64,000 nt of DNA from Trueperaceae bacterium (GTDB lineage Bacteria > Deinococcota > Deinococci > Deinococcales > Trueperaceae). Position 1 is the first letter of the stretch, and every line of letters starts with the position of its first letter. The notes under the pieces are model-generated. The model worked only from the letters and a program-made list of their open reading frames with translations. It did not search any database and was not told the DNA's origin. The stretch is from NCBI GenBank assembly GCA_965215565.1, contig CBDCDZ010000004.1, forward strand, positions 1,984,001 through 2,048,000, written 5' to 3'. This document shows positions 1-64,000 of this stretch, piece by piece. A program made the translations under genes and the position numbers.

Positions 1-1492
1 AATCGCTGCCGGGCGCGGCGAAAGGGCGCGGCGACGCGAGTTCGCGCGCCAAGAGCGCCACCTTCTCCTCTTCGTCCAGCGCGGCGTAGTCGCTGCACGC
101 GCCTGCGTGACGCAAGAGGTCCGCCACCGCCGCTTCGTGCATCCCCGAGTGCTCGCGCAGGTCCAGCGTCGCTAGGTGAGCGCCGAACACGCTCGCGCGG
201 TAACGCGCTGGGCGCACGAACGCCTCCGCCGCGCGTTCACCCCTACCCGCTCGGAGCGTGCGCTCGACGAGCGCCAAATCCTCCAGGTAGTCTCGCCCCG
301 CTTCCGACTGCGCCTCCGACGTTTTCGCGCCCTCCAAAGCGGCTTGAAGTTTGCGGTGCGTCTCGGAGAGCTTGAGGCGGTAGGGCTCACCCCCGAAACG
401 GGTGAGCTTAGGGCGGACCTGCTCTAACCTCTTTTGCTCCTCCTCGAAGTCGTCCGTAAGCGGGACCCTGTCGCCCCACTGCGAGAGCCGCTGGATAAGC
501 CCGTCTACGTCGTCTAGGTAGCGCGTCAGCGCGACGCTAGACTGGAGACCATACGCCTCCTCCATCACCTCGGGCGTGACGAACGGGTTGCCGTCGCGGT
601 CACCGCCTATCCAGGAGCGGAACTTGATGACGGGCGGCAGGGGCGTCGCTTGCTCTGCGCCGCCATTGCCCTCTGAGCCGTAGTAGCGCGTTAAAGCGCC
701 CTCCAGCTCGAGCAGGAGCCTCGGCACGCTCTCTAAAAGCGAGCGCCGAAAGTAGTAGAGCGCCGACTTGACCTCATCTAATACGCTCGGCTTCTGGGTG
801 ACGAGTTCGCGCGTTTGCCACAAGGTGGCGATCTCGGCAACGATCTCCCTCTCGCGGATGGCGCGCGCCTGCGGCGAGAGGTCGCGCTCGCTGAGTTGAC
901 GCAGCGCCGAGGCGACGCGCTCCAACTTGAGCCGCACGGTGTAGCGCTTGACCTCGGTGGGATGCGCCGTGATGGTGGGCTGGATGTCGAGCGCCTCGAT
1001 GAAGCGCCGCGCCTCGCGCTGCGTCCAGCCCTGGTCCTTGAGCGATTTGACCGCCGCCGCCACCGACTCCTTGCGGGGCGCGTCGATCGTCGCTTCGCCC
1101 TCACGCAGGCGGTTGACGCGGACGCGGTGAATCTCCTCGGCTAAGTTAATGAGTTGGAAGTAACTGGTAAAGGCCCGTAGGAGCTTCTCCGCCTCGTCTA
1201 AGCTAAGCTCCGAAAGCCGCGCCTTGAGCGTTTCACGCAACTCTTCAGCGTCAGGGTCCGCGCGCAACTCCTTGGTGAGCGTGCGCACCTCTTCGACCAA
1301 GGCGTAGAGGGGCTCGCCCTCTTGCTCTTTCAAGACTTCGCCCAAGGAGCGCCCCAAAAAGTCTACGTCCGCCCTGAGTTGCGCAAAGGCGCGTTCGTAG
1401 ACGTCAGCGCGCTCGCCCGTCCCCTCGTCTTGAACGAACCGATCATCCATCCCGTCTTGAACCGCTCTATCTTCGACCGCAGGGTCACGCAT
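1..1492 (-). CDS. ppc: Phosphoenolpyruvate carboxylase (5' part; runs off the window start)
   Basis: Manual minus-strand translation from ATG at 1492 (MRDPAVED...) contains RAFTSYFQLINLAEE, TAHPTE and FRSWIGGDRDGNPFVT, which are PEPC motifs. Absent from the ORF track because it is open-ended. Confidence 0.93.
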   Translation of the reverse strand, partial: MRDPAVEDRAVQDGMDDRFVQDEGTGERADVYERAFAQLRADVDFLGRSLGEVLKEQEGEPLYALVEEVRTLTKELRADPDAEELRETLKARLSELSLDEAEKLLRAFTSYFQLINLAEEIHRVRVNRLREGEATIDAPRKESVAAAVKSLKDQGWTQREARRFIEALDIQPTITAHPTEVKRYTVRLKLERVASALRQLSERDLSPQARAIREREIVAEIATLWQTRELVTQKPSVLDEVKSALYYFRRSLLESVPRLLLELEGALTRYYGSEGNGGAEQATPLPPVIKFRSWIGGDRDGNPFVTPEVMEEAYGLQSSVALTRYLDDVDGLIQRLSQWGDRVPLTDDFEEEQKRLEQVRPKLTRFGGEPYRLKLSETHRKLQAALEGAKTSEAQSEAGRDYLEDLALVERTLRAGRGERAAEAFVRPARYRASVFGAHLATLDLREHSGMHEAAVADLLRHAGACSDYAALDEEEKVALLARELASPRPFAAPGSD

Positions 1493-1683
1493 ACGCCATC
1501 CTCTCTCAGCAAAAACAGTTTTAGGAAAACATTGGTCGTCAAACAAACTGACAGATGTAATGCTAGGGTGTATAGATATGCAAAACGTCGCCCTCTAAGC
1601 GTTACTTTGTTAACTATGACACGAACAGTACGTGAAAACAAATCTTTAGCGGAAAGAGCGTCTACCTTCTTACTTCTGCCCCC

Positions 1684-2445
1684 TCACACCTCTTGCGTCC
1701 ACTGGATACGTTCAATCCCTACCGCTTTGCCCGCCTCGAGTTCCAGCGCTACCGCGCAGAGCGTCCCCGGCTTGTCCGCAGGTTTGTAGCGCTTGGGCAA
1801 GCCCGTGCGGAAGCGGTAGACCACCTCATCGAAGCGCAACCCTATAGCGGAGTCGAACACGCCCGTCATGCCCACGTCGGTGATGTACGCCGTCCCCTTC
1901 TTGATCATCTCGTCGGCGGTCTGCACGTGCGTATGCGTGCCTAAAACCGCCGCCGCGCGTCCCGCCAAAAGGTGCCCTAGCGCCCGCTTCTCAGAGGTCG
2001 CTTCGGCGTGAACGTCTACGATGAGCGTCCCCTCCACCTCATCGGCGAGGGCGTCCAGCGCGGCGAAAGGGTTGTCCGTGGGTGGCATAAAAATGCGCCC
2101 CATCGCCTGCGCCACCGTGACGCGCTCGCCCGTTCTCGCCGCCACGCTCGTATAGCCCAAGCCGGGCGCACCAGAGGTGTAGTTCATTGGGCGAATGAGG
2201 CGCGGCGTCTCCTCCAAGAGCGCCATGACCTCTTCCTTGTCCCAGGTGTGGTTGCCGAGCGTCACCACGTCCACGCCCGCGCCCGTGATGCGCTCAAAGG
2301 TTTTGCGCGTGAGACCGAAGCCGCCCGCCGCGTTTTCCCCGTTCGCGATGATGAGGTCGTACTCGTCTTTGAAGCGCTCTAAATACGCCTCTAAGACCTC
2401 TAAGCCAGGGTTTCCAAAAATATCGCCGATGAAAAGAACCCGCAC
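1684..2445 (-). CDS. YmdB/TIGR00282-family metallophosphoesterase
   Basis: Motifs FIGDIFG, NGENAAGG, TLGNHTWD, VDVHAEATSEK, GTHTHVQTAD. Probable GTG start at 2445 overlaps the upstream stop. Confidence 0.9.
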   Translation of the reverse strand: MRVLFIGDIFGNPGLEVLEAYLERFKDEYDLIIANGENAAGGFGLTRKTFERITGAGVDVVTLGNHTWDKEEVMALLEETPRLIRPMNYTSGAPGLGYTSVAARTGERVTVAQAMGRIFMPPTDNPFAALDALADEVEGTLIVDVHAEATSEKRALGHLLAGRAAAVLGTHTHVQTADEMIKKGTAYITDVGMTGVFDSAIGLRFDEVVYRFRTGLPKRYKPADKPGTLCAVALELEAGKAVGIERIQWTQEV

Positions 2446-2801
2446 TAGTGCTTCTGCGCCTCGTACGCTTCGCGCCACGCGGCTTCGTCCCAGCCCACCG
2501 TGAGCGTATCGCCACTTCTCACGAGCGGCTGCACCATCAGCGCGGGGTCTTGGATAAGCTTGTCCATCATCGCCTCGTCGCCCATACGCATGTACGCTAA
2601 ACCCGCCTTCTCGTACGCTTTGCTCTTTGTATCTATGAGCGCGCCTAGCCCCGCCTTCTGCACAAACCGCTTCAACTCGCCCAGCGCAATCTCGCGCTCT
2701 TTGAGGTCTACAAACTGCGGCTTGACGCCCCGCTCTTTGAAGAAACGGAGGGCTTTTTTGGTGTCTTGCGACTTTTTAGTGCCGAATATTTGAACGTTCA
2801 C
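2445..2801 (-). CDS. ArsC/Spx-like (arsenate reductase family) protein
   Basis: MNVQIFGTKKSQDTKKALRFFKERG...PLVRSG, thioredoxin-like ArsC family pattern. No catalytic Cys is visible. Confidence 0.75.
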   Translation of the reverse strand: MNVQIFGTKKSQDTKKALRFFKERGVKPQFVDLKEREIALGELKRFVQKAGLGALIDTKSKAYEKAGLAYMRMGDEAMMDKLIQDPALMVQPLVRSGDTLTVGWDEAAWREAYEAQKH

Positions 2802-2870
2802 GAATGTAGTGTAGTCGAATTACTCTGAGAAGATGGTTCTGTATATCGCAGCAATCTCAGCAAAGACTCA

Positions 2871-2984
2871 TCACAAGAGGTGTTTTTGAATCTCGAGCGT
2901 GACTTCACCGTCAGGTTCTACCTTCTCGTTCACCTTTTCGTAACCGAGGTGGGCGTAGAAGCCTAAGGCGGTAAGGCTCGAGGA
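2871..2984 (-). pseudogene. C-terminal relic of a GNAT acetyltransferase
   Basis: Minus strand reads SSLTALGFYAHLGYEKVNEKVEPDGEVTLEIQKHLL* (GNAT 'A..FY..LGY' motif). It begins right after the transporter stop codon and has no start. Confidence 0.6.
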
Positions 2985-2985
2985 T

Positions 2986-5205
2986 TTAAGACGGCGTCAA
3001 AATCTCCTCGAACTCCAAGTTCTCCGCTGCCAAGACGAACACGGTGGTGGGCAGCTTCTCCGCGCGCTCTTGCAGCGTTTCGTAGTACGAGGTGTAGTCG
3101 TCCCCTTCGGGCGGCTTCATCCCTAAAAAGATGAGGTCCGCGTTGCTCGACGACTCGCGCAAGATGTTGTTAAAGGTGCGCCCGCTCGAGAGGATGACGT
3201 CCGTCTGCGCGCCCGTCCTGACGCTCTCCACCACCGAGTCGAGGTTGCGCTTCGCGCCCTCGACGCCCTTTTCGGAATTTACCACCATCTTGACGCGGAT
3301 TTCCGCGCCGCGCCAGCTCGGGCTAGTGGACAAGAGGTAGGCGAGCGTCATCATCAAGCCGCCGTTCCCTTTGAGCCCGCCCCACCAGACGTCGATGCGC
3401 TTGCGGTGCCCGTAACCCTTAGTCGGGTTGTCGTGAACGATGACGATGTTGCGCTCGGCTTGGTGAAAGGTCGCGAGCATCTGGCAGTAGCGCTCGCGCC
3501 GCTCGGGGTCTTCGCTGTCGCCCATGAGCACCGTGTTGGGGACGAGCGCCCCTAAACCATAGGATTCGACGAGCCGCTCCGCGCCTGCAAAGGGATCGGG
3601 CGCACGCACCACGCGCAAGAGCGACTGCACGCCGCGCTCCTCTAAGTAGTCTTGGATGGTCTTTTCAAGCGAGTCCTCGCGTTGCGGCGAGACCGAGCGG
3701 TCGGTCAGCACGCTCGCGATGGTGACGAGCGCGCGGTTGTGCGAGAGCGCCATCGCCAGGTCAACTAAGTGCCAGCGCTTCGTCGGCGCGCCGGAGAGCA
3801 CCAAGAGGTGCGGACGCCAGTTTTTAGGATCGGGTGTGTTGCGCAGCCTCAGGAGCCCCGCTCTCGTCACCTCCATCCAGAGCCCTTGGCGCACGTCGCC
3901 CCAAGCGGTGCGGAGTTGGCGGCGCTCGAGCCACACGAAAATCGCCACGATGATGACCGCAGCGATCACCGTCGCGAGCGCGTTGATGAGGAGCATGACC
4001 GCGATACAGCCCACCGCGCCCAAGAGCGACCAGCCCCAATGCACCCGGAACTTGGGGCGGTACGAGGGGCTCGAGAGAAGCTGCTCCAGCGTCGCCGAAA
4101 CGTTGAGCACCGCGTACGTCGTCAGGAAGAACATGGACAAAATCGGCGCGATCAGGTTGAGGTTGCCGAAGTAGACCGCCGCCAGCGCTACCCCTAGCGT
4201 GACGAACGTCCCTACCCTGGGCTGGTCCGACTCGCCGCTGCCGCGCCCGAGCCAGCGCAGGATAGGCGGCAGTACGCCGTCACGCGCTAGGGCTTGCAGC
4301 ACACGCGGCGCACCTAAGATGCTGCCCAGGGCGCTCGAGAGCGTCGCCCCCCATACCCCTAAAAGGATGGCGTCGCCCCAAAAGGCCATCTTGCGCATGA
4401 TGAGGGGGTCCTCGATGAGCGTCACCGCGTCCGCGCGCGTCGCCAGCAAGATGGGCAGCAGCATGTAGATGACGTAACCCACCCCCACCGCCGCAAAGGT
4501 GCCCAAGGGAATCGACTTCGACGGATTGCGCAGATCGCCCGAGAGGTTCACGCCCGCCATGATGCCCGTGACCGCCGGAAAGAACACCGCGAAAACCACC
4601 CAAAAAGGCTCTGAAACGCGGTCCGACGCGCCGAACATCTCGATGTTGGACTGCTCGACGGGTCCACCGAAAATCAGCGACAGCAAGGACACCGCGATCG
4701 CCGTCATGATGATGTACTGCGAGCGAATCACAATCTGCGCCGAGATGAGCGCCAACGCCGCCACACCGAGCGTGGTGATGAGCCCCACCATGCGCTGATC
4801 CAGAACGGGAAACACGCCCGCTAAACTCTCCGCGAAGCCGATCGTATAGAGCGCAACCGACAGCGCCTGCGCGAAGTAGAGCGGGATGCCCACCGCGCCG
4901 CCCGTCTCGATGCCTAACGAGCGGCTGATCATATAGTACGCGCCGCCGATGCGCACGCGCTGGTCCGTGGCAATCGCCGAGATGGAAAGTGTCGTTAAAA
5001 AGGTGATGGACGTCGCGAGCGTCACAATGGCGAGCGTGCCGATGAGCCCGGCGTTGCCGACTACCCAGCCGAAGCGCAGGTACATGATGACGCCCAGAAT
5101 CGTCAGGATGGAGGGGGTGAAGACGCCGCCGAAAGTGCCGAGCTTGCCGTCTTGTGGCGCAGGCTCAGACGAGCCAGATGAGAAAAGGGAGAGAGGGTTT
5201 TTCAT
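2986..5205 (-). CDS. Cation-chloride cotransporter (SLC12/Na-K-Cl-like) amino-acid permease family protein
   Basis: LGTFGGVFTPSILTILGVIMYLR, GGAYYMISRSLG, FAVFFPAVTGIMAG, KNWRPHLLV, IDVWWGG; multi-TM domain plus soluble C-terminal domain. Confidence 0.88.
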   Translation of the reverse strand: MKNPLSLFSSGSSEPAPQDGKLGTFGGVFTPSILTILGVIMYLRFGWVVGNAGLIGTLAIVTLATSITFLTTLSISAIATDQRVRIGGAYYMISRSLGIETGGAVGIPLYFAQALSVALYTIGFAESLAGVFPVLDQRMVGLITTLGVAALALISAQIVIRSQYIIMTAIAVSLLSLIFGGPVEQSNIEMFGASDRVSEPFWVVFAVFFPAVTGIMAGVNLSGDLRNPSKSIPLGTFAAVGVGYVIYMLLPILLATRADAVTLIEDPLIMRKMAFWGDAILLGVWGATLSSALGSILGAPRVLQALARDGVLPPILRWLGRGSGESDQPRVGTFVTLGVALAAVYFGNLNLIAPILSMFFLTTYAVLNVSATLEQLLSSPSYRPKFRVHWGWSLLGAVGCIAVMLLINALATVIAAVIIVAIFVWLERRQLRTAWGDVRQGLWMEVTRAGLLRLRNTPDPKNWRPHLLVLSGAPTKRWHLVDLAMALSHNRALVTIASVLTDRSVSPQREDSLEKTIQDYLEERGVQSLLRVVRAPDPFAGAERLVESYGLGALVPNTVLMGDSEDPERRERYCQMLATFHQAERNIVIVHDNPTKGYGHRKRIDVWWGGLKGNGGLMMTLAYLLSTSPSWRGAEIRVKMVVNSEKGVEGAKRNLDSVVESVRTGAQTDVILSSGRTFNNILRESSSNADLIFLGMKPPEGDDYTSYYETLQERAEKLPTTVFVLAAENLEFEEILTPS

Positions 5206-5352
5206 AGGAATGAGGGCATGGTAACAAGTTTGGAGACTCGAGTGCGCGCACAACCTTACGCGAGCACGAGAGGTTTCATTAAGCTAGGACTTCACATATG
5301 AAAAATGTCACATTCATGACGTTTTTTTGTTACACTCATCTAGGAGGCACGT

Positions 5353-6243
5353 ATGAAATCAAACCGTCATCTTGTGAAGTTTTCATCTCTTCTTGTTCTT
5401 CTTTTGCTGTTAGCGGCTTGCGGCTCGAGTGAGCCGACGCCAGCGCCTATCGGTCAGACGCCTATCGACCAGCCAGGTGGCAACACCATTTCAGGAACAG
5501 TCACTGCGCCAACTGGGGGCGATATTGGTGGTACCGAAATAGGTGCTTGTCCCGTTGTAAACAACGCCCCCGACTGCACGAATGTCGTAAGTTTAGTTGT
5601 TACTCAGTCAGGTTCCAGCGCCGCGTATAGTCTCGACGCGCAAGCAGGACAGTCATACGTAGTTTTTGCTTACAAGGATACAAATAACTCTGGTGGAGAC
5701 GCCGATAATGGTGACTACCTTGGCGGCTATCCTACCGTTGAATCTCCAACTGCCGTCACCGCGCCAGCAACCAATATTGATTTCGCGCTGGCAGTCGTGG
5801 GTGGGAGTACGCCCTCACCGAGCCCTACACCATCCCCGGTTCCTAACCCTCCCAGTGGCGGCAATAGCATCAGTGGAACCGTCTTCGCAATCGATCAGGC
5901 AACCCCCGTCTTTGGAACAGTTGTAGCTGCGTGTCCCTACGTTGGCAGCAGCCCAGATTGTGAAAATCTTGTATTTGTAGAACTCAATGCGTCAGCACCG
6001 AGCGCAGCCTATAGCCTCGACAACCTAAACGCAGGACAGTATGCAGTCGTCGCCATTCAAGATTATGATGGCGATGGGACATACGAATCTGAAGGCGCTT
6101 ACGCTCAACCCGTCACGCCTCCCGCAACTGGTATTGATATTCAACTTGCGCCTGCGGGTACAGCCAATTTTGGCGTTCTAAATGTGGATGAGTTGGTCTT
6201 AGAGAAATTCAACTCTAACAAGCTTCAGAAGCTGCTCGAGTAA
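5353..6243 (+). CDS. Lipoprotein with two tandem beta-rich repeats (Cys pair plus Asp-rich loop each)
   Basis: Lipobox LAAC; RBS AGGAGG; repeats GNTISGTV..ACP..PDC and GNSISGTV..ACP..PDC joined by a Pro/Ser/Thr linker; visibly lower GC than its neighbours. Confidence 0.75.
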   Translation: MKSNRHLVKFSSLLVLLLLLAACGSSEPTPAPIGQTPIDQPGGNTISGTVTAPTGGDIGGTEIGACPVVNNAPDCTNVVSLVVTQSGSSAAYSLDAQAGQSYVVFAYKDTNNSGGDADNGDYLGGYPTVESPTAVTAPATNIDFALAVVGGSTPSPSPTPSPVPNPPSGGNSISGTVFAIDQATPVFGTVVAACPYVGSSPDCENLVFVELNASAPSAAYSLDNLNAGQYAVVAIQDYDGDGTYESEGAYAQPVTPPATGIDIQLAPAGTANFGVLNVDELVLEKFNSNKLQKLLE

Positions 6244-6261
6244 CCCCACCTTCCAGAGATT

Positions 6262-6290
6262 GAGGAGAAGAGGTCTGACCTCTTCTCCTC
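6262..6290. terminator. Bidirectional hairpin terminator between convergent genes
   Basis: GAGGAGAAGAGGTC-T-GACCTCTTCTCCTC followed by T-rich sequence. Confidence 0.7.
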
Positions 6291-6315
6291 TTTGCTTGCT
6301 CTTTTTGCGAAACCT

Positions 6316-8232
6316 TTAGTCCGAAGCCTCGAGCAGCTTAGGCGCTAAGTTGTAGGACTCGAGCACCCTGCGAATCCCTCTAGGACCATAACCATACTCT
6401 TCGTGTTGCGCTTTCGGATCGCCGTGCGGCACGTGTTCGTCGGGGATGCCCAGACGTATTAGCTCAACCTCTAAGCGCTCATCTTTGAGAAACTCCGCCA
6501 CCGCTGAGCCGAGCCCACCCGTGCGCACGTGGTCCTCGGCGGTGATGAGCACGTCCGCTTCTTGGGCGATCTCTCTAAGCATGGCTTCGTCAAAGGGTTT
6601 GACGAAGCGCGCGTTGATGACGCCCACATCAGGTAGGTCTTCGGCGGCTTGCCGCGCGTAGCCGAGCGTGGGGCCGAGCGCTAGGATGTAGGCTCTCTTG
6701 CCCTCTTCTAATTTTTCCCAACTACCCCAGGTAATGTCAGGCCATTCGTCCATCCCCACGTCTGGCGCGGCGGCGGTCTTGCCGCGCGGCCAGCGGATCG
6801 CTTTGGGACCGCCCAGCTTTAGGGCGGCTTTGAACATGGCGCGCATCTCGGCGGCGTCTTTAGGCATCGCGACGGACATGTTGGGGAGGGCGCGCAAGTA
6901 GGCGAGGTCGTAGACACCCTGGTGCGTCATACCGTCGCTGCCGACGAGCCCGGCGCGGTCGATGGCGAAAATCACGTCCAAGTTTTCTAAACACACGTCG
7001 TGGATAACCTGGTCGTAGCCGCGCTGCAAAAAGGTGCTGTAGATAGCAATGATAGGCTTTTCGCCGCGCAGCGCCAAACCCGCCGCCGTCGTGACACACA
7101 CGTCTTCGGCGATGCCTACGTCTAGATAGCGCGCCGGGTGCGCCTCACTGTAACGGTCCAAACCGCTGCCGATGCGCATGGCGGGCGTGAGCACCCAGAC
7201 GCGGTCGTCCTTATTCGCGAGTTCGGTGGCGGCGTCGCCAAAGGCGTTGCTCCAGCCGTACGCCTTGTCCGCCTTGACCGGGTTGACCGCGTCGAACTTG
7301 GGTGGACCGTGCCAGTACATCGGATCGGACTCGGCGATCTTATAGCCCTTGCCCTTTTTGGTGACGATGTGGAGCATGGTGGGACCGGGCAAGTTTTCGA
7401 CGTGTTCCAAGTAGTACAGAAGCTGATCGATGTCGTGACCGTCAATCGGACCGACGTAGCGCAGCCCCATCGCGTGAAAGGGGTTCGCGCTCGCGGGATC
7501 GAAAAAGCGGCGCGCGGACTTCTTGGCGCGGCTGCCGAACTCGGCTAAGGGTTGCCACACGCCGGAGAGCGCGCGCTTGCCCGTCTCCTCGGCGTTCTGG
7601 AACCACTCCTGCACCTGCAGGGTGCGCATAAAGCTATTGAGCGCCCCGACGTTCTCGCTGATCGACATCTCGTTGTCGTTCAAGATGATGGTCATCTTAG
7701 GTTTGACGTGCCCGATCTGGTTCAAGGCCGCTAACGCCTCGCCGCCCGTAAGCGCGCCGTCGCCGATGACTGCGAGCACGCTGTAGGGGTCTTTGCGTGC
7801 GTCGCGGGCGAGCGCCATGCCGAAGGCCGCGGCTAAACTCGTGCTGGCGTGACCGACGGTCAGCGCGTCGTGCGGTGACTCGGACGAGGTCGTGAAGCCC
7901 GCCAGACCGCCCGGTTTGCGAATCGTGTCGATGCGGTCTTTGCGCCCTGTGATGATCTTGTGCCCGTAAGTCTGATGCCCTACATCCCACACGATGCGGT
8001 CATGCGCGGTGTTGTAGAGGTGGTGGAGCGCGACAGTTAGCTCGACCGCGCCTAAGCTCGAGGCTAGATGCCCCCCGCCCAGCGCACACACCCGCACAAT
8101 CTCGCTACGCAGTTCGTCCGCGAGTTGGTGGAGTTCGCTGCGCCCGAGCGCTGTGACGTCGTCCGTGCTGTTGACGCGCTCAAGAACAGACACGAGCATT
8201 CCAACAAGAGAACCGAAAGGAATTAGTGACAT
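6316..8232 (-). CDS. dxs: 1-deoxy-D-xylulose-5-phosphate synthase
   Basis: GGHLASSLGAVEL, WDVGHQTYGHK, GDGALTGG..LNDNEMSI, YSTFLQRGYDQ. The start may be ATG at 8199. Confidence 0.96.
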   Translation of the reverse strand: MSLIPFGSLVGMLVSVLERVNSTDDVTALGRSELHQLADELRSEIVRVCALGGGHLASSLGAVELTVALHHLYNTAHDRIVWDVGHQTYGHKIITGRKDRIDTIRKPGGLAGFTTSSESPHDALTVGHASTSLAAAFGMALARDARKDPYSVLAVIGDGALTGGEALAALNQIGHVKPKMTIILNDNEMSISENVGALNSFMRTLQVQEWFQNAEETGKRALSGVWQPLAEFGSRAKKSARRFFDPASANPFHAMGLRYVGPIDGHDIDQLLYYLEHVENLPGPTMLHIVTKKGKGYKIAESDPMYWHGPPKFDAVNPVKADKAYGWSNAFGDAATELANKDDRVWVLTPAMRIGSGLDRYSEAHPARYLDVGIAEDVCVTTAAGLALRGEKPIIAIYSTFLQRGYDQVIHDVCLENLDVIFAIDRAGLVGSDGMTHQGVYDLAYLRALPNMSVAMPKDAAEMRAMFKAALKLGGPKAIRWPRGKTAAAPDVGMDEWPDITWGSWEKLEEGKRAYILALGPTLGYARQAAEDLPDVGVINARFVKPFDEAMLREIAQEADVLITAEDHVRTGGLGSAVAEFLKDERLEVELIRLGIPDEHVPHGDPKAQHEEYGYGPRGIRRVLESYNLAPKLLEASD

Positions 8233-8504
8233 TATAGTGCATACGTCATCCTATCAGGGAGGCGCGCCCTAGCTATGTGTGGCGACCTCCGGTTGAGGCT
8301 AAATGAGCCGTCTTCGCGTTGAAGACTTTAGCCGTCTTGTACGGCGGCACTTGCGCAGTGATACGGACTCGGGGGCGAACCTCTTACGAGCGAATACCGA
8401 CGTAACCGACGTAGTTGAGCACCCGGTAGGAGAAAGCTTAGGTGAGAATTCCTCTACCTTCTCTATCCCGCCAATCCCTTTGTAGAGGGCTCGAGGCCCA
8501 GCGC

Positions 8505-9206
8505 CTAACGCGCCTGTGCGAGTTGAAAGTTCGCGTCCGTCAGGACGAAACCGAGTTCGGTGCGCACCTCACCGACGAAGGGCGCGAACCAGATTTCTTG
8601 GCGCACGGTCTCGCTGTCTGTAGAACCCGCCGCGCCGCTAAGCTGGCTCTCCAAGTTGATCACGAAGACGTTGAAGGTGCCCGCCTCTACCCGGACTTGT
8701 CGCCTATCCACCACCGAATAGGTATAGGTGAAGCGCAAGGTTTCGCGCTGGCTCTCGGGCGGCGCGTCGGGGTAGTAAATGCTGGCGCTCGACTCGCCGC
8801 CCCAGCTCGCGCCGACGCGGAGCGCGTTTTGCGCGGGCAGTTCTTGCAAGGGCGGGTCAAAGGTGAGCTGTGTGCCGGGGCGCACCTCGCGCAGCACGAA
8901 GACCCCCTCGGCGCGGTACTGCTTAAAGGAGCGCACGTTGAGACCGCGCCCGACCAGACGCCAAGCGATCCAACGTTCACCACCGATGAGCGTTGGACCT
9001 TCGACTTGCTGAAACGCGGGCACGGCGTCTAGCGAGCTACCAGCGGGCAGATACGTCCAGGTTGCGCCGGTCTCTTGCGGATAAAAGGAGGGCGCGTTGG
9101 CGAGTTGCGCCACCTCGACGCGCCCTACCTCGGGCGCGGGCGCGCACGCGCTGAGGAGCAGGGCGCTCAGTAGATAAAAAGCGAGCAGGGGGTAAAAGCG
9201 TGTCAT
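8505..9206 (-). CDS. Hypothetical lipoprotein
   Basis: Lipobox LSAC; 'VRVEAGTF' and 'WFAPFVGEV' motifs of a beta-rich exported family; TACATT -10 box 6 nt upstream of ATG. Confidence 0.75.
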   Translation of the reverse strand: MTRFYPLLAFYLLSALLLSACAPAPEVGRVEVAQLANAPSFYPQETGATWTYLPAGSSLDAVPAFQQVEGPTLIGGERWIAWRLVGRGLNVRSFKQYRAEGVFVLREVRPGTQLTFDPPLQELPAQNALRVGASWGGESSASIYYPDAPPESQRETLRFTYTYSVVDRRQVRVEAGTFNVFVINLESQLSGAAGSTDSETVRQEIWFAPFVGEVRTELGFVLTDANFQLAQAR

Positions 9207-9258
9207 GGTTTCAATGTACCGTGACCTATTTAAGGTGCATTGAAGAATTTCACATTGA

Positions 9259-9394
9259 TAGCAGGTATCATCTGGTCTGAAACACTCTCACTGTAGAGAA
9301 CATTGATGCGCACCCACTCTCGGAGATGAAGTTCCGCTAGTCCTTGCGGACAGAGACCTGCGCTCATCCATCTCAACACGTTGTGGAACCGCTG
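9259..9394 (+). mobile_element. MITE-like dispersed element, family 1, copy A
   Basis: Starts TAGCAGGTATCATCTGGTCTGAAACACTCTCACT and ends ...TGGAACCGCTG, colinear with the copies at 46559 and 49645. Confidence 0.75.
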
Positions 9395-9576
9395 AAGGTC
9401 AATGGAGACAAGATTTGCGGAGATAGCGTGAGTTGTTAGCAGAAGGTAGTCAGAATTCGGCAGTCGGTAGAAACGCCGGATTCTAACTACTGGCAACCCC
9501 ACACTACCGCCACTTTCTCTAGCGCTTTTTTTCACACCTCACCGCGCAGCCGCTTCAGGGTGATAGCATGGCGTCT

Positions 9577-10338
9577 ATGCGCACCCTCGTCCTCAGCGAT
9601 ATCCACGCCAACATCGTCGCTTTTGAAGCGGTGCTGCGCCACGCTTCTACGCGCCGCTGGGACGACGCTATCTTTTTGGGCGACATCGTCGGCTACTACC
9701 CCGCACCCGAGCAGAGCGTGTCACTGCTTCGCGACTTGAACCCCAAGGTGACGATTCTCGGCAACCACGACGCGATGCTCTTGAGCGACGTAGGCGAGCG
9801 CGGCGAGAGCCATTTCCGCTCGCGCAGCCTCGTCGCGGAGGTAGTGAGTAAGCACGCGCAAGCCCTTTCGGAAGAGAGCGTCGCGTACATCAATTCTTTT
9901 CAAGACCACGTTTTATCCGAACATTGGGAAGCCACGCACGGCTCCCTGACGGAGCAGTGGGCGTACCTCTCGAATTTGCCCAAAGCGCAGAAGAACTTCC
10001 CTAAGATGCAGCGCGACCTCCTGCTGTTCGGTCACACGCACGTGCCCGTCGCCTACGTCTGCGTAAAGGTGGGCGGCAAGGAGATGTGGCGCGCGGTGCC
10101 CTTTCGCAACGAGGGGTCGGTTTACCGGATACCCCCCAACGCCCAGGTGCTCTTCAACCCCGGCTCCGTCGGACAGCCGCGCGACGGCGTGCCCTTGGCG
10201 AGCTACGCGGTTTTGGACAGCGAGGCGAGGACCTTGGAGGTATTCCGGGTGGATTTCGACATCATCAAGGTGCAGCGGCAAGTGCGCGAGGCGGGCTATG
10301 ACGAGCGGTTGGGAACGAGGCTCGAGCTAGGTCACTAA
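9577..10338 (+). CDS. Metallophosphoesterase family protein
   Basis: SDIHAN, LGDIVGY, GNHD, THGS, GHTHVP, NPGSVGQPRDG motifs. Confidence 0.9.
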   Translation: MRTLVLSDIHANIVAFEAVLRHASTRRWDDAIFLGDIVGYYPAPEQSVSLLRDLNPKVTILGNHDAMLLSDVGERGESHFRSRSLVAEVVSKHAQALSEESVAYINSFQDHVLSEHWEATHGSLTEQWAYLSNLPKAQKNFPKMQRDLLLFGHTHVPVAYVCVKVGGKEMWRAVPFRNEGSVYRIPPNAQVLFNPGSVGQPRDGVPLASYAVLDSEARTLEVFRVDFDIIKVQRQVREAGYDERLGTRLELGH

Positions 10339-10463
10339 GCAGGTAGCATCTGGTTAAGCTAGCAGGTAGCATCTGGTTAAGCTAGCAGGTAGCATCTGGT
10401 TAAGCTAGCAGGTAGCATCTGGTCGTAAAGTTAGCAGGTAACATCTGGTTAAAGTTAGCAGGT
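10338..10463 (+). repeat. Tandem array of the family-1 left terminus (23-26 bp unit)
   Basis: AGCAGGTAGCATCTGGTTAAGCT x3 exact (10338, 10361, 10384), variants at 10407 and 10433, partial at 10457. No unique spacers. Confidence 0.9.
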
Positions 10464-10600
10464 CCAGCGGGAGCGTTTGCTTCACAAAACTTCGTAACCA
10501 CGCGACTGCACCGGGTCCTAGACGCTCTCACTGCGGAAAGCATGACTCAAAGCACGCGCCGAAGCTATATCCGCGTGACACCATCTCAACAACGTTCAAG
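10456..10600 (+). mobile_element. Degenerate family-1 element body, copy B
   Basis: TAGCAGGT start, then ACGCTCTCACTG, AGCACGC and CCATCTCAACAACGTT segments shared with other copies. Confidence 0.55.
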
Positions 10601-10684
10601 AGGTCAATCATACGAGTAGGCAGCGAAACGACAAACACCCTCAGCTTCCTCGGTCACGGTGCGGCGAAAGAGGTCCTGCGCCGC

Positions 10685-11545
10685 TTGGACACCCACACGC
10701 TCCTCTTCGTCGGTCCGCCGAGCGTCGGGCGGCGGCGCGTCGCGAGGTGGTACGCCGCGCTCTTGAACTGTGAGCATAGAGGCGACGAGCCGTGCGGACA
10801 CTGCCCTAGCTGCCGCCTCTTTGAGAGTGGTCACCCCGACTACCGCGAAATCGCGCCCGAGACGACGACGAAAACAGGCAAGCGGAGCCGGAACGTGCAG
10901 TTCCGCATCGACGACCTCGTCAAGCGAGAGGGCGGCAACCCCAACCCGCTCGGACCCTGGTTGGAGACCCGCCCCCGCTTCCGGCGGCGTGTCGGCGTCA
11001 TCGACCGCGCCGAGACGCTCAACCCGCAAGCCGCCAACGCCTTTCTGAAGTTTTTAGAGGAGCCGCCCTCATACGCCGTGATCATCCTGATCGCGCCGAG
11101 TCCACAAGCGGTCTTACCGACCATCGCGTCGCGCAGCACGCCCGTGCGCTTCGGGACGGTGGACGTCTCTTCGCTAGAATCACCGACGCCGCACCCGGCA
11201 GCGAGGCTCGGACGCGCGGGTGACCTCTTGAGCGCAGCCGAGCACCCCGACGAGTTCGCGACGCTCGTCGAGCTTATCAATAGCTACGTTTTGGCGTTGG
11301 AGAAAGGGTTAGAGGAAGCGCTCGAGAAAGCCGACGCTTTAGAAAAAGCCTGGTCTGGCGAGACACGCTTTAGCGTCCCCGAACTGCTCCGCGCTCGCCT
11401 GAGTGACCTCTCGCCAGGCGCTTACGCCTCCTCGCTCATCGCCCTGGAGCGGTGCGAAAATGCGCTCGCCTCATACGCTTCGCCGGGGTTAGCGGTGCAG
11501 GTGCTGACGCTCGAGTTGCGAGAGGTCGTCCGCAACAAGCGCTGA
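10685..11545 (+). CDS. holB: DNA polymerase III subunit delta'
   Basis: LLFVGPPSVG, PCGHCPSC zinc module, HPD, AANAFLKFLEEPP, LPTIASR. The frame is open further upstream (about 10610) without a canonical start. Confidence 0.9.
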   Translation: MDTHTLLFVGPPSVGRRRVARWYAALLNCEHRGDEPCGHCPSCRLFESGHPDYREIAPETTTKTGKRSRNVQFRIDDLVKREGGNPNPLGPWLETRPRFRRRVGVIDRAETLNPQAANAFLKFLEEPPSYAVIILIAPSPQAVLPTIASRSTPVRFGTVDVSSLESPTPHPAARLGRAGDLLSAAEHPDEFATLVELINSYVLALEKGLEEALEKADALEKAWSGETRFSVPELLRARLSDLSPGAYASSLIALERCENALASYASPGLAVQVLTLELREVVRNKR

Positions 11546-11546
11546 G

Positions 11547-11942
11547 ATGAAGAGGTTTAGCGGATTGATTTTCTCTGGTAGCCCTGAACGCTACATAAAG
11601 CAGGATGATTTTTTAGTGCGTATCCCAGAGGGGTTGAACAAACGCGCTTTGCTGAACTATCTCTCCAAAGCGCTTGATTTTCCGAGCTACTTCGGAGAGA
11701 ATTGGGACGCGCTTTATGACTGCCTCAGTTCTATGCCCCTCAGTTCTACATTTTGGATAGCGGAATTACGGGTCGTTTTGATTCACGAAGCATTTCCCGA
11801 TTTGGATGACGCGAATCTAAACGTCTACCTAAGTATTTTGAACGATGTTACAGAGTTGAAAAAACAGCATACCCATTCAAGACTTGTCGCTATTTTTCCT
11901 CACTTTAAGAAGCGAGAGGGCGAAGTTAAAGAAACCCGTTGA
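11547..11942 (+). CDS. Barstar family protein
   Basis: LDFPSYFGENWDALYDCL barstar signature; AT-rich relative to its flanks. Confidence 0.8.
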   Translation: MKRFSGLIFSGSPERYIKQDDFLVRIPEGLNKRALLNYLSKALDFPSYFGENWDALYDCLSSMPLSSTFWIAELRVVLIHEAFPDLDDANLNVYLSILNDVTELKKQHTHSRLVAIFPHFKKREGEVKETR

Positions 11943-12001
11943 GCTTCCCTCTCATCTTCGGTATCCTCTTCTCTTGTGAATGAAGGAGGCTCAGCATTAG
12001 C

Positions 12002-13237
12002 GTGAACAATATTGTAGTCCAAAAATACGGCGGCACCTCGGTGGGCGACGTCGAACGAATTGGCAAGGTGGCGGCTCGAGTCGCGAGGGCGGTGAACGAG
12101 GGGCATAAGGTCGCTGTAACGGTCTCGGCGATGGGGCGCACCACGGACCGCCTCGTGTCGCTAGCGAAAGAGGTTACGCCCCGCCCGAGCCGCCGCGAGT
12201 TGGACGTTTTGATGGCGACGGGCGAGCAGCAGTCTACGGCGCTCCTCAGTATGGCGCTGCACAAGTTGGGCGTCAGGGCGCGCTCGTTTACGGGGCAGCA
12301 AGCAGGCTTCTTGACGGACGAGTTCAGCGGCGGGGCGCGCATCATCGAGGTGAACCCGGCGCGGATTTTGGACGCCTTCGAGACGGACGACGTCGCGGTC
12401 ATCGCGGGCTTTCAAGGGGTGGACGCGGCGCTCAACATCACCACGCTCGGGCGGGGCGGCTCGGATACGACGGCGGTCGCTGTCGCCGCCGCTCTGGGGG
12501 CGGACACCTGCGACATCTATACCGACACCGAAGGCGTCTACACGACGGACCCGCATCTCGTCCCGAGCGCAAAGAAGTTAGACATCATCGACTACGAAGA
12601 GATGTTGGAACTCGCCTCGCTGGGCGCTCAGGTCTTACACCCGAGGAGCGTTTGGTACGCGCGGCGCTACGGCGTGCGCGTGCACGTGCGCTCGTCCTTT
12701 TCGTATAACCCCGGCACCATCGTCACTCATCTAGGCGTCACCGAAGGGGAGAACCGCATGAAAACCGACAAACCCGTCACGGGCGTCGCCTTGGACCGCT
12801 CCCACGCCCGCATTTACCTCGCGGGCGTCGAGGACGCGCCCGGCGTCGCGGCGAAGGTCTTTAGCGCCTTGGGCGAAGCGAACATCAGTGTGGATATGAT
12901 TATCCAAGGCGTGCCGGGCGACGGCAGCCGCCAGCAGATGGCGTTCACGCTCAACCAGGATGCCGTCGCAGACGCTTTAGAGGTGGTCAAACCTATTTTG
13001 GCGGAGGTGGGCGGCACCGCTCAGGCGGACCCCGACATCGCCAAGCTCTCCATCGTCGGGGTAGCAGTCGGCTCGACGCCGGGCGTCGCGGGGCGGATGT
13101 TCGCCGCCATCGCCGAGACGGGCACAAACATCGAGATGATCGCGACGAGCGAGGTGCGCGTGTCGGTGGTGCTGCGCGCTGAGCGCGCGGAGGAGGCGCT
13201 CAGAGCCGTTCACAAGGCGTTCGATCTAGAAAGGTAG
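12002..13237 (+). CDS. lysC: Aspartate kinase (alpha subunit; beta subunit probably from an internal start at 12758)
   Basis: VQKYGGTSV, TTLGRGGSDTTAV, YTDTEGVYTTDP, two C-terminal ACT domains. Confidence 0.95.
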   Translation: MNNIVVQKYGGTSVGDVERIGKVAARVARAVNEGHKVAVTVSAMGRTTDRLVSLAKEVTPRPSRRELDVLMATGEQQSTALLSMALHKLGVRARSFTGQQAGFLTDEFSGGARIIEVNPARILDAFETDDVAVIAGFQGVDAALNITTLGRGGSDTTAVAVAAALGADTCDIYTDTEGVYTTDPHLVPSAKKLDIIDYEEMLELASLGAQVLHPRSVWYARRYGVRVHVRSSFSYNPGTIVTHLGVTEGENRMKTDKPVTGVALDRSHARIYLAGVEDAPGVAAKVFSALGEANISVDMIIQGVPGDGSRQQMAFTLNQDAVADALEVVKPILAEVGGTAQADPDIAKLSIVGVAVGSTPGVAGRMFAAIAETGTNIEMIATSEVRVSVVLRAERAEEALRAVHKAFDLER

Positions 13238-13357
13238 TGAAAAACACATTTTAATGAGGAGGACATTGTACGGCTCGTCATAGTGCGAGGCAGTAGCGTG
13301 GGTCATCCTCGAGTCGGAAAGTGGAAAAATTCACACAAAGTTCAGATTGGAGCATTT

Positions 13358-14392
13358 ATGAAGCGCATGGTATTACCTCTTTCACTCGCTCTGGGCGTGC
13401 TGCTCGCAGCTTGCGGCGTGACCGGCACGGAGACGGTCTCGCAAAGCTACGACCTCGGCTCGCAAGCCTATTTAGACGTGGCTGAAGACGCCGAAGTGAC
13501 CTTTGAAGAACTCGAGGACGGCACCACGGAAGTCACCGTTGACTTCAGCGGCGAAATCGGCAGCGCGTTCGACTCGCACCCCGCACACATCCACGCGGGC
13601 GAGGCGGGTAGCAGCGGCGCGATCGTGATTACACTCGAGCCCGTAGACGACACCACAGGTTTGAGCACTACCACCGTGACCAAATTCGACGACACCGAAG
13701 AGGAAGACGGTTCGACGACGACGGGTGCGGACGTGACCTACGAAGAACTCATCGCCTACGACGGCTACGTCAACGTCCACCTGAGCGCAGAGAACCTCGA
13801 CGTCGTCTTCGCTTCGGCGAACATCGGCGCGAATGAAGATGTTGCGTTGCCCGAAGTTCCCTCCATCGTAGAATTTGTGACGAGTCAAGCGGAAGCCGAG
13901 GCGGAAATTGACCAGGAGTTCACTATCCTCTTGGAAGCGTTAAGCATCGCTGAAGTCGATAATGCCGCTATTGCCGCGCTCACCGCGCAACTCGCGGATG
14001 ACGCTGCAGGTCCGTTTACCGTCCTCGCCCCCACGGACGACGCATTTGAGGCGTTCATCGCAGATAGTCCAGGTATTGAAAACAGGGGGGACTTATTAAT
14101 CTCAGACGCTTTGGCGAGCATCCTCAGCTATCACGTCCTCTCCGGCGCAACGGTTCGCACTGAGGTCGTCGCGGCAGCGAGCGCTGAGGGCGGTACAGAG
14201 TTGGAAACGCTGCAAGGGAGCAACCTCACCGTTTCAGCCAACGCCGAAGGCGCTATCCTTATCAACGACACAGTTGCTATCTCCGGGAGCGAAGAAGAGG
14301 TCATGGAAGCGACCAACACTGCCGCTTCAAATGGCGTGATTCACGAGATCGAAACGGTTTTGACCCCGCCTGCTCCTGCTGCAGACCAATAA
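13358..14392 (+). CDS. Lipoprotein with CHRD-like domain plus fasciclin (FAS1) domain
   Basis: Lipobox LAAC; HPAHIHAG and YVNVH (CHRD-like); FTVLAPTDDAF, LSYHVL, ASNGVIH (FAS1); very acidic. Confidence 0.8.
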   Translation: MKRMVLPLSLALGVLLAACGVTGTETVSQSYDLGSQAYLDVAEDAEVTFEELEDGTTEVTVDFSGEIGSAFDSHPAHIHAGEAGSSGAIVITLEPVDDTTGLSTTTVTKFDDTEEEDGSTTTGADVTYEELIAYDGYVNVHLSAENLDVVFASANIGANEDVALPEVPSIVEFVTSQAEAEAEIDQEFTILLEALSIAEVDNAAIAALTAQLADDAAGPFTVLAPTDDAFEAFIADSPGIENRGDLLISDALASILSYHVLSGATVRTEVVAAASAEGGTELETLQGSNLTVSANAEGAILINDTVAISGSEEEVMEATNTAASNGVIHEIETVLTPPAPAADQ

Positions 14393-14410
14393 GTACGCTT
14401 TAGACGACTC

Positions 14411-14440
14411 GAGGGCGACCTGAATTCAGGTCGCCCTCTT
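14411..14440 (+). terminator. Palindromic terminator
   Basis: GAGGGCGACCTGAATTCAGGTCGCCCTC, a perfect 28-bp palindrome after the stop codon. Confidence 0.6.
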
Positions 14441-14516
14441 CGTTGGGATAGCTCCTCATTTTTATTACTTCTCTATGGGGTTCAATAGAGTGAGCGTAAA
14501 TTTTAGGAGCATAGTG

Positions 14517-15362
14517 ATGAGAAAATGGTTGTTTTTGGCGAGTTTGAGTGTTCTTTTGGCAGCGTGCGGCACGACAGGCACGCCAGAAGAGGAGGAAACG
14601 CCCGAGGAGATCGTCGCGGGCGACAGCGTCGTCGGCGTGGCAGCAGAGGCAGGGTTGAGCGCGTTCGTGGAGGCGCTGCAAGAGGCGTCTTTGGACGACG
14701 ACTTCGCGAGCGGCGGACCCTACACGCTCTTCGCGCCGACGAACGCAGCATTTAGCGCGGCGGACGGCGCGGCGGAGGATTTGCTCGAGTACCACGTCAT
14801 CGAAGGAAGCTACACCCTAGACGAACTGACGAGCGGCTCGTATGAGACGGTGAGCGGCGTGGCCTTAGAAGTGACCGTTCAAGGGGACAGCGTGAGCTTA
14901 AATGGCGGCGAGGCGAGCGTCGTCACGCCGAACGATCTGGAGGCGTCAAACGGCGTCGTTCACGCACTGGGCGGCGTGCTGACCCCACCCGAGCCGGAGG
15001 AGGAACCTGAACCCGAGGAGCCTACCGACACGCTCTACACGGCAACCCTCGTTCCGGCGGCCGATGAGGTCGAAGGGGCAGGCGAGGCGACAGCGACACT
15101 AGATGGCACCACCTTGGACGTCGCGGGTAGCGTCCAAAGCTTGAGTGGTCCCGTGACGCAAGTCGCACTTTACGAGGGCGGCGGCGACGACACGGGGACG
15201 CTTCTTTATGAACTCGAGGCGAGCGGCACAACCTTTAGCGGCAGCCCCACCCTGACGCAAGAAGAGGTGGAAATTCTCGAGGCGGGGGACTTCTACGTCA
15301 CCGTCTCGACGGAAACCTACCCGGAGGGTGAGGTCAGCGGACCGCTCCTCCCTGAAGATTAG
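14517..15362 (+). CDS. Lipoprotein with fasciclin domain plus degenerate CHRD domain
   Basis: Lipobox LAAC; YTLFAPTNAAF, LEYHVI, ASNGVVH; C-terminal GDFYVTVSTETYPEGEVSG resembles the CHRD C-terminus. Confidence 0.78.
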   Translation: MRKWLFLASLSVLLAACGTTGTPEEEETPEEIVAGDSVVGVAAEAGLSAFVEALQEASLDDDFASGGPYTLFAPTNAAFSAADGAAEDLLEYHVIEGSYTLDELTSGSYETVSGVALEVTVQGDSVSLNGGEASVVTPNDLEASNGVVHALGGVLTPPEPEEEPEPEEPTDTLYTATLVPAADEVEGAGEATATLDGTTLDVAGSVQSLSGPVTQVALYEGGGDDTGTLLYELEASGTTFSGSPTLTQEEVEILEAGDFYVTVSTETYPEGEVSGPLLPED

Positions 15363-15904
15363 GGTATGAGTTCCTGCCAGGCGATCGCGGTAGCACCTTT
15401 TACAGACACCGCGCCGCGCACGAGGACGTGTGGCGTGTGCGCGAACCAACCTCCTCTACGCCCGGCTTTGTGAAGTTGGGCGTACCACTTTTTAGCCGCG
15501 TCGCTCAGCGCCGCGACCTCTTGATAAGTCGTGGGCTCGAGCCACCTCACGTGCGCTTCCGATATATCCTCACCGACTCGCCCAGGCTGGTAGATAACAG
15601 CGGGCAGGTGAGAGGCAGCTTCCACCGGGAGCTGATACCAGTTCACCTCCGGCAGCGTCACCCCTAACGTTTGCCACGCCTCGTAGACGAGGTGCGGATG
15701 CAGCGGCGAGAAGTTCAGCACCTCTTGGCGCAAACAGTTGAGCTTAGGAATACGCTGATACGGGATGCGCTTGCGGCTCGGATGATCGCTGTATTTAGCG
15801 ATTTGCTGCTGATAGAGTTCGGGCGCAAAGGTTTCCAATGCGCCGAGCGGGTAGAGGGTTTCTCCTGTCATGTTCTGCGGGACTTGATGGTAGATGCACG
15901 CCAC
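15359..15904 (-). CDS. Conserved hypothetical protein
   Basis: GTG at 15904 preceded by GAGGAGG; YHQVPQNM..LYPL..IPKLNC..SPLHPH..PHVLV. The upstream extension in the ORF track is repeat-derived. Confidence 0.7.
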   Translation of the reverse strand: MACIYHQVPQNMTGETLYPLGALETFAPELYQQQIAKYSDHPSRKRIPYQRIPKLNCLRQEVLNFSPLHPHLVYEAWQTLGVTLPEVNWYQLPVEAASHLPAVIYQPGRVGEDISEAHVRWLEPTTYQEVAALSDAAKKWYAQLHKAGRRGGWFAHTPHVLVRGAVSVKGATAIAWQELIP

Positions 15905-16068
15905 GCTTGACCTCCTCGTCCAATCAAGAACCCTAAGCGTAGGCGCTCGAGCGGTCAGCTTCAGCGTCCAAGGCTCTGGTGATTGGGGTGCGAAAGGGCT
16001 ATACTTTAGACACCTTGATGAACGAGCTAACCTATACGGAATCTCGATGAGCCGAGCGGACACCTTTA

Positions 16069-16150
16069 TAGCAGGTATCATCTGGTTTGAAACACGCTCA
16101 CTTCGTATGACGACGTCTAGCACGCACATTCGGTGATGAGACCTGCGCTA
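16069..16150 (+). mobile_element. Family-1 element, short copy C
   Basis: TAGCAGGTATCATCTGGTTTGAAACACGCTCACT...CTAGCACGCACATTCGGTGATGAGACCTGCGCTA; overlaps the start of the next gene. Confidence 0.75.
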
Positions 16151-16843
16151 TTTCAGTCCAATACTTCTGATAACCGCTTTATTCAGCTCTACAACCAGCT
16201 CGACGAACACCTCGCGCAAATCATGGATGAAGACTCGAGGACGCCCTTCTACAGCCTCGTCGAAAGGGCCGCCCAACGCCGCTTTATCGTCAAGCGCGAT
16301 GAGGCAACGCTCAAGAAGTACGGCAGCTTGCGCAACCTCATCGTGCACGACGCCGACTATCCCAAGCACGTTTTAGCGGAGCCCACCGAGGAGAACTTGG
16401 CGCAGTTCGGGCGTATCGTGCAACGCCTTATGCACCCGCAAACACTGAACGACTTTCGCAGGGAGGTCCGCACGTTTTCAGAGCGCGACACGCTCGCCTC
16501 TGCGTTAGCGCACATGCGTAGCGGAGACTTTTCTCAAGTCGTAGTGAGAGATGACCACTTAGCCTTACTCACAACCGAGGGCGTAACGAAGTGGTTGGAG
16601 CGCCAGCAAAACGCAGCAAGTTTAGCAGACGCGACGATTGGCGACGCGCTCACACACGAACCTCCCGGCAGTTTTGAATTGGTGAGCCGACGAGAGACGC
16701 TCGAGCAGGCGCAAGCGACCTTTATCGGGGCGTTAGAACGGGGAAAACCGCGCCTCTACGCGCTCATCATCACTGAGAACGGCAAGCCTCACGAGACACC
16801 TTTAGGCGTGGTGACGCCCTGGGACGTCATCGAAAACGACTAG
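16133..16843 (+). CDS. HEPN-like N-terminal domain plus CBS-pair protein
   Basis: Helical N-terminus with RNLIVH (Rx4H); C-terminal CBS motifs (DFSQVVV..LLT; LIITENG..LGVVTPWD). Confidence 0.7.
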   Translation: MMRPALFQSNTSDNRFIQLYNQLDEHLAQIMDEDSRTPFYSLVERAAQRRFIVKRDEATLKKYGSLRNLIVHDADYPKHVLAEPTEENLAQFGRIVQRLMHPQTLNDFRREVRTFSERDTLASALAHMRSGDFSQVVVRDDHLALLTTEGVTKWLERQQNAASLADATIGDALTHEPPGSFELVSRRETLEQAQATFIGALERGKPRLYALIITENGKPHETPLGVVTPWDVIEND

Positions 16844-19122
16844 GCTTGCAGCGTAATGGTGGGATTGGGCTCCAGCGTCTCCAAAAGCGCCTCGGATAGC
16901 ACTAGCGCCGCCTTCTTATCTAAAATTTGATTGCCGTTGCCGCATTTAGGCGACAACACGCAGCGCGGACAGCCCTCTTTGCAGGTGCAGTCTCGCAAGA
17001 GGTCACGCGCCGCGCCTAACCACTCGGGAAAGCGCGACGCGCCTGAGCGCGTGTAGCCGACGCCGCCCGGATAGCCGTCGTAGATGAACACGAGGGGTTC
17101 GCCCACCGCCGGATAGAAGGGATAGGAGACGCCGCCCACGTCGGCGCGTTCGCAGAGAACGAACACGGGTAAAAGCCCAATGAGGGTGTGCTCTAAAGCG
17201 TGCATCGCCGCGGGCAAGTCGGCGGGTGGGAGCGCCTGCGCGACCTCTTTGACGCTGAACCAGAGTGCTTGCGTCGGGTAAGACACGTCGGGCAAATCCA
17301 AGAGCCGCTCGTCCAGCGCTGCTTCGCTGTAGAAGCGCTTACGCACATAAGAGGTCATCTGCGTGGTGACGCGCACCCGCCCGGTCTGAACGCCGCGCCT
17401 TCTTCCGTCCAGAGACGCCTCACGCTCCAAAATCTCGATCTCTGTCACCGAGCGCGTCTGCGTGTAGTAGTCCTCAATATGGGGGAGCAGGACGGCGACG
17501 CCCTTTTCCAAGTCGAGGTTGCGCACCAAGTAGTTCTCCCCCTGATGCAGATAGACCGCGCCGGGGTGAAGTTCGCGGAGTGCCGCTTCAAAGTCGCTCA
17601 CGCCAAAGGAGTTGCCCGAGGCGTCTTTCATCACGATGCGCTTGCCGCCCGTGCCGCGCACGCTGATCTTCGGGTGCGGGTAGCCGCCTAAGTGATAGAA
17701 CTTGCCGCGCAACTCTTTGAGGCGAGGGGTCTCACGTAAGTCAGCCGAGCCGACGATCTCTTCTCTTTCGACAAGTGGACGCTCGTACGCCGCGCACGCG
17801 AGGTGGAGTGGGTGAAGCTCGCTGTTGAAGGCGTCCGCGACGGCGTTCTCGGCGCGTCCGTCGGTGATGAGGTCGGGATGATTCAAATAATACTCGTCCA
17901 AGGGGTCGTTGCCGGGGATGAGCAGCGTCAGCGCACGCTTGTCACCGCGCCCGGCGCGTCCGGCGCGCTGCCAGAGCGCGGTCATGGAGCCGGGGTAGCC
18001 GACTAAAACGACGGCGTCTACGCCGCCTACGTCCACCCCGAGTTCTAACGCGCTTGTCGCGGTCAACACGCGCAAGTCACCGTTTTTGAAGTCCGCTTCT
18101 AACTTCCTTCTATCCTCCGGCGTATAGCCCGCGCGATACGAGCCCAACCGCGCCGCCTCTTCGTCCGTAAGCTGCCCGGCAGCGTAGCGGCGCAGGAGTT
18201 CGGCGGTCTTGCGAGAGTTGCAAAAGAAGATGCTCTTTAGACCCGTGCGCACGAAGAGCGCGGCGAGGTCCGCCGCTTCGGTGTTGACGCTGCGCCGCGC
18301 ATCTTTGCCGGGCAGCTCGGGCGGACGCCAGAAGAGGAGTTCGCGCGCCGCACGTGGTCCGTGGTCCTCGCGCACCGCCGCAAAATCTAAGCCTGTCAAG
18401 TTCTGCGCGTGCAACGCGGGGTTGCCGATCGTTGCGCTCGCTGCAATAACTTGGGGCGACGCGCCGTAATAGTAAGCCAACCGCAGCAGCCGCCGCAAGA
18501 TGTTCGCCACGTGCGTCCCCATCACCCCGCGATAGGCGTGCAACTCGTCCACCACAATGAACTGTAGACGGCTAAAGAAGTCCGCCCAGAGCGCGTGGTG
18601 CGGCAAGATGCCGTAGTGGAGCATGTCGGGGTTGGTGAGCAGACAGCCCGCGTGCTCGCGCACGGCGCGGCGCTCACGACTCGGGGTGTCGCCGTCGTAG
18701 CTCGAGACCCGCGCCTCCACCCCGAAAACCCGCGCAAAGTCGCGCAGCTTGTCCAACTGGTCGTGCGCGAGCGCTTTGGTCGGGAAGAGGTAGAGCGCTG
18801 CACCTCCATTCTGCAGCGCGCTCACGGTAGGCACCTGGTAGTTCAGCGACTTGCCCGACGCCGTCGGCGTGGCGATGACGACGTGATGCCCCGCTTCGAT
18901 GAGCGTCAGCGCTTCCGCTTGATGGCGGTAAGGCGTGACGCCGAGCGTATCTAAAAGAGGTCGGTAAGCGCCCTCGTAGATGAGCCGCTCCCCTTCTTTA
19001 CGCCCCGGCAAGAAGCTGTAAGAGGTGATCTGCCCCTTGTAGTCCGCCAAAGAGGTCAGCCAGCCGTGATAGGAGCCGTAGTCGCGTAGAATGTCGGGCA
19101 GGGCTTCGGAGGGTTTCGGCAC
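16840..19122 (-). CDS. DEAD/DEAH-box helicase with DUF1998 (MrfA/YprA/Hrq1-like)
   Basis: TPTASGKS, DELH, SATIGNP, SALELGVDVG, QRAGRAGR, and C-terminal CTCKEGCPRC zinc site. Confidence 0.92.
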   Translation of the reverse strand: MPKPSEALPDILRDYGSYHGWLTSLADYKGQITSYSFLPGRKEGERLIYEGAYRPLLDTLGVTPYRHQAEALTLIEAGHHVVIATPTASGKSLNYQVPTVSALQNGGAALYLFPTKALAHDQLDKLRDFARVFGVEARVSSYDGDTPSRERRAVREHAGCLLTNPDMLHYGILPHHALWADFFSRLQFIVVDELHAYRGVMGTHVANILRRLLRLAYYYGASPQVIAASATIGNPALHAQNLTGLDFAAVREDHGPRAARELLFWRPPELPGKDARRSVNTEAADLAALFVRTGLKSIFFCNSRKTAELLRRYAAGQLTDEEAARLGSYRAGYTPEDRRKLEADFKNGDLRVLTATSALELGVDVGGVDAVVLVGYPGSMTALWQRAGRAGRGDKRALTLLIPGNDPLDEYYLNHPDLITDGRAENAVADAFNSELHPLHLACAAYERPLVEREEIVGSADLRETPRLKELRGKFYHLGGYPHPKISVRGTGGKRIVMKDASGNSFGVSDFEAALRELHPGAVYLHQGENYLVRNLDLEKGVAVLLPHIEDYYTQTRSVTEIEILEREASLDGRRRGVQTGRVRVTTQMTSYVRKRFYSEAALDERLLDLPDVSYPTQALWFSVKEVAQALPPADLPAAMHALEHTLIGLLPVFVLCERADVGGVSYPFYPAVGEPLVFIYDGYPGGVGYTRSGASRFPEWLGAARDLLRDCTCKEGCPRCVLSPKCGNGNQILDKKAALVLSEALLETLEPNPTITLQA

Positions 19123-19367
19123 CCTCTAAGCGTACCGCACGCCGCCTCACGAGAGGTATTTTTGAGAAGCTTTTGAGTGAGAGTCGTAGGGGATTCGAGC
19201 GCACCTCTCCACACGTCTCTTACGGTATCTTTGTCCTTTCAAAGCGACAACAGTGGCATTCTAGGCGTCACTTTTTGCAATCTCACCTCGCATTGTGAGA
19301 ATTCAAACATGCTACACTCCCTTGTCATGCGCGTTCATCTCAGCTTAATCTTTCTAGGGGTTGTCTC

Positions 19368-20591
19368 GTGATAACAACTATTTTTTTGGTCTTGCTCTAC
19401 GCTCTGGTCCTGCCCTACATCGGCTTAATGCTGATGGTCATCGTCGGGCTCTTTCGGCGCAACCAGCGCTCCTTTAACCCGGCGACGCCCTCGGTCAGCG
19501 TGATCATCCCGGCGCACAACGAAGAGGACAAGCTAGGCGCAACCTTAGCTTCACTCTCTCAGCAGCGTTACGACGGTGACTTGGAGTTCGTCATCGTCAA
19601 TGACCGTTCGCGCGACGCGACGGAGGCGATCGTTCGAGACTTCGCCAGACGCGATCCGCGCTTCCGGCTAGTAAACGTGACAGAGCCGAGCCGCCGCCTC
19701 GCCCCTAAAGTCAACGCTGTCAATATCGGCATCGCGAGTTCAACGGGCGAGATCATCTTGACGAGCGACGCGGACTGCCAGTACCCCACAAGTTGGGTCA
19801 GCGGCATGGTCTCGCACTTCGAGCCGGACGTGGCGATGGTCGTGGGCTACGTCGAAAGCACGCAAGCAGGCGACGGAGCAGGCGCGGTGCAGCGCTTCGA
19901 GTCCACCGACTGGCTCTCTCTGATGCTCACTTCGATGGCTTTAACGCATTTCGGCTGGAAGTTCGCGAGCAGCGCCAACAACCAGGGCTACCGCCGCCGC
20001 GCCTTCCACGCCATCGGCGGCTTCGGCGCGTCGGGGCGCGCGCCCTCGGGTGACGAAGACCTCTTGACGCAGCGCATGGGGCGTCTGCAAGAAGGGCGCA
20101 TCGTCTTCGCGAGTGACCCCAGCATCCGCGTCTTCACCCAGCCAATGCCCACTGCGCTCGCCCTCCTCAACCAGCGCCGCCGCTGGGTCTCACGCTACCA
20201 CCACGCGATGCACTACCATCCCGCATTCTGGCTGAGCATCTTTATCTTGGGCTTTCAGAGCATCTTTTTATCCGCTGGAATTCTCTTATCACCCTTCTTC
20301 CCGGAGATTGTACCTTATGTATTCGGGCTCTGGGCGGTCAAACTCGCCGTAGAATTTTACGGCATGTACGTCGGCACAGGGATGATGGGACGGCGCGACC
20401 TGTGGGGCATTACCACCATCACCTGGGCGGTGCTGCATCCCTTTTTCATCGCGACTGTGGTGATCTGGTCACTCATCAAAACGGGTGAATGGAAAGCCGG
20501 GGCGCAGGGCTATAGACGGCGCTTTGTGAAGCGGCAGATGAGAGAGATTAAGCGCGAGTGGAAGCGCAAGGTGCGGGGTGGATTGTTGTAA
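19368..20591 (+). CDS. Glycosyltransferase family 2 (membrane-bound)
   Basis: VIIPAHNEE, VNDRSRD, SDADC, GDEDL, QRRRW motifs plus TM helices. Confidence 0.9.
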   Translation: MITTIFLVLLYALVLPYIGLMLMVIVGLFRRNQRSFNPATPSVSVIIPAHNEEDKLGATLASLSQQRYDGDLEFVIVNDRSRDATEAIVRDFARRDPRFRLVNVTEPSRRLAPKVNAVNIGIASSTGEIILTSDADCQYPTSWVSGMVSHFEPDVAMVVGYVESTQAGDGAGAVQRFESTDWLSLMLTSMALTHFGWKFASSANNQGYRRRAFHAIGGFGASGRAPSGDEDLLTQRMGRLQEGRIVFASDPSIRVFTQPMPTALALLNQRRRWVSRYHHAMHYHPAFWLSIFILGFQSIFLSAGILLSPFFPEIVPYVFGLWAVKLAVEFYGMYVGTGMMGRRDLWGITTITWAVLHPFFIATVVIWSLIKTGEWKAGAQGYRRRFVKRQMREIKREWKRKVRGGLL

Positions 20592-20656
20592 AGAGGTGGT
20601 GTTGAAGACGTTTTAGCACCTCTTTTTTCCTCTAATTTTTTCTTTGGAGAGAGTTT

Positions 20657-21157
20657 GTGCCAGACATTCTCGCAAAGCTTATCGAACATAGCAACTGGGC
20701 GAATTTTCAGATTATCGAAGCTTGCTCTACTCTGAGTGAGGAGCAATTGAACGCGGTTCCTCTGCCCACCTCGAGCTGGAGCATTCGCCACACCTTGTTT
20801 CACCTCGTGGAGTCGCAAGGGGGCTACGTTTCGCTCTTGACCTCTTCACCTGAGCGGAAACAAGCTATCCCTCTCACCGCCTCTTTTACCGAGTTACGGC
20901 GAGCAGCCGAAAAGAGCGGAGAGGCGCTACTCACCCTCGCTCACAGCGAAACTGGCGAATATTTCGCCGCACGTATTCAGACGGCGGATGGTTACTTCAT
21001 AGACCTGTGGGTCGTCGTCGTTCAAGCGATCAACCACGCAACAGAGCACCGTAGACAAGTTTGTAGGATGTTGAGGATTTTAGACGTCACGCCGCCTAGA
21101 CTCGATGGCTGGGCATTTGGAGAGGCTACGGACGCGGTTCTTCCGATTCGCACCTGA
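20657..21157 (+). CDS. DinB family protein
   Basis: HSNWAN, SIRHTLFHL, NHATEHRRQ His-triad pattern. Confidence 0.82.
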   Translation: MPDILAKLIEHSNWANFQIIEACSTLSEEQLNAVPLPTSSWSIRHTLFHLVESQGGYVSLLTSSPERKQAIPLTASFTELRRAAEKSGEALLTLAHSETGEYFAARIQTADGYFIDLWVVVVQAINHATEHRRQVCRMLRILDVTPPRLDGWAFGEATDAVLPIRT

Positions 21158-21307
21158 GAACGAGGAACCTCTCAAGCCCCTTTTAACCCAGCCTTCACCC
21201 TAAGTGGTAAGCTACCCCCAGCATGTCCCACTACCAAACTGCTACGCAACGCGCAGTTTGATTTTTCATTCGGGGCTACCTTGTGAAGACTACCTATGGA
21301 GGCAACC

Positions 21308-22519
21308 ATGAAAGTCATGATTTTAGGCGGAGACGGCTTCTGCGGCTGGCCCACGGCGCTGCACCTGTCGAACTTGGGTCACGACGTGATCATCTTGGAC
21401 AACTTGTCGCGGCGCAACATCGACAACGAGTTGGAGGCGGGTTCACTTACCCCCATTCAGCCCATCGGCACGCGCCTCAAAACTTGGCAAGAGGTCTCGG
21501 GTGAGACGATAGGCTTCTACAACCTCGATATTGCCCAGGAATACGAGCGCCTACTGCACGTCATCTTAGCGGAAGAACCGGACGCCATTGTGCACTTCGC
21601 TGAGCAACGCGCCGCGCCCTACTCGATGAAGTCACCCAGGCACAAGCGCTATACGGTGAATAATAACCTCAACGCGACGCACAACGTGCTCTGCGCCATT
21701 GTCGAGTCGGGCTTGGACATCCACGTCGCGCACTTGGGCACGATGGGTGTCTACGGTTACGGCACGGCGGGCATGAAAATCCCCGAGGGCTACCTGGACG
21801 TCGAGGTCAAGACCGACACGGGCGAGCGCATGATGCAGCAGATTCTCTACCCGACGAACCCCGGCAGCGTCTACCACATGACCAAAACGCAAGACCAGCT
21901 CTTCTTCGCGTACTACAACAAAAACGACGGCGTGCGGGTTACGGATTTGCACCAGGGTATCGTCTGGGGCACCAACACCGCTGAGACGAAGCGCGACGAG
22001 CGCCTAGTGAACCGCTTCGACTACGACGGCGACTACGGCACCGTCTTGAACCGCTTCCTGATGCAAGCCGCCGTCGACTATCCGCTGACCGTGCACGGCA
22101 CGGGCGGACAGACGCGGGCGTTCATTCACATTCAAGACACGGTCAAGTGCATCCAACTAGCTTTAGAAAATCCCCCCGCAAAGGGTGAGCGCGTCAAAAT
22201 CTTGAACCAGATGACCGAAACGCACCGCGTGCGCGACCTAGCCGAGATGATCAGCGAGATGACGGGTGCGGAGGTAGCCTATCTGGACAACCCGCGCAAG
22301 GAAGCGGCCGAAAACGACCTCCACGTCAAAAACGACCTCTTCTTGGATATGGGACTCAACCCGACAACGCTTTCTGAGGGTTTGCTCTTAGAGGTCACAG
22401 ACATCGCCCGCAAATATAAGGACCGCGCCGACATGAGCAAAATCCCCTCGACTTCGGTGTGGACGAAGGAGCAGAAGGCGGGGATTTTGAAGGATAAGAA
22501 GCTCGAGGCGGCGAGCTGA
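21308..22519 (+). CDS. sqdB: UDP-sulfoquinovose synthase
   Basis: GGDGFCGWPTAL, HFAEQRAAPYSM, HLGTMGVYG, SVYHMTK, TDLHQGIVWG, NRFDYDGDYGTVLNRF; SqdB/SQD1 signatures. Confidence 0.92.
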   Translation: MKVMILGGDGFCGWPTALHLSNLGHDVIILDNLSRRNIDNELEAGSLTPIQPIGTRLKTWQEVSGETIGFYNLDIAQEYERLLHVILAEEPDAIVHFAEQRAAPYSMKSPRHKRYTVNNNLNATHNVLCAIVESGLDIHVAHLGTMGVYGYGTAGMKIPEGYLDVEVKTDTGERMMQQILYPTNPGSVYHMTKTQDQLFFAYYNKNDGVRVTDLHQGIVWGTNTAETKRDERLVNRFDYDGDYGTVLNRFLMQAAVDYPLTVHGTGGQTRAFIHIQDTVKCIQLALENPPAKGERVKILNQMTETHRVRDLAEMISEMTGAEVAYLDNPRKEAAENDLHVKNDLFLDMGLNPTTLSEGLLLEVTDIARKYKDRADMSKIPSTSVWTKEQKAGILKDKKLEAAS

Positions 22520-22594
22520 AGAGCGAGTATGAACAGATTCTAATAGTGGGTCAAGGTCACGCGCCTCGTGAGTGGAATCCAACTCCTGCTAGAG

Positions 22595-22610
22595 AGGGGT
22601 TGCAACCCCT
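22595..22610. repeat. REP-like perfect palindrome
   Basis: AGGGGTTGCAACCCCT in the sqdB-sqdX spacer. Confidence 0.45.
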
Positions 22611-22799
22611 TGTTCATATTCAGTGAGTATTCCAAAGGGAGCCACTACTCGAATTCTAATTTAAGACCTGACTTAATAAACGGCCTTTAGCCCTTAGGTG
22701 TTGGCTCAAAGCTAATTGCCAAGGGCCATGTAGACCGAGAAGAAAGGGGTAAAGAGCAAAGCGGAACCTATTTTTCTCTTTGCCCTTTTAGTGACTCCT

Positions 22800-23945
22800 A
22801 TGCGCATCGCCCTCTTCACCGAAGTCTTTCTGCCCAAAATCGACGGAGTCGTGACCCGTATCGTGCGCACATTGGACCAGCTTCGCGCGCTCGGTCACGA
22901 GGTGCTCATCTTTGCGCCGCACAACCCGCCCGAATCGTATGCGGGATATAAGGTGGTGCGCGTGCCGGGCGTGCCCTTTAGACCCTGGTACCCCGAACTC
23001 GTTTTAGGGATGCCGCGCCCGCGCTTAGGGCGCGAGTTGGACGCCTTTGCGCCCGACGTCGTCCACGTGGTTAACCCAGTCATTTTAGGTCTTTGGGGCA
23101 CGGCGATTGCTAAGCAGCGTAACTTGCCCCTCCTAGCGAGCTTTCACACCGACTTGCCGCAGTATGTGGACCACCTCAAGCTCGGCTTTCTGAAACCTCT
23201 TTCGTACACCTGGATTCGCGACGTGCATAACCAAGCGCACGTCAACCTCTGCACGAGCCAGCCGATGGTCAACTCGGCGCAGGGATTGGGCATCAAGCGG
23301 GTACGGCTCTGGCCCAAAGCGGTGGATACCGAGTCTTATAGTCCGAAGAACGAGTCCGCCGCGATGCGCGAACGACTTTCAGGCGGACACCCCGAGTTGC
23401 CCCTGATGATCTACATCGGGCGGCTCTCACATGAGAAGCGGCTCGAGTGGCTCTACGCCCCCATCACCCAACTCAGCGGCGTGCGCTTGGCCTTCGTCGG
23501 CTCGGGACCGGCGGAAGCGTTTTTGAAAGAGCGTTTCAAGGACACGCCCACCGTCTTCACGGGCTATATGAGCGGGCGAGACTTAGCCGAGGCGTACGCG
23601 AGCGCCGACGTATTCGCCTTCCCTAGCGACACCGAGACGCTGGGCTTCGTCGCGATGGAGGCGATGGCGTCAGGTATTCCGGTAGTCGGCGCGCGGGCGG
23701 GCGGCATCCCCGACGTCATCACGCCGGGCGAAAACGGCTTCATGTTCACCCCCGGCGACTTGGGCGAGTTGACGGGACATCTCGCCCGGCTTCTACAAGA
23801 TGCCGAATTACGCAAGAGGTTGGGGCGACAAGCGCGGCAAAGCGTCGAGCACTGGGGCTGGCGAGAGAGTACGCAGGCGCTGCTCGAGTACTACGAGCGG
23901 GCCAAAACCATACACAAGAGGTATGACCCGCCGAGTCGATACTGA
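22800..23945 (+). CDS. sqdX: GT4 glycosyltransferase, probable sulfoquinovosyl-diacylglycerol synthase
   Basis: MRIALFTEVFLPKIDGVVTR, ASFHTDLPQY, HNQAHVNLCTS, GRLSHEK, FPSDTETLG; adjacent to sqdB. Confidence 0.8.
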   Translation: MRIALFTEVFLPKIDGVVTRIVRTLDQLRALGHEVLIFAPHNPPESYAGYKVVRVPGVPFRPWYPELVLGMPRPRLGRELDAFAPDVVHVVNPVILGLWGTAIAKQRNLPLLASFHTDLPQYVDHLKLGFLKPLSYTWIRDVHNQAHVNLCTSQPMVNSAQGLGIKRVRLWPKAVDTESYSPKNESAAMRERLSGGHPELPLMIYIGRLSHEKRLEWLYAPITQLSGVRLAFVGSGPAEAFLKERFKDTPTVFTGYMSGRDLAEAYASADVFAFPSDTETLGFVAMEAMASGIPVVGARAGGIPDVITPGENGFMFTPGDLGELTGHLARLLQDAELRKRLGRQARQSVEHWGWRESTQALLEYYERAKTIHKRYDPPSRY

Positions 23946-23950
23946 AAGGC

Positions 23951-23996
23951 AGAAGCAAGAAGCAAGAAGTGAAATGCCTGCTTCTTGCTTCTTTTT
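23951..23996 (+). terminator. Heptamer-repeat hairpin (AGAAGCA)n/(TGCTTCT)n terminator
   Basis: AGAAGCA x2 + AGAAGT, inverted TGCTTCT x2, then TTTT. Confidence 0.55.
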
Positions 23997-24047
23997 ACTC
24001 CTCCTCCCACCACTGCCCTCCATTCCCCTTTTGCGGTAGCATAGCGT

Positions 24048-24941
24048 ATGGTTCGCCCCCTCGAGACCCAGCACCTCCCGCCGCTTTTAGAGCTGCTCAA
24101 ACTGCAGGATAACCATGCCGAGCTGCGCACCATGAGCCCGGAGAGCCGCGAGCTTGAAGAGTTGGCGCTCGAGTTAGGCGAACTCTCGCCCTACAGCGAA
24201 CTGTTCCCATTCGTCTTAGAGCGGGGCGGCGACTTCGGCGCATATGTGGCGCTCTGCAACTACAGTGGCGAGGCGTTCTTGGAGGGTCCACTGATTCAAC
24301 CTGAGTTGGAGGCGGACGCCGCCTATCCTTTAGTCGAAAAGGCAGTCGAGGAGGCGCGGCGCTACGGCTACGGCTTTTTAGAGGCGTTCACCGACGAGGA
24401 GAACGCACGGGCTCAAGAGGTCTTGAGCGCGAACGACTTCGAACCCTTTCGCACCACCTACATCTACGAATTCACCCGCCGAGATGCGCTGAGGCCCCTT
24501 TCGCCAAGCGACTTTCGCTTCGACACCTCGGGCGAAATCACCGCCTCGGACTACCGCACCCTCTACCGCGAGACGAGCGACAACTGGAGCACCCGCTTAG
24601 CCTGGAGCGACGAAGAACTCGCTGAGCGCTTCGCCGAGCCGGACGTGAAGCTGATGCTGGCGTATAGGGGCGAAGAGGTCGTCGGGCATTTAGAGTTGGA
24701 GCTTATTCCCGAAGAGAACTACGCCGAAATCGCCTACTTCGGTGTGTTGCCGGGGGCGAGAGGGCAGAAACTCGGGCAGCTTTTGCTCCTACGCGGTCTC
24801 CACGAAGCGTTTCAAGACGAGGGCGTCTCGCTGGTACTAGCGCGCGCACACGACGATGAACGCGCCGCGTCGTTCGCATTGGAGAAGACGGGCTTTCACC
24901 TCTCACATGGGGTGGTTGCATGGACGCTCGAGCTGGATTAA
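24048..24941 (+). CDS. Tandem-domain GNAT acetyltransferase
   Basis: YFGVLPGARGQKLG acetyl-CoA motif; two GNAT-like halves. Confidence 0.8.
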   Translation: MVRPLETQHLPPLLELLKLQDNHAELRTMSPESRELEELALELGELSPYSELFPFVLERGGDFGAYVALCNYSGEAFLEGPLIQPELEADAAYPLVEKAVEEARRYGYGFLEAFTDEENARAQEVLSANDFEPFRTTYIYEFTRRDALRPLSPSDFRFDTSGEITASDYRTLYRETSDNWSTRLAWSDEELAERFAEPDVKLMLAYRGEEVVGHLELELIPEENYAEIAYFGVLPGARGQKLGQLLLLRGLHEAFQDEGVSLVLARAHDDERAASFALEKTGFHLSHGVVAWTLELD

Positions 24942-25044
24942 ACGAGTTTAAACCTACAAAAAAGCCCATAGACGCACCCTAAAACTCCATTTTCACCTCT
25001 TTTTATAAACCGTCTCTTGTTTTAGCACTTCCAAAATATACTGA

Positions 25045-25200
25045 TAGCAGTTCCACTTATCGTTGCTTGGACAAAGTCATGCGAAGCAACACTTTTCCGC
25101 AGATCTCATTGCGCAGCAATAGCGGAATTTCATCCCTGAAAGTGCGTGCTAGGCGATGTTCTCTTTATTAAGAGTGTAGCTGACCAGATGATACCTGCTA
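25045..25200 (-). mobile_element. Family-1 element, copy D
   Basis: Ends ...GACCAGATGATACCTGCTA at 25200 and TAGCAGTTCCA at 25045 (short imperfect TIR TAGCAG.T). Confidence 0.75.
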
Positions 25201-25348
25201 TTTCATTAACCCTTCATGCAAGCTATACAAAACTTCACAACCTGTTATTCATCTGTTATCTTGCGCGTGTTCGCATTCACCGACACGGTGAGACAGTTTA
25301 CGCAATGCTCGTCACGCAGCGCTTGTACGCAACACCAGGGAGGCATTC

Positions 25349-28267
25349 ATGTCGCGTCGTCGCAAGTTCACACCATTTCTTCTTTATCTACTTCTCTTTT
25401 TTCTCCTCACCGCCTGTAACGATCTAGAAAGCGCAGGCAACATCAACCAGCCAGAGCGTCCCCCCGAAGGTGCCTTCGGCGTGAGCGAGACCTTTGATGG
25501 TCCCTATCTCGGTGTAGATAACCCTGTCACTGACCCTGCCGACGCACCTATCCTCGAGGTCGAGCCAGGCGGCACGTTCTACGCCCGAGCCGTCTACGAG
25601 AGCTTAGTAGGTATCACCGACATCACCGTGAGTTTAGTCAACACTACACCTGAAGGCTTAGCCGGTCCTTTAGACCCGACGCAGAGCTTTTTTACATTAG
25701 GTGCGCCTACGAGTATCAGCGAGCCTGGGGGCGGCTGTGAGTTGACGGGTGAGGACGCTGAAGTCATCTGTATCTATGAGATTCAGGTGGCTGAAGATGC
25801 GGTGAACGTGAGCGAACTCGAGGGGGCGCAAGGTGAATTTGCGTACACCTTTACCAGCGAAGCGACCAACGCGGCGGGTGTGACTTCGGATGAGGACTTG
25901 CGGGCGTATGTGAGGATTGTAGGTGATGGGGCGGAAGAGCCGGAACCTAAGCCGGAGCCGGTGGTGTGCACGGACCCGGTCAATATCCCTGATGAGATTG
26001 CGGAGGAGTTTATCCGCGAGGAGCTTAATAAACCCGAGGGCGAGTTGACCTGCGAGGACTTGGCGAACCTTAAAGAGTTCAGCGTGGTTGACGGGAACTT
26101 AGAGTTCATCCCTTTAAGGAGCATCGAGGGTTTGCAGTACGCGGTCAACTTAGAATCCTTCGCCGCTATGGACGGCGCACAGTCGTTGGAGCTAGACCTC
26201 TTGGTAGGCTTGCCGAAACTAACAAGCGTGAGCTTCGGTCTTTACAATATTGATGATGAGGACATCGAAACGCTCGCACGTATCGAGACGCTGACCCGCC
26301 TCTACCTGCGCACCGCCGATAACTTCCTCGATTTTGACCCTGAAACTGTTGGTTCTGATGTGAGCGACATCTCGCCCTTAGCAAATCTGACGAACTTGGA
26401 GGTCTTGGGGCTCGAGTGGTTCCAAGAACTCAGCGACCTCTCGCCGCTGGAGGGTCTCACCGCACTCGAAGAACTCACGATCAACCGCACGGACGTTCGC
26501 GACCTCCCGCCGCTACAAGGTCTTACGAACCTAGAGAGGCTCGAACTCTCATATAACGAGATAGGCGACCTCAGTGGGCTCGAAACCCTGACCTCTTTGC
26601 AGTACCTCAACCTCACCAGCAACCAAATCACCGACCCCTCACCGTTACGAAACCTCACGAACTTAGAGAGGCTCGAACTCTCGTTCAACGATATAAGCGA
26701 CCTCAGTGGGCTCGAGGACTTGACCTCTTTACAGTACCTCGATCTCACCAGCAACCAAATCACTGACCTCTCACCGCTCGTTGACAACAGTGGCTTAGGC
26801 GAAGATGACGAGATAGAACTCAGCTTCAATAGCTTTAGTACGTGTCCGGGCACGGAGGCGCGCGAGGCTATCAGCACGCTCACCGAGCGCGGCGCGGAGG
26901 TTGACTTTGGCGAGCCGGAGGACTGCGGTGCGGGTGGCGAGGAAGCCTGCACGAACCCGGTGGAGATTCCTGACGAGTTCGTCGAGCGGGACGTCCGCGA
27001 AGCACTTGGCAAACCCCAAGGTGAACTGACCTGCGAAGATTTGGAACGCTTGACAGAACTGACCACAGGTCCAGAGGGTGACGACGACCGCCCCTTTTCT
27101 CTCGAAGGACTACAGTACGCCACGAACTTAGAAAGGCTCACCGTAGCGGGAAATCGGCTCAGCGACCTGGAGCCCCTGCGAAATCTACCGAACCTGAGCG
27201 AGCTTGTGCTGGACAGCATGGGCGGAGGTGCAACGGTTGATATCGCGGCGCTTGCTGAGGTTGAGACGCTAGAAGTATTGAAGTTCAGCTTTGAGAGCAA
27301 TATGCTAAGCCTCGAGCCCCTCGAAGGCTTGACGGGTCTCAGGGTGCTCGAGCTTGAAGAAGTCGATGTCGAAGAGGGCGATGCGGGGGTACTGCAAAGT
27401 CTCACGGGTTTACAGAGGCTCGTTATCAACGGCGTAGGGGGCGACGGTATCTCAGGCATCCGTACCTTAGAGCCGCTCGTCAACAACGAAGGGTTGAGCG
27501 AGGGCGATACGCTTGATCTACGAAACAACCTCGACCTCGGACTCAACACGTACTTCATCGATACCTGCCCCGGCACAGACGACCGAGAGGCTATCGAAAC
27601 CCTGCGCGCGCGAGGCGTTGAGGTGGCGTTTGACGAGCCCGTCAACTGTAGACCAGAAGGAACACAAGTAGAGGCGTGCAGCGGACCTGTGAATGTGCCT
27701 GATGAGGCGTTGGCGAGGAGCATCCGCATGACGTTGGAGCAGGGCGCTTTACAGGGAGGCTTGACGGGCGCGAATTTAGCAGAACTCGAGAGTCTCTCCG
27801 ACGACTCTGGCGTAGAGAGCCTCGAGGGTTTGCAGTGTGCTATCAACCTACAGGTCTTAAACGTCGAGAACAGCCAGGTTGAAGACGTCTCACCCCTACA
27901 GAACCTCACGCGCTTAGACAGTCTCAGAGTTGACGGAGGGCGAATTGATGACCTCACAGCGCTACAAAACCTCGTCGGTCTACAAGCACTTTTCTTCTAC
28001 GAAAACGAAGTGGACGACCTCTCGCCCTTAGCGGGTCTTGTCCGGCTCGATACGGTTGGTTTCGCGGGCAACGAAGTGAGTGACCTCTCGCCGCTCGTCG
28101 AACTAGCCGACGAGGGCAGCTTGACGGGTGAGAACAGTTTCGTGGACGTTCGTGAAAACCCCGCCGACACCTGCCCCGGTAGCGACGCAAGGGAGGACAT
28201 CGACACGCTTGTTGAGCGCGGCGTCAGGGTTCTCTTCGGCGAGCCCGAAAACTGTGACGCGAACTAG
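25349..28267 (+). CDS. Internalin-like leucine-rich-repeat lipoprotein with three Cys-capped LRR modules
   Basis: Lipobox LTAC; 22-aa LRRs (LTNLERLELSYNEIGDLSGLET); each module starts C..PV.(I/V)PD and ends TCPG...RE.I.TL..RG..V.F.EP..C. Confidence 0.88.
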   Translation: MSRRRKFTPFLLYLLLFFLLTACNDLESAGNINQPERPPEGAFGVSETFDGPYLGVDNPVTDPADAPILEVEPGGTFYARAVYESLVGITDITVSLVNTTPEGLAGPLDPTQSFFTLGAPTSISEPGGGCELTGEDAEVICIYEIQVAEDAVNVSELEGAQGEFAYTFTSEATNAAGVTSDEDLRAYVRIVGDGAEEPEPKPEPVVCTDPVNIPDEIAEEFIREELNKPEGELTCEDLANLKEFSVVDGNLEFIPLRSIEGLQYAVNLESFAAMDGAQSLELDLLVGLPKLTSVSFGLYNIDDEDIETLARIETLTRLYLRTADNFLDFDPETVGSDVSDISPLANLTNLEVLGLEWFQELSDLSPLEGLTALEELTINRTDVRDLPPLQGLTNLERLELSYNEIGDLSGLETLTSLQYLNLTSNQITDPSPLRNLTNLERLELSFNDISDLSGLEDLTSLQYLDLTSNQITDLSPLVDNSGLGEDDEIELSFNSFSTCPGTEAREAISTLTERGAEVDFGEPEDCGAGGEEACTNPVEIPDEFVERDVREALGKPQGELTCEDLERLTELTTGPEGDDDRPFSLEGLQYATNLERLTVAGNRLSDLEPLRNLPNLSELVLDSMGGGATVDIAALAEVETLEVLKFSFESNMLSLEPLEGLTGLRVLELEEVDVEEGDAGVLQSLTGLQRLVINGVGGDGISGIRTLEPLVNNEGLSEGDTLDLRNNLDLGLNTYFIDTCPGTDDREAIETLRARGVEVAFDEPVNCRPEGTQVEACSGPVNVPDEALARSIRMTLEQGALQGGLTGANLAELESLSDDSGVESLEGLQCAINLQVLNVENSQVEDVSPLQNLTRLDSLRVDGGRIDDLTALQNLVGLQALFFYENEVDDLSPLAGLVRLDTVGFAGNEVSDLSPLVELADEGSLTGENSFVDVRENPADTCPGSDAREDIDTLVERGVRVLFGEPENCDAN

Positions 28268-28331
28268 CGGCAACCAGGGGTGAACTGAAACTGGTCCGAG
28301 CGTTGCAGTACCAATCTAACAACCTTTCAAG

Positions 28332-28356
28332 GCCGCTCCAATTGGAGCGGCTTTTT
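28332..28356 (+). terminator. Intrinsic terminator
   Basis: GCCGCTCCAATTGGAGCGGC followed by TTTTT. Confidence 0.7.
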
Positions 28357-28401
28357 CTCGAGCTAGCATTCCTCACCCTTTTATACGGAATTGCATAGCT
28401 T

Positions 28402-28538
28402 ATACCCTTTCCGGTTAAACACGAAATAAAGTTTCGTGTTTAATCCCGAGCGGATGCAAGTAGAAACAAATACGGATTCCGGTGATAACGGAATATAACG
28501 ACGAAGGAGTTTATGCAGTAATCAACCGGAATCCGTAT
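28402..28538 (-). mobile_element. Palindromic MITE/REP-like element, family 2 (ATACGGATTCCG type)
   Basis: Its reverse complement aligns with 34987-35200; contains two long hairpins (TACGGATTCCGG../CCGGAATCCGTA and TTAAACACGAAA../TTTCGTGTTTAA). Confidence 0.8.
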
Positions 28539-28641
28539 TACTTATCCTTGCTGAGAGCGTTAGAGCTTACCATCACAGATGGGCACGGCATAGTTTTGCA
28601 AACTATGCTGTGCAACCTCGTATTAGGTGACAATAGACACA

Positions 28642-29796
28642 ATGACTTCTCAACGTAAACGCATCGCGATTTTGGGCTCCACCGGCTCCATCGGCACCCA
28701 AAGCCTAGACGTCGCCCGCTGGCGCGGCTACGACGTCGTCGGGCTCGCCACTGGGCGCAGCGCCGACGCGCTCATCAAACAAGCGAACGAATTCAAGCCT
28801 AAGCTCGTTTCGTGTCACCCCGACGTCGCAGCGCAGGTCAAGCCGCACCTACCCGAGGGGACAAGCCTTGCGACGGGCGGCGCGGGCGCGGAAGAGGTGG
28901 CGGTCCTAGAGGTGGATACGGTCGTCGCCGCAATCTCGGGCATCGCCGGGCTCAAACCGACCTTGGCGGCGCTCCGAGCGGGGCGGCATGTCGCGTTAGC
29001 CAACAAAGAGGCGATGGTGGTGGCGGGACCGCTCGTGTGGGAGGCGGCGCGGCGGCACGGCGCAACGATTACCCCGGTGGATTCGGAGCACTCGGCGCTC
29101 TTTCAATGTTTGGTGGGCGAGCGCCGAGAAGACGTGGACAAGCTTATCTTGACGGCGTCGGGCGGACCCTTCCGCACGGAGCCTGCGGACTTGACCGACG
29201 TGACCCCGGAGCAAGCCCTGAAGCACCCCAACTGGGCGATGGGCGCGAAGGTGACGGTGGACTCGGCGACTTTGTTCAACAAAGGGCTCGAGGTCTTAGA
29301 GGCACATTTCCTCTTCGAGATGGCGCTGGAGAAGATAGAGGTCATTATTCATCCGCAGTCGTTGGTTCACAGCTTCGTGCGCTTTAAGGACGGCAACCTC
29401 AAGGCGCAAGTCGGGCCGCACGACATGAGGCTGCCGATTCAGTACGGCGTCGAGTACCCCGAACGCCCCAGCATCCCTCTGGACCCGCTCCCTTTAAGCG
29501 GCACGTGGGAATTTTACGAACCCGACTCGGCGCGTTTCCCGAGTTTGGGCTTAGCGTACGAGGCGGGGCGACGAGGGGGGACGGCTCCGACGATTCTCAA
29601 TGCGGCGGACGAGCTTGCAGTGGTGACATTTTTGCGCGGCGAGGTAGGCTTCACGGAGATTCCTGAGATTTTAGAGCACGCCTTAAAGCAGACGCCCGTG
29701 ACCGAACTGAGCTGGGACGCAATTGGCGCGGCGGACGAGGAGGCTAGGGAGACGGTGCGCGCTTACCTCGAGCGCCGAGTCTCCCCGAAATCCTAA
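28642..29796 (+). CDS. dxr: 1-deoxy-D-xylulose-5-phosphate reductoisomerase
   Basis: [42 protein letters not shown]. Confidence 0.96.
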
Positions 29797-29906
29797 GCGT
29801 ATCTTCATGAACGCGCTCTAAGCTTAGAGCGTCGGTTCGGGAGAGCGTGACATGGTCTTACCGACTTATCGGCGCACGCCCTCATTTTTTCCGCTACCCT
29901 TAGCCT

Positions 29907-31379
29907 ATGCAGACCTCCAGACGCACCTTTCTCAAGCTCAGCGGCGCAGCGCTCGCCGCTAGCCTCGTGTCGCCCGGTCTAGCTAGGGCGAACGAGAGGG
30001 CGCGGCGTGTAGACCCTGAGCTGCACCTCTTAAACCGCGTCACTTGGGGTCCGCGCCCGGAAGAGGTCAGACACGTCCGCAAGGAGGGGATGAAACGGTA
30101 TCTCGAGCGTCAACTCCACCCCGAGCGCATCGACGACGCGGAGGCGGACGCTAAGCTCCGCGAACTGCCTATTTTAGCGATGGACCGCCGCACCGCGCAC
30201 CGCTTATCGGACTACAGGAACCGCTGCCGCGACGCCCTCGTCGCGGGGATGGTGCTGCGCGCGACGCATAGCAAGCGGCAACTTTTAGAGCGCATGGTGG
30301 ACTTCTGGACGGACCACTTCAACGTGCCGAGCCGCGACCTAGAGCCCGAGGTCGTCGTCTTTCAGCGCAAAATTCGCGCTCATGCGCTCGGCACCTTTCG
30401 CGACTTACTCTTCGCTACCGCGCAGAGCCCTGCCATGCTCATCTATCTGAACAACCGGAGCAACGAGGCGGAAAACCCCAACGAGAACTACGCCCGCGAG
30501 CTTTTGGAGCTACACACCTTGGGCGTGGACGGCGGCTATAGCGAGAGCGACGTGAAAGAGGTGGCGAGGGCGCTCACGGGTTGGACCGTGGATGACCGCG
30601 CCGCGTCGGGCTTTTACTTCCGGGCGGGCACGCACGACACCGGCGAGAAGCACGTGCTGGGGCACACCCTACCGGCGGACCGGGGTATCGAAGACGGGCT
30701 GCACGTTTTAGACATCGCGGTGAATCACCCCTCCACTGCCCGCTTTCTCTGCACCAAGCTCTGCACGAAGTTCGTCTCGGACGAGCCGCCACATAACCTC
30801 GTGGAGAGCGCGGCGCGGGTGTGGGTGCGCACGGGCGGCAGCATTAAAGAGGTCTTGCGCCACATCTTTTCGTCCGAAGACTTTGCCGCGTCAGCCGGAC
30901 AAAAGCTGCGCCGTCCCCTGGAGTTTTTCGTCGGCGCACGCCGCGCGACTAGCACCGAGATACATGACGACGACAAGATGCGCAAGCTTCTGGAGGACCT
31001 CGCGCACATCCCTTACGGCTGGGAGCCGCCCGACGGCTACCCGGATACGGCGGCGGCGTGGCTGACGAGCAGCAACCTCTTGGCGCGCTGGAACGTCGCT
31101 TCGGCGCTGACGCACGAGGCGTACAGCGTCAAGGACGCGAAACTGAGCACGGAGCTTTTTGCGCGCGCCGGGCACCCTTCGAGCGTCGCCGAACTCGTGG
31201 ACAACGTGGCAAACCAGGTTTTCGCGCGCCGCTTAGAGGAGGATGAGCGCGCGCCCTTCGTCGCCTTTGCCTCGGATGATGAGGGCGGCGACGCCCCCAT
31301 CTCGCCGCACCTCTTGGCGCGCAAGCTCGCCCCCTTGTACAGCCTCATGCTCGCCTCGCCCGCGTACCAGTGGTGCTGA
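29907..31379 (+). CDS. DUF1800 family protein, Tat-exported
   Basis: SRRTFLK Tat motif; FWTDHFNV, SPAMLIYL, PNENYARELLELHTLG. Confidence 0.88.
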   Translation: MQTSRRTFLKLSGAALAASLVSPGLARANERARRVDPELHLLNRVTWGPRPEEVRHVRKEGMKRYLERQLHPERIDDAEADAKLRELPILAMDRRTAHRLSDYRNRCRDALVAGMVLRATHSKRQLLERMVDFWTDHFNVPSRDLEPEVVVFQRKIRAHALGTFRDLLFATAQSPAMLIYLNNRSNEAENPNENYARELLELHTLGVDGGYSESDVKEVARALTGWTVDDRAASGFYFRAGTHDTGEKHVLGHTLPADRGIEDGLHVLDIAVNHPSTARFLCTKLCTKFVSDEPPHNLVESAARVWVRTGGSIKEVLRHIFSSEDFAASAGQKLRRPLEFFVGARRATSTEIHDDDKMRKLLEDLAHIPYGWEPPDGYPDTAAAWLTSSNLLARWNVASALTHEAYSVKDAKLSTELFARAGHPSSVAELVDNVANQVFARRLEEDERAPFVAFASDDEGGDAPISPHLLARKLAPLYSLMLASPAYQWC

Positions 31380-31594
31380 GTCGTGAAGGGCGTGACCCAA
31401 GTTCTTCCTGTGATACTCGAAAGGGTGAACTGTGGGTTCATCTCGAGCGTTCCTGACATCACGTGCCGAACTTGTTTCGCTCGGCGAGGCGTAACCTCTT
31501 AATCCAGGTCAGCTTGACGTTCGAGGATACGTCACCACTAGAGAGAATTTCGCTTAGGACAGCCCCTCGCGCGGCGCGTGAAAGGAAGTAAACC

Positions 31595-32875
31595 GTGAAT
31601 AGGCGCGACCTCTTGACGAATTTGGGCACGCTCGGCGTGAGCCGCGCCCTCTTGCCCCACTGGACGCCGCAGCTCGCCTTTCGCTCACCCCAGACGGTGA
31701 GCGCCGCCCCCGGCGACACCCTCATCTGCATCTTTTTGCGTGGCGGCGTGGACGGCCTTAGCGCAGTTGTGCCTTACGGCGAAGGCAGCCACCTCTACGA
31801 CGCTAGACCGACACAGCGCGTCAGAGAGCCCGGCAGCGCGGCGGGGAGCGCGCTCGACCTAGACGGTTTTTTCGGCTTTCACCCGGCCTTGGAGCCCCTA
31901 GCCGACCTCTACCGCGGCGGCGAATTGGGCGTTGTGCACGCGGTAGGCAGCACCGACCCCTCGAGATCGCATTTCGACGCGATGCAGTTCATGGAGAACG
32001 GCACGCCCGGCACCAAGATGACCAATACGGGCTGGCTCGGGCGGCACTTGAAGAGCGCGGCGTGGCAGAACAGCTCGCCTTTTCGCGCCGTAGGCATGGG
32101 CGCGATGCTGCCCGCCTCGCTGCGCGGCGGCACCCCGCTTTCGCTGCGCTCGATTGCGGACTTCCACCTGCGCGGACGCCACGGCGAGGTGCAGCGCATG
32201 GAGCGGATGCTCGCGGACCTCTACACCCTCCATATGCCGGACGAGAGGCTGGGACCACAAGCTGATCTCGTCTTCGAGACGGTGGAGATGTTGGACGCGC
32301 TCGAGACGCACACCTATCAGCCTGCGGGCGGCGCGTCCTACCCGGACGACCATCACGGCTTCGGCAGGGGTCTCTCACAGATCGCACAGCTCATCAAAGC
32401 GGAAGTGGGCTTGGAGGTGGCGTGCTTGGACTTAGGCGGTTGGGACACGCACGAAGAACAGGGCACCTTGGACGGCACCTTCAACTACCTCTTGGACACG
32501 CTGGCACGCGGCTTAGAGGCGCTCTACACCGACTTGGGCGACAAGATGAAGCGCATTACAGTTCTCACCATGAGCGAATTTGGGCGGCGCGTGCAGGAGA
32601 ACGCGAGCGCGGGCACCGACCACGGACACGGCAACGTGATGATGCTCATGGGCGGCGGCGTGAGGGGGGGGCAGGTCTACAGCAAGTGGCCCACCCTCAC
32701 CGCAGACGCCCTTAGTGACGGCGATTTAGCTATTACGACGGACTACCGCGACGTGCTGGCGGACGTCGTCTCGCAGCGCCTTAACAACGACAAGCTGGAC
32801 GAGATTTTTCCAGGGCACAGCGTGACTTCGCTCGGGCTCGTCGACCCCTTAGAAACGGAGGAGGCGCGTGCTTAG
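31595..32875 (+). CDS. DUF1501 family protein
   Basis: NRRDLL Tat-like motif; FLRGGVDGL, RSHFDA, GGWDTH, SEFGRR..EN..GTDHGHG. Confidence 0.88.
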   Translation: MNRRDLLTNLGTLGVSRALLPHWTPQLAFRSPQTVSAAPGDTLICIFLRGGVDGLSAVVPYGEGSHLYDARPTQRVREPGSAAGSALDLDGFFGFHPALEPLADLYRGGELGVVHAVGSTDPSRSHFDAMQFMENGTPGTKMTNTGWLGRHLKSAAWQNSSPFRAVGMGAMLPASLRGGTPLSLRSIADFHLRGRHGEVQRMERMLADLYTLHMPDERLGPQADLVFETVEMLDALETHTYQPAGGASYPDDHHGFGRGLSQIAQLIKAEVGLEVACLDLGGWDTHEEQGTLDGTFNYLLDTLARGLEALYTDLGDKMKRITVLTMSEFGRRVQENASAGTDHGHGNVMMLMGGGVRGGQVYSKWPTLTADALSDGDLAITTDYRDVLADVVSQRLNNDKLDEIFPGHSVTSLGLVDPLETEEARA

Positions 32876-33662
32876 GTCCTTGCGGCAAGGAGGACGTTAC
32901 CTTCTTTTTACATTGCTCCTCACCTGTTTTCTTGGTGTTTTGGCGCAGGAGGAGTCGGGCGGGAGCGCTGAATCTTATGACGAAAGAAGAGCGCGGCTCA
33001 TTGCGCTAGTGGCAGAAACCGAGGACTTCGCGGACTGGCTCTCGGACTACGAGGGTTGGCAGGGCAGGGCGTGGCCCAAAGAGGAGGACGACGAGGACGG
33101 GCTCTGGTACGTCGAATTCAAGGACGAGGACGACGAGGAGTGGCTCGGCTACGCCGACGTGGACGTAGCGGGCAACATCGAGAACGCCTTTATTCCGCGC
33201 CCGCTGCCTGACAATGAACTCACTGAGGGCAGCGCGCGCGTGCGCGAACTCGTCCTGGCGGACCCCGAAGTCGCGGCGCGCCTGACCGATCCGCTCCTCT
33301 GGAACATCGAGGTGAACTACGACCGCTTCGACGTGAATTGGGACGTGAACTTCTATAGAGGTTTGGAGCACCTGCGCGTGATTGCGAAACTCCAAGACGA
33401 TGAATTCTATATCGAAGAGGTCCGCAACGAGCGCACCTTTGGCGAAGAGGACGCGGTGGAATACGCCAAAGATGAGGCCGTTCGTCTAGCATATGAAGAG
33501 GTAGGCGACGCTTTAGAAGGACTGGACGACTGGCGCACCTATGTGGAGCATCAGGGCGGCGCTACATGGAGCGTGTCGTTCGTAGCGGGCGAGACGGAGC
33601 GGTTTTACGCGCTGGTGGATGTGGAGGGCGAGCAGGTGTTGGAAAGTTACGCGCGGGAGTAG
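32868..33662 (+). CDS. Acidic exported hypothetical protein with three internal repeats
   Basis: Signal peptide; repeated W.V.F motif (WYVEF, WDVNF, WSVSF); overlaps the DUF1501 stop. Confidence 0.65.
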   Translation: MLRSLRQGGRYLLFTLLLTCFLGVLAQEESGGSAESYDERRARLIALVAETEDFADWLSDYEGWQGRAWPKEEDDEDGLWYVEFKDEDDEEWLGYADVDVAGNIENAFIPRPLPDNELTEGSARVRELVLADPEVAARLTDPLLWNIEVNYDRFDVNWDVNFYRGLEHLRVIAKLQDDEFYIEEVRNERTFGEEDAVEYAKDEAVRLAYEEVGDALEGLDDWRTYVEHQGGATWSVSFVAGETERFYALVDVEGEQVLESYARE

Positions 33663-33789
33663 TCAGCGCCGTTTGCTCGGCTCGAGACTACCACCCAAAC
33701 TATTCCAGCGGGTATTATCACAGGTGTTATTGAGACTATGACGGCTCGAGACCGTATGGTTCATTCTTAGAGAGCGTACCAAGAGGTGC

Positions 33790-34935
33790 TTGTTGACTAC
33801 CAAAAACGCCAAACTGAGCTTAAACCTGGACGCTTTGGAAGAGGCCGCCGCGCAGCGCATGGGCGTCGCCGACTTCGGCTCCTCTCACTACCGGACAGGT
33901 TTGGAGAGGCTCCTTTCGTCTGCCAAAGAAGACGCAGGGCTCAACGCCCAGGGCGAGATGGTCTTGAGCCGTTTGATTTTGAACGCCTTGGAGAACCGCC
34001 TCGCCTTTGTAGCTGCGCGGAAGTCACCGGAGCGTTTTGCAGCGACTTCGCGGCCACCGCTTATCGTCATGGGGCTGCCACGCACCGGCACGACGCACCT
34101 GCACAGGCTCCTCGCCTCAGACGCACGCCACCGCGCCGCGCCCTTCTGGGAGGTGGTTTCGCCGCTGCCCCGTGACGCTCAGGATTCTCCGGCGCGCAGG
34201 GAGCAAAGGGCGAACGAATTTTTAGACTTGCTTGGCTGGTCCAACCCTGACATTGCCCATCACATCGAGGCTGACTTACCCGAGGAGTGCCGCTACATGC
34301 TGAGCATGACCTTCGAAAGCGCTCTCTTTTGGGATGTCGCGTCGGTTTACGGGTATCTCGAATGGTACGAGGCGCAAGACAGGCGGGAGAAGTACCGGGA
34401 GTACGCAGACGTGCTCAGGGCCTTGCAACAGCGACAACCCGACAAGAGGTTGGTCTTGAAAGAACCTGCACATACGGATGCGTTGGACGCGCTGCTCGAG
34501 GCTGTCCCCGACGCCCTCATCGTCCAAACCCACCGCGCTCCCGAAGACCAGTGCGCGAGCTGGTGCAGCTTAAACCACAAGACGCGTGAAATCGGGACGG
34601 ACACCTTGGCACGAGCACCCGGCACGCGGGCGAACTTAGACCTCTTGGAGACGATGATCGAAAGGAACTTGCGCTCGCGAGAGCAGTATCCGGGGCGCGT
34701 GTACGACGTTCGCTACGCCGACTTGGTGAGTGACCCTATTGGTGTGGTCAAAGGGATTTACGCGCACTACGGGCTCGAGGTCACTTCTGAGCTAAGCGAT
34801 TCGTTAGAGCGCTATGTCAAGGAGAATCCGCAACATAAGCACGGCAAACACAAATACAGCTTGGAGGATTTCGGGCTGAGCGCGTCCGATATTCAGCGCC
34901 GTTTTGGAGACTACGCTGCGGAATTTGTGGACTGA
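33790..34935 (+). CDS. Sulfotransferase family protein
   Basis: 5'-PSB motif GLPRTGTTHL, LKEPAH, QTHR, YADLVSDP, HGKHKYSLEDFGL. Confidence 0.88.
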   Translation: MLTTKNAKLSLNLDALEEAAAQRMGVADFGSSHYRTGLERLLSSAKEDAGLNAQGEMVLSRLILNALENRLAFVAARKSPERFAATSRPPLIVMGLPRTGTTHLHRLLASDARHRAAPFWEVVSPLPRDAQDSPARREQRANEFLDLLGWSNPDIAHHIEADLPEECRYMLSMTFESALFWDVASVYGYLEWYEAQDRREKYREYADVLRALQQRQPDKRLVLKEPAHTDALDALLEAVPDALIVQTHRAPEDQCASWCSLNHKTREIGTDTLARAPGTRANLDLLETMIERNLRSREQYPGRVYDVRYADLVSDPIGVVKGIYAHYGLEVTSELSDSLERYVKENPQHKHGKHKYSLEDFGLSASDIQRRFGDYAAEFVD

Positions 34936-34986
34936 CGCCGTTCATCAGCGTCAGCGCTCTTATCCCTAAACCGAGTCAAAGGCGTT

Positions 34987-35200
34987 ATACGGATTCCGAT
35001 TGATTACTGCATAAACTCCTTCGGAGTTGATTCCGTAATCATCGGAATCCGTAGCTCTTTATTCTCGCAAAGGAGCCTTCAGCCGGGGCTGATAAGCTTA
35101 ACGACGACGCGCGTAGCTTCAAAGATGATACCTCTGGCTGAAGACTCTTCCGCTCGGGTTAAACACGAAATAAAGTTTCGTGTTTAACCGGAAACGGTAT
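34987..35200 (+). mobile_element. Family-2 palindromic element with nested insert
   Basis: ATACGGATTCCGATTGATTACTGCATAAACTCCTTCG...CCGGAAACGGTAT; homologous to 28402-28538 plus about 78 extra bp. Confidence 0.8.
35071..35149. mobile_element. Nested miniature element (family 3) with ~16-bp imperfect TIRs
   Basis: AGGAGCCTTCAGCCGG ... CTGGCTGAAGACTCTT; absent from the sister copy at 28402. Confidence 0.6.
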
Positions 35201-35685
35201 TACACGCCGGGTAACTCAACCGCACTCGGGAAGTCCGGGAAGAGGTTGGAGCTGTCTATTTCGCCGCGGTGGTTGAAGAAGGTGACGCGCCCTTCCAAGC
35301 TGCACGTCCACACCTCCTTCGCACCTTTCGCAAGGTAGAGATGGCGCTTTAGCGCCATCTCCGCGTCTGAGTTGGAGGGCGAAACGATTTCAACACAGAG
35401 TTCCGGTGCAATACCGAAGGGCGTTTCCAGGCCATTTTGAGAAAAGAAGTCGGCTGAAATCCACACAACATCAGCCACCTTGACTCCCTTCGAGGTTCTC
35501 AAGGAACATTCTGAAATGACAACGCCTCCACTTTTCAACCGAGTAAGAAGAAATGCAATCGCTGTTTGTATAGCACCGTGCAGGTTAGAAGCAGGGCTCA
35601 TAACGACGTTGCCCCATTCGTTAAGCTCAATCTTGAAGGGAAGATTTTGCAGCGTCTCATCTTTGATAACCTCTGACCATTCCAT
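35200..35685 (-). CDS. Uma2 family (PD-(D/E)XK) endonuclease-like protein
   Basis: MSPASNLHG, KVADVVW, APELCVEIVSPSN, K..LYLAKGAKEVW. Confidence 0.88.
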   Translation of the reverse strand: MEWSEVIKDETLQNLPFKIELNEWGNVVMSPASNLHGAIQTAIAFLLTRLKSGGVVISECSLRTSKGVKVADVVWISADFFSQNGLETPFGIAPELCVEIVSPSNSDAEMALKRHLYLAKGAKEVWTCSLEGRVTFFNHRGEIDSSNLFPDFPSAVELPGV

Positions 35686-35761
35686 ACGTCTATTCTACTC
35701 GAGTTCTCCCCACCTACACCTCTTTAGTAGCGAAACACACACCCCTCTTGAAAAAATGTTA

Positions 35762-35767
35762 TATACT
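35762..35767 (+). promoter_or_regulatory. Putative -10 box of the candidate small RNA
   Basis: TATACT in an AT-rich context about 12 nt upstream of the anti-16S motif. Confidence 0.45.
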
Positions 35768-35773
35768 TTTCTT

Positions 35774-35944
35774 ACCACAGAAAGGAGGTGGTCCGAATTT
35801 TACAAAATGACATGACCAGTGGAGGTACCCGCCGAGGGTAACTGACCATGTCCCGGACTGAGGGACTTTCGCTAAAGAGTTGTTTATCCTCAGTACCAGG
35901 CGGGCACCGACAGCCTCGAGATCGTCTCGAGGCTGTTTCCTTTT
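35774..35944 (+). ncRNA. Candidate structured small RNA (or micro-peptide mRNA) of unknown family
   Basis: -10 box, AGAAAGGAGGTGGTCC, nested stems 35824-35833/35899-35908 and 35857-35863/35888-35894, intrinsic terminator; both neighbouring genes are on the minus strand. Confidence 0.55.
35910..35944 (+). terminator. Intrinsic terminator
   Basis: ACAGCCTCGAGA-TCG-TCTCGAGGCTGT followed by TTCCTTTT. Confidence 0.7.
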
Positions 35945-36062
35945 GCCCTTGTCGTTTGGCGGTGTACCACGTTTTGCGTGTGGCGTTGCGCTAATATTTA
36001 TGAGAGAGGTAGCTCGGTCCCCGCATGGACGCAAAACGGGACACCTCAGACCTCTTGTACTT

Positions 36063-36518
36063 TTAGAGCGTTAAATTGTACGTATAGAAAGACGTGTCTT
36101 TCTTCCACCCGAGCGCTTCATAAAGTTTTTGCGCTTGCTCATTCGTGACCTCCGTCGCAAGCATCAGCCGCGCCGCGCCCGTTTCTTTTCCGAAACTCGC
36201 CGCACGCTCCATGAGCACTTTTGCTACCCCTTTACGCCTTGCCTGCTCCGTTACGAAGAGGTCATTCAAAATCCAAATCTGCGCCATCAAGACGGACGAA
36301 AACGAGGGGTAGAGCTGCGCAAAGCCGGCGGGTTTACCGTCTGAAAACGCGATGAAAACGACCGAATCCCCTTGCGAGAGCCGCTCGTACAAAAACGCCT
36401 TTGCCCCCGACGTGTCGGAGGCTTGGCGGTAGAACTGCCTGTAACCGTCGAAAAGTTGCGTGAGTTCATCTAAGTGCTGGAGTCCAGCTTGGACGACCTT
36501 TAAGTCTGAATCAGCCAC
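36063..36518 (-). CDS. GNAT N-acetyltransferase
   Basis: LFDGYRQFY, GFAQLYPSFSS, WILNDLFV..ARRKGVA, AQKLYEALGW. Confidence 0.9.
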   Translation of the reverse strand: MADSDLKVVQAGLQHLDELTQLFDGYRQFYRQASDTSGAKAFLYERLSQGDSVVFIAFSDGKPAGFAQLYPSFSSVLMAQIWILNDLFVTEQARRKGVAKVLMERAASFGKETGAARLMLATEVTNEQAQKLYEALGWKKDTSFYTYNLTL

Positions 36519-37089
36519 GTCTTCCTAGCAGTTTCCAGGCGGTGGGTAGGAGGCTCGAGGCTAAGAGTAGCTTGAGCACGTCTCCAGGGATGAAAGGATA
36601 CAGTCCGGCTTGCAAGGTTGCTTGCGCACTCGGCGTAAGCTGAGAGAGCCACAAAAGTCCGGGGATGTAGATGACGATGTTACCTAAAAGCATGGCGAGC
36701 GCGGTGGTGGAGAAACGCCTGTCCAGGCCTCTTTGTGCTAAATAGCCAACTAGAGCAGCAGCGAGAAGGTAGCCGAAGAGGTAGCCTCCCGTTGCGCCCG
36801 TCATGTACGACCAGCCTGCACCACCCGAAAAGACCCCTAGACCAAGTCCGCCTGCAATAAGGTAAAGGACCATCGTTAGGCTGCCGAGCTTGAGACCATA
36901 CGCCGCACCAATCAGTAGAACACCGAAAGTGGCTCCGGTAATAGGCACGGGACCAATCTCAAAACGAACGTGGGCGAGGAGCGCCATCAGCGCGACACCG
37001 AGCGCGAGCTGCAAGGGGATGCGCAAGGCGTCTTGGCGAATGGGGATGAGGCGGTGGATAAGGGGACGGGCGAGGGTTGGACTTGTCAT
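36511..37089 (-). CDS. bioY: Biotin transporter BioY
   Basis: PVPITGAT, GATGGYLFG, PFIPGDVLK; AGGAGG RBS before ATG at 37089. Confidence 0.9.
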   Translation of the reverse strand: MTSPTLARPLIHRLIPIRQDALRIPLQLALGVALMALLAHVRFEIGPVPITGATFGVLLIGAAYGLKLGSLTMVLYLIAGGLGLGVFSGGAGWSYMTGATGGYLFGYLLAAALVGYLAQRGLDRRFSTTALAMLLGNIVIYIPGLLWLSQLTPSAQATLQAGLYPFIPGDVLKLLLASSLLPTAWKLLGRRG

Positions 37090-37142
37090 TGAAGGACCTC
37101 CTAAAGTCTGTTTTGCAAAATCTTCCAAAGTTACTGAGCTTG

Positions 37143-37227
37143 TATCGCGCAGATATCATCTCAATAGCGTGAATCCAAGTCAGCGTCTTCTCGAGTGAAT
37201 ACGTCGCTGACCAGATGATACCTGCTA
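37143..37227 (-). mobile_element. Family-1 element, short copy G, in the bioY upstream region
   Basis: GCTGACCAGATGATACCTGCTA ending at 37227; distal part aligns with copy C. Confidence 0.65.
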
Positions 37228-37365
37228 TAAAGCGAGAGCCAGTATAACGTCAAAGTACTTCGCCGTCTAAGCCCGTTCTATTAAGGTGCAACACATAGCG
37301 TGCCATAACGTTCTCGGTGACACGTCAGCTTAGTTAGCGAAGCAGCCTTGTTATGATTTACAAAG

Positions 37366-37968
37366 ATGAATAAACCTCTTGTCTTTGTCACCGTTACGCT
37401 GCTCATGTTCATCCCTCACGCCCTTGCTCAAACCTGCGACTATCAGCCGTCCATACCCCAAACCGCTGAAGAGCGCGAAGAGGCGGCGCGGCGGCAGCGT
37501 TACCGCGAGCGGCTCTCTATGTATCAGGCGATGCTCCCGAACACGCCGGCGGCGCAACTCCTCATGCCCGTGACAGGCGTGCGCGTCGCTGAGGTTGCAG
37601 ACACGTGGGGCGCACCGAGAGGGGGCGGCAGAACGCACGAAGGTCAAGACATCTTCGCGCCGCGCGGCACGCCGATTTACGCCGCGGCGTCCGGCTACAT
37701 CTACCGCATCGGCACGGGCAGCTTGGGCGGCAAGCTCGTGTTCGTCGCCGGGGCGGGCGGCAGGCGCTACTACTACGCGCATCTGGACGACTGGGCAGAC
37801 ATCGAAGAGGGGATGTACGTCACGACGGACACGGTATTAGGCTTTGTGGGTAACAGCGGTAACGCCGTGACCACGCCGCCGCACCTGCATTTTGGGGTGT
37901 ATAGCGGCTCGAGGCGCACCTGCGACCGAGAGGTCATCGACCCGCTGCCACTCCTCGTAGACCGCTAA
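37366..37968 (+). CDS. M23 family metallopeptidase
   Basis: Signal peptide; HEGQDIFA, YYAHL, PPHLHFG. Confidence 0.9.
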   Translation: MNKPLVFVTVTLLMFIPHALAQTCDYQPSIPQTAEEREEAARRQRYRERLSMYQAMLPNTPAAQLLMPVTGVRVAEVADTWGAPRGGGRTHEGQDIFAPRGTPIYAAASGYIYRIGTGSLGGKLVFVAGAGGRRYYYAHLDDWADIEEGMYVTTDTVLGFVGNSGNAVTTPPHLHFGVYSGSRRTCDREVIDPLPLLVDR

Positions 37969-38085
37969 GAATTTGAGCACGCACCGTTCGGGGTAGGCTG
38001 CGCACACAATCACGCTTAAAACCTTGCTTCGATACGCCCGGTTCCCCTTACATCCCCTCAGAATTAGGCTGACTATACTAACCGC

Positions 38086-38583
38086 ATGTCAGAACCTGCA
38101 AACACAGCACCACTAAAGGTATGCACCTCCGAATGGGTCAGCACGGTGGACCTCGTCTTTCCCAACCAGGTCAACCCGCTGGGCACGCTCTTCGGTGGGC
38201 GGGTCTTGGAGCTGATGGATATCAACTCGAGCATCGCCTGTTGGCGCTTCTGCCGAATGCCCGCCGTGACCGCTTCGACGGAGCCCGTGGACTTTCGCAA
38301 CCCCATCTACGTGGGTGACATCATCGAAGTGAAGAGCCGAGTAGCGTATGCGGGGCGCAGCAGCATGATCGTTAGAACGGAAGTCTACAGCGAAAACCCG
38401 TCAGAAGGCGAGCGCAAGCTCTGCACGATCGGACACATGAGCTTCGTCGCCATCGGCGAGGACAAGAAGCCGCGCCCCGTGCCAGACCTGCGCGTCGAGA
38501 CGGACGCCGAGCGCCGCCATTTTGAAATTGCCAAAGAGGTCAAAGAGGGCATTGCGAGGAGGCGGGCGCAGCCGATGGCGTAG
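38086..38583 (+). CDS. Acyl-CoA thioesterase (hotdog fold)
   Basis: VFPNQVNPLGTLFGG..MD, VTAS, GRSSM. Confidence 0.9.
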   Translation: MSEPANTAPLKVCTSEWVSTVDLVFPNQVNPLGTLFGGRVLELMDINSSIACWRFCRMPAVTASTEPVDFRNPIYVGDIIEVKSRVAYAGRSSMIVRTEVYSENPSEGERKLCTIGHMSFVAIGEDKKPRPVPDLRVETDAERRHFEIAKEVKEGIARRRAQPMA

Positions 38584-38934
38584 CGTTTTAAGCGGTCAGT
38601 AGCTAGGAGTCAAAACCGCTCTTTTGAAAAGCTGGCGCGTTTACGAAGTTTTCCTTCGGGAACTAGCTCGACTAGATTAAGCGTAAAGGCTTGCCTAACT
38701 ACTGAACACTGCCTCTTGACGGCTTATCTATCTGCCTAATGCTCCGTTCAACCGTCAAACAGCGGTCACTTTGCAAGCTAACGAAACGTTTGAGGCTCGA
38801 GCCGCGATTAAGGTAAGCGTGTAAGGGGGTTAGCTTACAAATCAGCTCAGTACAAGATGATTGGTACAGATTGGTACAAGGTGAGACGAAACACCGCCGC
38901 TCGAAAAGCGTAAAGTATTTCACAGGAGGAGAAC

Positions 38935-40926
38935 ATGCCACAAACGATAGAGAAAAACGTCAGCGAACTTCAGCAGCGCGCCATCAACGTGATCCGTGCG
39001 CTCACCATTGACGCCACCCAAGAGGCGGGCTCCGGTCACCCCGGAATGCCGATGGGCGCAGCGCCGATGGGTTACGTACTGTTCAAAGAGGTCATGAACT
39101 TCAACCCTAAGAATCCGCAGTGGGCGAACCGGGACCGCTACATCCAGTCGGCGGGGCACGGCTCGATGCTGCAGTACAGCTTGGCGCACCTCACGGGCTT
39201 CGACCTCACGATGGATGATTTGAAAGCGTACCGCCAGTGGGAGAGCAGGACACCGGGGCACCCCGAGCACTTCCTGACGCCAGGTGTCGAAACCACCACC
39301 GGGCCGCTCGGACAAGGTCTGGCGACGGCGGCGGGAATGGCGCTCGCGGAGGCGCACCTAGCCGCGATCTACAACCGCGACGGTCATGAAATCGTGGACC
39401 ACTACACCTACGTCATCGCCTCGGACGGCGACATCATGGAGGGCGTCACGGCGGAGTCGGGCTCGCTCGCCGGTCACCTGGGCTTGGGCAAGCTCATCGT
39501 ACTTTATGATGATAATCACATCACCTTGGACGACCAAGCGGACGTTTCGTTCAGCGAGGACACCATGAAGCGCTACGAGGCGTACGGCTGGCACACCGTG
39601 CGCGTCGAGGACGGCAACGATGTCGCCGCTATCGAAGAAGCGGTTCAAAACGCTAAAAATGAGACGAGCAAGCCGAGCATCATCTCGGTGCGCTCGATCA
39701 TCGGCTTCGGCGCGCCCAACGAGAACACCTCCGAGGTGCACGGCTCGCCCTTAGGTGACGACGGCGCGAAAGAGGCGAAGGAGAACTTGGGCATCGACTG
39801 GGACCCCTTCACCGTGCCTGACGACGTGAAAGAGCACTACTTGGAAGCAGTCGAGCGGGGCGAAAAAGCCGAGCAGGAGTGGCAGGCGCGCTTCGACAAG
39901 TATAAAGAGGAATTTCCCGACCTAGCCAAGCAGTTTGAAGCGGTCATGGCGGGCGAGTTGCCAGACGACTTAGAGCAGTATCTCCCCAAATTCGAGACGG
40001 GCGAAGCGACCGCGACGCGCAAAGCCTCCAACGCAGCCCTGAACGCTTTAGCGAAGCACATCCCTCAACTCTTAGGCGGCTCAGCCGACCTAGCAGGCTC
40101 GACGAAAACCGATATCGACGACACCGAGGTCATCTCTCGCGGCAACTACGCGGGGCGCAACATCTACTTCGGTGTGCGCGAGCACGCGATGGCCGCCGCC
40201 GCCAACGGCATGTCGCTGCACGGCGGCTGCAAGCCGTTTGTGGGCACGTTCCTCATCTTTTCGGACTACTTGCGCCCGAGCTTGCGCCTAGCGGCGCTGA
40301 TGGACCAACCCGTTATTTACGTCTTCACGCACGACTCCATCGGGCTCGGCGGCGACGGACCCACGCACCAGCCCATCGCGCAACTCATGGCGCTTAGAGC
40401 CATCCCGCACATGAACGTGATTCGTCCCGCTGACGGCAACGAAGCGGCGCAGGCGTGGGCGTACGCGGTGGGCGGAGAGCATCCTACGGCGCTCGTCTTT
40501 ACCCGTCAGGATGTGCCCAACTTGGACGTGCCGCAAGGCAGCGTCAAAAAGGGCGGCTACATCATCTCGGACTCGGACGGCTCGCCCGATGTGATCCTGA
40601 TCGCGACGGGCTCAGAGGTGCATAAGTGCCTGGAGGCAAAGGAGCAGATGTCAGGCGTAAACGTCCGCGTGGTGAGTATGCCCTGCTTCGAACTCTTCGA
40701 CGCGCAAGACGAGTCTTACCGCGAGTCGGTCTTGCCTTCTTCGGTAAGAGCGAGAGTCGCTGTCGAGGCAGGCGCGACGCTCGGCTGGCACAAGTACGTC
40801 GGCTTGGACGGCGCAACGGTCACCCTAGACCGCTTCGGCGCGTCGGCAGATGGCGACGTCGTGATGGAGAAGCTCGGCTTCACGCCTGATAACATCGCGA
40901 AGGTGGCGCAAGGGCTTCTGAGCTAG
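38935..40926 (+). CDS. tkt: Transketolase
   Basis: [52 protein letters not shown]. Confidence 0.97.
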
Positions 40927-41024
40927 TCACGTAGCAGCTTCATCAAACCTAAACCGTCCCTCCCTAGACTAGCGAGGGGCGGTATTCTTTGTAAGATAGA
41001 AAGAATAATCTACAGGAGGCGTTC

Positions 41025-42761
41025 ATGGCACTACGAAACATTACGACGAAAACCCTACGACTCGTTCTTATCGTGGGGCTTACCTTAGGTAGCTTCGCCG
41101 CCGCGCAAGACCTAGCCGAGCTGTTGCCCGAAGACACCATCTTCGCGCTCGGAATGCAGGGGCTCAGCGAGGCGGACGAGCGGTTGGAGCCCTTCCAGGC
41201 TGAATTCGAGCGGTTGGAAGTCGGCGAGGCGCTCACGACCTTATTCGAGTCGCAGGACGTGGGCGCGACGGGTGGTATGGGCGGCGAAGAGATACCCAGC
41301 GAGGTAGACGCGCTCCTCAGCTTAGAGGTCTTAGGGCAAGAGGCGTGGATTGCGCTTTCCGCCTCGTCCTTTAGCCCGCTACCCGCAGCGACGCTCATCA
41401 CGCAGCTTACGCCCGAAGCGGTGGAGCAAGTCGGTCCACTGCTCGAGCAAGCCAACGCTCAAGAGAATCCCGAGAGTTTCACCGAGGGCGACTACACCTT
41501 CTACCAACTTCCTATCGAAGACGCCGACCCCATCCAAGTCGTCGCCTACGCGCAAGCCGACGACCTCTTGATGATCTCTACGAACCCCGAGGTGCTGCGC
41601 GGCGTACTGCGGCGCTTGGGCGGCGCGGGCGAGCCGAACTTCGCGGAGAGCGAGGGCTACGCGCAGACGCTCGGCACACTGGAGAATGGCACGTTCTACG
41701 GCTACCTAGACTACGCGGGCATCGCCGACGTCGCCGAGCCCTTCTCGCAAGGTTTCGGCTTCGATCAGCTCGTGACGCGGCTCAGTTCAGCCTTTCAAAC
41801 GGCGGGCGTGACGGGCGGTGTGGCGCGGCTCACGGATGAGGGCGTCATCACAGAGGGCTTGCAAGCGGTCAACGAGGCGGGCGGCGATAGCGAGTTGTAC
41901 GACCTCTTGACGCGCGGCGACGCGGCGGACTTAGACACACAACGTTTCGCACCTGAAGACGCGCTCGGCTACAGCGTCAGCGCTACTGACCTCTCCGGCT
42001 GGTACGACTACCTCAACAGCTTGGCGACGAGCGTGCCCGAGTTGGGCGGCGACTTAGATAGCCTCCTCTTGTCGTTTACGGGCATCAACTTGCGCCAGAC
42101 CTTTTTCGACTGGACGGACGGACAAGTCGTCACGGTGACGACGGGCTTAGGCGAGGTTGCCGAGCCGGGTGTGCCGAGCGAAAACCTCTTGGGCGAAGCG
42201 GTCTACCTCATCCGGGCGAGCGACGAGGGCGAAGCCGAGGAGGGCTTAGCGGTGCTCTTCGAGAGCCTCAGCCAGTCCATCGCCGCCTTTAGCGATCCGA
42301 TGGGCGGCTCGGGCGGGGCAACGTCGAGCACGGCGCAAATCGGCGACGTGGAGGTCACCCAATACGACATCACCGACGGCGTCAGCCTCTCCTACGCCGT
42401 CACGGACGGCTACGCGCTCATCGCCACGACAGAGGACGCGATGCGGAGCGTTTTGGAAGCGGAGGAGCCCTTAGACGTGGACTTAGGCGTCGTGCCGGAG
42501 GACGCCAGCAGCGCCGCCTACTCGGACGCCCAGGCGACTTTGGAGGGCTCGGCGCAGCAGATCGGCAGCCAGTTGGAGCTTGCCGCCGGTCTAGGCGGGG
42601 CGTCGGGGCTCAACTTCGACGAGGTCGAGAACGCGAGCAGCGTCTTAGAAGAGTATCTCAGCTTCGTCGCCTCGAGGCTCGGCGACAGCGTTAGCTACAG
42701 CGAACGCGCGGACGAGGGGATTACCTCGTACAGCGAAACCGAGGTGGACTGGGAAGAATAG
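41025..42761 (+). CDS. Acidic exported hypothetical protein (DUF3352-like)
   Basis: Signal peptide AAA-Q; LAELLPEDT and RFAPEDAL repeat starts suggest two-fold internal symmetry. Confidence 0.6.
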   Translation: MALRNITTKTLRLVLIVGLTLGSFAAAQDLAELLPEDTIFALGMQGLSEADERLEPFQAEFERLEVGEALTTLFESQDVGATGGMGGEEIPSEVDALLSLEVLGQEAWIALSASSFSPLPAATLITQLTPEAVEQVGPLLEQANAQENPESFTEGDYTFYQLPIEDADPIQVVAYAQADDLLMISTNPEVLRGVLRRLGGAGEPNFAESEGYAQTLGTLENGTFYGYLDYAGIADVAEPFSQGFGFDQLVTRLSSAFQTAGVTGGVARLTDEGVITEGLQAVNEAGGDSELYDLLTRGDAADLDTQRFAPEDALGYSVSATDLSGWYDYLNSLATSVPELGGDLDSLLLSFTGINLRQTFFDWTDGQVVTVTTGLGEVAEPGVPSENLLGEAVYLIRASDEGEAEEGLAVLFESLSQSIAAFSDPMGGSGGATSSTAQIGDVEVTQYDITDGVSLSYAVTDGYALIATTEDAMRSVLEAEEPLDVDLGVVPEDASSAAYSDAQATLEGSAQQIGSQLELAAGLGGASGLNFDEVENASSVLEEYLSFVASRLGDSVSYSERADEGITSYSETEVDWEE

Positions 42762-42784
42762 CCAACTATAAAAACGCGGATGTG

Positions 42785-42813
42785 TAGAGGCTGAGGGTAG
42801 ACCTCAGCCTCTA
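42785..42813 (+). terminator. Hairpin terminator
   Basis: TAGAGGCTGAGG-GTAGA-CCTCAGCCTCTA. Confidence 0.55.
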
Positions 42814-42934
42814 TCGTTGCGGTTTTTAGCGGCTCGAGTCCACTCGGTGCAGCAACCGTGAGGACGAGATAAGCTATACTCCCTACGGACTCTTTATCTA
42901 CCGCATCCTCGGGTCCACACTTTTTGGAGGAAAT

Positions 42935-43396
42935 ATGAAGCGTTATCTTGTCGTACTTTTAGCCGTCATCGGGTTGAGCAGCGCCTCGGCTCAGTCTGAC
43001 CCGTTCGTAGGGGGAAGTCTTGACATCGAAGTTATTGCGGGCGACGCCGCCATCGCTTTAGACGCTCAAATAGGGGACTACGGGCTTTTCGATTCGTTTG
43101 GCGCAAGGGGCACCGTAGGCTTAGGCGTTAGCCCGGATATCTATGTCAAGCTCGGAACCGATGTGCTCTTTCCGTTTAGTACCAGCAACAACGAACTAAC
43201 CCCCTACGCGGGTGCCGGCCTAGGGTTTATCACAGGTATCGGCACGTACTTCAACTTTCATGCGCTCGGCGGTGTAGAGTTTGAAGTTGCCGATCAGTTC
43301 GGTCTCTTCGGCGAAGTTGCGCCCGGTCTCTATATCCGTGGTGGCACGGGCTTCGGCATCAGCTTGCGCTTCGGCGGAAACTACCACCTCGACTAG
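42935..43396 (+). CDS. Small outer-membrane beta-barrel-like protein
   Basis: Signal peptide SSASA-Q; alternating strands, PYAGAGLG, C-terminal RFGGNYH. Confidence 0.7.
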   Translation: MKRYLVVLLAVIGLSSASAQSDPFVGGSLDIEVIAGDAAIALDAQIGDYGLFDSFGARGTVGLGVSPDIYVKLGTDVLFPFSTSNNELTPYAGAGLGFITGIGTYFNFHALGGVEFEVADQFGLFGEVAPGLYIRGGTGFGISLRFGGNYHLD

Positions 43397-43424
43397 ATTT
43401 ACTACAAAGCGACAGTCAATTCAT

Positions 43425-43456
43425 AAGAAGCTGAGCAGTGCGCTCAGCTTCTTTTC
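43425..43456 (+). terminator. Intrinsic terminator
   Basis: AAGAAGCTGAGC-AGTGC-GCTCAGCTTCTT followed by TT. Confidence 0.7.
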
Positions 43457-43573
43457 GTGGGCACATAGCGCAACTCTTCATAGGCAAAACGAGGCTACGT
43501 TGCCCTGTGTCAAATATGGAAAAGTTTATGTTGACTCAAACTCGAGCGTGCTACGTTCTCCCAGGAGGATGAC

Positions 43574-44089
43574 ATGAAACGCATGAGTATCGTTCTTTTG
43601 ATATTGACAGTTTTGAGCAGCGCTTCGGCGCAGTCGAGCGAGTTCATCGGACTAGGCGTCAAGGCTGAATTTGGTCCAGCGGTGCCGGGCTTCTTCAACC
43701 CGGACGACACTTACATCCCTTTCCCACCTGAGGCACTTATGCTCGAGGTACAAGCGGGCGACTACAACCTCTTCGGTCCGGTTGGGTTTCGGCAAACCAT
43801 CGCGACGGACCTCTTCTACTTAGAGCTGGGCGGCGACTTGCTCGTTCCCTTGACGACGAGCCCGCGCATCTACCTTGGCGGCGGAGCCAGCTTAACGGCG
43901 GGCGACGGCACGGTTTTAGCCGTACGCGGCGTGGCGGGCGCGGAGTTCCTGCTTGCGCGGCAGCTCGGCCTGTTCAGCGAATTCAACCCTGGCTACTACA
44001 TCGCGAGAGGGAAAAGCAACTTTGACGGCACCTACGGCGCTGAAAGTTACGGCTTTAAAGTGCGCTTCGGCTTCAACGTGCATCCGTAG
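43574..44089 (+). CDS. Small outer-membrane beta-barrel-like protein, paralog of the preceding gene
   Basis: Shared LSSASAQS, Q.GDY.LF, G.EF...Q.GLF.E..PG and RFG.N motifs. Confidence 0.7.
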   Translation: MKRMSIVLLILTVLSSASAQSSEFIGLGVKAEFGPAVPGFFNPDDTYIPFPPEALMLEVQAGDYNLFGPVGFRQTIATDLFYLELGGDLLVPLTTSPRIYLGGGASLTAGDGTVLAVRGVAGAEFLLARQLGLFSEFNPGYYIARGKSNFDGTYGAESYGFKVRFGFNVHP

Positions 44090-44705
44090 CGTTTAGCTGA
44101 GACCAGAGTACGTTTAGCCGCTCCTCGAGTCTCTCCCTATCCCCACTGTTATCCACCACGTAATCCGCCCGCTCCACCTTCTCCTCTAGTGGCATCTGCG
44201 CTTCGTCCCTCGCCCTGACCTCTTTCTCGCTCAAGCCGCTACGTTCCTGTACCCGCTTCACACGAACTTCTAAAGGTGCGTTCACTACGATAACCGTGTC
44301 CAGACCTCTTTCCAGAGCGTTTTCATAAAGAAGAGGAATGTCCACCACGATGATGGCGGGCGGCGACGAACGCTGCTCGAGCGCCTCCGCCCGCCGCTCA
44401 CTCTCGCGCCGCACCCACGGGTGGATGATCCCGTTCAGCGTCTCCCTCGCCGCCTCGTCGCCGAAGACGCGCTCCGCCGTTTTCGGGCGGTCAAGCTCGC
44501 CCTCTTTGATGAGGTCTTCGCCTAGCGCGTCCGCGATTTTTTGCAGCACCTCCGGGTCTCGCGTCGCCTCGCGTGCGAGTACGTCCGAGTCGATGAGCGC
44601 CGCGCCCTTCTCCACTAAAAGCTGCGCCACCGTGGACTTACCCGAGCCGATGTTGCCCGTCAAGCCGACTCGTCTGGGTTTAAGATCAGGTTTAGAAGAG
44701 GTCAT
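44073..44705 (-). CDS. coaE: Dephospho-CoA kinase
   Basis: GLTGNIGSGKST, LNGIIHP, DIPLLYE, AQMPLEEK. Confidence 0.95.
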   Translation of the reverse strand: MTSSKPDLKPRRVGLTGNIGSGKSTVAQLLVEKGAALIDSDVLAREATRDPEVLQKIADALGEDLIKEGELDRPKTAERVFGDEAARETLNGIIHPWVRRESERRAEALEQRSSPPAIIVVDIPLLYENALERGLDTVIVVNAPLEVRVKRVQERSGLSEKEVRARDEAQMPLEEKVERADYVVDNSGDRERLEERLNVLWSQLNATDAR

Positions 44706-44717
44706 ATAATAGGGGCA

Positions 44718-46073
44718 ATGCGGCTCTTCTCGAGGCTATTGGGCAATGAAACAGAACTGGATAGCGTAGACATGTCCCAGTTTACGCCACTGCCCACGCT
44801 GGATTCTGGGGGCGGTTATCTGGTCGGCGGCGCGGTGCGCGACACGCTCTTGGGGCGAAAGACGAACGACTTGGACTGGGTAGTCCCCGACCCCGAGCGG
44901 AGCGCGAAGGAGGCGGGGGACGCGCTCAGCGGCAGCGCGTTCGTGCTGGACGCGGCTCGTGGACACTGGCGCGTCGTAGCGGGGAACGAAACGCGAGACT
45001 ACGCGCCGCTGACGGGCGAGATCGAGGCGAACTTGGCGCTGCGAGACTTCACTATCAACGCTTTAGCGCTGGATTTAGAAGGCAATCTCACCGACCCGAC
45101 AGGCGGACGTGAGGACTTGAAAACGCAGACGCTCAGGATGGTGAGCAGGGAGAACCTTTACAGCGACCCCTTGCGACCTCTTCGCGGCGTGCGCTTCACG
45201 GTGACATTGGGGTTCGCGTTAGATGGGGGAACGCTCAAAGCTATCCGAGAACACGCCGCCGCGCAGCTCACCGAAGACGAACCTCTTCCCGCCTGGGAGC
45301 GTGTGGGCGACGAACTGGGTCAGCTCATCTCGAGCGGACGAGTGGCGGGGGGCGTCCAGCGTCTTCACGAATTGGGGCTTCTAAGGGTCTACCTCCCCGA
45401 ACTCGCCGCCGCCGAAGGCGTCGAGCAAGGCAGCCTGCACCACCTGGACGTGCTGAACCACTCCGTAGAGGCGCTCAACCAGCTCCTGCACGGCTTCCCC
45501 GACGCCGACCTCGCGCTGCGCTGGGGTACGCTCTTGCACGACATCGGCAAGCCGCCGACGCGAGACTACGACGAATTTAGAAAACGCATGACCTTCTACG
45601 CGCACGACAAAGTCGGTAGCGACATCGCGAAGAGGGTGCTGCGCCGCTTACGCCAGCCGAGCGAACTTGCCGAACGGGTGGGCGCACTCGTGCGCTACCA
45701 CATGTTGCCGCTGCCTAAAAACCAAAAGGAGGCGCGGAGATTTGTCTACCGCCGCCGCGAGCTACTGCCCGACCTCTTGAAGCTGATGATCGCCGACCGC
45801 GAGGCGGCGCGGGGGCGCAGGGCGTCGGCGGCGGGACGGCAGGCGTACCGCTTGGCGCTGGGGCGCGTGCTAGAGATTCTCGCCGAGCCTGCGCCCGAGA
45901 AACCTCTTTTAGACGGACGCGACGTGATGGCGCTTTTAGGTCTCGAGCCAGGCCCCAGAGTCGGCGAGGCGGTGCGCTTCGTGCAGGAGGCTGAGGCGGT
46001 GGGGGACGTGCGAAATCGAGGCGAGGCGGAAGAGGTCCTGCGGCGCTACGCGCGTGAACAGGGCTGGATGTGA
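44718..46073 (+). CDS. Class II tRNA nucleotidyltransferase with HD domain, probable CC-adding type
   Basis: YLVGGAVRD..DLD, RDFTINALA, DPLRPLR, LHDIGKP; short segment before motif D (flexible loop apparently missing). Confidence 0.8.
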   Translation: MRLFSRLLGNETELDSVDMSQFTPLPTLDSGGGYLVGGAVRDTLLGRKTNDLDWVVPDPERSAKEAGDALSGSAFVLDAARGHWRVVAGNETRDYAPLTGEIEANLALRDFTINALALDLEGNLTDPTGGREDLKTQTLRMVSRENLYSDPLRPLRGVRFTVTLGFALDGGTLKAIREHAAAQLTEDEPLPAWERVGDELGQLISSGRVAGGVQRLHELGLLRVYLPELAAAEGVEQGSLHHLDVLNHSVEALNQLLHGFPDADLALRWGTLLHDIGKPPTRDYDEFRKRMTFYAHDKVGSDIAKRVLRRLRQPSELAERVGALVRYHMLPLPKNQKEARRFVYRRRELLPDLLKLMIADREAARGRRASAAGRQAYRLALGRVLEILAEPAPEKPLLDGRDVMALLGLEPGPRVGEAVRFVQEAEAVGDVRNRGEAEEVLRRYAREQGWM

Positions 46074-46561
46074 ACGTTCGGCACATCAGACCAGGCGACG
46101 CCGAGGCGTTTTTAGCGCTCGGCAAGAGGTTGGACGCCGAGACGAAGCTGATGATGCTGGAGCCCGGCGAGCGCACTTTAGACGTACGCGAGCAGCGTAG
46201 CAGACTCGAGGGCTTGGGGGAAAACGAAGCGATTTTCGTAGCTGAGGAGGACGAAGCGCTCATCGGCTTTCTCGCGCTTCGTGGCTATCAACCTCGGCGT
46301 AAACGCCACTGCGCGTACGTCGTCATCGGCGTTGTACAGGCGTATACGGGTCAGGGAATTGGGACCGCGCTTTTCAAGAATGCCGAAACGTGGGCGGAGG
46401 AACGCGGCGTGACCCGCTTAGAACTCACCATCATGACCCACAACCGCGCAGCCCTTACGCTCTACCACAAGCGGGGTTTCGTGGTTGAAGGACTGCTGCG
46501 CAACAGCTTGAGGGTGGACGGGCGCTACGTTCACGAGTACAGCATGGCGAAGCTTCTTTAG
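46070..46561 (+). CDS. GNAT N-acetyltransferase
   Basis: IGVVQAYTGQGIG, LELTIMTHN.AALTLYHKRGF..EG. Confidence 0.9.
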   Translation: MNVRHIRPGDAEAFLALGKRLDAETKLMMLEPGERTLDVREQRSRLEGLGENEAIFVAEEDEALIGFLALRGYQPRRKRHCAYVVIGVVQAYTGQGIGTALFKNAETWAEERGVTRLELTIMTHNRAALTLYHKRGFVVEGLLRNSLRVDGRYVHEYSMAKLL

Positions 46562-46736
46562 CAGGTATACCCGCTAAAGCAGGGCACAGGTCATCTGGTC
46601 AGAGACACGCTCACTTTATAAAACGATGTTTCCTGCGGAAAACTGCGTAACTAACACGCACTTCAAGGGATGAGACCCTTGCCGGAGGCAAAACTTCGTA
46701 AGCGCTCAACTGTCTCAATGTATCGTGAAACTGCTG
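46559..46736 (+). mobile_element. Family-1 element, copy E
   Basis: TAGCAGGTA...TCATCTGGTCAGAGACACGCTCACT...GAAACTGCTG; its first TAG is the GNAT stop codon. Confidence 0.75.
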
Positions 46737-46737
46737 T

Positions 46738-47784
46738 TTAATCTAGCTCGGGCGAATCCCCGAGCGTGTCCTCGATATAAAGTCTTCGCACCAGCACCAG
46801 AATCACCGCTGCAAGGGGTGTCGCGACGAGCAGACCTAAAAAGCCGAAGAGCACCCCGAAGATGAGCACCGAGGTGAGCGTCACGGCGGGCGGGAGCGAG
46901 ACGGTGCGCTGCTGGACCAAGGGGACCAAGAGGTTGCCCTCCAACTGCTCGATGGCGATAAAAAGCCCGATAACCCAGAACACTTGCCCTGTCCCATTCG
47001 TGAAGGCGAGCAAAATAGCGGGTACGGCGGCGATGAAAGGACCGATGACGGGGATGAACTCTAAGAGTCCGGTGAGGATGCCCAGCGAGGGCGCTAAGGG
47101 CACGCCGATGAGCCAGAGCCCGACGCCCGCCACCACGCCGATGACCGCCATCGACACGAAGCGCCCCAAGAGCCACTCGCGGAGCGTCTGCACGACCTCG
47201 TCCGTGACTTCCGCCGCGCGTTCGCGCCGCTGCGGGGGCACGAGCTTGAGGAAACCGGCGCGGTAGAGCGCGGGGTTGCTCGCCAGAAACACGCCGACGA
47301 AGAGAATGAAAACAGTGTGCGTGAGCGCGTTGAGCGTGGTGGAAAAGGTGCCCGTGATCCGCGCGAGAAAGTTGCTGCCCTCGCGCACGGACTGCAAGCG
47401 GTTGAGGAGCGGCTCCGTCCAGGCGTATTGGTTGACCGCCTGCCTCACCTCATCCACCGCTTCGGGGAGTTGCTGCACAAGCCCGCTGATCTGGTTCGCG
47501 AGTTGCGGCGCGAGAAAATAGCCGCCTGCGCCGAAAAGCGCGACGAGCAGCACGATGACGGCGGCGAGCGACGCGCCCGCGGGCAGGGGCGTGCGGCGCG
47601 TAAATGGGTGGGCGAGCGTGCGTAGCAAGATGGCGAGCAAGAGCCCGATAAAGAGGAGCAGCAAGATGTCGGCGACGCGCCAGGCAAAGAGGACGAGTCC
47701 CGCGAGGAGCCCGACGACTAAAACGGTGTAGAGTAGCCGCCTCTGGTACGTTGTCTCTTCGTCTCGGTTCACCCTGCCCCCCAC
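46738..47784 (-). CDS. AI-2E family transporter (PerM-like)
   Basis: Multi-TM; LEFIPVIGP, EQLEGNLLVP, GLLVATPLAA. Confidence 0.9.
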   Translation of the reverse strand: MGGRVNRDEETTYQRRLLYTVLVVGLLAGLVLFAWRVADILLLLFIGLLLAILLRTLAHPFTRRTPLPAGASLAAVIVLLVALFGAGGYFLAPQLANQISGLVQQLPEAVDEVRQAVNQYAWTEPLLNRLQSVREGSNFLARITGTFSTTLNALTHTVFILFVGVFLASNPALYRAGFLKLVPPQRRERAAEVTDEVVQTLREWLLGRFVSMAVIGVVAGVGLWLIGVPLAPSLGILTGLLEFIPVIGPFIAAVPAILLAFTNGTGQVFWVIGLFIAIEQLEGNLLVPLVQQRTVSLPPAVTLTSVLIFGVLFGFLGLLVATPLAAVILVLVRRLYIEDTLGDSPELD

Positions 47785-47974
47785 ATCAGTGACTTCGCTG
47801 ACAGAGATACTACCTCAATTTGGATGAGAGAGGGCGAGAGGTGAAGGATAAGTAGGTGCGCCGAGATAATCTAAACTAGAGAATGTCAACGGAGTCCGTT
47901 TTGAGCGCAAGAATCTCGAGATGCTTTAGATCATTGAAGCCTAAGTACTTAGCTGAGCAGTTAAACTTGGTCTC

Positions 47975-48943
47975 ATGCCTACCCTGCTCCTCAACCGTCA
48001 AGAGGTACAAACGCTCTTGGACCCCGCTGCGCTGCTCGAGCCCTTTAGAGAAGCGTTCAAAGCTCACTCGTCAAGCCGTACCCTACCCGCTCAGAAGGCA
48101 CGCTCACCGCTGCCGGAAGGGGGCTCGAGCGCAACCGTTCTCTTCCCCGGTATTCCCGCGTACACCGTCAAAGTCCACGCGAAGTTTCCGGGGCAAACGC
48201 CGAAGGTTCGGGGGCTCGTCCACCTGCGCGACCTCTCGACGGGAGCGCTTCTGGCGGTGCTAGCGTCCGGCTATCTCACCGCCGTTTGCACTGCTGTAGC
48301 GACGGCGGTAGCGGCGGATGTGCTAGCGAGACCCGACGCCACGCGGCTCGCCATCATCGGCGCAGGCGTGCAGGGCGAGCAGGGGGTGAGGTTGCTGGGA
48401 GAGGTGCGGCGCGTCGAGCAGGTTAGGGTGTTCGATACGGCTCCCTTTAAGACAGGTCCGTTCGTGCAGCGCGTCGCGGCGGTGACGGGCGCGAAAGTCA
48501 CCGCCGCCGACTCTCTCGCCGAAGCCGTCTCGGACGCGGACCTCATCGTCTGCGCGACCCAATCTACAACCCGGTCGCAGCGCCCCTTCCTCACCTCGGG
48601 CATGGTCTCGGCGGGTGCACACGTTACGACGTTCGGCACCGGTGAACTTGGTGAGCCCGGCAAGGCGGAGGTCTCAGCGGACCTTATCGAAGAGAGTGTG
48701 TTCGTCTGTGATGACAGAGGTTTAGCGGCGGAGATGGGCGCGCTCGGTAACGTCGGGTTGAGCGAAAGTGCGGCGCACGCCGAACTCGGTGAGGTCATCG
48801 CAGGGACGAAAGTGGGACGCGAACGGACGTCGCAAGTGACGATCTATGGCGGGGTAGGGCTCGCTTGGATGGATTTGTTGGCGGCGTGGCAGGTGTATGA
48901 GCGCGCGTTAGGGACGGGGCGGGGACAAGAGGTTGGCTTTTAG
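47975..48943 (+). CDS. Ornithine cyclodeaminase/mu-crystallin family protein
   Basis: YTVKV, IIGAGVQG, AELGEVIAG..GR, GLAWMDL. Confidence 0.85.
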   Translation: MPTLLLNRQEVQTLLDPAALLEPFREAFKAHSSSRTLPAQKARSPLPEGGSSATVLFPGIPAYTVKVHAKFPGQTPKVRGLVHLRDLSTGALLAVLASGYLTAVCTAVATAVAADVLARPDATRLAIIGAGVQGEQGVRLLGEVRRVEQVRVFDTAPFKTGPFVQRVAAVTGAKVTAADSLAEAVSDADLIVCATQSTTRSQRPFLTSGMVSAGAHVTTFGTGELGEPGKAEVSADLIEESVFVCDDRGLAAEMGALGNVGLSESAAHAELGEVIAGTKVGRERTSQVTIYGGVGLAWMDLLAAWQVYERALGTGRGQEVGF

Positions 48944-48944
48944 C

Positions 48945-49460
48945 ATGAAGCGTGTAGCCATCATCGGCTCGGGCGGCGCGGGCAAGTCCACGTTAGCGAA
49001 AGAGGTGGGCGAGAAGCTCAACCTACCCGTCATCCACCTAGACCAACACTTCTGGAATGCGGGTTGGACCGAAACTCCGGTTCCTGAATGGGAGCGGCGG
49101 CACCGAGATTTGCTGGCGCAGGAACGCTGGGTGATGGACGGTGACTACGGCGGCACGCTGGACGAGCGCTTAGACGCTGCCGACACCGTTATATTCCTCG
49201 ACATGCCGAGGTTTTTCTGCGTGTGGCGCGTGCTGAGACGCTGGCTCACCTACCGCAACACCACGCGCCCCGACATGGCTCCCGGCAACCCCGAAAAGCT
49301 CGACGCGGGCTTCTTCCGCTACGTCTGGAACTATCCCAAAACGCGGCGTCCGGTGGTTTTGGAAAGGCTCGAGAGGTTAAGAGAGAAAACCGTCATTCGC
49401 TTAAAGAATCCACACCAGGTTGAAGTGTTCCTGAAGGATTTGCGAGCCTACAACCCGTAG
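48945..49460 (+). CDS. FlaR-like P-loop kinase (topology modulation protein)
   Basis: IIGSGGAGKSTLA, IHLDQHFW..GW, WVMDG, RPDMAPG.PEK. Confidence 0.85.
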   Translation: MKRVAIIGSGGAGKSTLAKEVGEKLNLPVIHLDQHFWNAGWTETPVPEWERRHRDLLAQERWVMDGDYGGTLDERLDAADTVIFLDMPRFFCVWRVLRRWLTYRNTTRPDMAPGNPEKLDAGFFRYVWNYPKTRRPVVLERLERLREKTVIRLKNPHQVEVFLKDLRAYNP

Positions 49461-50137
49461 ATGTCCGCCAAGTTCAGCGAGAGGTCGACGCAGGAAAAAT
49501 GAATAGTCCCGCCGACAGTAACCTCTCGCGTCCAGCCGCTTTCTTGTCTGACGTAATGCTCGAGCCTCTCCTCTATACTTGAGACGATGAGGTACGTCTG
49601 CAACGTCGGGGTACTCTGATACGCCAGGAGCTTTTCACGTCTATTAGCAGGTATCATCTGGTTTGAAACGTTCTCACTGTTCGAAGTGGCGTTGCTAGGC
49701 AGCAAACTGCGTAACTAGCACGCACGTTCGGTGATGATGCTTTTGGCGCTGCCAAAACTTCCGTAAGCGCTCATCTGTCTCAGTATGACTTGGAACCGCT
49801 ATATCTACCAACTCAGTGCTTTTTGAAAGCACTTCAACTATCAGGCAGGGTTTCATCTTGACGAGTGGGTCCGCGTCCTCTTTACACACCACCATGACGC
49901 CGGGGTAATAAAACGCACCGCTTGGCGTACGCACCTTCATGTCACTCGCGAAGACACGGCAGCCCTTCTCCCTGGCGCTCGCCCACAGCTTGACCACTAA
50001 ACCCAGCGCGAGCTGGTTGTGCCTGTCCGTCGTTCCTGCTAGAGCAAAGATTTCGCCCGCCACGTAATTGTGCTTGACGGGGCTGTCGGCTTCTAGCTCG
50101 AGTCCTCCACATTCAAGAGGGGATGTTCAAGCGCCAT
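49448..50137 (-). pseudogene. Uma2 family pseudogene (element insertion plus frameshift)
   Basis: Removing 49645-49804 restores ...VEVLSKSTELVD-RREKLLAY...; frameshift near 50101 (VED/LELEADSPVKH); YYPG in place of the usual YYPD. Confidence 0.85.
49645..49801 (+). mobile_element. Family-1 element, copy F (157 bp) with 3-bp target duplication TAT
   Basis: TAT(49642-49644)-TAGCAGGTATC...GGAACCGCTA-TAT(49802-49804), inside the Uma2 coding sequence. Confidence 0.85.
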
Positions 50138-50236
50138 GTTCTACCACCCCTAAGTATAGCTCCATAGCAGGGCGCGTTCCACTTTAGGGCTCGCTTCGCG
50201 TGATACGGTTGTTGGGTAAAGAGAAGGGGGTTCGTC

Positions 50237-50791
50237 ATGGGTTCACAAGCTAACGACGTCGCCGACTGGCTTTTAATGCCGTGGAGCGTCATACCGCTCA
50301 TCATCATCACAACCGTAGGGGTATATAGCGCTATCATCTTGCTCACCCGAATCAATGGACTGCGCTCATTTTCAAAGATGTCGGGTTTCGACTTCGCGAT
50401 GACGGTGGCGATTGGCTCGCTTTTTGCTACCACGATTGCCACCGGGACGCCGGGTATGCTCCAGGGCATCACCGCGCTCGCCACCATCTTCGCGTGTCAG
50501 CGTATCGTGGCGTTTTTGCGCTCGAGGGACGACGACTTGCGCAACCTCATCGACAACGAGCCCGTGCTGCTCATGGACGGCACGACGATTTTGCATGAAA
50601 ATTTAACGCGCGTGCGCGTCACCGAAAAGGATTTATACGGTAAGCTGCGCGAGGCGAACGTGGTAAACGTCAAACAGGTTCGCGCGGTGGTGCTGGAATC
50701 CACCGGCGACATCTCCGTGCTCTGCAACTTACCGGACCCGGACGACGAGCTGAGTGGAGCAGTCATGACGGGCGTTAAAAAGCGGGCGTAA
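50237..50791 (+). CDS. DUF421 (YetF-like) membrane protein
   Basis: GLRSFSKMSGFDFAMTVAIGS, NEPVLLMDG, LREANV, LESTGDISV. Confidence 0.85.
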   Translation: MGSQANDVADWLLMPWSVIPLIIITTVGVYSAIILLTRINGLRSFSKMSGFDFAMTVAIGSLFATTIATGTPGMLQGITALATIFACQRIVAFLRSRDDDLRNLIDNEPVLLMDGTTILHENLTRVRVTEKDLYGKLREANVVNVKQVRAVVLESTGDISVLCNLPDPDDELSGAVMTGVKKRA

Positions 50792-50845
50792 GCTCGCGTC
50801 ACCGCTCTTTCCACATGCAGACTCTCTACAAAAGGAGACCCGCTT

Positions 50846-51385
50846 ATGTCAACTTTAGCCGACTGGTTTCTGACCTCTTGGGCTAGCGTTCTGCTCATCG
50901 TTTTGTCAACGGTAGGCGTCTACACGGTTATCATCGCTCTCACACGCTTCAACGGACTGCGCTCGTTCTCCAAAATGTCAGGTTTTGACTTCGCCATGAC
51001 GGTAGCGGTGGGCTCGCTTTTCGCGGGGACGATTATTTCGAACGACCCGCCCCTCCTTCGCGGCGCGGTGGCGCTCGCCAGCATTTTTGCAGGACAGCGC
51101 CTTGTTGCGTCTTTACGGGTGCAAGGTAAATCGATGCGGCAACTTATCGACAATGAGCCGCTCTTGCTGATGAAGGGCGAAACCATCTACCACGAGAACC
51201 TCAAAAAGGCGCGCGTCACCGAAGATGACCTCTACGGCAAGCTGCGCGAGGCGAACGTGCTCAACCTGAGCCAAGTTCGCGCCGTCGTGTTCGAGTCTAC
51301 AGGCGATGTGTCGGTTCTGCACGGCGACGAGAACGGACCCGAACTCAGCGACGAGATTATGAGCGGAGTGCAAGAGCGTTACTAA
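50846..51385 (+). CDS. DUF421 (YetF-like) membrane protein, tandem paralog
   Basis: Same motifs as the preceding gene. Confidence 0.85.
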   Translation: MSTLADWFLTSWASVLLIVLSTVGVYTVIIALTRFNGLRSFSKMSGFDFAMTVAVGSLFAGTIISNDPPLLRGAVALASIFAGQRLVASLRVQGKSMRQLIDNEPLLLMKGETIYHENLKKARVTEDDLYGKLREANVLNLSQVRAVVFESTGDVSVLHGDENGPELSDEIMSGVQERY

Positions 51386-51434
51386 AGACGCTAGGCACCT
51401 CGTCCTCTTCGCGCCAAGCCTGCTCACGGGGCTC

Positions 51435-51968
51435 TTGGGGGGCGGATGGTTGTTGTGGCGTCCACTCGAGCTAGAAGCCGATGCCGACCTCTTGACCGTG
51501 CTACTCGTCGCTGCTGGGCTCGCAGCCGGGCTCTTGGGCGGCGCGTGGCTCTTAGAAAAGCTGCTCCCCTCCTTCCGCACCGCGAGTAAGCTTCTGGAGC
51601 GTGTCCTGTCTCGTTTGCCTATCTCGCTGCCGCTCGCGTTGACCTTTGCCGCGCTCACCTCCGTTTCCGAGGAACTCTTCTTTCGCGGCGCGCTCCTCTC
51701 GCTCTTCGGCGCGTCGCCCTTTGGCGTCTGGGGGCAAGCGCTCATCTTTGGGCTTCTGCACCCCGCACCGCTCAAGGGTTGGAGCTATACGGTCTACACC
51801 TTTGTCGCGGGGTTGGCGTTCGGCTACGTGACGCTCCTGACGGGCAGCCTGTGGGCGGCGATGCTCGCGCATTTCTTCGTCAATCTGCAAGGCTTTTTAG
51901 AGGTGCGGCGTTCGCAGCGCCGACGGAACGAGAGGTTAGCCGCGGCGAACAGCTCGAGCCAGTATTAA
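51435..51968 (+). CDS. CPBP (CAAX/Abi) intramembrane metalloprotease
   Basis: SEELFFRG, FGLLH, AHFFVN; start codon uncertain. Confidence 0.85.
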   Translation: MGGGWLLWRPLELEADADLLTVLLVAAGLAAGLLGGAWLLEKLLPSFRTASKLLERVLSRLPISLPLALTFAALTSVSEELFFRGALLSLFGASPFGVWGQALIFGLLHPAPLKGWSYTVYTFVAGLAFGYVTLLTGSLWAAMLAHFFVNLQGFLEVRRSQRRRNERLAAANSSSQY

Positions 51969-51974
51969 ATAAAG

Positions 51975-52150
51975 TAGCAATTCTACGTAACGTTGCTTGA
52001 ACGTAGTTATTCCCGGAGGGAAACTTCGTAGGCGAAGCAACACTTCTCGCTTATGCGAGTTTTCGCTTGGTGAAGGGTATCGTCTCCGAAAGTGCGTGCT
52101 CGTCGGTGGTCTCAAACGTGAGCGTGTTTGTGACCCGGTAGTACCTGCTA
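51975..52150 (-). mobile_element. Family-1 element, copy H
   Basis: Ends ...GTACCTGCTA (52150) and TAGCAATTC (51975); shares CGTTGCTTG, GCGAAGCAACACTT and GAAAGTGCGTGCT with copy D. Confidence 0.7.
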
Positions 52151-52169
52151 TTGGTTTAGACTCGAGCCT

Positions 52170-53159
52170 ATGATTCGCCGCATCTTCGCCTCTGCTGTTT
52201 CTCTTTACGTCGCCCTCCTAATCTTGCTCGCGCTACTGAACGCCGCGCTCGCCGATCCGCCCGTCTGGGTGGCGCTCCCCAACATCTTTACCGCGCTCTG
52301 GTTTTTACCGCTCGCCTTACTCATCCCCTTAGTCTTTCTCATTAAGTCTTTCCAACTGAAAGTCGCGACACTCGCGTTTTATGTGCTTTTTATCTTGATG
52401 TTCGGCCCGTGGCTTCTGCCTAGAGCTGTCCCGGAGACGGACGCACCCACCCTGCGTTTCGTCACGCTCAACCAGTTGGCGAACAATAACAGTGCGGAAA
52501 GCATTATAGACGCAGTGACCGCACACGGCGCGGACGTTATCGCCATCCAAGAACTTTCACCCGCAGTCGCGGACGCGCTAGCCGAACTAGGGGACTATCC
52601 GCATCAAGTCCTAAATGCCTACGAGACGCTCCGCAATGAACCTTCGGTAGGTTTGGGCGTCGTCAGCCGTTATCCGCTATCCGCTGAAACGTACGACCCA
52701 CAAACGAGAGTCCAAGAGGTCTTCGTGCGCGTAGAGGACCAAACCGTCACCCTGCTCAACGTCCACCCGCCAACGCCTTTTGGTAACGATCTGCCCCCGG
52801 AAGTTCTTCTGTCTACGGTGCGCAGCTACGACGCGGGCGTGCGCAACGACAACTTAGTGGGTATTTTGGAACTAGCGGACGACGCGCAAGAACCCGTCGT
52901 CATCTTGGGCGACTTTAACCTGAGCGACTTCGAGGCGGCGTATAGGGATTTCGCGGTGGTGTTCGAGAACGTCTACCGCGCTGCCGAGGGCGGTTTCGGC
53001 TTTACCTTTCCTGCGAATAGAGACCTGCCGCCCTTCCCCTTCATCCGCATCGATCACATCTGGGTCTCAGAGGAGCTGACGCCACTACGCGCCGGGACGG
53101 ACTGCCGCGAAACGGGCTCGGACCACTGTCTCGTGTGGGGCGAGGTAGCGCTGCCCTAA
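52170..53159 (+). CDS. Endonuclease/exonuclease/phosphatase family membrane protein
   Basis: Three N-terminal TM helices; IAIQE, LGDFN, RIDHIW, GSDH. Confidence 0.9.
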   Translation: MIRRIFASAVSLYVALLILLALLNAALADPPVWVALPNIFTALWFLPLALLIPLVFLIKSFQLKVATLAFYVLFILMFGPWLLPRAVPETDAPTLRFVTLNQLANNNSAESIIDAVTAHGADVIAIQELSPAVADALAELGDYPHQVLNAYETLRNEPSVGLGVVSRYPLSAETYDPQTRVQEVFVRVEDQTVTLLNVHPPTPFGNDLPPEVLLSTVRSYDAGVRNDNLVGILELADDAQEPVVILGDFNLSDFEAAYRDFAVVFENVYRAAEGGFGFTFPANRDLPPFPFIRIDHIWVSEELTPLRAGTDCRETGSDHCLVWGEVALP

Positions 53160-53457
53160 ATTTCCTAAATTGAGGTGAGGCTCGAGCCCCCGCAGCAGGG
53201 CTCCTTTTTATCAATCCGTTTATCAACCTGCGCTGAACGTCCTAAAAAGTCTTACGCGCGCTGCCAAACGTGAGACTTGGGGCTATACTCGAGCCTCACG
53301 TACGTGGTAAAAAATACACACGGGAGCTACTGTCACGCTATTTTATGCGTTTTGTACAGATTTCTTTACACACCTCGTAGCCGCCGTTCTTACGCGCCGC
53401 GTTTCTAACCCACCCATTTCTGATCACCGTGTTTTTGACCTCAAAAGGAGAGCACCC

Positions 53458-56400
53458 ATGAACCGAACTAGGCTAGGACTCGTTGACCCGTCCTATGAGC
53501 ACGCGAACTGCGGCGTGGGCGTTCTGGTTGACCTCAAAGGGACTCAGCGGCACAGCTTGGTGCAGCAGGGTTTGGACCTCTTAGCCGATCTCGACCACCG
53601 CGGCGCGCGGGGCGCGGAGGAGGCGACGGGCGACGGCGCGGGCATCATGATGCAAGTTCCTCACGCCTTTTTTAGCGACCTCTTGCCCGCTCTAGGTGGC
53701 GCAGGCAGCTACGGCGTCGGTCAGATGTTTATGCCGCGAGAGGACGAAAAGCGCGGCACCTTACGAGACCTCATCTGCGAGGTCGTCCAGGCATCGGGTT
53801 TCGGCGTCGTCGCCTGGCGCGACGTCCCTACCGACCACACGGGTCTCGGCGAGACTGCCCTAAAGAGTGAACCCGCTGTGGCGCAGCTTTTTGTCAAACC
53901 AGAGGAGGATTTAGGGACGGAAGCGTTTGACGCGCAGCTCTATATGTTACGCCATAAGATCGACCAAGAGGTCAGGTTGAGAGCGCCGGAGGATGTGGAC
54001 GCGCTCTACATCTGCTCGCTCGACAGGCGGCGCATCGTCTACAAAGGACTGCTGACCTGCCATCAACTGAGGACGTACTACCCGGACCTTTCGGACGGGC
54101 GTTTCACCTCGAGCCTCGCGCTCGTCCACGCCCGCTTCTCGACGAACACGCTGGGCGCGTGGAAGCTCGCGCACCCGTACCGCACCATCATTCATAACGG
54201 CGAAATCAACACGCTGCGCGGCAACTGCAACTGGATGCGGGCGCGCGAGGCGGTTTTAGCCTCGGACAAACTCGGCAATATAGGAACGCTCACGCCGCTG
54301 GTGTCGCAGGGCTCGAGCGACACCGCCGCACTGGACAGCGTATTAGAACTCCTCATCGCCGCCGGACGCGATTTGCCCCACGCGCTGCGGATGCTCGTCC
54401 CCGAAGCGTGGCAAAAGGACGAGACGATGAGCGAAGAGCGCCGCGCCTTTTACGACTATCACTCTACGCTCGTGGAGCCCTGGGACGGACCCGCTTTAAT
54501 CGCTGTAACCGACGGTAGCCGCGTCGCCGCCGTTTTGGACCGCAACGGGCTCAGACCCTGCCGCTACTTGGTGACGAAGTCGGGGTTGCTCGTCATGGCG
54601 AGCGAGGCGGGCGTGTTGCAGATTCCGCCCGAAGAGGTCCAGTTCAGGGGGCGCTTAGAGCCCGGACAGATGTTCTTAGCGGACACGGATGAAGGGCGCA
54701 TCGTCCCCGAGGGGGAGATTTTCGGCGCGCTGACCGACGAGAAGTACGCGCGGTGGTTGGAGGACAACCGCCTCAAGCTGCGCGACCTCTTGGGTGAAGA
54801 ACCAGATGAAGCACCAGCAACGGACGAGGACAAGGGCTCACCTGAAACGCTGCGCGGCTACCAGCGCGCGTTCGGCTACACCTCAGAAGAGCTTCGCTAC
54901 CTCCTCACGCCGATGGCGAACGAGGGTAAAGACCCCGTCGGCGCGATGGGCAGCGACACGCCGCCGGCGGCGCTGTCCACCCACGACAGACCGCTCTCAC
55001 GCTACTTTACGCAGCTCTTCGCACAGGTCTCGAACCCGCCGCTGGACTACCTCCGCGAATCCCTCGTGACCTCGCTGCAAACCCATATCGGCAGGCAGCG
55101 CAACCTCTTGGACGAGACGCCCGCGCACTGCCGGCGGCTCCTCTTAGACTCGCCCATCTTGACCTCTCGGGAGGTCCAAGTCATCAAGGGGTTGCGCCGA
55201 GACGGGCTCTACGCCTGCACATTAGACCTCACGTACGGGGTAGAAACCTCGTTGGAAGAGGCTTTAGAATCCCTCCGTCAGAGCGCGGGCGAAGCGATTC
55301 GCGACGGGTGTGAGCTGCTCGTCTTGTCCGACAGGGAGGTGAGCGCGTCGCGGCTGGCGGTTCCTAGCCTCTTAGCGGTGGGCGCGGTGCATCATCACCT
55401 CATTCGCAAAGGGCTCAGGGTGCACGTGGGGCTCGTCCTAGAGTCCGGCGATCCGCGCACCGTCCACGACTTCTGCACGCTGATCGGCTACGGCGCGGAC
55501 GCGGTGCATCCCTGGCTCGCCTTTGCGAGTATCTCCAAAATGGCAGGCAAGGCGCTCGCGCCTGACGCAGCCACCGCCATCGACCGTTACAGGGCGGCAC
55601 TCGAGGACGGCATCCTCAAAGTCATGTCGAAGATGGGCATTTCGACCTTGGAGAGCTACAAGGGTGCACAGGTCTTTCAGGTCATCGGCTTGGACTTTGG
55701 CCTTACCGATGAGTATTTTGAAGGGACCACGGCGCACGTGGAGGGCGTCGGCTTGGCGCAACTCGAGCGCGACCTCTTAGAGCGGCACGAGGCGGCCTTT
55801 GAGGACGCGGCCGTAGGGACGGGGCTCGAGCAGGGCGGTGACCTCTACTGGCGGCGCGACGGCGAGTTGCACCAGTGGAACCCACTGACCATCGGCAAGC
55901 TTCAGCACGCGGTCCGAGCGGACGACGCGGAGGCGTATAAGACCTTTGCGGCGTTCATCAACGAGCAGGACACGCGGCTGCAGACACTCTCAGGGCTCCT
56001 GGAATTAGACACTTTGGATGAGCCGCTTCCCTTAGACGAGGTTGAGCCCTGCGCGAACATCATGAAGCGCTTTGCGACGGGCTCGATGTCCTTTGGCTCC
56101 CTGAGCGAAGAAGCGCACGAGTCTTTGGCAGTCGCCATGAACCGCATCGGCGGCGTCTCCGGCACGGGCGAAGGGGGCGAGCCCGCGGAGCGGTTCGGCA
56201 CGGAGCGCGCGTGCTCGATGAAACAGGTTGCCTCGGGGCGTTTCGGCGTGACGATCGACTACTTGGTGAACGCGGCGCAGTTGGAGATCAAGATGGCGCA
56301 GGGCTCCAAGCCCGGTGAAGGGGGCGAGCTGCCCGGCGGCAAGGTGGACGACACCATCGCCCACGTGCGCTTCACCACCCCCGGCGTCGGGCTCATCTCG

Positions 56401-58005
56401 CCGCCGCCGCACCACGACATCTACTCCATCGAGGACTTGGCGCAACTCATTCACGACCTCAAATGCGCGAACCCCGAGGCGGAGGTGCACGTCAAGCTCG
56501 TCTCGAAGGCGGGCGTCGGGACGATTGCGGCGGGCGTGGCGAAGGCTCGAGCCGACGCGATTCTCATCAGTGGCGACTCGGGCGGCACGGGCGCATCCGT
56601 GAAGACGTCCATCAAGTCAGCGGGCGCACCCTGGGAGCTGGGTCTCGCGGAGGCGCACCAGTCGCTCCTAGCGACGCGGCTGCGTTCGAGGGTACGGCTG
56701 CGCGCAGATGGCGGTCTAAAAACGGGGCGTGACGTCGTCGTCGCCGCCCTACTCGGCGCGGAGCAGTACGGCTTCGGCACCGCGCCGCTCGTCGCCTTGG
56801 GCTGCGTGATGCTCCGTAAGTGCCACTGCAACACCTGTTCGGTAGGCGTCGCCACACAAGACCCGGAGTTGCGCAAGCGGTTCGCGGGCGAGCCCGAGCA
56901 CGTGGTCCGCTACATGGGCTTCATGGCGCAAGAGGTGCGCGGCATCATGGCGACGCTGGGCTTTCGCACGGTGGACGAGATGATCGGGCGCGTGGACAAG
57001 CTGCGCCAGAAAGAGGTCTCGCACCCCAAGGGCACGCGCTTCGACCTGTCGCAACTCCTCCACAACGAACCTTCTGAAGACGCGCCGCGCAAGACGCGAG
57101 AGCAGAACCATAAGTTGGACGAGAAGCTGGACTTAGACCTCATCGAAGGGGCAGAGGCGGCGTTGGAGAGAGGTGAAAGGGTTGTGCTCGAATCCAACAT
57201 ACGCAACTCTGACCGCACGCTCGGGACGATGCTCAGCTCGAGAATCGCCAAGCAGCAGGGCGGCAGTGCTCTCAAAGACGACACCATCACTGTCAATCTA
57301 ACAGGCTCTGCCGGGCAGAGCTTCGGCGCATTTTTAGCCAAAGGCGTGACGCTCCACCTCACGGGCGAGGCGAACGACTACGTCGGTAAGGGGCTCTCCG
57401 GCGGTAAGATCGTCGTCGAGACGCCCCCCGAGGTCTCCTATACGCCAAACCAGAATATCCTCATCGGCAACGTGGCTCTCTACGGCGCGACGCGCGGCGA
57501 GGCGTACTTTAACGGCGCGGCGGGCGAGCGCTTCGCGGTGCGCAACTCGGGCGTCTTGAGCGTGGTGGAGGGCGTCGGCGACCACGGCTGCGAGTACATG
57601 ACGGGCGGGGTGGTGGTGGTGCTCGGGAAGACGGGCAAGAACTTCGCGGCGGGGATGAGTGGCGGCGAGGCGTTCGTGTGGGACGAAGCGGGCGACTTCG
57701 AGGGGCGCGTGAACGCGGCCCGGGTGAACTTGGAGCCCTTGGAGCGCGAGCGGGACGTGAGGATGGTCAGGCGGCTCTTGGAGAACCACGCCGTCTACAC
57801 CGACAGCAGCAAGGCGAGGGAGATTCTGAGCGACTGGGACGCGGAGAGGAAGCGGTTCGTCAAGGTGATGCCCGAGGCCTACGCTGAAGCGGTGGAGCGC
57901 TTGGAAAGCGAGGGCAAGCAGGTCTTACCCGACGCGCCACCCTCACCCGAACAAAGGCAGGCGCAATCTCAAATTCAACACGCGCAAGGAGACGAGTCGT
58001 TATGA
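53458..58005 (+). CDS. gltB: Glutamate synthase large subunit
   Basis: NCGVG amidotransferase start, HARFSTNT, KQVASGRFGV, KPGEGG, CVMLRKCHCNTC, GXGXG C-terminal domain. Confidence 0.97.
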   Translation: MNRTRLGLVDPSYEHANCGVGVLVDLKGTQRHSLVQQGLDLLADLDHRGARGAEEATGDGAGIMMQVPHAFFSDLLPALGGAGSYGVGQMFMPREDEKRGTLRDLICEVVQASGFGVVAWRDVPTDHTGLGETALKSEPAVAQLFVKPEEDLGTEAFDAQLYMLRHKIDQEVRLRAPEDVDALYICSLDRRRIVYKGLLTCHQLRTYYPDLSDGRFTSSLALVHARFSTNTLGAWKLAHPYRTIIHNGEINTLRGNCNWMRAREAVLASDKLGNIGTLTPLVSQGSSDTAALDSVLELLIAAGRDLPHALRMLVPEAWQKDETMSEERRAFYDYHSTLVEPWDGPALIAVTDGSRVAAVLDRNGLRPCRYLVTKSGLLVMASEAGVLQIPPEEVQFRGRLEPGQMFLADTDEGRIVPEGEIFGALTDEKYARWLEDNRLKLRDLLGEEPDEAPATDEDKGSPETLRGYQRAFGYTSEELRYLLTPMANEGKDPVGAMGSDTPPAALSTHDRPLSRYFTQLFAQVSNPPLDYLRESLVTSLQTHIGRQRNLLDETPAHCRRLLLDSPILTSREVQVIKGLRRDGLYACTLDLTYGVETSLEEALESLRQSAGEAIRDGCELLVLSDREVSASRLAVPSLLAVGAVHHHLIRKGLRVHVGLVLESGDPRTVHDFCTLIGYGADAVHPWLAFASISKMAGKALAPDAATAIDRYRAALEDGILKVMSKMGISTLESYKGAQVFQVIGLDFGLTDEYFEGTTAHVEGVGLAQLERDLLERHEAAFEDAAVGTGLEQGGDLYWRRDGELHQWNPLTIGKLQHAVRADDAEAYKTFAAFINEQDTRLQTLSGLLELDTLDEPLPLDEVEPCANIMKRFATGSMSFGSLSEEAHESLAVAMNRIGGVSGTGEGGEPAERFGTERACSMKQVASGRFGVTIDYLVNAAQLEIKMAQGSKPGEGGELPGGKVDDTIAHVRFTTPGVGLISPPPHHDIYSIEDLAQLIHDLKCANPEAEVHVKLVSKAGVGTIAAGVAKARADAILISGDSGGTGASVKTSIKSAGAPWELGLAEAHQSLLATRLRSRVRLRADGGLKTGRDVVVAALLGAEQYGFGTAPLVALGCVMLRKCHCNTCSVGVATQDPELRKRFAGEPEHVVRYMGFMAQEVRGIMATLGFRTVDEMIGRVDKLRQKEVSHPKGTRFDLSQLLHNEPSEDAPRKTREQNHKLDEKLDLDLIEGAEAALERGERVVLESNIRNSDRTLGTMLSSRIAKQQGGSALKDDTITVNLTGSAGQSFGAFLAKGVTLHLTGEANDYVGKGLSGGKIVVETPPEVSYTPNQNILIGNVALYGATRGEAYFNGAAGERFAVRNSGVLSVVEGVGDHGCEYMTGGVVVVLGKTGKNFAAGMSGGEAFVWDEAGDFEGRVNAARVNLEPLERERDVRMVRRLLENHAVYTDSSKAREILSDWDAERKRFVKVMPEAYAEAVERLESEGKQVLPDAPPSPEQRQAQSQIQHAQGDESL

Positions 58006-59480
58006 GCGAAAACCACCCGAGCGGCTACCTAGAGACCTCCCGCAATCCCATCGGCAAGCGCCCCGCCGACGAGCGTACTGGCGACTACCACGAGATTTAC
58101 CTGCCGATGTGGGACGAAGCGCAGCTCAGCACGCAGGGCGGGCGCTGTATGGACTGCGGCGTGCCTACGTGCATGGGCGGCTGTCCTATCGGGAACCTCA
58201 TCCCTGAGTGGAACGATTTGGTTTATGAAGAGGACTGGCGAGCGGCGCTAGAACGCCTTCATGCGACGAACAACTTCCCCGAATTCACAGGTTACACCTG
58301 CCCTGCGCCCTGCGAAGACGCCTGCGTTTTGGCCTACAACGACGACCCCGTGACGATTAAGAGCATCGAACGCGCCATCGTGGATAAGGGCTGGGAAGAG
58401 GGCTGGATCGTGCCGCAGCCGCCCACCGAGCGCACAGGCTTCTCGGTTGCCGTCGTCGGCAGCGGACCCGCCGGGCTCGCCGCCGCGCAGCAGCTCAACC
58501 GGGCGGGGCACCGCGTCACCGTGTTCGAGCGCGACGACACCATCGGCGGGCTCATGGTCTACGGCATCCCTGACTTCAAGTTCACCAAGCACCAAGTCGA
58601 GCGGCGGGTGGAGCAGATGAAGGAGGAGGGTATAAGCTTCTGCTGCGGCGTCGAGGTGGGTAAAGACGCGACGTTGGAAAAACTGCGTGACGACTTCGGT
58701 GCGGTCTGCCTAACGGTAGGTGCACAGCAACACCGCGACCTCTCGCTGCCGGGACGCGACCTTGGAGGGATTGAACTGGCGATGAACTACTTGCCCTTGG
58801 AAAATCGTCGCCAAGCGGGGCGTCCGGTCGAGGGGATGATCAGCGCGGAGGGCAAGAACGTCATCGTTTTAGGCGGCGGCGACACGGGCGCGGACTGCGT
58901 CGGCACAGCGCACCGCCAAGGCGCGAAACAGGTGGTGCAGATCAGCATCAACGAACAGAAGCCTTTAGAGCGTCCTCACGACAACCCCTGGCCCGAAGCG
59001 CCGCAGACTTACGAAAAGACCTACGCCCAAGAGGAGGGCGGCGAAGAGGTCTTTAGCGTGAACAGCGTGGCGTTTTTAGACACGGACGGTGATGGCGTCG
59101 TCAACGCGCTGCAAGCGGAGCGGGTGGACTGGATTCGAGATGAAAGCGGCAGCCGGGTGGATAAAGAGGTCTTAGAGTCCGATATTCATATTCCCGCCGA
59201 CTTGGTTTTAGTTGCCATCGGTTTTACAGGGGCGCAGCTTAGCGTGTTTGAGGGAAGCGGGTTAGGGGTAACAGATAGAGGCACCCTCAAAGTAGACGAG
59301 ACGATGATGACGAACTTAGAGGGCGTCTTCGCCGCTGGCGACGCGAACCGGGGACAATCATTAGTTGTGTGGGCCATCGGCGAAGGTCGCGACGTAGCGC
59401 GGCAAATCGACAGCTACTTAATGGGGCAGTCGCGCTTACCCTTCAGCCTGCGGACGCAGCATCTGCCGCTTGGGATGTAG
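58002..59480 (+). CDS. gltD: Glutamate synthase small subunit
   Basis: RCMDCGVPTC..GCP, CPAPCEDAC, GSGPAGL, GGGDTGADC, GQSLVVWAI. Confidence 0.96.
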   Translation: MSENHPSGYLETSRNPIGKRPADERTGDYHEIYLPMWDEAQLSTQGGRCMDCGVPTCMGGCPIGNLIPEWNDLVYEEDWRAALERLHATNNFPEFTGYTCPAPCEDACVLAYNDDPVTIKSIERAIVDKGWEEGWIVPQPPTERTGFSVAVVGSGPAGLAAAQQLNRAGHRVTVFERDDTIGGLMVYGIPDFKFTKHQVERRVEQMKEEGISFCCGVEVGKDATLEKLRDDFGAVCLTVGAQQHRDLSLPGRDLGGIELAMNYLPLENRRQAGRPVEGMISAEGKNVIVLGGGDTGADCVGTAHRQGAKQVVQISINEQKPLERPHDNPWPEAPQTYEKTYAQEEGGEEVFSVNSVAFLDTDGDGVVNALQAERVDWIRDESGSRVDKEVLESDIHIPADLVLVAIGFTGAQLSVFEGSGLGVTDRGTLKVDETMMTNLEGVFAAGDANRGQSLVVWAIGEGRDVARQIDSYLMGQSRLPFSLRTQHLPLGM

Positions 59481-59580
59481 CCTTAGAAGGAACAGTGCGC
59501 GTTACAAAGAGGGTGTGCTAGGTTGATAAATATCTACGCCTGCTTTCGCCTCCGCTAACAGCCCTTCCACTAATCTAAAG

Positions 59581-59615
59581 GAATACGGATTCCGCACTTG
59601 CCGGAATCCGTATTC
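59581..59615. repeat. Minimal family-2 hairpin
   Basis: GAATACGGATTCCG-CACTTGC-CGGAATCCGTATTC. Confidence 0.7.
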
Positions 59616-59786
59616 TCATGAGGTTCGGTGTGAGGTATCGAATATCACCGAATAAGTACTAACGTATATATTTTGGTTTAGGCGTACTCAGAATTTTGTA
59701 AGAGTCCGTCCTTTACACTTCACTTCGGGAACTCATAGAGGTCAGGGTTCTCTACCTGCTACGCCATCTTAGAAGGGACCCTCTTT

Positions 59787-61034
59787 ATGGACATGGATAC
59801 TCTCAACACGGTTTGGATCGTTTTATGTGCGATCTTCGTCTTTTTCATGCAGGCGGGCTTCGCGATGTTGGAGAGCGGCTTCGTACGCTCGAAAAACGCG
59901 GTCAACGTCATTATGAAAAACTACATCGACATGAGCATCGGCTCGCTCGGCTTTTTCGCGGTGGGCTTCGGGCTGATGTTCGGCGTGAACCAAACGGGCT
60001 TTTTCGGCGCGAGCAACTTCTTGCCGCAAGGAGGTTCGCCCGAGTTCTACGCCTTTTTATTTTTCCAGATGATGTTCGCCGCCACCGCCGCGACTATCGT
60101 GAGCGGGGCGCTCGCCGAGCGCATCCGCTACTGGCCCTACATCTTGGCGGCGGTCTTCGTCACGAGCCTCATCTACCCCGTTTTCGGGAGCTGGGTGTGG
60201 GGCGGTTACGAGAGCGCGACTTCGGGCTGGCTCGCCAACATAGGGTTCGTCGACTTCGCGGGCTCTTCGGTGGTGCACGCCGTCGGCGGCTGGTGCGCGC
60301 TCGCAGGCGTGATCGTGCTGGGTCCGCGTATGGGCCGCTTTCGGCAGGGCGGGGCGCGCTCGACAGCTATCCCTGGTCACAACCTGCCGATGGCGTCACT
60401 CGGCGCGTTCATCCTTTGGTTCGGCTTTTTCGCTTTCAACGCGGGCAGCACCCTAGACGCGAGCGGCAACTTGGGCGCAATCGTGCTCAACACGCACCTC
60501 GCAGGCGCGAGCGGCGTGATGGGCGCGGTCCTCTTCACGCTTATGTTAGGCCGCCCTCTGCTGATGCAGTACCCCATTAACGGCGGCTTGGCGGGTCTCG
60601 TCGCCATCTGCGCGAGCGCGAACCTCGCTTCGCCGCTCCTCGCCATCCTTATTGGGCTCGTCGCAGGCATCGTGATGGTACTCGGTACGGACCTCTTGGA
60701 GCGCTCCAAGCTCGACGACGCGGTGGGCGCAGTGCCCGTACACGCCTTCGCGGGCACGTGGGGCGTTTTGGCGGTCAGCTTTGTAGACGGGTTTAGTCTG
60801 AGCCAGCTCACCGTGCAGGCGATCGGCGCGGCTGCCGCGTTCGCCTGGGCCTTCCCCGTCGCCTTGGTGGTCTTTGTCGGCATCGGGATGCTCGTAAATC
60901 TGCGCGTGAGCACGTCCGAGGAGCGGCGCGGGCTCGACTACAGCGAACATCATGAGCTGGGCTACCCCGAGTTCCAGTCGGGCCTGCTCCACCAGGGTCA
61001 AGACGACGAGCCTGAGCTGGACTTAGCCGCATGA
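59787..61034 (+). CDS. amt: Ammonium transporter (Amt family)
   Basis: FFMQAGFAMLESG, DFAGSSVVH, GPRMGRF, FNAGS, DDAVGAVPVH. Confidence 0.95.
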   Translation: MDMDTLNTVWIVLCAIFVFFMQAGFAMLESGFVRSKNAVNVIMKNYIDMSIGSLGFFAVGFGLMFGVNQTGFFGASNFLPQGGSPEFYAFLFFQMMFAATAATIVSGALAERIRYWPYILAAVFVTSLIYPVFGSWVWGGYESATSGWLANIGFVDFAGSSVVHAVGGWCALAGVIVLGPRMGRFRQGGARSTAIPGHNLPMASLGAFILWFGFFAFNAGSTLDASGNLGAIVLNTHLAGASGVMGAVLFTLMLGRPLLMQYPINGGLAGLVAICASANLASPLLAILIGLVAGIVMVLGTDLLERSKLDDAVGAVPVHAFAGTWGVLAVSFVDGFSLSQLTVQAIGAAAAFAWAFPVALVVFVGIGMLVNLRVSTSEERRGLDYSEHHELGYPEFQSGLLHQGQDDEPELDLAA

Positions 61035-61672
61035 ACACCTCTTTGGACCAGAAGCGCGGTCTCATCTACGCCGCGTTTCGCGATCTCTTAGGCGAGGAGC
61101 AGGCGGCGCGGGCGGTGGACTTCTGGGACACCTGGGACGACAGGGCGCGGACCTCGTTCACACCGCTTCGCTTCGCGCAGGCGGTCCAGAAGGAGCTGGG
61201 GCTTTCCACCGAGACGAAGCGGAAGCTCATCCAATCGATGATCGGCTACAAGGTGTCTGACGAACACGCGCAGTCCTTGGAGGAGGCGAGCGCGCCCACG
61301 AACCTCTCCACCCCGAGCGGGGCGCAATTCGCGTCCGCCAAGCCCAACATGGCACCCTCCATCGAGTCGGAGCAGTACATCATCTTCACCGCGCTGCTCT
61401 ACCCCCTGCTCACAAGGTTGCACCTCTCCGAGCGGCAGTTCTTGGAGAAGATGCACCCCAAGTCGCGCACTGACGTGAAGAGCCTCCTGGAGGGCTCGCA
61501 GCCGATGATGCGCAACCCGGAGCGCGTGATGAGCAACTGCCTAGACCGCGTGTACGAACTTCTCTGCGACGAGTACGGACCTGTCAAAACGGACCAGATC
61601 ATCGCCCGCTCCGTCGCGCAAGCCGAGCGGCTGCCTGAGGCGGACCTCTTCTCGCCCCGAAAACTGCTCTAA
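61031..61672 (+). CDS. Hypothetical protein translationally coupled to amt
   Basis: ATGA overlap with the amt stop; strong GC3 bias; two helical parts; C-terminal CDEYGPVKTDQII...FSPRKLL. Confidence 0.75.
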   Translation: MNTSLDQKRGLIYAAFRDLLGEEQAARAVDFWDTWDDRARTSFTPLRFAQAVQKELGLSTETKRKLIQSMIGYKVSDEHAQSLEEASAPTNLSTPSGAQFASAKPNMAPSIESEQYIIFTALLYPLLTRLHLSERQFLEKMHPKSRTDVKSLLEGSQPMMRNPERVMSNCLDRVYELLCDEYGPVKTDQIIARSVAQAERLPEADLFSPRKLL

Positions 61673-61698
61673 GTGCTGCGCAAAATTTAGACGACTAA

Positions 61699-61732
61699 GT
61701 GCCGAAGATACTGCTGACTTTATCTTCGGCAC
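61699..61732. terminator. Hairpin between convergent genes
   Basis: GTGCCGAAGATA-N10-TATCTTCGGCAC. Confidence 0.55.
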
Positions 61733-61786
61733 ATTTCATTTAGGCACTCCGATACAATCTCATACGGATTCTACATCAAACTGCGT

Positions 61787-62956
61787 TCAGCCCAGAAACT
61801 CCTGAATTCGCGTGACTGCTCGAGCCAGCACTGCCGGCTCTCGCACCAGCGCGATGCGCACATATCCCTCACCCTCTTCACCGAACGCTCGCCCTGGATT
61901 GAGGCACACACCCGTCGCCTCGGTAAGCTTCAAGGTAAAATCAAACGAATCGGTGAGACCTTTTGGCAGCTTCGTCCAAACATACATACTCGCCTTGGGC
62001 ATCGGTGTATCCCAACCGATACCGTTAAGCGTCTCGACGAGCATGTCGCGCCGCGCTTCGAAAACGTCCGCTCTCGTTTCAGACGTACCCGCTTCTAAAG
62101 ACGCCACCGCCGCCCGCTGAATCCCCACGTACTGGTTGAAGTCGATCGCGCCTTTAGCCTGAGCGAGCGCGGCGACGGCGTCCGCGTTGCCCACCGCCCA
62201 GCCCATCCGAAAGCCGCCCATGTGAAACGACTTCGAGCAACTGTAGAGTTCGATGGCGGTCTCCAGCCCGCCCTTCTGCGTCAAGGCCGAGGGGGCGCGG
62301 TAGTCGCCGAAGACCATGTCCACATAGGGGAAGTCGTGGACGAGCAAGATACCGTGGTCATGACAAAAGGTGACGGCGTCTTGCATAAACTCATCTGTAG
62401 CGACAGCGGCGGTGGGGTTGTTCGGATAAGAGAGCACCATGACCCGAGCCCGTTTCGCTACGTCCGCCGGAATCACTGAGAGGTCAGGTAGATACTCGTT
62501 CCCTTCTAGGAGCGGCATCGTCGCCATCTCTAGACCCGCCAGCGCAACCGCGCCGTAGTACGACGGGTAACCGGGATCAGGCGCTAAGATGAGGTCGCCG
62601 GGGTCGGTAGTTGCTAATAAGAGGTTCGCAAAGCCCTCCTGCGAGCCGATGAGCGAGAGGACGTTCTCGTCCGGGTTCACCGAGAGGTCGTAGCGCCGCA
62701 AGAACCAGTCCGCGACGGCGCGGCGGAGGACCTCAGTGCCGGAGAAGAGGCAGTAGCCGTAGGTTTCGGGAAGATAGGTAGCGTCTCTAAGCGCTTGCAA
62801 GGCAGCTTGCGGCGGCGCTAAATCGGACGAGCCTACCGAGAGGTCGATGAGGTCTAACCCCTTCGCCTTTGCGCGGCTCTTGGCGCGGTCCATCGTATTG
62901 AAGACGCTCGCAGGCATCGCCTTGACGCGCCCCGATGCCCAGCGGTTGGCGTTCAT
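61787..62956 (-). CDS. PLP-dependent aminotransferase class I/II
   Basis: GSQEG, DPGYPSY, YPNNPT, HDFPY, SCSKSFHMGGFRMG. Confidence 0.92.
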   Translation of the reverse strand: MNANRWASGRVKAMPASVFNTMDRAKSRAKAKGLDLIDLSVGSSDLAPPQAALQALRDATYLPETYGYCLFSGTEVLRRAVADWFLRRYDLSVNPDENVLSLIGSQEGFANLLLATTDPGDLILAPDPGYPSYYGAVALAGLEMATMPLLEGNEYLPDLSVIPADVAKRARVMVLSYPNNPTAAVATDEFMQDAVTFCHDHGILLVHDFPYVDMVFGDYRAPSALTQKGGLETAIELYSCSKSFHMGGFRMGWAVGNADAVAALAQAKGAIDFNQYVGIQRAAVASLEAGTSETRADVFEARRDMLVETLNGIGWDTPMPKASMYVWTKLPKGLTDSFDFTLKLTEATGVCLNPGRAFGEEGEGYVRIALVREPAVLARAVTRIQEFLG

Positions 62957-63615
62957 GCTTTTAGCGCCTCCCCTCGCATCGCCCGCAAGCTCGCCAAGCT
63001 CTCCTCGACCTCGTCTCTCGGTAAGTTGCCTGCCTCTAACTCTTCATCCGGTAGCGTCAAGAGGTGCGTATAAAACTCGAGCCCCTCCTCTAAAAGCTCC
63101 GGGCTTGCGGTTCGCTCCAACATTTCAAAAAGCCTATCTTCCGCAGAGGCAAAGTCTCCTTTGAGCGCGTCGTACCTAAATACACGCTGTTCGGTTGAGA
63201 GAGGTAGGGCGTCAAACATCTCTATAAGTTGCGCCACTTTCGCCTCGTAAAAGGGGATGAGCCCGGCTTCGGTGATGAGCGCGTGGAGGTACAGCTCGAG
63301 CGTCTTGAGATAGTCTTGTGCGGACACGCCCACACCTCGAGAGGTCTTCACGCGCGCTTCGGCGTAGAGAAGTTCGCCCATCAAGAGGCTCTTCTCGACC
63401 TCCAAAACGCCCGTCGTGCTGAGCAGATTCAAGAGGTCATCCGTGGACAAGCGGTGGACCATCTGAGCGTCTGAGCCGGTGTTCTCGCGGTAGGCGGTAT
63501 TGATGAGCGTGAGCGCTTCGTCCGCGCGTCCGTGCGCGCTCAAGTGCTCGACCTCGGCGAGCGTCTGCTCCAAGCGTTCGGTCATGCGGGTTAAGAAGTC
63601 GTCTTTAAGCGGCAT
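62953..63615 (-). CDS. Conserved helical hypothetical protein (DUF6483-like)
   Basis: MPLKDDFLTRM..., FASAEDRLF, EFY..LL...DEEL..GNLPRDEV; TACAAT -10 box 6 nt upstream of ATG 63615. Confidence 0.7.
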   Translation of the reverse strand: MPLKDDFLTRMTERLEQTLAEVEHLSAHGRADEALTLINTAYRENTGSDAQMVHRLSTDDLLNLLSTTGVLEVEKSLLMGELLYAEARVKTSRGVGVSAQDYLKTLELYLHALITEAGLIPFYEAKVAQLIEMFDALPLSTEQRVFRYDALKGDFASAEDRLFEMLERTASPELLEEGLEFYTHLLTLPDEELEAGNLPRDEVEESLASLRAMRGEALKA

Positions 63616-63784
63616 AGGAGTATTGTACGCTTTTGTGCTCGGAGAGAGGTTTTCGTGATGGCTCGGGTGTGACACATTCGACCTCTCGAGTTACTAACAG
63701 GTTAGGGCTGCCGTAACCGCGCCGTAACCGGAGGAGGCTACCCTTTGGTTGAGCAAGGACAGACCTGCTCGAAAGGAGCCAGAC

Positions 63785-64000
63785 ATGAATAAGAAACTCA
63801 AGCAAGGAATGATAGCGTTGACCGTAACGGGTCTTTTAGTCGGCGGTGGTGTGGTTGGGGCGCAGACCGGCGGCGCGGCGAACGGAGCACAGAATAGCAG
63901 CGTGTCAGAAGGCGCGCCAAACACCAACCGTGCTTTCGAGGGTAGAGGTCAGAGAGGACAGCGCGGTGAATTCGGAAGCGGGCTTCGCGGGCTCTTCCTC
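63785..64000 (+). CDS. Exported hypothetical protein (5' part; runs off the window end)
   Basis: AAAGGAG RBS; MNKKLKQGMIALTVTGLLVGGGVVGAQ signal peptide; frame open to 64000. Confidence 0.7.
   Translation, partial: MNKKLKQGMIALTVTGLLVGGGVVGAQTGGAANGAQNSSVSEGAPNTNRAFEGRGQRGQRGEFGSGLRGLFL

Follow-up and report, generated by a model that had tools for sequence, protein, structure and literature searches.

A predicted free-standing RNA of Trueperaceae with an extended Shine-Dalgarno sequence and a conserved AUU-started micro-ORF is a divergent relative of Ms_IGR-5

The window, by which we mean the whole stretch of 64,000 nt analysed here, carries between two minus-strand genes what is, judged from its sequence, a free-standing RNA gene on the plus strand (35774–35944), with a predicted transcript of about 171 nt. 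The flanking genes are a Uma2-family gene (35200–35685) and a GNAT acetyltransferase gene (36063–36518), the latter followed by bioY. We took the ends of the predicted RNA from conservation, from a −10 box and from a terminator, and a match to the Rfam family Ms_IGR-5, discussed below, spans nearly the same stretch. Conservation sets in exactly at 35774 in 29 of 29 aligned loci of the window's family. Upstream lies the −10-like hexamer TATACT (35762–35767, plus strand; TANNNT), a predicted promoter element without a recognisable −35 box, and in 27 of 29 loci of the family a TANNNT hexamer precedes the point where conservation begins by exactly 6 nt, in 85 of 119 loci outside the family by 6–7 nt. 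At the other end, a 13-pair stem (35909–35937) followed by a pyrimidine tail forms an intrinsic terminator (35909–35944, plus strand), and the members of the window's family close with a GC-rich hairpin of variable sequence and a pyrimidine tail. A consensus scanner called no promoter at the locus, the minus strand here being likewise empty, and ARAGORN found nothing at the window. The TATACT box, the 16-mer complementary to 16S rRNA, both stem pairs, the terminator and the ATT codon at 35797 that are given in the preliminary description all check out in the sequence.

The neighbours differ among the loci of the family, with bioY present at several of them and unrelated genes elsewhere, which fits an independent gene rather than a leader. 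A role as cis-acting leader of a neighbouring gene could draw on the divergent 4Fe-4S gene that is the neighbour in 14 of the 28 upstream ORFs scanned (longest ORF only), but the RNA is single-copy and ends in a terminator of its own, and its sequence persists where the neighbours change. The same terminator and single-copy conservation disfavour the decayed 5′ end of an ordinary gene, which had been named as an outcome that would overturn the proposal of an RNA gene. In a locus of the same genus (L003) a sulfotransferase gene takes the place directly upstream that the Uma2-family gene (35200–35685) holds in the window, and the latter appears to be a recent insertion. Directly past the terminator (35955–36046) lies a dispersed repeat of about 90 bp with imperfect inverted ends and a variable middle, REP- or MITE-like, with 6 full copies and many half matches genome-wide; as it is missing at the corresponding place in L003, we consider it unrelated to the RNA.

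The 5′ part of the RNA holds an extended Shine-Dalgarno (SD) sequence of 16 nt (35779–35794, plus strand), complementary to the 3′ tail of 16S rRNA. The genome's own 16S gene (contig C4, minus strand, near 3583124–3583139) carries the tail that had been assumed earlier, and the pairing proposed on that assumption holds against it: 16 of 16 positions are paired, 15 as Watson-Crick pairs and one as G-U, in a duplex of −27.8 kcal/mol, where the tail is the sequence of the 16S rRNA gene and its mature 3′ end is predicted. A search of the 4.49 Mb genome for 16-mers that pair over their full length gives only three, namely the rDNA antisense, 35779–35794, and one site with only 11 Watson-Crick pairs; leaving the rDNA aside, no site in the genome matches the organism's 16S tail better than 35779–35794. 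The likeness to rDNA stops at the 16-mer, so the locus is not an rRNA fragment.

When the region was compared by BLASTN with 36 further genomes from the window's family, 29 gave one strong match each and two weaker matches were seen; 24 genomes of four other families gave nothing below an E value of 0.01. With R1, a covariance model of the 5′ domain built from 113 sequences including members of the window's family, 98 of the 112 genomes from this family, the Trueperaceae, gave a single match each. A sample of 141 genomes of the phylum gave four further genuine copies, all in small genera of a second family and all with a CTG start and 13 codons; elsewhere in this sample R1, which scored the best 35 candidates per genome so that a genome without a match counts as "not found" and not as "absent", gave one weak match among 73 genomes of the second family's large genus; the matches in a third family were all weak, and a fourth family had no match. 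Weak matches in family f4 and the large genus g36 were rejected: 8 of the 13 were inspected, and these 8 are without the architecture. A variant of the window's type is also present in records titled Trueperaceae or Deinococcales (L052, L088).

R1 furthermore matched 106 of 141 Actinomycetes genomes, with two matches in one of them, and 9 of 101 genomes from the phylum to which an acidobacterial record belongs. We combined the first SD and a second GAGGT into a search pattern, which is estimated to match 5200 stretches in the genome collection; among the matches listed, at least 120 from 2 of 64 parts, most are from Actinomycetota, and others are from Acidobacteriota, SAR86, Syntrophobacter, Binatia, Eisenbacteria and Sumerlaeota. 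The loci are kin, and all counts given here and below therefore overstate independence. One unpublished genome (G035, locus L017) contributes one row to the family counts, to both alignments and to R1, and two others, G276 (locus L443) and G285, are counted among the 106 matches in Actinomycetes, L443 being also among the 42 loci checked for an ORF below; no claim depends on the unpublished genomes alone. In viral contigs, 120 loci with a 14-mer match were almost all coding sequence or ordinary ribosome binding sites; three of the 120 had a second GAGGT in range, and by eye none had the architecture of the window copy, so that within the scanned set there is no sign of a phage-borne form. In one contig of the viral collection (L305) we noted the start of an RNA that resembles rreB and has a frame of 14 codons opening with GTG; the contig may be host DNA next to a prophage.

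The ATT codon at 35797 lies 2 nt past the end of the complement at 35794 and opens a micro-ORF of 14 codons, in plain translation ILQNDMTSGGTRRG, which ends with TAA at 35839–35841 (35797–35841, plus strand). The preliminary description saw no start codon at normal spacing and listed the ATT frame as a mere option, but we find this frame conserved in 28 of 28 non-duplicate loci of the window's family, with the start codons ATT (19), ATA (6) and ATC (3) placed 6–8 nt after GGAGGU (7 nt in 26 of 28), a length of 12–15 codons, and the stop codons TAA (23), TAG (4) and TGA (1). In-frame stops are absent from all 28 loci, compared with 21 and 17 of 28 loci that have stops in the two other frames; the further frame that had been listed, MTSGGTRRG, fares poorly, its ATG being present in only 7 of 28. 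Among loci found by the pattern the corresponding figures are 0 of 105 loci against 40 and 83 of 105. When 111 non-duplicate loci found by the pattern were subjected to the ORF test, 109 passed, mostly with ATG, TTG or GTG and one of them probably by chance, and two failed; among model matches examined later the ORF is present in 37 of 42, the remaining five, all acidobacterial, not being parsed. Two SAR86 records (L075, L078) have an ATT start, a spacing of 7 nt and 14 codons, as in the window's family, with the stop only 11 nt past the second GAGGT. In a copy from the acidobacterial phylum (L454) a loop that is 21 nt longer gives an ORF of 19 codons, and the frame is again kept.

The stop codon lies 17 nt after the second GAGGT in the window's family, 15 nt after it in most Actinomycetota, which is another frame, and 14 nt after it in a further clade. 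The reading frame relative to the RNA thus differs between clades, the codons in the loop vary freely, and the codons that are constant are those under the helices P1 and P3 and the second SD, all described below. Because the positions of start and stop are kept while the peptide differs, selection appears to act on start and stop at set places and not on the peptide; the conserved frame is carried by the RNA, and the peptide is probably unimportant. The opposite possibility is that the RNA serves to make a micropeptide specific to each clade, whose level an excessively strong SD combined with a weak start codon would hold low. The peptides are short, hydrophilic and variable in their N-terminal half, with C-terminal residues that are constant within clades, as would suit a functional product, and the peptides RreB and RreR of the analogous rre RNAs, which have been reported only from Alphaproteobacteria, are conserved within their respective clades (available text of PMC5711450). 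Against this, the constant codons coincide with P1, P3 and the second SD, homologous RNAs read identical bases in different frames, RreB and RreR are described as unstructured, and a putative overproduction of RreB had no effect on growth (PMC5711450, in the part available), all of which leads us to regard a functional peptide as improbable.

Type I toxins typically have short, folded mRNAs whose translation is suppressed, and this would speak for the type-I-toxin-like mRNA that had been proposed for the locus on an earlier look. A hydrophobic, membrane-active peptide is, however, not what the frame encodes, since the peptide is short, hydrophilic and variable and is read in different frames between clades, and no antisense partner was seen, the promoter scan showing nothing on the minus strand here. 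Together with a leader of a neighbouring gene, a decayed gene end and an rRNA fragment, we hold a toxin mRNA to be very improbable.

The region folds better than shuffled sequences (z −3.8, with 1 of 200 shuffles as good, terminator included). In the fold that we favor, helix P1 pairs 35775–35778 with 35819–35822 and leaves the SD core as a one-sided bulge, P2 pairs 35790–35793, the 3′ part of the 16S complement, with the loop end at 35814–35817, and P3 pairs 35824–35833 with 35899–35908, enclosing the stop codon and a variable inner domain (all on the plus strand). The inner stem arms listed earlier, 35857–35863 and 35888–35894 (plus strand), are present. Three of the four pairs of P1 change on both sides in 50–54 of 113 sequences, with 91% of cells paired, and P2 is paired in 84% in the actinobacterial register, with a compensatory change from G-C to A-U in seven sequences. 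Taken over nine pairs, both-side changes occupy 164 cells, compared with 61.5 in shuffled alignments and 0–53 in slid controls. The pair at columns 19–61 is paired in 45% of cells, because the P2 register is shifted by one in the window's family.

P3 was assessed by swapping partners: in 37 of 46 distinct 5′ strands, pairing with the strand's own partner is stronger than the mean over swapped partners (−18.0 versus −15.4 kcal/mol), though the own partner ranks first in only 5 of 46; the paired changes are clade-specific. This swap test was used in place of a looser best-match test, which did not discriminate (100 of 110, and 75 of 110 for upstream sequence). RNAalifold, applied to a MAFFT alignment of 29 sequences, proposed local hairpins of invariant bases in which 1 of 16 pairs is compensatory, and was uninformative because the family is too conserved and its 3′ half poorly aligned. 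The earlier proposal of a stand-alone structured RNA is supported.

In the window RNA the P1–P2–P3 fold is computed at −68.1 kcal/mol, compared with a predicted minimum of −70.7 kcal/mol, and over 30 loci the median cost of forcing P1 is 4.9 kcal/mol. Two alternative pairings are of interest here. An anti-SD-like stretch directly past the stop codon (35843–35854, plus strand) is complementary to 35783–35794 and gives a predicted alternative fold; the 40 nt after the stop pair better than shuffled sequence in 27 of 30 loci of the family (−16.1 versus −11.0 kcal/mol), and outside the family 58 of 107 loci do better than shuffled, which is no signal. Forced in the window RNA, this pairing gives −61.5 kcal/mol, 6.6 kcal/mol worse than the P1–P2–P3 fold. 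In loci outside the family, the 3′ strand of P2 pairs over at least five bases with the region past P3 in 56% of 107 loci, against 30% with swapped and 14% with shuffled tails, the target being, by eye, the loop of the terminal hairpin. Both pairings suggest, as far as such predictions go, an RNA with two states. In actinobacterial loci (L063, L086, L094 and others) the GGAC strand of P2 and a GUCC in the loop of the 3′ hairpin appear to covary, which suggests a long-range pseudoknot; its formation would leave the entire 16S complement free.

A second SD-like hexamer (35821–35826, plus strand) sits at the junction of P1 and P3 and ends 9 nt ahead of the last sense codon. This spacing would be the distance of an SD from the P-site codon with the stop codon in the A site. 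The hexamer is invariant in the 29 loci of the family found by BLAST. As our initial search pattern demanded a second GAGGT, we retested the second SD on loci picked by the first SD alone, a set of 118 loci from which 11 in rDNA, 10 without a canonical start, 3 with a long ORF and 3 duplicates were removed to leave 91. At a threshold of −6 kcal/mol, 14 of 15 loci with the window architecture and 35 of 76 alphaproteobacterial-type loci have an SD-like site 6–18 nt upstream of the stop; codon-shuffled versions have one in 20% and 16%, respectively, and among 2524 long ORFs in the genome 22% do. The tendency to carry a second SD is common to the window group and the alphaproteobacterial-type loci; we regard it as a suggestive enrichment among kin loci and not as a probability, and since the second SD overlaps P1 and P3, structure alone could conserve it.

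A precedent for an RNA of this design is rreB of Bradyrhizobium, which is 165 nt long and has an SD of 17 nt and an ORF of 14 codons that starts with GTG (Hahn et al., RNA Biol 14:1353; PMC5711450). According to the available text of that study, rreB co-sediments with the 30S subunit and is weakly translated, its start codon reduces its half-life from 37 to 10 min, and removal of the start codon stabilises the RNA. Sequence and structure considered together, we favor, at a probability of roughly 55%, the reading that the window RNA is an extended-SD mini-mRNA of the rre-like kind, related to Ms_IGR-5, in which ribosome binding and translation, rather than the peptide, would toggle the RNA's own fold and lifetime. 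This reading draws its support from the conservation of a frame without conservation of a peptide, the covariation of P1, the second SD, the varying neighbours, the precedent of rreB and the transcription of Ms_IGR-5 in actinobacterial hosts.

In such a mechanism, a 30S subunit would dock on the bulged SD and zip up the rest of the duplex with the 16S tail, melting P2. Initiation at AUU would be slow and sensitive to IF3 and to initiation capacity, IF3 normally rejecting AUU starts. The elongating ribosome would then melt P1 and P3, and the second SD would hold the ribosome at the stop codon, where it would cover the anti-SD past the stop and keep the first SD open. The output would be a translation-dependent change in the fold and the lifetime of the RNA, as in rreB, and the RNA could serve as a gauge of the state of initiation and termination. 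Extended SDs are known to accompany and support AUU and AUA starts in Staphylococcus aureus (PMC13009471, in the part available), and post-termination ribosomes are reported to settle at sites preceded by an SD, in the accessible text of a review on reinitiation that is loosely relevant here (PMC5972666). Several results count against this mechanism: the fold supported by covariation lies above the predicted minimum, the anti-SD past the stop is limited to the window's family and is energetically worse than the P1–P2–P3 fold, and the second SD does not reach the threshold in 41 of 76 loci of the alphaproteobacterial type.

An alternative role would be that of a cap or storage RNA for the 30S subunit, which pairs with the whole single-stranded 16S tail, blocks RNase R and parks idle subunits under stress or in stationary phase, with the weak ORF as a route of release. 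The complement does reach the predicted last bases of the tail, and the most 5′ bases of rreB are required for its co-fractionation with ribosomes (PMC5711450, available part). RNase R begins on 16S rRNA's single-stranded 3′ end, and an SD oligonucleotide protects the 30S subunit in vitro (PMC10901742, as far as its text is accessible); the genome encodes an 824-aa protein with an RNB domain. On the other hand, rreB is far rarer than ribosomes, a 20-fold overexpression of it had no effect on growth, and its authors argue against simple sequestration, in the text of PMC5711450 available to us. HPF is reported to protect the 16S 3′ end already (PMC10901742, same part), and the genome encodes a 190-aa protein of the HPF family. 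The strict conservation of start and stop positions also exceeds what a cap would need, and we therefore consider a cap unlikely. The preliminary description had proposed an sRNA of about 170 nt that captures 30S subunits as a decoy or in a hibernation-like manner. A design for pairing with the 16S tail is supported, and the analogous rreB has been shown to bind 30S (PMC5711450, accessible text), but with start and stop kept across phyla and the excess of rreB harmless, we think a role that depends on translation more likely than one purely as a decoy or in hibernation.

The RNA could also act in trans by base pairing, with its purine-rich 5′ end or a processed fragment targeting other RNAs and ribosome passage serving only for processing. 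A stable fragment of about 60 nt, containing the ORF and released from ribosomes, is indeed produced from rreB (PMC5711450, in its available part), and the inner domain of our RNA is variable in length and sequence. However, the only conserved single-stranded sequence that spans phyla is the complement to 16S itself, and a trans-acting role strikes us as quite improbable.

An Rfam scan of the window gave nothing at the gathering threshold. Below it, the stretch 35774–35942 matches Ms_IGR-5 (RF02471) at 28.8 bits against a cut-off of 45, with an E value of 9.1e-5 locally and 1.8e-4 genome-wide, and this match is the only one in the genome. No more than these sub-threshold scores is seen among the relatives of the window copy either, 0 of 21 of them reaching the cut-off, whereas the four actinobacterial loci that match Rfam do so as Ms_IGR-5 above the cut-off (95–179 bits), as does one acidobacterial locus (49.6 bits); two further actinobacterial loci among the 20 scanned had no Rfam match. 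The motif is missing from an RF02471 match in G041 (L035), which appears to be a chance match. Judged by sequence and layout, the window RNA is a divergent, sub-threshold relative of Ms_IGR-5 in the Deinococcota, and the transcript that had been called an orphan thus has thousands of look-alikes. A match to a well-characterised Rfam family had been named as an outcome that would undo the earlier proposal; a relative was found, but it is sub-threshold, and the function of Ms_IGR-5 is itself unexplained.

Ms_IGR-5 was reportedly first described by Li and co-workers in 2013. It corresponds to IGR-5, or ncMSMEG15794c, of Mycobacterium smegmatis and is described as an uncharacterised sRNA, and the accessible descriptions name neither an ORF nor a complement to 16S rRNA (PMC10454040). 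It is transcribed and NAD-capped in M. smegmatis (bioRxiv 10.1101/2021.12.14.472595; PMC10454040) and transcribed in Streptomyces lividans (PMC8079986) and S. avermitilis (PMC8780764), according to the parts of these sources available, so that reports of expression concern actinobacterial members only. Evidence for translation of the actinobacterial ORF is absent from the searched supplements of PMC4633059 (12 of 13 files), where only the neighbouring gene appeared, and of PMC10654065 (one file). In the accessible, largely open-access literature we found no work that links Ms_IGR-5 to the rre genes or names a member in Deinococcota, and the motif searched as text gave no match.

The two groups share the 16S complement at the 5′ end, P1 and P2, an AU-rich loop with the start codon, a second GAGGU, a P3 that closes on YACC, and a terminal hairpin, in corresponding order, and a single model built from both finds both. 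They differ in that Ms_IGR-5 uses AUG, UUG or GUG at a spacing of 9–12 nt, whereas the window's family uses AUU, AUA or AUC at a spacing of 7 nt in another frame. The window's family furthermore has a U-tailed terminator and the anti-SD past the stop, in contrast to the pairing of GGAC with GUCC in the terminal loop of actinobacterial Ms_IGR-5, and occurs in Trueperaceae and Deinococcales, whereas the occurrence of Ms_IGR-5 is in Actinobacteria.

The rre RNAs are alike in other ways. Both rreB and rreR are, like the window RNA, stand-alone RNAs of about 165 nt with a 16–17 nt complement to the 16S 3′ end that is partly sequestered in a helix, a non-AUG start and an ORF of 14–18 codons, with no similarity of the peptide between clades. 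They are defined by at least 16 nt of complementarity upstream of a small ORF, and the window RNA has 16 of 16 positions paired upstream of a 14-codon ORF. In the rre RNAs, however, the complement runs into the GUG start (spacing 5–7 nt in our sample), whereas the AUU of the window RNA starts 2 nt past it, and the available text on rreB does not mention a second SD before the stop (PMC5711450). R1 matched none of four alphaproteobacterial genomes, and the link to rreB is thus one of design rather than of demonstrated homology.

CC2171 (RF01867) begins with an identical 16S complement. It scores only 18.7 bits on the window copy (E value 0.087, cut-off 75), and loci of the CC2171 type have another helix layout and mostly longer ORFs than the window copy. 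Alphaproteobacterial loci with ORFs of 14–27 codons score 36–77 bits on CC2171, among them sampled loci that fit the descriptions of the rre genes, namely a 14-codon GTG frame beside a tRNA gene and an 18-codon GTG frame in Roseobacteraceae; we infer that these are rreB and rreR, respectively. From these scores CC2171 appears to be the Rfam face of the rre-type RNAs, and its transcript has been validated by Northern blot in Methylorubrum (bioRxiv 10.1101/2022.01.24.477521, available part). Six loci (L171, L163, L191, L173, L172 and L166), near 343–550 of the locus or on its reverse strand, combine the 16S complement with an ORF of 14–27 codons, and about half of them have a second SD-like site.

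An RNA that is single-copy in most genomes of the window's family and in most sampled Actinomycetes, has look-alikes in many phyla and has been filed as a non-coding sRNA could, if our reading is correct, turn an orphan Rfam family into a device of translation control that can be tested in the tractable M. smegmatis and Streptomyces, and it connects RNAs of the Ms_IGR-5 type to rreB, the sole case that has been studied experimentally. The AUU, AUA and AUC starts found throughout the family offer a natural test of how far initiation can be driven, by a very long SD, at codons normally rejected by IF3, and the way in which an SD may help to hold terminating ribosomes could be studied in compact form with the second SD at the stop.

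One may speculate further, and we do so tentatively, holding it possible though doubtful, that Ms_IGR-5, CC2171, rreB/rreR and the AUU-started Deinococcota form make up one unrecognised, multi-phylum class of ribosome-handling RNAs. Its members would be single-copy, two-state mini-mRNAs with SDs at start and stop that load, hold and release ribosomes, thereby reporting the fidelity of initiation through IF3 or protecting the 16S tail against RNase R, and they would be the RNA equivalent of the hibernation factors. Compared with the systems already described, the architecture of Ms_IGR-5 and the extended-SD design of the rre type are known, and what is new is a Deinococcota form with a family-wide non-canonical start.
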